Source: Eledone cirrhosa
Taxonomy: Eukaryota
Length of the DNA stretch: 64,000 bases
NCBI GenBank assembly: GCA_964016885.1
Contig: OZ024758.1
Span: forward strand, 20,522,001-20,586,000
Direction of reading: 5' to 3'
Each line of letters opens with the position of its first letter. Position 1 is the first letter of the stretch. The notes below the pieces were generated by a model. It saw only the letters and a program-made list of their open reading frames with translations, was not told the origin of the DNA and did no database searches. Both the position numbers and the translations under genes were made by a program. This document shows positions 1 to 64,000 of this stretch, one piece after another.

Positions 1-725
1 AGCTGATAAAATACAGATTTGTTTTATAAATAAATATTGACATACCCGGAAAAAAGACAACCTTAACGGTTGGAGCTTCCTGGATAGTGGAGATAATTTT
101 GTGGGTAATATAAATATTGTGGGTAATATAAAGTTATGAGTGAGTATGCAAATGAGTGTCCGAAAAGTTGAAAAGATAACGGTTTATTTAAATTAAACTG
201 TTGGAAGAGGATGATATTTAAGGGAGTGAGAAAAAGAAAAATAGAAAAGAAAGGAGAAAGAGATAATTTGTAAGAAAGAACGATTATACATAGTGACATT
301 GAAGAAAGTCAGAATGAATGAAGAAATAAGTGTTAATGGAAAAATATATATAGCGTAAATATATCTAAGTGAAAATTTAAACATCCAAATAATTCTAAAT
401 TTATGAAAATTTACGACAGTTTACAAAGGAATAACTACTTAATTATATTATAAAAACAGTAGGGAAGTATAAAGGAAGTTAGAAGTGATTTTTTTAAGAT
501 CTCAAATGATTCCAATGATTAAATGTTATAAAATTAAAAGTGTATCTTAAGAATATAATTAAAACATAAAACATATGTTATTTTATAAGAAGTCATAAAT
601 TTGTCTTAAGAATATAATTAAAGCGTAAACCATAGGTTATTTTATAAGAAGTCATATTTGCTATAAATAAAAAAAAAATGTTTAAGATTGTTGAATCCCA
701 ACAAATTAAATATAACCTATGCATA
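1..725 (-). mobile_element. Family E PLE-type remnant cut by the window start
   Basis: gttttataaataaatattgacat (21-43) and atcccaacaaattaaatataacct (696-719) are shared with 13289-13375 and 36965/37236; internal ~55-bp duplication at 545-656. Confidence 0.6.
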
Positions 726-736
726 TATCTATATAT

Positions 737-958
737 AGTGGTAGAACACTGGAAGGTAATATCCGTAGTGGTAGAGTAGTCCGTCCATGGGACGAGTTAG
801 GTTGAGGTGGTTACACAACAGTTTGTTCACCATACCGAGAACAATTGTTTCACCTTAGCGGATCCTCATCTCGTAATGGACATGTTCATACGAGCTGTGG
901 ATCCGCTAAGGTGAAACAATTGTTCTCGGTATGGTGAAGTAACTGTTGTGTAACCACT
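737..958. mobile_element. Family A pLTR fold-back with two mutated hammerheads (836-873 minus, 891-928 plus)
   Basis: Arms 807-875 and 889-957; cores ATGAGGA (minus) and CTGTGGA (plus), remainder matching family A. Confidence 0.8.
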
Positions 959-2157
959 TATATATATATATATATATATATTAAACAGATATAGGTATCA
1001 AACAAATGGAGGAGAGAGAAAAAACATTGACGCAGATTCTAACCTAATATCCATAATACGAATGTATATGCGTGCGCATACGCACAAAACATGTGTGAAC
1101 TGTTATATTAGGGAAATAATATATATATATATATATATTTATGAGTGTGTATATGTGTGTGTGAAGTTTGTATGTGTTTGTGTATGTGTATAGGTTCATA
1201 TGTGTCTGAATGTGAATTTCTCTATACACATTTGTATGTGTGTGTGAATATATGTACCAATATTACCGTATTATACATACATTAACTGCAACATGGAATT
1301 AATATTCACCATTGATTAATTAAAATATTTTACACATATTGTTTATAAGTTTATTGAATTCATTGTTGTATACATGTATAAACCAACAGACGTAGACACT
1401 TTCATTGTGCTGTGACATAATTAGTTTTGTAATTGCCGAGAGAGAAAAAAAAATGTATCAATCACGTTTCAAATACAAGCTGAGATTGCTATTTTCAATT
1501 ATCACACTCCTATGTTAAGTTTGGATTGTAGCATTGTTATATTGAATTGCTATGATTTATAAATTCTCGACAGAAATGCAAAGGCAAAGTTGCCAAGCTT
1601 AACACATGACCACGTGTTCTTTTCTAGAATTTAAATAATATTCTTAGCATATATACCAAATGTTATTGTTTCTATCTAGGTTTTCCGAAGTAGGCTTCAA
1701 ATAAGGCGTTGTATAATTGTGTTACGATACTGCAGATGGCATAATCTTACTGTGCTGAATGCGATGTAAATGTCATCGCGAGATATTTCTCATTGTTATA
1801 ATATAGAAAATATTTAAGACTGTATACATCTGAAGATAAGTGCAATATACTTTGTCCATGGATTTGTATGATATTTAGATGTTCGTTTGTTTCCTTTTTA
1901 CTTATACAATATATCTACAAACGACATTTAAAAACGGTCTTCTTTCACTGCTATATTGTATTGTATATTTAAAACTCGAGCAAAATACTGAAATAAACGT
2001 TTAAAATGATGTGAGAGAAAATTTGATGTATACAGTATATAGTAACATATGCCGTCAATCAATATATCGTCTAGTCACATGTCAAAACGTAAATCGCTCA
2101 CTATATATTGATTAATATTCAGATTCTGTAAGACATAAAAAAAAAGAATGAAATCCG

Positions 2158-2279
<122 letters not shown>

Positions 2280-2340
2280 CTCTCTCACTCTCTTTCTCTC
2301 TCTATATATCTCTCCCTCTCTCTCTCTCACTCTCTCTCTC

Positions 2341-2372
<32 letters not shown>

Positions 2373-2397
2373 AGATAGAAGGATATATATATATATA

Positions 2398-2432
<35 letters not shown>

Positions 2433-2466
2433 GTGAGTGTATGTGTGTGTGTACGTGTGTGTGTGT

Positions 2467-2661
2467 GAACGTTTCTGCGCATGCGCGTTCGTAAGGCTGT
2501 TCTGTTCCGTATAACCGTGACCAGTCCGAGCTAAAGATCCGCTAAGGTGAAACAATTGTGCTCGATATGGTGAATTAACTGTTGCGTTAATACTTCTACC
2601 AAACTCATCCCATGGACGGAGTACTCTACCACTACGGATATAATCTTAAAATGTTCTACCT
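2467..2661 (+). mobile_element. Family A pLTR fragment with mutated hammerhead (2527-2564)
   Basis: cgag-CTAAAGA-tccgctaaggt-GAAACAATT-GTG-ctcg; homologous to 737-958 and 63572-63700. Confidence 0.8.
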
Positions 2662-2884
2662 ATTTCTCTCTCTCTCTCTCTTTCTTTCTTTCTCTCTCTC
2701 TCTCTCACTCTCTCTCTCTCTCTTTCTCTGTCTCTCTCTCTCTCTCTCTCTCTCGCTCTCTCTCTCTCTCTGTCTATATATATATATATATATATATATT
2801 TTGTTTCTCAATTTGTTTAGGAAGATTCTTTATCTGAAAACTGTGCGTGTGTTTCTTATTGGTAACATCACCCTCCCAAAGTAT

Positions 2885-2958
<74 letters not shown>

Positions 2959-2988
2959 CTAGATGGATAGCTAGATAAATAGCTACAT

Positions 2989-3036
<48 letters not shown>

Positions 3037-3461
3037 GTAGGTATATAAATATTTCACTCTCTCTTGTTATATATCTATCAATGTTCAGATGAGATTGCTG
3101 TTAGGTGTCAAAGATTAATTATTGCCAAGTAGAGACTATCCCATAGATAAGACAGGATCCATGTGACTAAAAATTGCTCTCAGTATTGGAAACAAATAAT
3201 TAGTTGATGAACTGGCTAGATTTTATATGAATAGAGTATAAGTATTCTGTGATTATATAAAGTGTTATACAATTATTTATGAACACAAACTATATGACCT
3301 GAAGATATTAACTTGTTTTATGGTCAATCTATAGAAATCCGTAATTTTGTTCTCACTTTCCACTATAATATTTCTCTGCGCCGAAACTGACAACCCTTAT
3401 ATTATCATATATATACTTGATTTCTACGTGATTTCGCTGAATAATTCATAGGCTGACTATG

Positions 3462-3536
3462 AAGGAATGATGCTAAAGCTGTGAAATATTACATGCGTAA
3501 TGCATGTAATATTTCACAGCTTTAGCATCATTCCTT
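3462..3536. repeat. Perfect 35-bp hairpin with 5-nt loop
   Basis: aaggaatgatgctaaagctgtgaaatattacatgc-gtaat-exact reverse complement. Confidence 0.92.
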
Positions 3537-6116
3537 AATTTCAAATATTCTCAGGCATAAGGGTAACGGACAAAATAGAATACACTGTACAGAAAACATT
3601 AGAATCACAGAAATAAAAGACTAATGAAGGCAATTTGTTTGATACTGAAAACGTTTCAACAATTGTCTAGGGCAAATAAATTGTGGTTGTTAAATTTACC
3701 AAGAAACAAGTAAGCCATTTCGTGCAATACAGAAGTGCATAACGACGTAAAAATGTATCGAAAAAGAAATCACTGTTTCATTATAAAACAGACATGTGGA
3801 TGAGTATGATCGTCTGCAGTGTATACTTGTCTATCAAGGAATTAAACTTGTTGCTCACCTATTTTAGCTTCATAATGTTCAATGTGATTAGAATACACAA
3901 TACCGTAGTTGCTGCTTTGCATATCATTTCTAGTATATGACTAACATATTGTTTAGAAGCTATTTTGTTATGAATTTGGCGCACATGCATATACAAACTC
4001 ATGCATGCATATAATACCTGGGTTAGTATGTAATTGCATGACCATCTAGAAGAAAGTAACCGCGATAATATGGGTGAATATGATTAGTGAGGTAATGTGA
4101 GGTAGGAGAAGTATAAGAACATGAATAAGGAGGATTATGAGGAGGGGAGCTAATCTATCATAACCAGTTTCCTGATTATATACCAAGATAACTAATTAGG
4201 TTTTCTATCGAATTCATATAATGGTGTGGCTGAGACTAGAACACTATAGTTGCACTGCGGGAATTAGGACTAAGGTTGATCAATAAGATTTATACTGAAT
4301 TGTTATCTTTATAATTCTATGTAAATATGCATATTAACCAAATATAGGAGCGCGCACGCACACACACCCACACATACATCGGGGCCTCCAAAATGCACAC
4401 ACTCAATACCAATTAAGTAGTAGTGAAGGGAAACAAGCAGCACTTGACCCCGTATAACAATGGCCCTACTGTTAGATTCAACAACATTTTTTATAAGGAT
4501 CAATGATCGAAATTCTATTTTATTTGTTGCTGAATATAATCAATATCTTTTGTAAAGTATCTCTATATATTTATGGGAGAGTATATATGTTATAATCCTT
4601 ACATTATTGTTATCAATAAATATACTTTTTGTTTTTCATTATTCAAATTATAGTTAATTTAATCATTGTTTGATTGTTTTCATCGTTACAAACCTATTTA
4701 TGAGAATGTCTTTTAGTATCCTAGGTATTTATATCAAAGATCATTCAAACCGAACTATTGCTTTTGTTTCCTAGACTAATATTTTTATAACATTCCCCAT
4801 TGTTGTACGGTTAAAATCTAATTTTGTTATAAAAAAAACTTTACCCAGCATAAGATACACGCTATTATTCATTTCTGAAAGGAATCACATATTTAACTAA
4901 CTTCATTTATTTCATTCTAATCCGTAATTATATTAAATCTGCATTTGCTTCCCCTACGTGTTATAAACTCTGTTATCTTTTGCTATGAATCCTATAATGT
5001 AAATATTATGAGTATACTTCTATTCAATACGATAAAGACGATCGCTAATTTTCTAATAGAATCAAGGCAAATTGAATTAGCTGTACGCAGTAAAAGACCT
5101 CATTCTGTTCTATTTCCTTCATATTTATTTTGCACCTTATGTATTGTCGTAGTAAACAATTCAAAGCACGAAGTGTAGGAACCAAACATAAATCTATGCT
5201 AAATCAATCTTAAGCTTGACTATTTAACTGAATTAAAAACTGCAGAAGGGAACGCATTGATCAATAACTGTTTCAATGTTAGAACTTACTCTTTCAAACA
5301 TATATTTAAATCGCCATATAATATTGAGGTTTGCTAAGTAAAATCATAAAAAAACAACTTGGTAATTCTATTATATATAGGAAACAAATAAGCTATGAAC
5401 AAGTGCTAACATAATTCTTTATTTCAAGACTCTGATATTGAAAGTGATGATTCATGTATATTTTTAACTAAACATATTTCAAGGTAAAACGATGAAGTCG
5501 AATGTAATATGAAACATTTAAATTACTATATTCATTCCGATTTTATAATATACTATAGCATTATAAGGAATGCACTAAAATGTAGATTGTGATGACATAA
5601 CATATATTTCACGAAGAAACGAAAATATATTTCAAATATTCCTAAGCAGACTTACTGTAACGTATATTAATAAAACTTGGAAGATTAACATTCTAATTTA
5701 GAAGTTTGTTGATATTGTAGGCTATGTATTTATCTTAATAATTCTATACATTTGATGGAACACAATATACATATAGTTGACAAATTAATTGTATGGATGT
5801 ATTATGTGAAATAAAACGACATAATAATCCTTATCTTCCGACAGAAATGAAATTATAATTTTAGAAATAGGTTACCTTGCGTAAGACATTTTACTTCACG
5901 TTGTTCATTCTGTTTGGATTTTCGATCGGTAGATAGTATTAGCAACAGGAAAGAGCAATGGAAACATTTGATTTGATGAGGTCCACACCATTTGATAAAC
6001 GAATGAGGGCTGGGATCTTGGCGTCGACTGTTGTGTATTTGCATAAAGATATAATACAGTGGGCTTATTTTCTTTATAGAAATAGATACTGCCAAATATA
6101 TACACAAATACACACA

Positions 6117-6239
<123 letters not shown>

Positions 6240-6289
6240 ATGTATATTTATATATATATATATATATATATATTAAAATAACAGATTAA

Positions 6290-6340
6290 AGTTTAAGCAA
6301 AGAATCGTTGCTTTCACCCTTAACGGGATCTTCTGAAACT
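6290..6340 (-). ncRNA. Hammerhead family B (U4A variant core)
   Basis: agttt-CAGAAGA-t ccc gttaa ggg t-GAA-AGCAA cgattct TTGCT-T^aaact. Confidence 0.72.
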
Positions 6341-6350
6341 AAATATTAAA

Positions 6351-6540
6351 TAATTGTTTCTACGTTTGGTACAAGGCCAGCAAGTAACCAGTGCATTACT
6401 GGTACTTTATTTAATCGACCCCGTAGGGATGAAAGGCAAAGTTAACCTCGTCGGGATTTGAAGTCAGAATGGCAAGGGCCGTAACTCTATACGTCAAAGC
6501 ATGGTGTCCGACCATCTACCGATACTGCCAATCCACCGCC
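6351..6540 (-). mobile_element. tRNA-derived SINE (Meta-domain-like core)
   Basis: Minus strand: GGCGGTGGATTGGCAGTATCGG (A box), TTCAAATCC (B box), then GCCTTTCATCC..GGGGTCGAT.AAATAAAGTACC; 8 related copies in the window. Confidence 0.85.
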
Positions 6541-6762
6541 TTTAAAATAATAAGGGTAAGTAAAACATGTTAAAGTTGGCTTCATTTATTCCAATACACT
6601 GCTATATATATTTCAGTGACAGCCATTAATGGGTGTGTCATAATTAGGCAGAAATATTCTCGACAGAAAAAGCACGGAGTGAACAAACCAACCTGCGCAC
6701 AACGTAGAGTGCTGCCTACTGATTACTAGGTGTCGGTAAGAAAACAACGCATACTAAAACAT

Positions 6763-6874
<112 letters not shown>

Positions 6875-7342
6875 GAGAGAGGGGAGAGATAGAGAGATGT
6901 GTGTGTGTGTATATTTTTATATTTGCATGTGTGCGTACATCCATATGCACAATTCATTTTGACAATTAATCTTTACCTGACATTGACTAATTATTTCTCC
7001 GGGAAATAAGGGATTATTATGCCATCTCGATAATATTTTCTGGAATGAATGATTTAAATATGTCTACGCCTTTTAAACATTGATTTAATGGTGCATTACT
7101 TCAGAACTACACTTCCACACTAGCTCTTGAGCAACATAATATTTATGTTCCCCTGTGTCTTAAGAAGCTTTGCCACAAGTGTGTACTCCTGTACGTGTGT
7201 GTGATTACATATGTTTAACAAGACTGTGAAAGTGTAAAGAATTCATTTCATTCTTGAAACATAAGTACATTACAAACAGTTAGGGAACATGTAATACGAT
7301 AAAATCGGCGAAGTACGAAGAAAATGAACAAGCCGAAAAACG

Positions 7343-7385
<43 letters not shown>

Positions 7386-7462
7386 TGTATACACATATTT
7401 ATATATATATATATACATATATATATACACATATTTATATGTATAAATGTATATATATACAT

Positions 7463-7552
<90 letters not shown>

Positions 7553-8184
7553 TATATATATATTATAAACGAGTATAACATTTACGCGTTATGTTAATTG
7601 CTTCTTGGAGAGAAGTGATATCGATTTTCATTTTTTTCTTAACTGTTGATTGACACTATGTTTAATCGCTTAAATATTGAATGTGTCCGCGTGGTCGCGT
7701 AGCAGATTACTGCATTTAATTCCCTCAATTAATCATATCACATTTTAGTCTGTTCGCAAGATTTTCATATTTCAAATTCATTCATTAAATGTGATTTCGG
7801 GAAAACGGATGATTTGCGGAAGAAAAATTGAAATCTGTCATTCTGATCTGATTAATTTATGGAAGATAATGATTTGACTCCATCTCAGCCTGAAAAATCA
7901 TTTTGATCGGCATACATTTGAGTGAAGTTTATTGTACTATTCCTTATAAACATCTTTGTACAAATGAGTCAGGTTACTCAAAATAATCCAGGTTACAAGA
8001 ATATATTTGCATAGGACTAGTTATTTGATAAATTTAAAATAAAGGCTTATCTATCTTCTTATCTACATATCGATCTATCTATTTTTCTGTTTGTATGTAA
8101 ATCTCCACCTCTAACTCACACACACACTCTCTTTTTCTCTATGCCACTCCCTCTGTGTCTCTCCCCACCTCTCTCTCTCTATCT

Positions 8185-8267
<83 letters not shown>

Positions 8268-9145
8268 GAGAGAGAGAAAAGTAGGATATGTGTGTGTTCT
8301 GTATATAGATATAGATTTTGTGTATGTGCGTATGTATTGGCGTGCACATCGCTTCATCGCTCCCACCTCATTGTGGTATCAAACAAATCTATCAGAGAAC
8401 AGAACAACGCCTAACTGCAACAGATGAAATAACTAAAGTGAATTAAAATCACATATGAACCACTCCATATTCATTGTAACACAAAAATATGCGATACTAT
8501 ATGGGAATTAATGTGTAAGCCATGCGCAGATTTCTCTGTGTATTAACTATGCATGTTTGTCTACGTGTGTATTCGTTAGCGAATTTTGTTTTTTGTGTGT
8601 CTACATTTCACGATTATAAGTAAAGATCACTAGTCTTGTCTGACTATTCTCTGAGTTGAAGTTGAACCGCAAAGTAGTAAGGCTCAGAATTCAACCGTAT
8701 TATATGAATTGTTAAGCTCTACTTCAGTATTGAATAGTCATTCTCACATCCATCAATAATAAACGTATATTGGTTAACTGTTTCTTTCACTTTGATAATT
8801 CTCCCATTCACATCCTTTGACGAAAGTCTATATTTCTATATTTCTGGCCTTACCATTTTCACAAACCACCTGTACACTACCTATCCGATTTCTAAACAAA
8901 CATTTTCTTCTATCATGCTGTTTCCAAGGTGTAGTGTTGTACCATAAGGTTCTTTGTGTCGTCACATTGACTGCGTCATGCGAGGTGGACTCTATATTCT
9001 GCAATACCGACATTGCAGAATATTCTGCAATACCGACACCCAGGGAACCTTAATGAGTTTGCATATGTTTTTGTTCGTTCATCTCACAAATTTGTTAATT
9101 TTCCATGTAAAACATTGCTACACACATGCGCATATCTATCTATCA

Positions 9146-9398
<253 letters not shown>

Positions 9399-9549
9399 TT
9401 ATAGAAGGAGCTTCTACAGGACTAGTACTGTTTCATTCAGATGAAATCATATATTAAAGGTATGTTCCTACATGTATTTAATACACATACGGACATAAGT
9501 ATAGTCCGACCGTATGCTAGTGTGTTTCAATGGCAAGTTAATAAGCCAG

Positions 9550-9654
<105 letters not shown>

Positions 9655-11278
9655 GTGTATATATATATATACTTACATATATCATTCTTAAAATCTGCAG
9701 TTAATCAAATATTTGTCTCCAGCCCGGAAGTCTTAATTATATATTTTACTTTCTTAGTTTTATAGATGTACATGCTTATCACCAAAGATGTTAAAACAAA
9801 AAAAAATTACTCAAAAAAAAAAAGAAAATCTAAGAAAAAATCGAAACCCATTACCCATGTGTTTGGAAGGTTAAATCCAATCTAAAATTAACACTGTGGC
9901 TGAAGGGAAACCTTGATTAATTGGATATTCTCTTCGTATATTGTGATATTTAATCGCACCATATAATTAGAAATGAAATGATATAGTATTTAAATGCTAG
10001 TTTAAGTTATTTATTTGCATAGCAATTCAATTGCTCATTCCGATACAGAATACTTGGAATTGAAAGTTTTTTTTATTATTTTCTTTTGTGTTTTATATTT
10101 CCTTACTGATACAACACTCATTGTTAAATAAAGATAGCTACAAAAATAATTACCAGAAGAGGGTGAAACAAAGACGTTACAATTTCGATAAAATAAAATA
10201 ACCAATATTCAAATATGTTACAGAAAGCATCACAAAACAATGAAGCAGAAACGAATTAATCTAAAACGAGAGAAAACCACTAAAATTAACCTAACTAATC
10301 AGATGTTTGGCTAATCACAGAATCCTTCAATAAAGTGAAAATCAGAGTGCTATTTAATGTCACTAATGAATAAAAATTCTTGAATTGAAGGCAAACGCTA
10401 TGAAAATATATTAATACATGGGTTATAAAATTGCAGCGAAATGATAGTAAAATCCCATTATATCAGCATGTTCTGTATTATTGTCAATTTAAAGTCCGAT
10501 GTTGATCCCCGATTTAAAAATAATGATTTTAATGTTTTCGAGTTTATACACGGCGATGTTTTTCTCTTTACGTCACCAGAAAATTAATGTTCCTTATTTA
10601 AAAAATGTTTTTACTTTCAGGTCCCAATGTCGTTCATTACTTCTATGTTAGCGACGTGTATGAATCATATACCGTATACATTTCCGCACAAACACGACAA
10701 CATATAACATGACGTATATAATTCATATGATACAACTTACACCTGTTTTATGACGTTTGCTTTCAAAATACTTAGAGGTAAAACAACAACGAACAATAAA
10801 TAAATTGTTTCAACAAACATAAGCACACCGATATATTCATAACAACGTATACACTAACATATTAGTGATCGTGTCTACACAAAAAAGCACGTGTATACAT
10901 ATACACATTCATATATATATACAGACACGCGAGTATATATGTTGGTTATATTAATATATTTCGAATGTTTCTAAAGTTATCAGTGATTGTTCTCTGATCA
11001 TGCAAGTAAAGGTGATATTACAAATATAGCAGTTTATATAATAAATAATATGTTGATTCTAACCAACATATGGAAGACATTATTGTGGTAGACACTTTGT
11101 AGTAGAATCTTTAACAATGTAAATACATTTTTTTTTCATAAATATGAATGGCGATGTCCCAGCCTGTCGGATAGAACACGTAATTGTGTAATAAGAGGGG
11201 ATTATGTGTCAAATAAATGTAGATTCAATACATTGACATTAATAAATTCATACTTCGAAGGACACACACGCACACTCA

Positions 11279-11313
<35 letters not shown>

Positions 11314-11314
11314 C

Positions 11315-11378
<64 letters not shown>

Positions 11379-11395
11379 ATGGGGGAGGGGGCAAG

Positions 11396-11444
<49 letters not shown>

Positions 11445-11984
11445 TGTATGTAATATATGTGCATGTTTGTGGGCTTGTGTGAATGAAACTTTATGTTAAT
11501 ACACATACAGTTTTGGACACATGCACACACAATGTATATATGCATCTAATGTTTACGTTAGTGTAAGATTATCTGTATTTTCGGGCGTACGTATCATATT
11601 ATGATTAGGAAATCAAATACGAATCATTGAGTTATGAGAAATTTAAAATGTAATAGATATAGGAATAACAAAGTATTGTGTTTTCAAATATGTAGCTAAA
11701 TATATATTATGAAAAAAAAAATTGATTTAAGAAAGGATAATATTCTGAATGTAATAAGAATGAGCAAATGAATCTCACAATAGATTACTCATTGATATAT
11801 GAATATATTTCTATGTTAATTATTTAATTCTAAGAGGAATTCGATTTCCAAAGCAAAGCCCAAAAATATTGTCTTGAGAATATTAAGCGTAGCAAATTGA
11901 TAAAAAAATCTAATTGACCCTTTATTAAACATTATATTACTCTATGAGCTAGACAAATTGACGATGCGGAATGATATTTATGAA

Positions 11985-12273
11985 AGTTCGATTCTCGGAG
12001 CGGGATTTGCGTTGTCTTCTTGAGCAAGAGACTTTATTTTACATTGTTCCCGTTCACACTATAGAAAATAGTTGCGGCGTAACTTCTTTCAAGCTCTATC
12101 GGCATTTTTCTTTCCCTTGAGCAATATCGGTGTCGTGAAGATAGAAGAACGGTATGCATGGGGGGACTGCTGTTCTTTCACAAATAGCCTGTCCCGGAAT
12201 TCGGCCTCGGAGGGGACATTTTTAGGTGCAAATACCATGGTCATTCATGACCGAACGCGGTCTTTACCCTTTT
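11985..12273 (+). mobile_element. Second SINE type (B box plus CORE/V-like domain), 5'-eroded
   Basis: gttcgattc B box followed by ttgtcttcttgagcaagagacttt; ends in ctttacccttt. Confidence 0.55.
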
Positions 12274-13015
12274 ATTTTTGTCTTGTAGTTCTGTCTTTAT
12301 ACGTTTTGAGATAGAGGCGGAAGTAACAGTATTTCCATCTGTCTCTTTTACAGTGTTTTTAGTTGTGTTTATTACGTTTTAAACTAAACCTATCACAAAC
12401 TAAACGAAAGCAAAATGGGCATGAATTACGATTAACAAGTAAATAGCTGAGCAAAACATATAATAACTTAGATATAATTTCTTAGCAATACACGGATGGT
12501 AATATATTGCCTTTCAATGAAATGCTGAGTGAAATATAACTGCTTAGATTTGAACAATTTCAATATATGGATTACAGATAATATATCATAATATATCATA
12601 GACAAGGTTAAACAACAGATTGCATTCAATCGATACTGTGTATTTTACTAGTTACATTATAGAAGTATTATGTATTGGACATGATTATATCATAAAAAAA
12701 CTATTCGTTTCGTCTGAGAGAATTGAATGACATGAGTCAACTTACAATGGTATGCAATGTTTATTCATAAGCGAAGTGAGGTACCACTATTCTATCAATG
12801 CCAGCATATATCTTAGTAATCATGGATTTGTAAAATGTCTAATTCTTGAGGATTTATATGACATGATGCACGTACTAATTTCTTATGACAATATATATTA
12901 GTTCCCTAATTCTAAACCACATGTAATGTATTACACCGAATAATTGTTCACATATATATTCATAAAATAATATATATATATATATATAGTTTAGTGATTT
13001 GTAAATCTACGTTAC

Positions 13016-13115
<100 letters not shown>

Positions 13116-13210
13116 TATACATACTTTAATGATTTGTAAATTGAAGTTGCCAAATATATATATATATACAATATATTAACAAATGGAAACTATATTTATC
13201 AAACCATATT

Positions 13211-13276
13211 TATTTCATTATACACATTTCAAGGGCCACCAAGGCGAATTATGGTGCGATTTCATCAGATAAAATA
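13211..13276 (-). ncRNA. Hammerhead family E, intact core
   Basis: tattttat-CTGATGA-..cacca..tggtg..-GAAATGTGTATA^atgaaata. Confidence 0.78.
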
Positions 13277-13373
13277 TAATATTGGTTAGTTTTATAAATA
13301 AATATTGACATTCTGGTATCCCAACAAATTAAATATTGACATTCTGGTATCCCAACAAATTAAATATAACCTC

Positions 13374-13447
<74 letters not shown>

Positions 13448-13582
13448 GATAAATCTACCAAGAGTTTACGGTAGTGTCCAATCCGTATGAAGAACTCAAT
13501 GTAATCCGGATATCATGGAAAGAAGAGATGCAATGAAAAATCACTTTCGGTGAAAGATAAACGGAATACAGAGTCAAGATAA

Positions 13583-13702
13583 AATATTAAAAAAATAATG
13601 AATAAAACAATGAAACAGTTCCTTATATTAAACATGAACTTATATGAACTTTTTTTGTTTAATATAAGGAACTGTTTCATTGTTTTATTCATTATTTTTC
13701 TA

Positions 13703-13709
<7 letters not shown>
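13583..13709. repeat. AT-rich fold-back adjoining (TA)n
   Basis: aataatgaataaaacaatgaaacagttccttatattaaaca and its reverse complement. Confidence 0.8.
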
Positions 13710-13791
<82 letters not shown>

Positions 13792-13849
13792 CGTTTCTGA
13801 ATTTGTTTAGCAAGATTCTTTATCTGAAATTGTGTGTTTAAACCGATAA

Positions 13850-14345
13850 TGTTATACTTTGGGAGGGTCATGTTGCCAATAAGAAACACACGCACCAGTT
13901 GCATTCACTTCAATTTATTATATATTTATAAATTTATAAGTTTATAAATCTATAAATTTCTGGTTGGTTGGTTGGTTCCACAACCAGATAGTTGTTTATA
14001 TATAGTCATAGTTCTTTCGTCACACACTCTGTGACCTCTTAAGTGACTGGGGATTCCTTTCTTTGCTTCTGTGCCTCCTCTTTGTTCTGTCCAACGCCAT
14101 TTTGTTTCTGTGCGTGTGTTGTGTGCTCAGTCTGCGCATGCCCCACATCCGGGTGAAGAGGTCACCGAGTGTGTGACGAAAGAACTATGACTATATATAA
14201 ACAACTATCGTGTTGTGGAACCAACCAACCAACCAGAAATTTATAAATTTATAAACTTATAAATTTATAAATATATAATAAATTGAAGTGATATATCTGG
14301 TGCGTGTGTTTCTTATTGGCAACATGACCCTCCCAAAGTATAGCA
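13850..14345. repeat. Family C fold-back, ~190-bp arms
   Basis: Arms 13850-14040 and 14156-14345. Left hammerhead 14004-14048 has core CTTAAGA; right arm starts inside the core (TGAAGAG). Confidence 0.9.
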
Positions 14346-14796
14346 ATATATATATATATAATTTATTGGTTTGTAAATTTACGTTACTGTTGGGACACCA
14401 GCTAGATCTCTCGATGCATACGTGTGTCTGGTTTAGAATGCGGTATTGCATATTCAGTGATGATAAACGCATATCAAATGCCGGCACACTTATCAGACAT
14501 TTGCACACATATAAGTGAATACATTCGTGTGCCTCTGCCTTTGCATCCACTCCCTTTCTACAGATAGCGGTAGCTGACTGTTATTGAATGATGCTCACGA
14601 CTCATTATCAAGGCTGTAAAACAAAAACATAAATGTTTTATGTGTCTATGATATATGTGAAAATAAAAATTTAACTATTCAACAACGATTGGAGAAGTTC
14701 TATTAAATTTATGATATAATCTAGAACTAAAAAGTCGCCGAAAAACTGTTGATGAAAATACAAAATAACATGTGACACAACATCATGTGACACAAC

Positions 14797-14854
<58 letters not shown>

Positions 14855-15670
14855 GACATCTTTGGGCATTTAGAACAACAAATTATATTTTGTAGGATAA
14901 TTGCAATTAATCGAATTTACCAGAAAGATAAGAAACGCAGACTATGTGCTATGTTGAGGAGGTATTGAATATTGTTTACCTAAACAAACAATTATCTGTA
15001 AGATGATTAAATAAAGAGTTACCATAGGTTTACTTTTAACATTCAAAGAAAATTTAATCAAAAAAGATATTATCTGCAATAAATTAGATTGAATTCTTTT
15101 TCCGAGTAAATATCAATGGCGTTATTTTTCACTTCAGTAAAATTTATTCTTATTTATCTATAACACCCTGAACGCGGTTAGGTATATCTTCTGGGAAATT
15201 GCATTACTTCGTGGCATTCATATATCTTTTCAATGATAAGCAGCTATCTAATACGGAAACATAAACGTGATGAAGAAAAACACGGAAACGTATTGTATTT
15301 GTCAATATGCATATTTCTAATTTCAGAAGATGAAGCCAAACTCGAAATCTTCATTTCAGTATTTGAGCTAACCTTTATCTATGGTCGTGGAAATACTGTA
15401 ATGGATATCACATAGAGGATATCACATAGAGGCAACCAAAATGTGCATACGTTCAAGGGTTTTCGGAGGAGGAGGAGAAGAAGACATACTGTTCATAAAT
15501 ACATATTGTCTTTTTGAATAGAAACTGTAACTGAATTAACAAACGGCATAAATGTTGTATTAAGAATATACATGGCTTGATAATCTGTATATAGATATCT
15601 TGCTGCGTATGACAAAACCTCCATCAATTTCCAAAGCATCGTCTTCAAAGTAAAACAAACATTGGAAATA

Positions 15671-15873
15671 TAATTGTTTCTACTTTAGGCACAAGGCCAG
15701 CAAATACCCAGTGCATTACTGGTACTTTATTTTTATCGACCCCGTAAGGATGAAAGGTAAGGTCATCCTCATAGTCACGTCCCTTTACGATCTTGAACTC
15801 AGATCGGAAAGGGACGTACATATGCTGGAAAGCGTGGCGTCCGACCATCTACCGATATTGCCAATCCACCGCC
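15671..15873 (-). mobile_element. tRNA-derived SINE copy
   Basis: Same head, core and tail as 6351-6540. Confidence 0.85.
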
Positions 15874-16118
15874 CTTTTGAAATATAATGTTAGATCATCA
15901 TAACAAGTGTTTGTAAATGTCAACAAATAATCCAGCATAACTATCTTCGCTCGTTGTTGATTTAATTGTGGCTAGACAACAATAACGTCATCTAGAATGT
16001 TATCAATGTTTCCATTGTCAACTTCCATTCAGAACTAATTAAAGAAAACAAACATTCTTTCCCACAAAATTTCCACATATCCTTCATCGAGACAATGAAA
16101 AGTGTCAACGATAGCTAA

Positions 16119-16308
16119 TAATTGTTTCTACCTTTGGTACAAAGCCAGCAATTATTCCAATGCATTACTGGTACTTTATTATATCGACCCCGTAAGGATG
16201 AAAGACAAAGCTAACCACGACACGATTGTAACTCAGAGCATAAATGGCCATAACTCTAAACTGCAAAGCATGGTGTATGACGATCTACCGAGTGTGAGAT
16301 TCCACCGT
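16119..16308 (-). mobile_element. tRNA-derived SINE copy (diverged)
   Basis: Core atcgaccccgtaaggatgaaag and tail attgtttcta. Confidence 0.8.
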
Positions 16309-16770
16309 TAATAATAAAAGAGATAATAATAGAAGACAAAGAATATGCATGTTACACGTGCAGCTTAATAAAGTGTACATTGTGTAAAATGGTTGGTTTA
16401 GGCGAATTGTTAAAGTGTTGCTAAGTTCATTCAAGATATTAGTCTAAAAGTTGTAAAAAGTCATGGATGAAGTGTGTTTCAGAAACAAATAGCCTGTGTA
16501 ATTTTCAATATCTTTATGGCGTATATAACTAATAATTAATGAATCCGCTACTAACACAGATGTATGCTTTTAAACGTGGTTTGCAACGATGACATGCTTG
16601 AATTAGTTTACATAGAAATTTATAACTGACAACTGAAGATTAACTCGCGTAGTAAGATTTATGTATCGGATTACATATTGATAGATGTACTATAGGGTTT
16701 CTTAGATTGTGTAAACATTTTCCTACTTTGGTTTGTTCGCTCCAATTGTACTAATAAAACCATATAAAAA

Positions 16771-16820
<50 letters not shown>

Positions 16821-16857
16821 AAATGTGTGTAATCCTTGGTACAGTTAGGTATATTAA

Positions 16858-17140
16858 GGCAGGGGTGAAGGAAAAAATGGCTTCACTTGTGCTATGAACA
16901 AATTTATTTTCTGCATAAAATCCAAAAATTATATTTTTCGGATTAGAAAAACATTTTTTCTTAAATAAAATTTTATAAATTAAGACTTAATTTTAAAATT
17001 TTTATAAATTAAGACTTAATTTCTAAAAAAATTTTAAGAAAAGATTTTTTTCTAATCCGAAAAAAATTCTTTTGGGATTTTGTGAAGAAAATAAATTTGT
17101 TGAAAGCAAAAGTGAAGCCATTTTTTTCTTCCCCCCTGCC
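16858..17140. mobile_element. Palindromic MITE (Kolobok-like termini)
   Basis: GGCAGGGG..CCCCTGCC with ~115-bp imperfect inverted arms; TTAA on the left, TTTA on the right; no hammerhead found. Confidence 0.6.
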
Positions 17141-17164
17141 TTTATATATATATTTATATATATA

Positions 17165-17234
<70 letters not shown>

Positions 17235-17262
17235 CGTGCGTGTGCGCGTGTGTGTGTATGTG

Positions 17263-17301
<39 letters not shown>

Positions 17302-17464
17302 AAAATAGATAGAACGCCGACGGCTGAGCTCCGGAGACAGACGACGGGGTCCTAATTATTTTCCAACTACCCTAAGTATCGATTACTCTGGTGCGTTATG
17401 GTCCATCCGGTTTCTTACCAAACTTTATTTTTGATATACATGGATTTTAGTCTTCAAATGTTTA

Positions 17465-17554
<90 letters not shown>

Positions 17555-18078
17555 TTGCGTTTATGTGTGTGTATGCGATATTAAAATAGTAAATTTAAGG
17601 AAATAAAATAAGAAATATTAAATCAGATTTGATGATATGTCACGGGCAATATTTCGCATTTCCTCTAATGTAACATGTTCCATAATATATCAGTCACGCA
17701 TGCATTAATGTGTTCATGGTTAAGAGCATATGCAGTTTGGTGGTTATTCATATCACGACAGATAAACAAGGTTGGCAAAGGCCTGGAAATGAAATACAAA
17801 CAATTTTAGTTTTATTAACGCGCTCAAAATATGATCTGAATATATAAGAGAAACTCTACAGACATTTATCAATCATATCGTTACCTAACCCATATTTATC
17901 AGAAAACACAATTTTATAACTATCCCTTAATTATCTTGGTACACATTCCTGAGTGGTGATTTCAAAGGATAATGTATTTATGTATATCTACATTACATTC
18001 GCACGCGTACTCGAATATGCTTGTATATGTAGATGTATATAAATAAATATGTTTATTTATATATATATATATATATAT

Positions 18079-18170
18079 AACGAAGGAATTGTGGTAAGGA
18101 GCAAGTATGACCCCGACGGCAGAGCTCAAGCTGTTTCGACTTCACCTATGTCGTCGGGGTCATACTTGTT

Positions 18171-18174
<4 letters not shown>
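18079..18174. repeat. Family D pLTR end with short fold-back
   Basis: Minus strand reads GAC ataggtgaa GTC-GAAACAGC-TTGAGCTCT-GCCGTC^GGGGTC; arms ~18098-18118 and 18154-18174. Confidence 0.8.
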
Positions 18175-18240
<66 letters not shown>

Positions 18241-18608
18241 AGTCCACTTGAATATATATCTATTGATGGTATACAAGCTCCTACATAAATTGGTATAATT
18301 TCACCCAAATTGTAGGAATCCTATAATGAAACGAGACGTCCGTCTGGGAAGAGATATATTAGATGTGTCTCATATGAAATTATACAGCCAATTTTCCACG
18401 CAATACTTCTAGTTAGCACCCCGAACGCATAATTGGGAATATAATCACTTATTTCCTAATGTTTGTTGAGTGAGTTGGAATTTGGCCGGAGTATCGCTAA
18501 AAAGCCTTCTCCGATATTGTATTTATGTATATATATATATATTCTGCGTCACTCCTATGCGGAAAAAGTACGTTGAGTGCTTGAATTGAATTGCATCAAT
18601 GTTTACCT

Positions 18609-18643
<35 letters not shown>

Positions 18644-18648
<5 letters not shown>

Positions 18649-18842
18649 AACCAGTAAGACCCCGACAGCTGAGCTCAAGCCGTTTCGACGGCTAATTCTG
18701 GACTCAGTCCAGAATTAGCCGTCGAAACGGCTTGAGCTCAGCTGTCGGCGTCTTACTGGTTCCTATTACCCACTCTACTACCTCAAGTATTGAGTACTTT
18801 GGTGCGTTATGGTCCACCTGGTTCCTTACCACATTTCCTTCG

Positions 18843-18846
<4 letters not shown>
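18644..18846. repeat. Family D pLTR end with near-perfect 61-bp-arm palindrome centred at 18705
   Basis: Each arm holds the hammerhead 3' half GAAACGGC-TTGAGCTCA-GCTGTC^GG(G/C)GTC. Confidence 0.88.
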
Positions 18847-18880
<34 letters not shown>

Positions 18881-19450
18881 TATAAAGTATGCCCATAGAA
18901 TCATTTGGTAATATATGTACACCATTTCCTCTCCCAATTACCATAATTAACCACACAAACAATCAAGTAGACCAGGCTATAAGATTAAATGGCACCTATG
19001 AAGAAATAGTAGATAAATAAACGACAGCAATCTCTTCGCGGCCAACCGCCATAGAATTTTTACCCAACATTTCAACAGCAAGTGGAAATCCATTAAATAT
19101 ACCGTCAACCATACACACTTAAGTATAAAATTAAAGTTAGAAGAAATGCACATACACATACCAGGATTACATTTCTACCTTAGGGTTTTGTTCGCATTTG
19201 GAATAATCCAAGTAAGGATAAAATCTCGAGCTTCGAACTCATCAGGAAACAAACTCGTTTGGACAATGGATTTTCTTAAGTGATATCCGCCAGAAACGAA
19301 ATAAAAATGACTAAGAAGTGTGAAGTGGCAGTGCTCAAGTCAGAAAGAATGTGATTGGTTGCTTATGGCGAGTGGACTGGTTGCTAGAAAGCGCAGTCCA
19401 ATATTGCGCAATTTGTTCCTCAACCTTATGGGAGATTATTAAATATAAAG

Positions 19451-19545
<95 letters not shown>

Positions 19546-19579
19546 CATATTTATTTGTACATGTATATAGATAAACATG

Positions 19580-19612
<33 letters not shown>

Positions 19613-19691
19613 ACAAATATATCTATACTAATATGTATAGTATGTATATTCTCACACATACACATACACATACATACATTAATATATCTAT

Positions 19692-19752
<61 letters not shown>

Positions 19753-19776
19753 TATATATATAAATATATATATATA

Positions 19777-19899
<123 letters not shown>

Positions 19900-19991
19900 C
19901 TTACATGAATCAAAGTTTAGTTTAAATCATTTATTTGCTTACAGTTGTTTCCTCCAAACAGAGGTTTGGATGTGAAAAATCACTAAATAGC

Positions 19992-20038
19992 TGCTCCGAA
20001 GAACCCAAACCTCGGTTTGGAGGAAACAATTGTAAGCA
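19992..20038 (+). ncRNA. Hammerhead family F (U4C), right arm of fold-back 19905-20069
   Basis: tgct-CCGAAGA-ac ccaaacc tc ggtttgg ag-GAAAC AATT GTA^agca. Confidence 0.78.
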
Positions 20039-20241
20039 AATAAATGATTTAAACTGAACTTTGAATCATTTATGTTCTATATAACTGCTCTGTAAAACAA
20101 CTGATGTTATTACATTGAGCTATTTATCTTACTGGTAATAAGATAGTAATGAATTACTGTCTTTCACTATTTAGAGTTTAAATATATATAACCATAAAAA
20201 GGTTTTATTATATACATAACCATAAATAGTATCCTTAATAC

Positions 20242-20387
<146 letters not shown>

Positions 20388-20607
20388 AACCTCTGGACTA
20401 TATATATATAAGGTTTATGTTTCATATATAAGGAAATTGTTCTTAACTTATCGGGTGCAGGTCATTCATCAGGTAAATGAAATAGAAGGAAGATAGATGT
20501 GAATGTAAAATGACACCGAAAAATAAACCGTGCGTCAATCAGCCATTTTCTGGAGATGATTCATATATAAGAATTGATTTATATATTTATATGTATGTGC
20601 ACATGTG

Positions 20608-20760
<153 letters not shown>

Positions 20761-20919
20761 TATATATACTTGTATGTGTGTGCACATGTGTATTCATATG
20801 ATATATATATATATATATATATATAGTAATAATAATAAATTTGAAGTCTAAAATCCAAAGAGGGCTCGATATGGATAAATATATATCAAATGTATAAGAA
20901 CCTTAGAGCAAATACTTTT

Positions 20920-21025
20920 TAAAATAACAGATTAAATTTTAAGCAAAGAATCGCTGCTTTCTTCAGAAGATCCCGTTAAGGGTGAAAGCAGCGATTCTTT
21001 TCTGAAACCTTAATCTGTTATTTTA
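20920..21025. repeat. Family B fold-back
   Basis: Arms 20920-20961 and 20984-21025. The spacer is the CAGAAGA core plus stem II; the + strand triplet is mutated to CUG. Confidence 0.8.
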
Positions 21026-21029
21026 ATAA

Positions 21030-21091
<62 letters not shown>

Positions 21092-21121
21092 GAATGAGTG
21101 TACATGTCTTATGTAAATGTT

Positions 21122-21189
<68 letters not shown>

Positions 21190-21606
21190 GTGTCTGTGGA
21201 TATCTGTCCTTGCGTGCACACATATATTCGTATGTAATACAGAAAGAGATTATGTATAAATCTAAATATATGTATCAAATTTTATATATGTAAATATGTT
21301 CGAAATAATTGCAATTTACTTAATGTGCGCAATATATGCATTATTAGATCCCAAAATAATAAAGTGCATCAGTTCACTAACTAAAAAAAAATAATATGAC
21401 AAGCTTAAAAGTAACATGCATTTAACGAGAGTGCAAATCACGTTTGATTCCACCACGATTGTTGAAACTTTGATGTATTTTATTTAAATGGCATATTAAA
21501 TGACATATTTATCAATGCCAGTACCGAATTCTGTATATATATATATGTATATATATATAAATGTATATAGATATATAGATATATATATATAGAGAGAGAT
21601 AGAAAG

Positions 21607-21687
<81 letters not shown>

Positions 21688-21747
21688 TAAATATATATAT
21701 AGATATATATAGATATATATTCATATAGATAGATGTAATATATATAT

Positions 21748-21794
<47 letters not shown>

Positions 21795-21821
21795 ATACAC
21801 GCACACACACACACATATATG

Positions 21822-21864
<43 letters not shown>

Positions 21865-21885
21865 ATACACGCACACACACACACA

Positions 21886-21924
<39 letters not shown>

Positions 21925-22830
21925 ATATATACATCTATATTTCTATATTCGTTACATATTTTCTCGTTCAATTAGCAATATCCATTTCCCGTGTTCTTCA
22001 TTTATTCGATTACATCTACTCTGAGCAAATAAAATTACTTATAAAAAGCAGTGATATTGGTTTTCAAAGGTTCTCCTCTTTATATCAGTTTAATAATTAT
22101 GTTCTTCCCTGATCTAACGAGAAACTAATTTAATTATATATGCGTAATACAAATTGTATTTTTGCTACAAATTTTCTTTAATCTACATATCATACATAAT
22201 GTGTAATGATAGCATAGAATAATTAGGTGTTTCTAATGAATATATATATGTACATAGAGCAGCAATGAATTTTGATGATAAGATGAATTATTTGAAATAG
22301 CGCATGTTGGATTTACATGTCAGTGCTTACGAATTCTTCCTATACCTGCAAAATTCAGGAAATTCGAAAGCAAGGTCATTATAACTTTGATAAGAACGTA
22401 CATTTAAATTCCATACTTATTTTGACTAACCTCCATTTAAAAAGTTCTGAACTACATTACAAAAACTGTGAAACGAATGCGTGTGCAACAACAGACACTC
22501 GTTCACATACGCAAACACATACACACGTACACACAAGTCTAAAATATAAGTCCATTAACAAATATGCGAACATTATATATATATACATATATATATATAT
22601 ATACATATATATATATTGTTATATTTGGGGAGGGTCATATTTGCGTAATATTGCCAGAATTAATAACAGAACACACTCACTGTTTGGTTGGTTTTCGCTT
22701 CTCGCTGTCTTTTATATATATATATCTGCGATCTAACTTACTCGGTCCTCAATGTTGCCATTGACTGACCGGCGGTCAAAAATAATACAGATACAATATA
22801 GACAAACACATATATATAGTTTACATAATT

Positions 22831-22872
22831 TACATAAATCTTTCGTTGCACATCTGCAACATCGTCAGTGGT
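22831..22872 (-). ncRNA. Hammerhead family C in the 3' UTR of the GIY-YIG PLE
   Basis: acca-CTGACGA-t-gttgca gatg tgcaac-GAAAGATTTA^tg; stem II covaries with 48746-48788; stem I weak. Confidence 0.75.
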
Positions 22873-23140
22873 TTTATATTCATTGTTCCTCCTGTTGTGT
22901 TGTATGTCTACGCCATTTTTTTTGTTCAGTCTGTCTATATATTTATTTATTTATTTGCTTGTTTGTTTATCTTATTTTATTTTGTCTTCTTTGCGCATGC
23001 GTTTGCGTGTGTGTATAGTGTTATGTGTGATGTGTGACTAGTGTGTATAGTGTTGTGTCTGCTGGGTGACTAGTGTGTGTTTATGTGCTTGTGTATGTAT
23101 TTATTTATCTTATTTTATTTTATTTTATTTACTTATTTAT

Positions 23141-24235
23141 TTATACTTCTCTTAGGTCAGTGTTGTTTGTTTGGGTGTTGTTGTTGTTCCACTCATTCTT
23201 TCTGTTTAGCTTTGGTCTTCTAATTTCTATTTCACTGGCCTCTCTGATTTGCCTATCTGCTGGGTCATTCCTATATTTAGATATTATTCTAATTTCTATG
23301 TTGTCTATGTTACCGTCATGTTGTCTAGCATGTTCGTATAGTACTGACCCGTTTTTCGTCCTTTTAGTTCCCCCCAGTGTTGGTCTATCCTTTCACCTAT
23401 GCTACGAGCTGTCTCACCTATGTATGTTGTTGTCGTGTTTCTGCAAGTACCCTCTGTACATCTTATGCTATAGACTACGTTTCTAGTTTTACAGTTTATC
23501 CGGGGGTTCACCTTACATATGATACATTTCCTATTGGTACAGTGGGTTTTCTTAAAAGGGTAGGTTTTGCTGATCAGGGATTTTATGGTGGTTCCTGGCT
23601 TTTCTACCACCTTTATTTTTAAGTGGGTCTTTCTCAGGGCCTTTCTACACTGGTTAGCTAATTTCCCTCCAGGGGTGGCGTCCACAAACATGACACTCTG
23701 ATATCTCTGGTTGTCGTACCATGATGTGGCCTTCCCTATCTTATGTCTAGCCCTATCTAAGCTATTCCATGATTTGCTCCTGTATAGTGGGCAAATTCCT
23801 TTCATGTCCAGTTCTATGAGGGTCTTATACTTTTCCATGGCTCCTTCGTATACTCTGACTCTGTCTCTTTGGTTGTAGCCAGAGAACTGCATGCGGTTGA
23901 TGAAGTGTTGGATGTGTCCTTCCATTTCTGTTGGGTCGCACATGCTGGACACATTCTTCATCACTCGTACCAAATCTGCGATCAGAATATTAAACTTAGC
24001 ACTACTGGACATTGCTGAGTTTTTGAGTATCAGGTATTTGGAGGCCATGGGTTTAGCATAGTGTGAGTGGAGAATTTGGGCTCTCTCGTCTATAGTGTTA
24101 ATCCAGAGTTCTGTGTCTAATACAGGTAGTCTATTGTTAGGGTGTTTGGAAGGGAAGTCTATAGTTACAGTTATACTCTGGTGTATGGAATTAGCTATCT
24201 GCTGGATGCTTTCCATCGTGCTACGTTCTAAATTA

Positions 24236-24239
<4 letters not shown>
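23141..24239 (-). pseudogene. PLE RT-thumb/GIY-YIG ORF remnant with one frameshift near 23350-23375
   Basis: After the shift the frame reads SVLYEHARQH..RQIREASEI..LNRKNEW..*, a typical PLE endonuclease C-terminus; stop at 23141-23143. Confidence 0.85.
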
Positions 24240-24272
<33 letters not shown>

Positions 24273-24310
24273 GTATCTATATATATATATAAATATGTAT
24301 ACACACACAT

Positions 24311-24344
<34 letters not shown>

Positions 24345-24345
<1 letters not shown>

Positions 24346-25257
24346 ACGAACGGAATGTGGTAAGGAACCAGATGGACCATAACGCACCATAGTACTCAAT
24401 ACTTAGGGTAGTAGAGTGGGAAATAGGAACAAGTATGACATTCGCGGTCTAGGTTTTACTACTGATTCTCCCATATCGGAATTCGTTGGGTTTATAAGCC
24501 TGATGGATGGCTTACGCTAGAACTCGGATGTGTGGTCCTTCAGTGTGAAGTAAGGAGTCCGTGGGTCTAGTGGTTCAGTGCGGCTGGCGACCCCGAGGCT
24601 GGAGGTAATTTGTTGTCCATCTCGATGTATGTGCTCGATGCTTGAGTGGTTAGCCTTGTTGTAGGTGGAGTTTAGACTGCTCCTGATCAGTGTTTGGTAT
24701 CTGTCGGGCTTGACGAAGTAGAGGTTACCAGTTTTGTCCGATTGCACCATGATGTCGTTAATTTGCTACGGAGTTTTTGTAGTAATATGTTGTGTCTGGG
24801 TTTGAATTTAATGCTCTTGACAAGTTGGAATAGGTCATTCTCGAAGGGTGAGAGCATAGGGTTCGCAGGGGGAGAGTTGTAGGTATTAAATCCTAATCTC
24901 TCCTCGGTATCGAAGTCCCGATTTTCGCAATATCTGTCGTAGAAAAATAGTTCTCCATCTTAGTCTTTTCGCAATGAGGTCGATGTTTTGCCTGAGCCTC
25001 CGAAGGTAGAGTTTTCTCGGTGGGACTGGGATGTTCTTGGTGGAAAAGTCGATGTTGTGTTTTCGCATGGTGCAGGTGAAAGAACTTGAGCTTAGCGGAA
25101 AAGTCTGGATAAGGCGTGGTAGTGTCAGACAGTGCTCTACTACGGAAATAGGAGCTAGATAACGAAGGAAATGTGGTAAGGAGCCAGATGGACCATAACG
25201 CACCAAAGTACTCAATACTTAGGGTACTAGAGTGGGTAAAAGGAACAAGTATGTCCC
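24345..25257 (-). mobile_element. Internally deleted PLE (family D) bounded by ~95-bp direct repeats (pseudo-LTRs), carrying a degenerate ORF N-terminus
   Basis: Direct repeats 24345-24439 and 25161-25257. ACCATG at 25068 starts MRKHNIDFSTKNIPVP..KRLRWR; frameshifted pieces read FNTYNSPP..FENDL, SDKTGNLY and YFTLKDH..RLINPTNSDMG. Microsatellite on both sides. Confidence 0.8.
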
Positions 25258-25354
25258 TATATATATATAAATATATATCTATACATATATATATACTATC
25301 ATGATATGGAACAAGGGTGCAATGTTGCATCATACCATATTTAAAAACATATGA

Positions 25355-25437
25355 CATATGTTCCTCTATCGCTCAGCTCGAGGCAATATCTATTATTGAT
25401 CGAACCTGCCTCTGTAATCGAAAGCTCGTCAGATATG
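25355..25437 (-). ncRNA. Family G-related hammerhead remnant
   Basis: catat-CTGACGA-gct..gaggca..tgcctc..agc-GATA..atatg; 3' half degenerate. Confidence 0.5.
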
Positions 25438-25588
25438 TTCAGTACATGAGTTCGTTTCCGATTCTACCATATATATTTATTCGATATATAATAGATCGGT
25501 TCTTATATATTTGATATATATTTATCCTTATCGAGCCTCTTTGGATTTTAGTCTTCAAATGTATTATTATTACTATATATATATACAT

Positions 25589-25710
<122 letters not shown>

Positions 25711-26362
25711 TACATATATATTTATTTATATATATATATATATTTATATATATACTATTCAATAGATAATTTCTTGATTCGTGAATATCTCGGCTGATTC
25801 TCACTTCTTCGGCGAAGTTTATTCCCATTCCGAGATGAAAATATAACTAACAACATTTAAGAGATTGTTGTCGTTGAAAATTAGAACTGATTATGAAATA
25901 AATAATTCGGAGACGTCATACGTTTCGTAGTTTTCTGAATATTGCATAAATATGTCTGATATTATTTACAAGACTTCCTGGAGATTATGAAATGATATTT
26001 GAATATTATAATTATGTCTTTATAGCGAAATTACTCATAATTTAGTTCTTAATATTTATACCATTAAATAAGTTAGTTATAACTTTCATTTGAATGGCGT
26101 CTCAGGTATATGTAAACAAATATGTAGAACTTTCACGCATATGTTTATCATACCAAGACGTTAAACACAAATTCCATAGATTAGACATTCATTGGCTCAT
26201 TTCTTCATTTTTATTGAGTATTCAATACCATATTTCGTAAGCACATGCTTTTCCTATATTTCCACAATATAGTTTGCTGTCCTGATAAGGAAGCATATAT
26301 TAATGCGTTAGTTTATCATAGAGATATACAAATCAACAACGAGCTGTCCAATTATTTTTCAC

Positions 26363-26400
<38 letters not shown>

Positions 26401-26556
26401 ATGTATATATATATACACACAGTTTTTTTATTTGGTTTGTTGTTTATTCAACAAAGTTAATTTTACAGCAGATTAGAACCACTCAACGGTTATTATCCGT
26501 ATATTATGAATATCAATAATATTAATAAAGGGAAAATATCTTTATAAAACCATGTT

Positions 26557-26617
26557 TATTTTATTATACGTATTTCAAGTGTATTAATATTTTAGCACGC
26601 TTTCGTCAGATAAAATA
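26557..26617 (-). ncRNA. Hammerhead family E, intact core
   Basis: tattttat-CTGACGA-aagcgtgctaa aata ttaatacactt-GAA-ATACGTAT-A^ataaaata; perfect 8-bp stem I, palindromic stem III. Confidence 0.85.
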
Positions 26618-26686
26618 TAATAATTGGTGTGACATAAGTTTATGTGAATTCATGTTATAATTTCAGTGAAGATAGACTATCTGGTC

Positions 26687-26737
<51 letters not shown>

Positions 26738-27190
26738 TGTGTGTGTGTGTGTGTTTATGTATGCGTGTGTATAGGTAACGCAGTATATATAATCCTGTTT
26801 CACTGAATATGCTAAGTCATTTGTAATTAATACTTGCAGTCGAATTATTATGTAAACACAGATATATGCATCTTTAGTTTTAATCGTCATAAAGAAATTA
26901 CCAACCTGATGTATTATGAGTTTCCATATGTGTTAATCCGTCACAGTGTGAAAAAACAGGACATATATGTGCATACATGACCATGCGGGGACACATACAT
27001 TTGCATACCAATAATTTATGCCATGCTTATATATATATATATATGATGACAATATCAAGCTAAGTTACTTACCACATATCACATACGCTGTTACACCTGG
27101 TTTGTGTAGACAGATTTGTGTCATAATATATATATATTTTATATATATATATATATAAGCTTTCTTCTTGATAGATTTACAATGTTTTTT

Positions 27191-27407
27191 GGATTGGCAG
27201 TATCGGTAGAGGGTTGGACGCCATGCTTTGCAGCATAGAGTTATGGCCTTTTATGATCGGAGTTCAAATCCGCCCGAGGTTAACTTTGCCATTCATCCTT
27301 ACGGGGTCGATAAAATAAAGTACCTGTAATACACTGGTTTCGATGTAATCGACTCCCCCCCCCCCCCCAACAAATTGCTGACCTTGTGCCTATATGAGAA
27401 ACCATTA
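27191..27407 (+). mobile_element. tRNA-derived SINE copy
   Basis: ggattggcagtatcggtag..gttcaaatcc..catccttacggggtcgataaaataaagtacc. Confidence 0.85.
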
Positions 27408-27749
27408 TTTACCAGTCGTTATTCAGAAAGGTTAGATGACGCCACTTACTGTATGATTACCTACAACAAAGTAACCTGCAGCATATCTGAAACCACCCGT
27501 TTTGAGGATGTAACTACAAAGCCAGCACTAATTATCACATTATTTTACTTTCCCAGATACTGTATTGTTCAGTAACAAAATTTGCATTCGTAAATTTTGT
27601 AAGATGACATTAGTTTATCACATGGTGTGTTAGAAATATCCTCCAATATATCCACCAGCATTCAAAGGTATCTACTAATAGTCACCACTTGATTCAACCA
27701 ATTGATCTGACTCACACTGATGTTTGGCACATAACGAGCCAAATACACG

Positions 27750-27834
<85 letters not shown>

Positions 27835-28405
27835 CTGGTTTTTATCAGAATGTGTATACTTATGGGTACGGTTAATCACTTTCGTTGTGTGTATTCAATA
27901 TCACCTTTATATTCTAGTGTATTTGTCCATTATGCTAGACTACATATGTGTGTTCTTATATTTAAACAGCTGGTTTTATGCGTACATCGCTATGGACTTG
28001 TGTATAACTTAAATACATATTCGTCGTCACGAATCTCTATGTGTTTGTGTGCACATAATTATTACATCGTCCTGAGAGTGGAGTGTGTAAATGTCTGTGC
28101 AACACAAGTGTCTGCTGACTGACAATATTGGTAGAGTTAGTGATAAATCAATAGTTTTCATGATATATGTGAACCGACTTGGTCTACAACATATTTCAGT
28201 CAACCTTAGAAGCCTGTCTGTCTCTAATATCTAACTGTGTGATGTTTGACAGAAACGAACGTTTATAGCACAATGAGATATGTCAAACTCAAAGACTCAT
28301 AAGAAACACACAGAAAAAAACACACACGCAAGCACACATGTACATGCACACACACACACACACACACACAACCGGTTATATATGAAAACATACATATGTG
28401 AAGCC

Positions 28406-28443
<38 letters not shown>

Positions 28444-28487
28444 TATATATATATATATATTTATATATATATTTATATATATATATC

Positions 28488-28631
<144 letters not shown>

Positions 28632-28785
28632 ATATATATTATATACATATACATATATGTATATATATTTATTTATTTATTTATATATTTATATTTATAT
28701 ATATATATATATACGCACACATATATTTGTGCGTGTGTATGCATGTGTATATTTATGTATATATACCTTCTATATGTATGTATAT

Positions 28786-28850
<65 letters not shown>

Positions 28851-28932
28851 TATATATATTTACACACAAATAAGTGTGCGCGTGTTTGCATATAAATATA
28901 TATATTTATGTATATATATATTCTATGTGTAT

Positions 28933-28989
<57 letters not shown>

Positions 28990-30091
28990 AGCCTATGTGT
29001 GTTCATAGATATAGTGATACTTATATATACAGATGCGCCTCTATGTCAATCCATAATTATGGTGAGTCACCAGCCATAAAAATTCAAAAGATTGTATAGA
29101 CACTATCGAGTATACTAGCTATACAGAATATATTTGTTTATCAATATCAAGCTATACATAATAGATTTCAATGAACAATATATGTAGCATTTTCTTTCGG
29201 ACATCAATTTTTTTTATCTAATCGGAAACTACCATATGTATCAGATATATTTTATTTTAGAAGAAATAGCGCTCTTATTTGTTAGACACACTCACCGCAT
29301 ATTATAGTGTAATAATGTGGTCATGTAAATAAGAATTGATGGCCTATAATTATGGAATATATTTCATATCTATTGATACAAACCTCAGTAGTTTTTAGAA
29401 TGTGTTCAATGGATTTTGTATAAATCTGATAAAGTCTATATGTGTGAAATTATGTTTGATTGATTGTATTATATCATGTCTAAGTAATTGATTCATAATA
29501 TAAATATTTCGTCATATCATTCACTCTGTCTGAATATTTATCTTATTAACTCTTTCAGTTCACTAAAATCTCAGTCTTATATTCAATGGAGCCTAACATA
29601 TCCATCCTCGATACACGGGCATTAAATATCTCACAGCCGTCTCCATATTATATTATACCCTGGGTTATGGAGCCAAATAACTTATAATACGTGTTGAATT
29701 ATAATACGTTTTGAATTATTAGCGGGATGAAAACATAATGTAAAGATGATGTAATTAGATAAAACTAGATAATTGTGTGTTAGCAAGTGAGTATGTTACA
29801 ATGTTCCTCAGTATGTCAGTTAAAGGTTATCTTAAAAAAAAATGTAGTATGGAAATGGGAGGGTGCCTTGCATCACGAAGCGATATATATTTCGTCCCAA
29901 ATTAAGGTTGATTTTGTACTTTTGTTTGTGGATGCTCTGTATCGGAGCCTTGGTTTACCACGAGAAATGAAAGTGAATCCGACGTTTATCACAGATATAT
30001 AAACCACCAAATTAGCACTAATCCGCAGGGATATACGACAAATTGAGACATCCATCAAATGTAATGAAACATACTAAACCATTATTAAATA

Positions 30092-30185
<94 letters not shown>

Positions 30186-30201
30186 TAAAATAAGAGATTA
30201 A

Positions 30202-30252
30202 AGTTTAAGAAAAGAATCGCTGCTTTCACCATTAACGGGATCTTCTGAAACT
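30202..30252 (-). ncRNA. Hammerhead family B copy at the 3' end of a longer remnant (~30186-31340)
   Basis: Same CAGAAGA core and stem I; single mismatches in stems II and III. Confidence 0.65.
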
Positions 30253-30330
30253 AACAAAGTCAATCTGTAAACGCAGAAGTGGATATTTAAAAAAACTTTG
30301 CAACCGGAGGAAGACAGGAAGACGATACTT

Positions 30331-30601
30331 TGGATCGTGGAAACGTTCCCTGGCGAAGAACAGGAAAAAACGAATATAATACGTCATTAATAGGAGCGGT
30401 GAAAAACAATTACACGCAAAGACAGGACCACGTCTATGGTATAAAAGAAGTCGTAGACTAATGTTCTCTTAGTTGGATCATAGAGACGTTCTCTGGCAAT
30501 GAACGGAACAAACGAAGATAATACGTCATAGGTGGAGCATGGAGAACAATTGCACGCAATGACAAAACCACGTAAATTGTATAGCTGAAGTCGTAGTCTA
30601 A
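30331..30601. repeat. Diverged ~140-bp tandem duplication
   Basis: ttggatc..acgttc..ataatacgtcat..aacaatt..ccacgt..gaagtcgtag occurs twice (from 30331 and 30473). Confidence 0.75.
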
Positions 30602-31377
30602 AATTCTAACTTGGAAACCGAATGATACTCGTCTTCAGACTTAAGAATAAAGTAAATAAAATACGATACAGAGGTAATTGAAATGAAATAAATACATACA
30701 CGCGTCCAAATACGTACATACACAAGCATACGCGAAAACACTCGCCATAGGTATACAAAACCACGCACATATATAATTGTTTGTGTGTGCATGTATACAT
30801 ATAAATAAATAATTAAATAAACGTATATAAATAAATAAATACGTATATAACAAGCGAACACACATACCTACATGTAAATACACAAATGTTCGGAGATGAA
30901 CGTCAACCAAAACATGAAGTACACATACACACATCCAACATACGTACGAACCCGCATACTCACACAGACGTAAAACTCCCGTATACACATAACCAAAAGC
31001 ATATGTACCAGAATATATAAAAATATACGCCATAACATATACAATAAAATATACGTACGAGAAAGTATACGTACCTTTACAAAGCATACAGGTAATATAT
31101 ACTTACCTATGCAAATAAGTAATGGTATAAACATAACATATACTTAGCTACCACATAACATATCCACGTATAGATCGTACTATCCGTTAGGGTATAATGT
31201 GAGGTTGTAATACAGGAAGGTTTCGTGCAATTTATGTTTACAAGCCGAAATTGCCTCAGATTTTTTGTTTAAGATGTGGTCTGTGGCGTAGAGTAGTTCC
31301 AGGGCCTCAGCGGCGCAGAGGTCACATGGACTTTTATTTCCGTTATTATTATTATTATTATTATTGTTATTGTTATT

Positions 31378-33210
31378 CCTTGAATCTCAGTCATTGATGT
31401 TGGTTAACTGGAAAGTCCGTTGGATTGAATATCAAGCCACTACCTGCAGCCTCAGATATTCAGGACGTATCGGAGGGTTCTTGCCGTTCCAAGCAAGCAT
31501 GCCTTTTGAAGCGTTCCAAAAAGCGTGAAGGGGCCGATTTTCTTTAACCATCCCTGGAAACCTTTGGAGATAGTCCCCAGTGCGCCTATGACAATCGGGA
31601 TCACTTTGACTTCATGGCAGTTCCAAATCCTTTTCACCTCCCACTTTAGGTCCTGGTATCGGTTAATTTTCTCCCTCTCCTTCTCTTGCACTCTCGTGTC
31701 GAACGGGCAGGCCACATCCACAATCAGGCACGATCTTTTTTCTTTGTCCACAACCACCAGGTCAGGTCTATTGTGTTCCAGTTTTTTGTCCGTCTGTATC
31801 CTAAAATCCCACAGCACCTTCACCTGACTGTTCTCCATCACCGCCTCTGGCCTATGCTCATACCATTTCTCAGAATGTGGTAGATTGTTTACTTTGCACA
31901 GGTTCCAGTGGATCACCCTGCCCATCACATCGTGTCTCCAGCCCTTATAGTGGGTCTGGGCTAGGTGTTTACACTCGGACACAATGTGAGCCACAGTCTC
32001 CTCTCTCTCTCCACAGATCCTGCACAGTGGGCTAGCCTCCTCCTTGTAGATATGGTGCTTCAACCACTTCGTTTTGAGGGCCTGCTCCTGCGCAGCCATT
32101 AGCATTCCTTCTGTAGCCTTTTTGAGGTCTCCTCTTCTCAACCAGTTCCATGTCTGTGGATCTCTAAATTCAGTTTTCTCAAAGAAGGTACTATGAAGGG
32201 ATTTTCCCTTAAGGCTGCTCTTCCTCCTTGATGTTATTTCCTCCTTGGATATCCCCTGGCCTACTGTCCCCTCCTTCAGTACAGCTCTGAGCATTGGCTC
32301 CTTACTATAGGTCACGTATTTGTATAGGTTGTTTTTCTCCATCTGAACACAGTCCTCTATGCTGATAAGACCTCTTCCACCCTCAGATCTCCTTAGGTAG
32401 AGTCTATCGACATCACTCCGCTTGTGGAACATGTTGTAGATAGTCAATAGCTTCCTAGTCTTCCTATCCATTTCTTTTTGTTCAGCAACATTCCATCTCA
32501 GAATTCCCGCACTGTACCTAATAATAGACACAGCTCGGGAATTTACTGCGCTTATGGCATTTCTGCTGTTCAGATGTGACTTCAATACGCTCCTTACTCT
32601 CCGAATGTATTCAGTTCTTAACAATTCCTTCATTTTTTTGTTCTTTATGCCATCAGCCTCCAGAACGCCCAAATACTTGTATCCTTCCTCAGAATCAATT
32701 TCCTTTATCATCTCACCTGTTGGTATCTGGATCCCGTTACTTCTGCTCAACCTACCCCTCCTCATCACAATGACTCCACATTTACCAATACCAAACTGCA
32801 TACATATATCACTGCTGAAAATACGGACAGTGTCAACAAGCACATCCAACTCCTTCTCACTTTTCCCGAAGAGCTTAAGATCGTCCATGAAGAGGAGGTG
32901 ATTGATGGTAAGCTCTCCCCTTCCCAACTTGTATCCTGCTCTCACTTTTCGCAGCATAATGGTCAAGGGCATCAGGGCAAGGACAAACAACAGAGGGGAC
33001 AGGCTATCTCCCTGGAAGATACCTCTCTTGATCTTCACGCTTCCCAAGGATACTCCAGTTGATGTCAACTCTGTCTCCCAGGACCCCATACTCCTGCCCA
33101 GCAACTGTCTGATGTTATCTGCCACCCTGAAGATCTCCAGGCTTTTGGTGATCCAGGAATGAGGCACCGTGTCAAATGCCTTTCTGTAGTCTATCCATCC
33201 CATGGCAAGA

Positions 33211-33212
<2 letters not shown>
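31378..33212 (-). mobile_element. 5'-truncated R4/Dong-like non-LTR retrotransposon (RT plus restriction-like endonuclease) in a (TAA)n tract
   Basis: Motifs WIDYRKAFDTVPH, GIFQGDSLSPLLF, HLLFMDDLKL, YKYLG, CCHC knuckle CRICGEREETVAHIVSEC, RHD, and RPD..D..EK endonuclease. Stop at 31452, short 3' UTR, (TTA)n on both flanks (31343-31377, 33213-33264). Confidence 0.93.
31452..33212 (-). pseudogene. Uninterrupted but N-terminally truncated RT-RLE ORF of the R4/Dong element
   Basis: Open from DLAMGWIDY to YVLNI*. The track's upstream residues (MYACM...NNNN) are microsatellite read-through. Confidence 0.9.
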
Positions 33213-33253
<41 letters not shown>

Positions 33254-34335
33254 TATTATTATTATATATATATATATATGTCTGTTTATACATTTGCGTG
33301 TGTACGTGTATGTGTGTTTTTATACAGACATGCATACACGCATACATATACAGAGAGACATATTGGCATACATATACAGAGTGATGAACTGACAGACATT
33401 TTCAAGTACAATATTGCTGTATGTACTTCTGCAATTTCATGAGTGAAACCTGTAATTTTCCTGTATAGAAGTAGCATAAGTAGAGTTACCGAGAGATAGG
33501 TTTATCGTATCTGAATCTGATGTATAATTTCATTCTATTTCAACGCTAATTAATTTAAGCAAACTTGAAGTGGTATTCGATTTCCAGTTTGGCTAACGTC
33601 TACCTACCTCATTCATTGATCATTTTCAACTCATCAAATCGTTATCCGTCTATATACATCACAAATTTCGTACGAATTAACAATTGTAAAAACAGACAAA
33701 TTTCACCTCTTTATGATCAGTATATTAAAGTTACTTTGTCACTTGTTTGATATTCAGAAGAACTTCAATATTATATATTTTAAAATCCTGTTTCAAATAT
33801 ATATTATTTGATACAATTTGATCACACCCAAATGCGATGTAATTGCGGAATGAGCCAATCTCGGTTTAATTAATGTTGTACGATATGCGCCAACACCGGC
33901 ATGCACAGTTATTAAGGTATTCCTCGAAATCAGATTCTATTGGCTGAAATATGATTATCAATGTTGATGTATATATTCAATCAATATCATATTCTACAAA
34001 ATCATCAATATTATGAAAATTATATTTTACACTACAGACGCCTTCTTCATTTTCAGCAACATAACCACCAATTACAATCCTCCTTAGCAACGACGTCATC
34101 ATAATTTGCATCATTATCACATTTCATCATCATCTTCATAAGTATTAACATTATTTGTATCTATTTTGATGTCGTCAACCCCATACACATCAGTTCTGTC
34201 GCCATCATCGTCTTCATCATCATCAACGTCATAATCATACAATCTAAGGATGATTGTAGCCAAAATTTAATACTTTGGAAATTTTACATAAAAAAGAGGC
34301 CCTTGGAGTTTATATATATATATACAGCATATATA

Positions 34336-34520
34336 AAGAAGGAATTGTGGTAAGGAACCAGATGGACCCTATAACGCACAAGAACACTCAATACTTAGGG
34401 TAGTGGAGTGGGTAATAGGAAAAGGTAGGAACCAGACGGCAGAGCTCAAGCCGTTTCGACGTCCAGAAATAGCCGTCGAAACCGCTTGAGCTCTGCCGTC
34501 GGGGTAATACATTTTCCTAT
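34336..34520. repeat. Family D pLTR end with fold-back
   Basis: Arms ~34415-34461 and 34474-34520 around a hammerhead stem II remnant. Confidence 0.82.
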
Positions 34521-34527
34521 ATATATA

Positions 34528-34570
<43 letters not shown>

Positions 34571-34689
34571 TAAAATAACAGATTAAAGTTTAAGCAAAGA
34601 ATCGCTGCTTTCACCCTTAACGGGATCAAACCGGTAAAAACCGGTAAAAACTTAAAAACTTAAAATGTCAGCATTTTCTATTCCGTTTA

Positions 34690-34939
<250 letters not shown>

Positions 34940-35156
34940 AGTATGTGCTAAGATACCACGTGGACCATAACCCACCAGAGTAAACAATACTCAGGGTAAT
35001 TTTGCTATATATATATATATATATGATTAATGTAATCTGAGTTTTTCGAATATAAATAATAACATTCGATTTGTTTGCAATTATTGCAAACAACCCTCAA
35101 TGTTATAGCCACGTCAGTACAATGAACACTTGATTGTTGCTCTTGCGTTGGGGTGC

Positions 35157-35908
<752 letters not shown>

Positions 35909-36032
35909 ATATATTACTCTGATTGTTAATTATTTAATTAATTAATTCATCATTAAGCCACACCGTGAATGGTTGCCAAAACCATATATATATCTATATC
36001 TACGGCTCTGTCTAGTTCATGTATATGTAAAC

Positions 36033-36101
<69 letters not shown>

Positions 36102-36137
36102 AAAGAACACAAGAACACAACATCAACAGATTTTTAT

Positions 36138-36186
36138 TGGCTTACAATGTTTCTTCCTTACGTAACCGTAGGATTCGTCAGAGCTA
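36138..36186 (-). ncRNA. Hammerhead, family F-related, intact core
   Basis: agct-CTGACGA-a tcc tacg gtta cgta a gga a-GAAAC ATT GTA^agcc, in remnant ~36098-36440. Confidence 0.78.
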
Positions 36187-36887
36187 TAAAAGGGGTTTGA
36201 TTGGTGTTATGGACTCTACCAACCGAACATTCAAGAACAAAGAGTAAAGAGAGTAAAGAGCAAAAGTAGGGGACGATAAGTCTAATGTTGGTGCGGGAGG
36301 GTGGGGTGTGGGTCCTTGTTTACTAGCTGCGGTCATATTCATTCCCGGGAGTCGAGTGGTTAGCTGAACCATAGATGGGGTGGCGTCGATAGTATGGTGC
36401 AGAGGGTGTGCAGAGGCTACACAAACACAAAGGGCATACAATATATATATATATATATATAACGGAGGAGAAAGTACATGAGGTAATTAGAAATGGAAAA
36501 AGAGTAATAATAATAATCTATAATTAATAGTGTATAATAAGGCATGGGGAAGATTACACTATAATAAGGTATAAAAGTAAGAATAAGGTAAAATATAAAG
36601 GAGGATAAAAGTGGAAATAATAAAGATAAAAAATAAAGATTAAAAAAATATATATGTAAAAAAATATATAGAGAAGATATAAAGAAATATAAGCGAATAT
36701 TTGGACGGGAAAACACAATGTAAAAATACCCGATTTTTTCAAATAAAAATTAAAATATTATAATTATGGGGGGAGAAAACGGGATAGAGAAATAGGATCA
36801 AATGTGATTAGTTGAGAGAATATAAGATGATAATATATATATATATACGATATTAACAAATGGAAACTATATTTATAAAACCATATT

Positions 36888-36952
36888 TATTTCATTATAC
36901 ATATTTCAAGGACATCAAGTTAAATTATGGTGTGCTTTCATCAGATAAAATA
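36888..36952 (-). ncRNA. Hammerhead family E, intact core (left arm of fold-back 36847-37175)
   Basis: CTGATGA/GAAA core; the mirror copy 37070-37134 (+) has CTCATGA. Confidence 0.8.
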
Positions 36953-37259
36953 TAATATAGAGCAGTTTTATAAATAAATATTGACATACCATTAAAGAAT
37001 GAGACCATTACAGTTGCTCGCATTCTTTAAGGGTATGTCAATATTTAATTATAAAACTGCTCTATATTATATTTCATCTCATGAAAGCACACCATAATTT
37101 AACTTGGTGTCCTTGAAATATGTATACTGAAATAAATATGGTTTTATAAATATAGTTTCCATTTGTTAATATCGTTTTTACTCCAAATATTTGTTGAGTG
37201 CTTTATATCAGTTATAAAAATATTTGCTTGTTGTATCCCAACAATGTAAATAGAACTTC

Positions 37260-37333
<74 letters not shown>

Positions 37334-38210
37334 AGCGTTCGATGCTGATAAATGCGTGAATCTACAGAAGCATCGGAGTAGTCTTGTGTGAAGATGATAT
37401 GAGTAGGCAAGAGAATTTCCAGTCAAACATGATCTATCAATTAGTCATGATATATACTAATATATAAGAATAAATTTACATCACAGCTATGCATGGATGT
37501 ACATATGTAGATTATATAATTACTATATATATATATACATGTGTGTGTGAGGGTGTGTGTGTATAAACATTTGGATACATATATATATATTAATATACAT
37601 AAATATCTATGTATATATAAATATATATATATATATATATGCGTGTGTGTGAGTGAATGTGCTTGTGCGGATGCGCCTGTGAGTAGATGTATATGTGTAA
37701 GATATGTATATATGTGCGTAGGATGTAATGTTGTTTTATTTTTATTTTATGTGGATGTATAATTTGCGCACAAATAACATGTATATGTATGACAAAATTA
37801 AAAAGTAATTCCTCTGAATTCCTAGAGACAAAGATGAAAGACATTCAAGCACCATTTCATACCGGAATCTCTCTATTAAACAAGCTTTTAATCATGTAAT
37901 AGCGCCAGCATGCCAATGATAAATGTTTCCTTCCTGTCAAACCGTTTCACATCAAAGTATTGTTCTTTTCGCATATTTTATATTATTTTCTTCTGCGCAG
38001 ACGTCTTTATCAAATGAAAGTAAATGCTGTATGAACTATGAAAATAATTATTCTCTTTTCTTTTTCTATTTTATACCATCATACATTAATCTACACGTAA
38101 CATATTAGGTTACGGCAACGTTTTGTTAATTCATTGTTTCTAGGTTCCTATTACATACTAATAAAATACTACGCAGCCTGACGTCTGACATATGTGTGTA
38201 TATATGGTTA

Positions 38211-38274
<64 letters not shown>

Positions 38275-38318
38275 TATATATAATTATATATATATATAGT
38301 TATATATATATATATAGC

Positions 38319-38393
<75 letters not shown>

Positions 38394-38462
38394 CATTTAT
38401 GTATATATTTATTTATATATATATATATATATTTACATTTATATATATGTATATATTTATTT

Positions 38463-38502
<40 letters not shown>

Positions 38503-38646
38503 ATGTAAAAAATGGTAGATCATAACTCACCAGAGTACTCGATACATGGGATAGTAATGGGATTAATATGAAACATTTGGGACCCCGAGGGCTGGGCACT
38601 TCTCATTGTTTAATCAACTGCTGGGGTCCCGTCATGTTCCTATAAT

Positions 38647-38745
<99 letters not shown>

Positions 38746-39182
38746 TTGTGTTTATGTGTGTGTTTCAATTACTTATAATGTTACGAACGCGAACAGACGA
38801 TGCACAGGCATCTTTGAAAAAATATGTATATATGTATAAATGTATGTATCAAAGGTATATGTTGAGTTAGGAACTCAAAATAGTCTCTTACAATAAAATT
38901 AGCTCTAAGAAAGAGATATTTCCGAGCCGTATATTATAATTGAATATAAAAGAAAAACGAATACAGATCTATACATATATGTGTTCAAATCACCTTAGCG
39001 AAAAGTATAGACAATAGGGTTTGCCTCTCTCAATTTAAGAAAAAAATAAAATGTCGAGTAAACCTGGCAGCTATTTTTAGTAGTGTAAGTTTGTGAGACA
39101 AGCTAAAATACCATGTGCGTTATTATATATAGCACACTATTCAGTTTCTTAATATTCTTAGAAGTGTCTAGGATACTAATTC

Positions 39183-39260
39183 ATCACCCACTGATGAGCG
39201 ATAATTGGTAATTATATTCACAATTACTATTGCAAAACAGCACCAAGCTGCCTGGGTGAT
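39183..39260 (+). ncRNA. Degenerate hammerhead family H within fold-back ~38975-39395
   Basis: atcaccca-CTGATGA-gcgata..tattgc-AAAAC AGC accaa GCT GCC^tgggtgat; G12A and GUC>GCC changes, 8-bp stem I. Confidence 0.7.
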
Positions 39261-39559
39261 TGGTAGTTACCTCAATTCCGGTTTCTATTTATTTTCTTGA
39301 TTTTTCTCTTAAATGGAGACAGGCAAACCTTATTGTCTATAGTTAGTATTCTTTTCACCTTAGCGAATCTGGTCCCTTGCGATTTGAACACATATATGTA
39401 TATATCTGTGTTCGTTTTTCTTTCATATTCAATTATTATATATGTATGTATATATTTGTGTTTGTAATGGAAGCTATGGATTAGGGTCCATAGCCTCCAT
39501 ATCTGACCTCGTAAAACACGGAGATACAGCAAACAATAGAATGTATGTGTCTGCATGTA

Positions 39560-39759
39560 NNNNNNNNNNNNNNNNNNNNNNNNNNNNNNNNNNNNNNNNN
39601 NNNNNNNNNNNNNNNNNNNNNNNNNNNNNNNNNNNNNNNNNNNNNNNNNNNNNNNNNNNNNNNNNNNNNNNNNNNNNNNNNNNNNNNNNNNNNNNNNNNN
39701 NNNNNNNNNNNNNNNNNNNNNNNNNNNNNNNNNNNNNNNNNNNNNNNNNNNNNNNNNNN
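39560..39759. other. Assembly gap (200 N)
   Basis: Run of N. Confidence 1.
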
Positions 39760-40637
39760 CATGTGAGCTGCATTACGTTGAGTACTCTCCATAATATTAG
39801 ATCGAGATTGACCATACGGAATGACCAATTCTATCCAATTGTGAACCAACAAACCTAAATAACATATATATATAAATATATATACGTTGTAGCCATGCAT
39901 GAGTATTAGCAGTAGTAGCTGATAACACCTTAGTATTACCATTTCAAAATAATTGCTTCACGTACTACCCCTATGTCCATCTGATTTTAAAATGCAATGA
40001 TCGGTCGTAACGTTTTTGAAATATTTTTCCTCGCTTAAAGATAATCCCACTTAGAGAAAGCAAGATACTTTGCTTAAAATTAATCACTACTAATATTTAA
40101 TATCCTTACTACAGGTTCTGATACGAATGAAATCTTATAATCAACTACAACAATATAAACTACCCTATAAATACCATTAAGTGAAAGCTACATTGACCAA
40201 AATAATACATAGATAAGAAGTATGGAATTTAAAATTCAGTTGTATATACAATTATATAACAATTGCAAACATGTACAAAAAAATACATAATGCACAGACC
40301 TTAATTAGGATGGAGTAAATGAAAACGGGTTCGTATACGATATTTTACTAAGGAGTAAAACCTGCTATATACATACACGCATGATGCATGTATCATTTTC
40401 TCATATACTTCAATCTATATTTCAATTATAGAGTAAAGAAGTGTTAAGTATTAAATCTATCAATAATTTCATAATTCTGTGCTTCATTGGCCAGCACCAG
40501 ATTGTTACTTAGCAACAGAAATAAAGCTTGTCCTGTGTTTCGGAATAAATAGTTACCAAGGAGCTCAGATTATGTTGCCTATCAATGACATGCAGTATAT
40601 GATACTGACTCATCGTTGGCGGATGCAAATGATCGGT

Positions 40638-40706
<69 letters not shown>

Positions 40707-40786
40707 TATGTATATATATGTATGTGCATATATATATATATATTTATATATGTATATACATATTTATATATATATATATATATACA

Positions 40787-40921
<135 letters not shown>

Positions 40922-41412
40922 GTGTATATATGTGAGTGTATATATGTATATATGCATGTATCTATGTATATATATAAATATATTTATGTATATGGAGCAC
41001 TTTATCTGTCCAGTAAGATTTGTTAATTTGATTACATATGAAATTATTTTTCCATTTAACACTGAAAGGAAAATACTATGATTCGTCAAGAGAATTAAAA
41101 CGGCTTTCATTGTAGAGACCAAAGCGAGAGCATATCTCGCAATCAATTTTAGCTTTCAAACTATATGGTGCCCACTCACAGATTTTAAACGATACATAAA
41201 ATTAATGGGCCTCTAATCCAATTCACATGAGATATAGGCGACACAAGCATATTACATACGAATAACAACTAGCTTTTAACAAAAGTAATAACTACAATGG
41301 TCTATGACAGTCAATATTGGAAAGTTTCCCCATACAATTTTATGCATCAGATAGGCTTGCCATCAAAATAAATAATGAGGGAATTGCTCAGTGATAATGA
41401 AAATGCAAATAT

Positions 41413-41455
<43 letters not shown>

Positions 41456-41585
41456 AATATGTGTATATAAACAGTCATTCACACACATATATATATATAT
41501 ATATATTGATATATATAGAGAGAGAGATATATACATATATGCATATACACATACAAGCATTTGTGTGTGTATGTAAATATACACT

Positions 41586-41680
<95 letters not shown>

Positions 41681-42193
41681 TAGGTATATAGCTAGATAGA
41701 TAGATAGAATGATAGATAGAAAGAAAGATAGATAAGTACGTATGCACCTAAGTGGTGTAAGTAGGAGTGTATAATCTCATGTACATGAATATGTTTCTTG
41801 ACATATATCTGAATAGCTGATATTAATCTTAGTCCTCAAACTAAATCTTTCAGTATACAGCAGGAATTAGAAGCAGCTACACTCACCCACATTCCATTCC
41901 CTACATATTAAAGTATCAATGAATCAATTCGGTTGTTTAGTCATCAAAGAAGCCTAGAGAGATATACACTTAGCATTTATGATAAGCGCTTGGAATTCGT
42001 AACTTATTAGACCCTAGTGTGTCCTCGGAAGCTCATTTACTTTCGTTCTATTAAGGAAGTTTAGCTGATATGAGAGAATATCTCTCTGAAGTATCAGAAA
42101 GTAAACTCAAATAATAGAGGCTCTGAAATTGCATGATCTACCCACAGGAGAATATATCTCTTCCTCGGTTTACATATTTTTCTATTTATCATT

Positions 42194-42298
<105 letters not shown>

Positions 42299-42671
42299 CT
42301 ATCTATCTATCAATCTCCCCCTCTCTCTTTATCTAGCTCGTTCTATTTCTATATCTCTGTCTACTTATCTCTATCTATATATATATATATATATATATCC
42401 TTGTTTCTCTCTCTCTCCTTCTCGCATACATATAACATACACACCATACATGAATGCACATGCATTCACACCCACTCATATATATAGTTATTAGTATTTC
42501 TATTTCTATATCTCTATATATATATATGTATATATATTTATTTATATATATATGCAGAGAGAGAGCGAGAGTGAGAGATAAGGGGGGAGAGGTACACACA
42601 TAGATAGATGCATACATAGATAGAACTAAATATATATATATATATATATATATAGTGAGAGAGAGAGAGAG

Positions 42672-42714
<43 letters not shown>

Positions 42715-43590
42715 CACTGTTATATAGCAAATTCCACCTATGCACACCATTAATAGTCGTATCAACAGAGCTCACACATTTGCCAGAAGTCATGTGCCTA
42801 GGTTTATTAGCATATGACATAAATCTGAGAAACCTCATAACAGCCATAATTCACACTTCTGATATCCATGAATAAACAACTAAAATATTGTTTCATTATT
42901 ATAATACAAGGAGATAGTTCTCGTTCTCGTTCCAACTGGCCAAAGATGTTTCTAATGGTATTAAAATATATATCACAGACTATCAACAATCTCACCCTCT
43001 GAAACAGCTTTACACATTTTCTGTCTGAACTTAATTTTCATATGTAGAAGAGTTCACTGCCAAGAACCTTTGGTAGTTTTATGCATTCTCAGCGGAAATA
43101 AACATGACTACTGAGGACAAATTATAAACACACACCCGCAATCATATTAACACAAAAACACACTCAGACTAACACATACACAGGCCGTGCTCAGGGAGAA
43201 TGCGATAGTAACCTGGAAATGAGAGAATCGAAGGATGCCAAGTAAAAGGAGAGAGATAGAAGTGGAGAAAAAGAATAGTGATGATAAGGAGAGATATCTG
43301 AAGGAATACATATGTCAAAGGGACGGGCAAAACAGAGATATGAAATCAGTAAATATGTATATATATATATAATATATATGTATGTATACATACTATATAT
43401 CTTAGCTAATTCAAAAGGAAAAGCAAATAAAAAGAGTGATGTATGTATAGAACAGGGCTATTTAATTAGAACATGAATAACACAAAATATAACTACTACA
43501 TTACCAAAGTCCGAGATGTTATAGATAACATATATGAGATTTTTAACAGATTTAATGGAGTATTTTATTTGGTGTTGTTTACTTTCTAAT

Positions 43591-43699
<109 letters not shown>

Positions 43700-44661
43700 A
43701 TATGTATATATATATATAGAGAGACAGAGAGAAATTAACGAAATCCCCACACCACTATTCATCTAGTCATATCAACTTAGATGAACAAAAATATATTTAG
43801 TACAGTAGAGGTTATTTTATTTATCTTTTTTCTTATTTATATGTAAAATTTTTCATTGGTTGATTTCAAGACTGTCTATAATTGATAATAATATTTTCTC
43901 ATTGAACATACCGTTCTGGTATTATTAATTAGGGTCTATTTAAAGTTTAATCGTTTTGAGTTGGCTGATTCATATTTCTGATGTTTATAATTTAACAAGG
44001 AATCAATGTATTGGTATATTGCATAAAGTTGGCCCTATATTGCTAATTTCTAATGAATGGAATGGATTAATGTGGCTTTACATTAGATGCATCTTTGATG
44101 AAACACTCGATAAATATTCCTTAACTGTATACAATGATGCCTAAAATAAAGCCATTCGTTTGCAGTATCATATATTTACCCTAGTGGTTGTAGAATCAAA
44201 AACAATTCTCTCATTAGTCAATTTTCTTGTTTATTTTTGTTATATTTTTTTCATTACCATTTTCTACATGAATGAAATTACTATTGTAGATTCAGCACAG
44301 TATTTGAAAGGAAACACTAATTGGGTCTTAAAACCGTCACCAATGATCATTTAAGCCAATATACATAATGAACGTGTCTCCAATCAACAGAGGGCATTTA
44401 CAATTCAAGCAAAGCTACTCTTTCGATTTCAGACATGATCCTAATGAATAGCTTCAGTGAAATTGTCAAGATCGATCAGTTTACAATATATGATTTCTTA
44501 GGCGTGGCTTTAACTTACTGTGAATGCGAAAAACGTTACATGTGATAATGTTAACACCCTTATTAATACTTCGAGCTATATAACTATGAATCTCTCTCTC
44601 TCTCTCTATCTATCTATCTATATATATATATCTATCTATCTATCGATATATCTCCTTATGC

Positions 44662-44693
<32 letters not shown>

Positions 44694-45034
44694 ATATATG
44701 TGTGTGTGTATGTATATATATATATATTTTCTTTTATATATATATGTGTGTGTGTGTATGTATATATATTATATGTATATATGTATGTATATATATATTA
44801 TATATATATATATATATATATGTGTGTGAGAAAAACCACAGACCCTCCATCTCAACTCACCTTTTGAAAAGCAGAAGAACTGCGAAACCGGTAAAGGAAC
44901 CAAATAAATATCTATATTTTTTTTAAAAATAAGACTTCAGTTGCATTTTCGATTTCATCTCTTTTTCTTTATACTTTCACTCGTGTAGGACACCTCGGTT
45001 ATTTTTCATTTTGTAAAAAAAACCTCACTTTCTG

Positions 45035-47990
<2,956 letters not shown>

Positions 47991-48557
47991 AAACACAGAG
48001 GGAGAGAAAGACATCCATGATGGGGATGTACACAAATCTATACGCACACGCACACAACAAACATCACATATATGTTATAGATATATACACACACGCAGAT
48101 GAAGCTAAATACTTTGTTAAGTATGATATATCCAGTTTCACTATTCTCGCAATATCAGTTTCAATTTTCTGCATAACGTCCCTGAGGGGAAAAACTATTT
48201 AGAAACGTTTAATGTGATTTACATAAGTAAATTAAAATGATCTCAACCAATTAAAACTGATTATAATATGAAGCCAATCCTATGATTTTCCATAACCAGT
48301 AGATACATTATCAAATATGGTGTTCTCTGCTTTAGTGTCCAAAATTTTACATATTACATAAAAGCATTAACATGAATTTTTTCCCATGTTTTACAAAAGG
48401 AATTGACTCACAATTGTGCGACCCCACCCCCACCCACCCCCTATATACTATATATATATATATATAACGAAGGTGTTGTGGCAAGGAACCATATGGACCA
48501 TAACGCACCAGAATCCAGAAATAGCCTTCAAAACGGCTTGAGCTCTACCGTCGGGGT

Positions 48558-48592
<35 letters not shown>

Positions 48593-48745
48593 TGTTATAC
48601 TTTGGGAGGGTCATGTTGCCAATAAGAAACACACGCACCAATCGCTTTCACTTCAATTTATTATAATAAATTTATAATAAATTTATAAATTTATAAATTT
48701 CTGGTTGGTTGGTTGGTTCCACAACCAGATAGTTGTTTATATATT

Positions 48746-48788
48746 GTCATAGTTCTTTCGTCACACAATATGTGACCTCTTCAGTGAC
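48746..48788 (-). ncRNA. Hammerhead family C, intact core
   Basis: gtca-CTGAAGA-g-gtcac atattgt gtgac-GAA-AG AA CT-A^tgac, inside the pLTR remnant ~48592-49010. Confidence 0.8.
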
Positions 48789-49096
48789 TGGGGATTCCTT
48801 TCTTTGTTTGTGTGTCTCTCCTTTGATCTGTCCTACGCCATTTTGTTTATGTGTGTGTGTTGTGTGCTCAGTCTGCGCATGCGCCACATCCGGGTGTCTG
48901 TGTGTGTTTATGTTCATTTATTTATTTGTTTATTTACATGTTACTAGCTGGTTGTTTGTTCTGTGTGTGTGTGTTTTCATTTTGTCCTTAGGACAAAATG
49001 AAAACACACACGTTCCTATCACCCACTCTACTAACCTAAGTATTGAGTACTTTGGTGCGTTATGGTCCATCTGGTTCTGTACTACATTCGCTTCGT

Positions 49097-49170
<74 letters not shown>

Positions 49171-49353
49171 ATAGAGGTGTAACACACAAGTTATGATATA
49201 TTGGTAAACGGAAAAGGAAATGCTGACAAATTGTTCACAGTGAAAAATAGTTTAATTAGGAATAAGTGAGAATTTGTAATAGTATTGGTTAGTATTCAGT
49301 TTTGGTTTTAAGTTTTACCGGTTGCGCATTTCTAATGCTTTTCGAAAATTATT

Positions 49354-49422
49354 TTGAGATAGAGCGTCCGTGATGTTTGCTCTAATCTGATTAGAGCAAA
49401 CATCACGGACACTCTATCTCAA
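49354..49422. repeat. 34-bp-arm palindrome centred at 49388
   Basis: ttgagatagagcgtccgtgatgtttgctctaatc-t-gattagagcaaacatcacggacactctatctcaa; one mismatch. Confidence 0.9.
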
Positions 49423-49473
49423 CATTATTTTTACCACATAGCATGTATTTCATTTTCTTATAGCATTTTAAGA

Positions 49474-49560
49474 GGGTCCGTCGAGCTGCCGATTATTGAG
49501 TCGGGTAGGATCGATATAGATCGAACCTTGAGCTGATCAGTGGCGAAACGCGCGTCACCT
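49474..49560 (+). ncRNA. Degenerate hammerhead family G with long stem II
   Basis: gggt-CCGTCGA-gctgccgatt..aggatcgat atag atcgaacct..gatcagtggc-GAAAC GCGC GTC^acct. Confidence 0.6.
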
Positions 49561-49707
49561 AATCAATAAATGAAGGAATAATCAATCGTCCTTTTTATCC
49601 TTTCTATATTGTACACTCTGTATAGCTCTACACATCATCACAGAAGTGAACCTATACATCGAGTGCTCACCCGGGTGAACCTGCAGTAACTCCTAGTTAC
49701 ACCCACT

Positions 49708-49786
<79 letters not shown>

Positions 49787-51927
49787 TAGATATATATATT
49801 TGTATATATATATATGTATATATAGGATATATGAAGATGAAAAGTCGAGGAAAATAATGCTTATACATGTTAAGTATTGGGGATTTTATTCACAATAAAC
49901 ATATATATAACTAGATATATTAGCGTTCTACTCAATGAAGATACGTATTTTAACGTTTGTAAACTCGATGTAGAGCTGTTGTAAGTAACTCATTTACGCA
50001 AAAGTGTACATGCTTTTGTTGAAACACATCTTATTACATGTAATTTAATAAACAAAACATACAGATAAATATATATAATGTTACACAATGAAACAAATAA
50101 TACAAAATGTAATAGTTACTTACTTCAGTAGTTTACCTGTTTTTCAGTTGGCAAAAACATTCATAGCACTCATGTAACCCATATTAGCACCACCAAATTG
50201 CATGTGTTTTGTCAAATTGCATGTGTTTCGTCAAATTGTAGCGTGGCATGTGTATAATGCGTGTATTGGTTCTTATAGGTAGGGTTAAAAAACGTTAATT
50301 AATCAGGAATTCTAAGAGCCCTTGTGAAGGAGAAACACGAGAACAGCATGACTAGTTTTGAAAAATTAATAAAATAATAAACCATCCAATTGCTGTACAC
50401 TTTTTTAATGGTTAAAAAATGAACATTGTCAAAGAACAATAACGTTGTTATATGTTTATTTCAGTAGCATAAAATAAAGCCGTTCGTTCGAACATATTTT
50501 ATTAAATCAATGAAAAATTATCAGTGTAAAAGTTCGAGGTAGTTTATCGATCGATCTGTAAAGGAAAACATTTAATTAATCATCGAATTTAAGTGGCACT
50601 GACTGGGTCATGAATTTGGACATCAATACTTGGTATTTAGAATGTGTGTCGCTTAGGATTATTGATCGCCATTCTTGACCCTCTATGAGATCAAAAGGTG
50701 TCAGGCAAGCCTGTTAAAATGAGCTTCAATTTATTTCCTTTAAATCAGAGTAAAATAACGTGTTACGCATAAATTACATTCAGACGAAATAGCTTTGTTT
50801 AAAGGAACATTACAAAAGCAAAGAAAAAAATGTATTTTGAAATTATTCATATGCTTTCAATTCAGTCTGTCGAATAATGAAAATGGATATGTTAGCGGAG
50901 CTGATTAACATCAATGTCTATACAACGACGAAATGCTTTCTCGTAACAATAATGGAATTGATTACATTAAACTTTACAGAATTAATAATCATTTTCTAAA
51001 ACACCAGAATTATGTTTGACTCTGCTTCGTGTGAACGAATATCAGAGAAACCAATAGCCAAAAAAATTATAAATAGGTCTCAGACATGTCGGCATAGTGG
51101 ACAGAAATATGTAATTTGCTACCGTAAAAAAATGGACGATTACTACAAAATTATGTGAACTATTGTTAATTTCGTTAAGGATCATTAATGCGTATATGCC
51201 AATTTCCAATTAGTGAGAAGACATGATTACTGGCGAACCTGAGGCATTCAGGTATTAATTCATAACAAGAATCATAATATTCGTAGCGAATATACAGCAA
51301 TCACCAAAAGTTAACTCTGCGTTTCTCATATCATACATAATTCAAATTATGTATGACATGAAAGATGCAACATAAACGCTATAAGATAACACAGAGTTCG
51401 TTCGTTAGTAATTTATTTGTCTGTATAGAGCTATATGTAGTTATATCGAGCAATGGCAATTTCCTACAACTAGTCAAAAGCGGAAAGTGAGTGAAATGAT
51501 TTTATCACTGATATTGAATTAGTGACAAGGAATACAAACGAAGCAGACGTCAGAAATTATGTCAACACTCTATCCATTGCGTTACGATCGTATCTCAAAC
51601 CGTTTCTCTTCTACTATCTTTCAACCTGCAAATCTATGAGTTAGTTGTAAAAAAGCCTAAGGACTAATGCTTAAAACACACTGTTTAATTGAGTTAATTA
51701 TAGCATTTACGTTATCAGAGAATGTTCAATTCATTATATCACGTTAACTTTGTTATTCTAATGAATTCTAAGGAGAATCTCGTTAATAATAAAGTTTCGA
51801 TAAATGTAATTATCCTTTGAATATTATCAGCCACGTGATATAAAACAAATGAGACTGTTATTTACATATCACGAGAAGAATTTAGCAAAATAAACTTTAC
51901 TTCATGAAATAAAATATATTAGTTATG

Positions 51928-52046
51928 GGCGGTGGATATGCAGTGTTGGTAGACGGTCGGACAAGATGTGTTGAAGCATAGAGTTGCGTTCGTTTACGTT
52001 CTGAGCTCAAACCACGCCAGGGATAGCTTTGCTTTGTATACTTACG
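51928..52046 (+). mobile_element. SINE copy, 3'-truncated
   Basis: ggcggtggat..ggtagacggtcggac..ttctgagctcaaacc..ctttgcttt. Confidence 0.7.
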
Positions 52047-52359
52047 CATGAAGACAGGCAATTACTGGGTACGTAAGCTTACCACAATAATTGTGTCTAT
52101 CACAAACTCGTAAGATTCGAGTCCTACTGATACCATCATCATCCGGCGGCCTCAACCGAACTCGACTCAACAATTGATCTCCACGTAGGTCTGTCATTCA
52201 TTGCCGCTGCCTAATCCTGGATTTCAATACCAGAATCTCTGGAGATGACATTGGTATAGGAGACATTGCGCCCCCTGTTAATAGTTAATTATTGGGACAT
52301 ATACATATATTGTTTTTTGACTTACGGGCACCTCAAATATCATTACGCATATATATAAT

Positions 52360-52571
52360 TAATTATTTCTAATGTGGCACAAGGTCAGCAATTTGAAGGG
52401 GAAGGGAAAGCCGATTAAATCGACTCCAGTGCACACTGGTTCTTTATTTTATCGATCCCGTAAGGATGAAATACAAAGCTAAACTCAGCGGGATTTGAAC
52501 TCAGGACAAAAGAGAGCCGTAACTCTCTGTTGCGAAGCATGATGACCGACGCTCTAAATTCAGCCATTTCC
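52360..52571 (-). mobile_element. tRNA-derived SINE copy
   Basis: atcgatcccgtaaggatgaaa..gggatttgaactcag on the + strand. Confidence 0.8.
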
Positions 52572-53713
52572 AATATATAGGATATATCAACATTCGTTGA
52601 GACAAATATATTATGCATACACACGTTAGAACGGGACAAAAGTACTCAGGATACTCGGGAGGGAAATGACACAAGTGATTGTATAAGTTAATACTCACAC
52701 ATATATGGCTCGAAAGATCTCTTATCCAAACAATTATATAATCAGACGATTGATTTCTTTCAGTATTTGTGTTCAATTCACATTAATATATCAACGAAAT
52801 ACACACCTGCTCCCCTCTGTTATTAGTAGAAAATAGATGATAAATGTATTTCTAATAATAATAATTGGCGGAAAACAAGGTAACGAATTATATTCCTAGA
52901 TGAAACTGTATCCATCGGTTCCTCGTGAGAGTCATATAAGCCATATCATCTGATTGCAAACCGTCAATCTTTCATTTTATATTATATTTAACACATGTTT
53001 CAATGTCCTTAAACGTAACAAGAATTTCATAATATTTCACCAAATTAACTAATTCTATGTCAATGTTCTTCCATTAAATACATAACGCATTCGGTAAATG
53101 AAAGAACGCATTAATGGTTCGTGAGTCTTGCATAATCTGAAATATTATCTCTACTGGATTTAAATTATTATTTATAACTAGGTACAGCATATGCTAATAA
53201 ATACACTATTTAGAATTAAAGTAGACTTTAGACACAATCTATATAAACGTAGTGTCTATCAAAACAATAATATCTCTTAATATAAAAGCAGAAACACAAC
53301 AGAATTTTAATCATTGCATCACATTCTTAGAAAAAAATCAATAATCCTGACAGATTCTTTTAATTTTTGCCAGACTAAAAAGCTAGAAAAGGTCAAACCT
53401 GTGTCACTGCCTTTACAACATTCTGCCTTCAAACGTTACACACTTCATAAATCAGATCTTTGGACAGGAATTAATTGAGGTGGAACGTCAAATTTATTTA
53501 TTGAATTTAGGAGTGGCTATGATTAATAATCTATATATAGGTTACTGGTCACGTGACAAAGGGCAGCAATCACGGTGTCAACACCTCATGTATAGATACA
53601 CGCACACATACATATATATATATATGCATATATATATATATATATATAATATATATATATATATGTATTTTCATAAATATATATATATATATTTATACAT
53701 ATAGATGTTTATA

Positions 53714-53791
<78 letters not shown>

Positions 53792-54936
53792 ATGTGTGTG
53801 TGTATGTGTATGTATATATACATTTATTTATTGTGTGTAGGTATTTTGAGGTGTGGTTGTGCGTGAATATATTTAGTCTAGTCAAAACATCGTGTTGAAT
53901 TACGTATCTTTTTTTAATCAAGATGTCTAACATGTGTCAGCACTTGTGTCGAGATATAATAACAACATGTTTCCCCGGAGAATGGGGAAGGAGTCGCTTT
54001 GGATGTGTCATTCGTGGTAGCGAGGCTCACACCTGCACATTCGTGCGGATGGCGGTGACAGAAGAGGTGGTCAAAGGACCAAGGACACCAGAAGTTTCCA
54101 CTGCTAATTTGGGTATTTATTTGAATATTACACATACACTGGGATGCCGGTGAAACTTTTTTTCGAGTGTATGCAATATACCCTCGAGTGTATATAATAT
54201 AGACTTGAGGCAACTATAATAAATAATGTATTTTATTGGTTTGGCATATCTTGGCAAGTGCCCAGTGACTAAAAGCAGTAACATATGAAAACCATTCAAC
54301 AATTTCACTCTACCAAATATATGACTAATTATTGTATCATGTAACACAGTATCTGCTATTATTGTAGTAGGACTTTCAATTTAAACTTTCAATTTAAAGT
54401 TAAGTCATTATTTATTCAAATTGTTTCCCTGTAACTTTTTTCACTATAGAGTCGTTGTGCTATACATCTGAATTGACCTGATTAAATATATTATCGTTGA
54501 AATATATGTATTCTTTTATAAAAGGCAGAATTGTTTATATCTATGTCAAACAATTATTTGCTACAATGGTACATTAATTTACATTTAAAATGAAACAATA
54601 CAGTGCCAACGCAAGTCGGTTGCATTGTTTGGAGATAATAAATATAAACCTGCTGAAATGCTTGTTAGGTAATAAACACTGTTATCATAGAATCATATAA
54701 TCATCAGATCAAGAAAATTAAATACGCAGTGGCTCTATCGATTTTGGCCATATATATATATATATATGTATGCACGTGTGTGAGTGTGTGTGTGTATGTA
54801 TCTGTGTATGTGTGTGTGCGTGTGTGCGTGTGTGCGTGTGTGCGTGTGTGCTTCTGTGTGTATCCCGGGTTCAATCTCGAGGGTAACCACAGTAAGTAAC
54901 GTACTCAATACATAGCATTGTATACATATTTAATAT

Positions 54937-55048
54937 AGAAATGGTTTCTACAGGACTCGAACAGTCCCATTCGTAGGAAACCAACAGAAAAGGTTTCTTA
55001 ATGATTTCCTTCGAATTAAACAGTTCTAGCCCTGTAGAAGCCATATCT
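54937..55048. repeat. Old fold-back of two degenerate hammerheads (family I; partial copy at 9403-9450 minus)
   Basis: + arm ggtttc-TTAATGA-..-TAAACAG ttctagcc CTGTA^gaagcc; the 9403 copy retains GAAACAG tactagtc CTGTA gaagc. Confidence 0.55.
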
Positions 55049-55543
55049 CTGTATATATATGATCATATATATTCATTCTTATTTAGGCTAAAGGCGTGTC
55101 TTGTTACTCGGGTGGTGTGCTTGTTAATCATAAATATACTCCAGAGTAACAAGACTCGAATTTTAGCATTAGTAATATTGAATATTAATCTCTACCTCGG
55201 TATTAAGTACTTCTTAATATATATATATATGTGTGTGTGTGCGTGTGTGTGTGTATGTGGTGTGTGTGGATGTGCTTGTGTGTAAGTATATGTGTGTGAG
55301 TGTGTGTGCATATGTGTACTTAATATATGTTACATTCCGGTGTTCTATCAGGACAATATCTCAACAACATTTTTTTTTTAAATAGAATTAAATGACGTTG
55401 TCTAATATTCTCTATGGAGCTTTCTATTTATTAAGAAAAATATACATTTTTTATTATAGTATATAATATTATTATATCGTGTCTTATACGTGTTCTTTTC
55501 TTTTATTTTACAGAAAGTGCCTGTCGCTAAGGTTGTTAATCGG

Positions 55544-56766
55544 ATGCGTGTTCCCATGACGACGAAAGCTTTTGAAGTGCTATTATGGCTACAAACTGGC
55601 CTCGTTCTAGCCGTGGCGGTTGTGCTGCGGGTAACGTCGGCCGAGTGCAAATTCCCCAGTTTCATGCACACGGAGCAGAATGCTTGGGTAAGAGGTTACG
55701 AAAAAGGTGACCGATTTGTGGCGTACTTTCAAGATGGTATTATGAAAGCCAGTAGTTGTCGAGATCGACAATGTACTCGATACGAAAGAAAATGCATAGA
55801 AGAATTACCTAACGGTAAATTCATAGCGTCACATATAGAGCAGCCTCATTCGACCAGTTATGTTTGTATGGAATTCCTGCGTCGAGGGGAAATCATTGTT
55901 CAGCTAAAACAATCAGGAATATCTAAAAAGAATTATCCAGAAATTTGTAATAATTTAAGTTTAGACATGTGGCCATTAGTACTGCTAGAAAAACTTCTTG
56001 AGCACAAAGTTAGCTGCCCATTCTCAGGGGGTTACAATTTACAAATGTTTGATAGCAGTGGGTCTGCGCTATGCCGTGAAGAAATAGTTCCTATTAGGCT
56101 GGAAAGTGAGTGTGAATCAGGAGAAGGTATGATGATTCACTTTAGAACTGAGGCTTGTATACATAAAGATTTAAATATGGAAGTAAAACAAAAGTTATAC
56201 TGTCTTGCTCATTGGAATGAAGGCCCTTTCAGATTTATCATTCTTCGAGAAAAAAATCGACGAAGTAACATCTGGTCGCTTCGTGTAAAAGAGCCTGTTA
56301 ATGAAATTAAATCTGCAGCTTTATTCATGGTGCCTGTCTGCGACACTGGGGAAAAAATTACAGAAACAGAAATGTATCTTCAATTGAAACTTGATAAATA
56401 TGTGGTGTCAACAACCTGTGCCGACGAGTTCAAAGATTGCGCTCATTTTGTGCAGTTCTGTGATTCAGGCTATCGCCAACATTGCTCAAATTCATGTAGA
56501 GACTGTCGCCAAGACGTTATTAAACTATGTCCGTTTTCTGAGCGCTTGCGTAGCACATGGGTGCAAAGTATGAAAAAAAATAAACAGCTCGCCGTAAATA
56601 TTTCACATTACCAAATATCTATTCAAACTCTTGGGATGTTTCACTGTTTGGTAGCTAAAGGTAAAAGTACACCAGGTAGCGATGTTCTACTACAATTGTT
56701 TCAAAATGGATGTTACCCAAGGTACACATGTCTCCAAATTGAGAAAACAGCACCGTCAGTTATAAG
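55544..56766 (+). CDS. Coding exon of a Cys-rich secreted/extracellular protein (signal peptide, repeated CxF modules, ShK-like module); gene continues downstream
   Basis: ~408 open codons of non-repetitive sequence. Acceptor ttttcttttattttacag|A at 55513/55514; ATGs at 55544 and 55556; hydrophobic signal LLWLQTGLVLAVAVVLRVTSA-EC. Modules CKFPSF..W, CPFSGGYNL..LYCLAHWNEG and CPFSERLRSTW recall invertebrate DUF7042/7043/7044-type proteins (recalled, not searched). Six-Cys CADEFKDC..C..C..C..C at 56417-56506. Donor AG|GTAAAT at 56766/56767 (phase 2), so the TAA is intronic. Confidence 0.88.
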
Positions 56767-56873
56767 GTAAATATATATTTCTATTTCCAATATAATATTG
56801 AAAAGAGAAATTGATAAGAATCGTTATATGCATATTACTACCAATATCACCAATTCTGTTCATTGTTGTAGAT

Positions 56874-57174
56874 CGGGATGTTCAACATATTCCATTGGCG
56901 GGCCACTTTTGAACATTGGACCAACTATTAAGGCCATTTATTAATTACAATACCATAGATTCACCACAACCTGTTTCAATAACATGGCACTGGGAAATTA
57001 TAACTCTCATAACTCTATCAGTGAAGCCCTTTAATATAGGTCAAATAACAGAAAATTGTAACGGAATCGAAAACAATTGTAAATAATCCTAGAAGTTGAA
57101 AATTAAAAACGTGCCACTTTGACTGGTGTGGCGGGCCGGATTGTAGCCCACGGGCCACTCGCTGCATGCCCCTG
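56874..57174. mobile_element. hAT (Charlie-like) MITE in the intron
   Basis: Termini cgggatgttc../..gcatgcccctg, subterminal gcgggcc motifs, 8-bp TSD ttgtagat (56866-56873) / ttgtagag (57175-57182). Confidence 0.75.
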
Positions 57175-57344
57175 TTGTAGAGCATATATGTAGACAACTC
57201 CTCAGAGTTGATAAATAAGTAACATTGACAGCAATATGATGTGTGCGGTTGCATTAATGTACGAGTTTTATGATAGAGTTCACAGATGTTAAGAACGAGG
57301 TATGGGAATTTGACCAGTAGATTTAAGTCTGAATGTTTGTCATA

Positions 57345-57755
57345 CAATAGTTATGCCGATGGAGATAAGGACCATATATTCATAGGAATTATACACTAGA
57401 TGTCTGGTGAGTATAATTGTCATATACTCCAGATGTCATGACCGTATGGCTGTCATGGGAATTATAATCAAGATGTCTAGTCTGTATGATGTCATGTGGT
57501 TTATACTCCAGATGTCATGACCTTATGGCTCTCATGGGAATTACACTACAAATGCCTCGTCCTAATAGTTGTGGTGGAAATTATATTCTAGATGTATGCC
57601 TCGTATTGTTGTCATGGGAATTATACACTATATGTCATTACCGTATATTGATCATGGGAATTACACTACAGATGTCTGGTGCCTATGAATGTCATGGGGT
57701 TTATGCTCCGGATGTCTGTCTCATATCGTTGACATGAAAATTATACTCCAGATCT
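57345..57755. repeat. Diverged ~40-bp minisatellite, ~10 units
   Basis: Recurring gtcatgggaatta(t/c)actccagatgtc at ~40-bp spacing. Confidence 0.85.
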
Positions 57756-60700
57756 TGTGCGAATGATTGAAATAGAATAATTTAAAGAAGGAACCAATGT
57801 AGTAGTGTTTAGTCAGACAGCGTTATGCTACTACATTCCAAATAAAAAAAGAAACCTGTGTTATGTAGAGGTCTATATTTAGAGTAAAATAAACAAAAGG
57901 ATGTTTAAAATCATTTCTATCTCATTATGTTGGCGATGCAACACTTGCCAATGATATTGTTGCTCTTGCTGTTGCTTCGTTGTCTTTCTTCGCTTATATC
58001 CGAGCTTGTCACCCTTTTCTTAATTTGTCAAATTTGAATTGTGCATAAAATCTTGTCTCTTGCATTCTCACTATGTTTTCTATACATCTTCAGTTTTTAC
58101 ATGTTTTCTGTGTTTTCAGAAATTTTGAGATCGTAATCGCCACCAACACGATGTGGCCAGCATCTCTCGCCAGACGGGAGTTGCACTTATTGAAACAAGT
58201 ATAAATAAAACAAATGTGAGTCCCCCCAACAGAATGTGTGTCTGAAGTTAGCGCTTTACTTTAATTCATACGGATGATAATGTGGTAGATGTTCAATAGT
58301 AATGCAGCATTCCATTCGTGAAAAACGAATTGTTATTTAGTGACCTGAAAATGTATCCTAGGCATATTACAGATTCTCCTGCCCTCACGTCCGTTCCTGC
58401 TCTCCTACTACCTTCTTCTTCTTAGTAGAAAGGTGAATTAAATAATGACAAAGATTTAAAATTTGAAAACAGATACAATTGAGGTTACAGTGTATTTCAA
58501 CATTCCGTGTACAATAAAGGACGTATCAATGAAATACTGTTTGAATTAATAATCGTTAAACCCACCTATATGTCTGTCATTGACGCTAAAATTGTATCAT
58601 CTCTGGCCTTATCGCTAATTGCTATTATGGCAGCTGAATATTGCGTTTCGCCTTAGATGTAACACAACTGACCACATATTCAAAAAGTGGCCGGGCTTCG
58701 TGAAATCAAGGTAATGCGATCCTATTCCCGAAAGGTTGAGCAACACTTTAGCTTACGAGCCAAGTATATAATTCTCTCTTTACACGGGGAAACTCATGAA
58801 GAGTTTTGTAATTATTTTTGTAGAATCGAAATACCTGACTTACGATTACGAGGTGCAGGCTAGGTGACAGAAATAAAATAGCCAGAAATGTAGAAAGGAA
58901 ATGTATATGCTCGAGTAATAAGGAGCTGTGAATGAGATGAATGCCATATTTAAACTAGTTTCCTCAGACAAATGGATTTGATGAACAGCTGTCGTATAGT
59001 TTTGATAATTCTGCTAATATTTTCACTGCTTATTGTAAAGAATATATGGTATCAAATCATTTCTTCTTTCATTTATTGGCGCGTTTGTTTCGCTTTAATC
59101 CTTTTGAGGCGGGGCAAATATTCCTCAATTCTAGATTGTATCCTAGACCTTCTGAAAGAAAAACGGATAATAATACAAAGAAATGAAAACGATGCAAATT
59201 TTAATGAATACGTATTTGTTTAGACTTTGCTTTCTTATCTCTGTGAGATTTGAAATAAATATACGCAAATTCATTTATAAGATGTAAGCTTAGAAATTAG
59301 AAACCAAATACAATAGTGAGACATTACTAAACAAATAGGTGTTCCCTAAAAATCTGGTCACCTGTCAATACCAGGAATTATTTAAATATGTCTTCCGGCT
59401 GTTTTCGTTAAAGCCATGTAGCATCTCTAGAAATAAGACCTATTCATAGATATTCTGATATATGCAAACTCTGCAAACTTTAATCTCCATCTTCATTTAA
59501 ATGTTAAGATTCATGCGTGAGAAGTATTTATGTGCTGCAATGAGAATAAGTTAATTAAACTTTACTGACGTTATTTCCCAACGAGATTTGACAGCTGCAA
59601 TCTAGCAAACGAATGGAGTTTAATAGATTGTTTGCATGACGATACAAAAACAACAGATAGCATTAAGAAGAAATTTTAAAAATATGCAATCTCTATTGAA
59701 TATAACTTTTAGAATTTAGCCTGAAATTGATCTAAGTTTGAAATTATATATATATATATATATATACATGTATATATACAATGATGGTACGTAAATTTAC
59801 GTAAGAAGGATGAGGTTTGGAATTTCGAATCGGATCCAATTCTTTATACATGCATATTAATTAGATCCGACGTTTTTGTATTAATGTAGATTTCTTCTTA
59901 TTTTATTCACCTATTATTTTACTGATTGGAACTTGAGTGGTTATACATATTACGCTCTCGTTCAAATGAAAAAGAAAATCGGCCGCCAGGAAAAGAAGAA
60001 ATACAGAAATTACAAAACAACCAAATGGATATTCATCGAACTTTCTACTCTTTGTACAATCAACTATCGAATAAAATACATGCACCAAACATATATGATT
60101 TGTTTGAACTGAAATCTTCAGGTTGGCGAGTTAGTTTATTTGTTTATCTGCCAGGTATTGTTTATCTGCCAGTTATCGACTACACCTCGGCACGAAGCAG
60201 GGTCACTTGTTCAACGATCTCAACTCACTAGCTATGGAACTAACTGGGCGTTCAATTGGCAGTATTGGTAGTATCGGAGAACATGTTTTACGGCATATAC
60301 TTAATTCTTTCAAATCAAAACCCGTCGACGATAGCTTTATTTTTCGTCCTTATTACCGGCGTCGACTCGATTTTAATAAATTTTCTCCACATCAAAAGAT
60401 TTGTTTACTTTCTTATGAATCATGAACCGTTATTTATGCTATTATAAGTGATAGTATTAATACTATGTGTCAACTATAACATGTGAAATGAAATAAAGTG
60501 TTGTGAATATACAATATATGTGCAAATATTATTCAAAAAATATATTAATAAATTCACATTATTATTATTTATTAAAGTAACAGTAATGCATTCGGATACT
60601 TGCTAGCCTTGTGCCAAAAGGTAGAAACAATTATTGTAAATTATCTGTCTCCAATATAATATGTCAACTGAGGTAAAATGTTGCGAATATATAATAAATG

Positions 60701-61187
60701 TCCAAGTATTCGACAAAGCATGTATCAATAAAATCTTATTTTTTAACATGAAGCAGCTGTTTCCTTTCTTAATTCATATTATTTTGAAATCTTCAGAGAA
60801 TATGCCAGAAAAAGTTTGTTGCATTATATTTGCAAAAGTTTTGTCTGGATTTGTCTCAAATAATTTTATTTTGAATGATATGTTTTGAATTATTTAGTAT
60901 GAGAGGTCTACATTGAAATTATATAAATATGTTTGTGAGGAAAATAGAAAAAAAAAGAATTGAACGTATTAAATGAATAAATTAAATATATAACTGTCAA
61001 TGCATTGCATATCATAATTAATAATATAAAAGTGTATCTCACGAAAAGCCCCAAAAGACGTCATTCCAATTATAAAATATATATTTCAATACTGGAGCCG
61101 CAAAATAAAAGGTTTTGATATTAAACATAAAGGCATGATTCGAATGAATGTGGATTGGGACATAATTACCATTCTATTGCCATAATT

Positions 61188-61395
61188 ATTATTTTTCATA
61201 TAGGCACAACGCCGGCAATTTTGAGGGAGGGGAAAGTCAATTAAATCTACACCAGTGCGGCACTGGTATTTTATTTTCTAGACCCCGTAAGGATGAAAGG
61301 CAAAGTAGTCCTAGGCGAGATTGGAACTCAGATTATAAAGCGCCGTAACTATGCTGAAAAGCATTGTGTCCGACCCTCTAGCGATAATGCCAATT
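61188..61395 (-). mobile_element. tRNA-derived SINE copy
   Basis: gaccccgtaaggatgaaaggcaaag..ggaactcag on the + strand. Confidence 0.8.
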
Positions 61396-61428
61396 AAATA
61401 AGATTGAGGTCAACCGCAATATATATCC

Positions 61429-61459
<31 letters not shown>

Positions 61460-61510
61460 GGTATGTATATATAGTATGCATATGTATAATTCTATATGTA
61501 TATATATAAG

Positions 61511-61692
<182 letters not shown>

Positions 61693-61819
61693 AAAGTTTT
61701 ATTTAAAATTGTTGTGCTACAACAAGTAGATATTTTATAACTGATATAAAGCACTAAACAAGTTTTGGAGTAGATATACGATATGAAACAAATGGAAACT
61801 TTATTTATAAAACCATATT

Positions 61820-61885
61820 TATTTCATTATACATATTTCGGGGATACCATATTAAAAATATGGCATGGCTTCTTCAGGTAAAATA
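61820..61885 (-). ncRNA. Hammerhead family E, intact core (left arm of fold-back 61774-62137)
   Basis: CTGAAGA-..atgccatatt ttt aatatggtat..-GAAATATGTATA^atgaaata. Confidence 0.8.
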
Positions 61886-62025
61886 CAATATATAAACTGT
61901 TTTATAAATAATTTTGACGTACCATAAATATTGAGCAACCGTTATATAGGAAACCGGCTTCCTATATAACCGTTGCTCAATATTTATGGTACGTCAACAT
62001 TATTTATAAAACTGTTTATATATTG

Positions 62026-62091
62026 TATTTTATCTGAAGAAGGCATGCCATATTTTTAATATGGTATCCCCGAAATATGTATAATGAAATA
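62026..62091 (+). ncRNA. Hammerhead family E, intact core (right arm)
   Basis: tattttat-CTGAAGA..GAAATATGTATA^atgaaata; predicted cleavage after 62083. Confidence 0.82.
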
Positions 62092-62132
62092 AATATGTTT
62101 TTATAAATATAGTTTCCATTTGTTTAATATCG

Positions 62133-62230
<98 letters not shown>

Positions 62231-62337
62231 AATATATATATATATATAGAAATAAAATACAAAGTTACTTACTCATATTGATACCATGCAATTAACAAGG
62301 TCAAAGTATGAATACTGATCATTATATAATAATATAT

Positions 62338-62527
62338 GGAGGATTGTCAGTATCGGGTGAGAGGGTCGGACGCCTTGCTTTGATGCAAAGAGTTACGGCC
62401 CTTTCAATTCTAGGTTCAAATCCCGCCGAGTTTAACTTTGCCTTTCATCCTTACGGGGTCGATAAAATAAAGTACCAGTAATACACTGAGTATTTGCTGG
62501 CCTTGTGCCTAAAAGTAGAAACGATTA
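62338..62527 (+). mobile_element. tRNA-derived SINE copy
   Basis: ggttcaaatcccgccgag..gcctttcatccttacggggtcgataaaataaagtacc. Confidence 0.85.
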
Positions 62528-62672
62528 TACAATAATATATGTAGAAATAAACACAGTAAATTGTGTGTCTAAAATTACGAGGGTAGAAATAGCACATTGC
62601 TTTGTTAGATTTAACCTGAGGCATACGTATAAATAACTATTCCATCTCTTGGTCAGATTAGAGATTTAGTCT

Positions 62673-62753
<81 letters not shown>

Positions 62754-62928
62754 TATATATAGTTATATATATAGTTATATATGTATTAATGTATATGTAT
62801 ATATGCATCCATATATATATATATATGTATATATGTATAGATATATATATACATATGTATACATATGTATCTGTATGTATATGTATATATGTAAACATAT
62901 ATAAATATATATATATATATATATATGT

Positions 62929-63004
<76 letters not shown>

Positions 63005-63010
<6 letters not shown>

Positions 63011-63276
63011 GAAATAGGATTTCTCTTCAAGCATATCTTTATACAATATGTATAAATATTGTATATCTTTAAAGAAATACAGTTTTAGGAAGTCGTAGCT
63101 ATGCAAACACCGGGGGGCTAACGCTCTCTCAGCAGTCGCAAGCGGTGGGAGGCAAACTCGTGACGAAGGCCAGTTAAGCTTGGAATGCATAAACTGTTGT
63201 CCACATTGCTTCGACTGGACAATATTTATGCATATTTTATAAAGCTATGCTTGAAGCGAAACCCTATTTCTTTTAT
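63005..63276. repeat. Inverted repeat island in (TA)n
   Basis: Arms ~63005-63061 and 63220-63276 with a GC-richer spacer. Confidence 0.75.
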
Positions 63277-63312
63277 ATATATATATATATACATAAATAT
63301 ATATATATATAT

Positions 63313-63459
<147 letters not shown>

Positions 63460-63521
63460 ACTATATATATATATATATATATATATACATAACTATATAT
63501 ATATATATATATATATATACA

Positions 63522-63574
<53 letters not shown>

Positions 63575-63602
63575 GTGGTTACACAACAGTTAGTTAACCA
63601 TA

Positions 63603-63642
63603 CCGAGAACAATTGTTTCACCTTCGTGGATCTTCAGCTCGG
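63603..63642 (-). ncRNA. Minimal type I hammerhead ribozyme, family A, intact core
   Basis: ccgag-CTGAAGA-tcc acgaa ggt-GAAAC-AATT-GTT^ctcgg; palindromic stem III ACAATTGT. Confidence 0.88.
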
Positions 63643-63839
63643 AATGTGTATGGTTATAGGAACAGGGAGGACAACCGTACGAACGCGCATGCGCATAAAC
63701 TCGGTTACTTCACACATGCAATACTAGACTGCGTGTGGGGGGTGTAAGGGAGATAACTGCGAAAGTCCGGAACATTTTTTGGTTGAAAATAAAATTAAAA
63801 AATTAAAAATAAAATTACAAAGATTCGGTCCGGAGCCTT

Positions 63840-64000
63840 GTAGTTATGCAATATATGTTTTGTGACGTGTGGACAACGTGTGAAAAATTCACTTCTCGTG
63901 TTAGAGGCAATCACTATTACGCAATAGTGATTGTCTAAACACGAGAAGAGAATTTTTCACACGTTGTCCACACGTCACCAAACATCTATTGCATAACTAC
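63840..64000. repeat. Fold-back centred ~63920 within the family A element, running off the window
   Basis: gtagttatgcaat..tcactatt / aatagtga..attgcataactac. Confidence 0.88.

What the first reader, a model, noticed from the sequence alone, without database searches (positions are those of the whole stretch)
24345..25257. Retrozyme-like mini-PLE whose 5' end matches the hammerhead cleavage site
Seen: other family D copies give GAAACGGC-TTGAGCTCT-GCCGTC^GGGGTCATAC. This element begins (minus, 25257) GGGACATAC directly after (TA)n, within 1 nt of the predicted cut. It runs through a leader to ACCATG (25068) and ~630 nt of degenerate PLE ORF, then rejoins the same leader ~3 nt past the cut site (24439) and ends at the family 3' terminus. 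Inference: the template was a self-cleaved RNA copied more than once around (circle or template jump), a genomic record of in vivo cleavage and a possible PLE-to-retrozyme intermediate.
Basis: partly seen in the sequence, partly recalled or inferred. Interest (0 to 1): 0.8.

Follow-up and report, generated by a model that had tools for sequence, protein, structure and literature searches.

The report
Gutted Penelope retroelement lacking its ribozyme
This is one dead, internally deleted copy of a very abundant Penelope-type jumping gene whose two breakpoints happen to fall a few bases after the predicted ribozyme cutting site, which may record RNA self-cleavage but is at least as well explained by the family's ordinary mirror-image ends, and it is not a retrozyme because it carries no ribozyme.

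Summary
The anatomy is real: (TA)n, a 190-nt leader, ATG at 25068, about 210 of ~715 codons of a Hydra-clade Penelope-like ORF (RWR, DKT motifs), a junction at 24439/24440, a second leader copy ending at the family 3' end, (TA)n. The reading as a retrozyme fails: the 816-nt unit holds no hammerhead, is not tandem and is not seen amplified. The 'start at the cut' is ambiguous: the first six bases match the forward sequence (+2..+7) and the family's inverted-arm terminus equally (5 of 6 each), and 5 of 8 other window copies begin with that arm. In two read sets 8,353 and 9,362 listed reads run through the predicted cut, against a depth of about 55 and 49 over the TA flank: no pile-up is visible. 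The hammerhead itself is only half seen (no CUGANGA in any window copy). What survives: both forward-strand boundaries (+4 and +2 to +8) lie just after the cut, which none of 8 other copies shows, so copying of a cleaved RNA fragment with one template jump stays possible (0.3). No genome was held, so junction uniqueness is untested. Interest 0.3.

The parts
25258..25300 (.). TA-rich flank on the 5' side (target microsatellite)
25252..25257 (-). First six bases: either forward leader +2..+7 with one change, or a 6-nt stub of the family's inverted arm with one change; pairs with 25246-25241 as a 4-nt-loop hairpin
25159..25251 (-). First leader copy, +8 to +100 after the predicted cut (pLTR 3' part and tail)
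25069..25158 (-). Rest of the 5' UTR, present only in ORF-bearing copies (read depth 27-52 in bins 25072-25135 against over 10,000 on the leader)
24440..25068 (-). Degenerate N-terminal ~210 codons of a Hydra-clade PLE ORF (KNIP, RWR, DKT, LKDH motifs; frameshifts and a stop); RT core, thumb and endonuclease missing
   Evidence: motifs defined in PMC8557442
24439..24440 (-). Junction ORF to leader +4; no hammerhead sequence present
24343..24439 (-). Second leader copy, +4 to +100, ending at the family's main 3' terminus
24300..24342 (.). (TA)n/(TG)n flank on the 3' side
18647..18846 (+). Reference family copy: palindromic, inverted arm ending at +17 and forward arm ending at +100, both holding the hammerhead 3' half
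34333..34517 (-). Second palindromic family copy with the hammerhead 3' half
18077..18172 (-). Short family copy with a 20-nt inverted arm and an internal deletion

Best explanation
A single, inert, internally deleted insertion of a Hydra-clade Penelope-like retrotransposon, made in trans or in cis by the ordinary target-primed route into (TA)n. Shown: the family has two fixed ends joined to TA, at +100 (long arm) and +17 (inverted arm), and most copies are head-to-head palindromes that read through the predicted cut. Inferred: the long cDNA was primed at +100, lost about 1.5 kb of ORF plus the 3' UTR and ribozyme by a template switch at the 3' edge of the structured ribozyme (or by a later DNA deletion), and was closed on the left by a 6-nt stub primed at +17 on the other target strand. 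Because the reverse complement of +12..+17 falls in register with +2..+7, such a stub mimics a start one base after the cut. No self-cleavage is needed.
For: First six bases match arm and forward reading equally, 5 of 6, and fold back on +12..+17; the arm reading puts the TA junction exactly where the family has it, the forward reading is one base off. 5 of 8 other window copies begin (TA)n-GGAA. Indels listed for other copies' reads at 25247-25255 (table 4), applied to the window sequence, give short palindromic ends in at least 3 of 5 combinations tried, so short arms recur (substitutions in those reads were not listed and the pairing of indel rows was my choice from matching counts). 8,353 (X4) and 9,362 (X5) listed loose-end reads continue through the cut against depth 55 and 49 over the TA flank. 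13 of 13 arms of three other hammerhead families in the window span their cut sites. Inverted pLTRs, a one-sided tail and microhomology-deleted derivatives are described for PLEs (PMC3846280; PMC8557442); in the anole element uncleaved RNA is the dominant substrate and no reads began or ended at the cut (PMC11167929).
Against: It does not explain for free why both forward boundaries (+4, and +6 to +8) sit within 8 nt of the predicted cut, when 0 of 8 other window copies have a boundary there (nearest +13 by BLAST for a well-aligned copy; two diverged copies scored +11 and +31 by BLAST but still carry the GGGGTC by eye). No microhomology at the internal junction could be shown because the intact ORF sequence beyond it was not obtained. 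The family's stem III is long (5 bp) compared with 2-4 bp in the published Hydra motifs, so the ribozyme could be more active than those tested. Read-through of the cut is also what a re-ligated circle would give.
Confidence: 0.55

Rival explanations
1. The template was a linear RNA whose 5' end had been made by hammerhead cleavage and whose 3' end was a break at about ORF nt 630. Reverse transcription began at +100, ran off near +4, jumped to that 3' end, and ran off again near +2 to +8.
For: Both forward boundaries lie within 8 nt after the predicted cut; none of 8 other window copies shows this; one cause explains both. The two leaders are as alike (88 of 95) as one event followed by decay would give. 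Run-off with loss of a few bases is plausible by analogy with other target-primed retroelements (my knowledge, not tested).
Against: Neither boundary is at +1. The left end is equally an arm stub. No pile-up among the reads shown: about 0.5-0.7% over the TA flank relative to listed read-through reads. The leaders are nearly as close to an unrelated copy (87 and 86 of 95), so they need not come from one molecule. The hammerhead's 5' core was not seen.
Confidence: 0.3
2. The RNA's 5' end lies here for another reason, such as a transcription start inside the pLTR, and both boundaries are run-off points at that start.
For: PLE transcripts start inside the upstream pLTR (review PMC6765202, passage). 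It would also explain two similar boundaries.
Against: Needs the start to coincide with the predicted cut within a few bases; nothing in the sequence points to it.
Confidence: 0.07
3. Two separate insertions (a 5' fragment of an ORF-bearing copy and a solo short copy) fused by DNA deletion, or an assembly join between repeats.
For: Short copies are dense (8 others in 64 kb) and several carry internal deletions. No listed contig or read piece bridges 24439/24440 (16 pieces shown, 22,744 not shown).
Against: Both leaders are of the same majority subtype and similarly diverged (3 and 4 private differences of 95, read); the junction lies in non-repetitive sequence on the ORF side.
Confidence: 0.05
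4. An 816-nt ribozyme-made RNA circle, a PLE-to-retrozyme intermediate that is copied by rolling reverse transcription.
For: Terminal redundancy of about 97 nt; circles were proposed as PLE templates (PMC4209133) and animal retrozymes are argued to derive from pLTRs (bioRxiv 10.64898/2026.07.22.740005).
Against: No hammerhead in the unit or across its junction; 1.1 units only; ORF-derived body; ORF depth is hundreds of times below the leader and the longest contig pieces differ by 14-29 letters in 115-174 nt, so no young sister copies are seen.
Confidence: 0.03

Closest known systems
Hydra clade of C-terminal endonuclease Penelope-like elements (Craig et al. 2021, PMC8557442; e.g. [quoted passage not shown]
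   Same: ORF starts with the KNIP region, RW(K/R) and DKT motifs, no N-terminal endonuclease; (TA)n target; predicted hammerhead a short way upstream of the 3' end (100 nt here).
   Different: This copy keeps only ~210 codons and has lost RT core, endonuclease, 3' UTR and ribozyme; the family's stem III (5 bp, 9-nt palindromic loop) is longer than the 2-4 bp stems in the published Hydra table, and its 5' core was not seen.
Internally deleted Penelope derivatives with inverted pLTRs and tail (Arkhipova et al. 2013, PMC3846280)
   Same: Direct terminal repeats round a deleted ORF, head-to-head inverted arm, tail on one side only.
   Different: The arm here is at most 6 nt and both leader copies lack the part upstream of the predicted cut.
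Anole Poseidon PAc (Frangieh et al. 2024, PMC11167929)
   Same: Two internal reverse-transcription start sites downstream of the hammerhead that define the tail; here +17 and +100.
   Different: Different clade; tail about 83 nt; starts lie in the 5' UTR rather than in the ORF; not tested biochemically here.
Non-LTR retrozymes (Cervera and de la Pena 2020, PMC7229834; bioRxiv 10.64898/2026.07.22.740005)
   Same: Non-autonomous, terminally redundant, related to a pLTR.
   Different: No hammerhead, 816 nt rather than 150-450 nt, not tandem, body is ORF-derived, no sign of amplification.

Membership tests
Hydra-clade PLE | RWK-type motif near the N terminus, DKG changed to DKT | tested here: met
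   RLRWR and SDKTGN in the translation; definition
Hydra-clade PLE | No N-terminal endonuclease or CxC motif; ORF begins at the KNIP region | tested here: met
   ATG at 25068 aligns to residue 1 of four full-length relatives
Hydra-clade PLE | C-terminal GIY-YIG endonuclease with CxCX5C linker | tested here: inconclusive
   Deleted in this copy; a CNC..C linker is present in 10 of 20 hits of 400 aa or more, which are only 27-46% identical relatives
Hydra-clade PLE | Insertion into (TA)n | tested here: met
   653 and 717 reads with TA at the +100 end mapped at 25159
Hydra-clade PLE | Canonical hammerhead in the pLTR | tested here: inconclusive
   3' half present in family copies and reads; CUGANGA not found in 8 of 8 window copies; no Rfam match
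Hydra-clade PLE | Placement in the RT tree | not tested
   RT core is missing from this copy; likeness to Hydra-1_Obim judged by eye from the supplement
Non-LTR retrozyme | Type I hammerhead in every unit | tested here: not met
   No core in 24343-25257; junction lacks the motif
Non-LTR retrozyme | Tandem repeats of 150-450 nt, at least two units | tested here: not met
   One 816-nt unit plus 97 nt; definition
Non-LTR retrozyme | Many genomic copies of the unit | tested here: inconclusive
   No close sister copies in the laid runs, but the junction was not bridged by any listed piece and no genome was held
Non-LTR retrozyme | Expressed as circular RNA | not testable with these tools
   Needs RNA data or bench work

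The most novel reading that the evidence does not exclude
The element is a genomic fossil of a hammerhead-cleaved PLE RNA: cDNA primed at +100 ran off the cleaved 5' end twice, with one jump to a broken 3' end between. A small class of such copies (about 1% or less of the family, including the short-armed palindromes seen in reads) would then be the first in vivo record of PLE ribozyme cleavage, readable from the genome alone in a family with very many copies.
Probability: 0.3. Interest if true: 0.6.

Novelty: new member of a known kind. Interest (0 to 1): 0.3.

Why it matters
What PLE hammerheads do in vivo is open: the 2014 discovery paper says in vivo evidence is absent and the 2024 anole study found no reads at the cut and no need for cleavage in vitro. 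My searches listed no paper that maps genomic PLE 5' ends to the cut, but they cover open-licence papers only. One ambiguous copy does not settle it, but this high-copy family makes the boundary histogram a cheap and powerful test, provided arm stubs are separated from true forward starts.

Tried and rejected
No whole genome is held, so the genome-wide junction search and histogram could not be run. Run search: 3 small-share contig sets of one sample and 3 raw DNA runs added by species label; no RNA holder listed; 4 of the 6 runs were laid. Motif scans: 0 matches in viral contigs; 93 loci in metagenome contigs, none a family member (best alignments 24-35 nt, median GC 69%). Word-indexed protein search found nothing; the exhaustive search found 264 relatives. 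No Hydra-type locus with DNA in viral or prokaryotic contigs. Pfam gave no meaningful match for 4 window pieces and 5 relatives. Rfam over the window listed only simple-repeat hairpin matches among the 150 of 223 shown. My first guess of a Naiad element was dropped after the motif definitions. A decayed hammerhead end hidden in the bases before 24439 was considered and rejected by eye (three to four changes needed in five bases); a second arm remnant there (3 of 4 bases) is too weak to use. In one search about a hundred family-B hits were dropped as matches to (TA)n arrays, and one hit at the window edge that ends before the cut; the 13 arms counted include the three query arms. No earlier findings on this genome or sequence.

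Full report
What is there. On the minus strand the element runs (TA)n, leader 25257-25069, ATG 25068, ORF fragment to 24440, second leader 24439-24343, (TA)n. The leaders match over 98 nt at 91.8% and are 816 nt apart. The ORF is broken by frameshifts and a stop. An 82-residue piece found 264 relatives at E up to 0.001, best 46% identical; full-length ones are about 713-723 aa and align from residue 1 to about 205, so RT core and endonuclease are gone. RWR and DKT motifs, no N-terminal endonuclease and the (TA)n target fit the Hydra clade as defined in PMC8557442. Two of five relatives looked up carry a name, both from Argonauta hians; at about 40% identity this does not identify the host.

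The family. Eight other copies lie in the window. Six are head-to-head palindromes; the long arm ends at +100 after the predicted cut and the inverted arm at about +17, each where the element reads TA. Five of the eight begin (TA)n-GGAA. This is the described PLE pattern of an inverted copy and a one-sided tail (PMC8557442; PMC3846280), and two internal priming sites were shown in vitro for the anole element (PMC11167929). In laid reads the leader is at depth over 10,000 while most ORF bins are at 13-60, up to about 360 in two stretches where many molecules begin or end; reduced-representation reads are an uneven sample, so this is only a rough ratio.

Is there a hammerhead? The 3' half (GAAA, 5-bp stem, palindromic loop, GUC, then GGGG) is the family norm: 5,860 and 6,216 reads show it beyond 24439 at about 0.9 agreement, and a second subtype keeps the same core with other flanks (2,493 and 2,728 reads at 24429). 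Such a half-motif arose in 17 of 5000 shuffles and lies where Hydra hammerheads lie. But no copy in the window reaches a CUGANGA, loose ends were printed to 30 letters only, and Rfam found no hammerhead. The cut site is therefore likely, not shown.

The 5' end. They are equally the reverse complement of +12..+17 with one change (5 of 6 each), and fold as a 6-bp hairpin. The arm reading gives the exact TA junction used by five other copies; the forward reading is one base late. Reads of other copies that align into the TA flank carry small indels (table 4); applied to the window sequence, at least three of the five combinations look like short palindromes rather than forward starts (substitutions not listed, pairing of rows inferred). 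On the arm reading the forward strand starts at +6 to +8.

The pile-up test. Listed loose-end reads that run on through the cut number 8,353 in X4 and 9,362 in X5; depth over the TA flank at 25264-25270 is about 55 and 49, about 0.5-0.7%, and these are heterogeneous. 768 weaker loose-end rows were not shown, X4 and X5 were added by species label, and X1 and X2 are one sample. In the window 0 of 8 other copies have a forward boundary at +1..+8, and 13 of 13 arms of three other hammerhead families span their cuts (simple-repeat hits dropped). So cleavage does not set most 5' ends. This does not exclude re-ligated templates, nor a rare cleaved class.

The internal junction. It joins ORF codon ~210 to leader +4 and holds no ribozyme sequence. 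A circle made by two hammerhead cuts would carry the whole motif across its junction, so the unit is not a retrozyme (definitions in PMC7229834, and the bioRxiv preprint). No listed piece bridges the junction and alignments of other copies stop near 24476 at a small indel, so uniqueness and microhomology are untested. The longest ORF-covering contig pieces differ from this copy by 14-29 letters in 115-174 nt, and the leaders are hardly closer to each other (88 of 95) than to an unrelated copy (87, 86 of 95): an oldish, lone copy.

Weighing. Against my reading stands one real coincidence: both forward boundaries fall in the 8 nt after the predicted cut. A cleaved linear template explains both at once; an uncleaved template needs a pause at the 3' edge of stem I or a chance deletion for one, and an arm stub for the other. 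The prior is lowered by the anole result (uncleaved RNA dominant, no reads at the cut), by the missing pile-up, and by the half-seen ribozyme; it is raised by the long stem III. I put the ordinary reading at 0.55, cleaved fragment with a jump at 0.30, other 5'-end cause 0.07, fusion or assembly 0.05, retrozyme circle 0.03. These are judgements, not computed values.

Papers seen. PMC8557442: passages, supplement searches and parts 2, 52, 53 of 59. PMC11167929: parts 1-2 of 4; its supplementary figures on read ends were not seen. PMC4209133: parts 1-2 of 4. bioRxiv 10.64898/2026.07.22.740005: parts 1 and 3 of 5; its supplements were not seen and may list ORF-bearing intermediates. PMC3846280, PMC6765202: passages. 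PMC7229834: passages and section 13. The labels Neptune-like and RTE-like below are from my own knowledge, from no call.

Noticed in passing
window 36944(-), 62034(+), 61877(-), 26609(-), 13268(-), with inverted partner 37035-37175(+): Another PLE-end family with a complete type I hammerhead-like motif (long stem II, 3-bp stem III), in palindromic two-arm insertions.
   Followed up: partly
window 48784(-) with 13901-14291; 63637(-) with 804-993 and 2471-2598; 36181(-); 22868(-): Four further complete hammerhead-like motifs of different PLE-end families; the window holds at least six ribozyme-bearing families.
   Followed up: partly
window 23305-24235 (-): 3' part of a second PLE ORF (Neptune-like by recall, with CxxC linker and a GIY-YIG-like stretch) directly downstream of the element across a microsatellite, with its own hammerhead-like motif at 22868.
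   Followed up: no
family copies 18647-18846, 34333-34517, 18077-18172, 48464-48562: Every window copy of this family stops or folds back just upstream of GAAAC, before any CUGANGA, whereas the other families' arms include the whole motif; arm-specific variants are mirrored in both arms of the 18647 copy. Suggests a strong fold-back point at stem II.
   Followed up: partly
window 25498-25580, 20819-20902, 17441-17475: Another short repeat end next to (TA)n, just upstream of the element.
   Followed up: no
window 31452-33200 (-): Long reverse transcriptase ORF of a non-LTR element (RTE-like by recall), 5'-truncated.
   Followed up: no
window 55460-56770 (+): 436-codon open frame, cysteine-rich, looks like a host exon with a signal peptide.
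   Followed up: no
window about 39500-39790: Assembly gap of N's.
   Followed up: no
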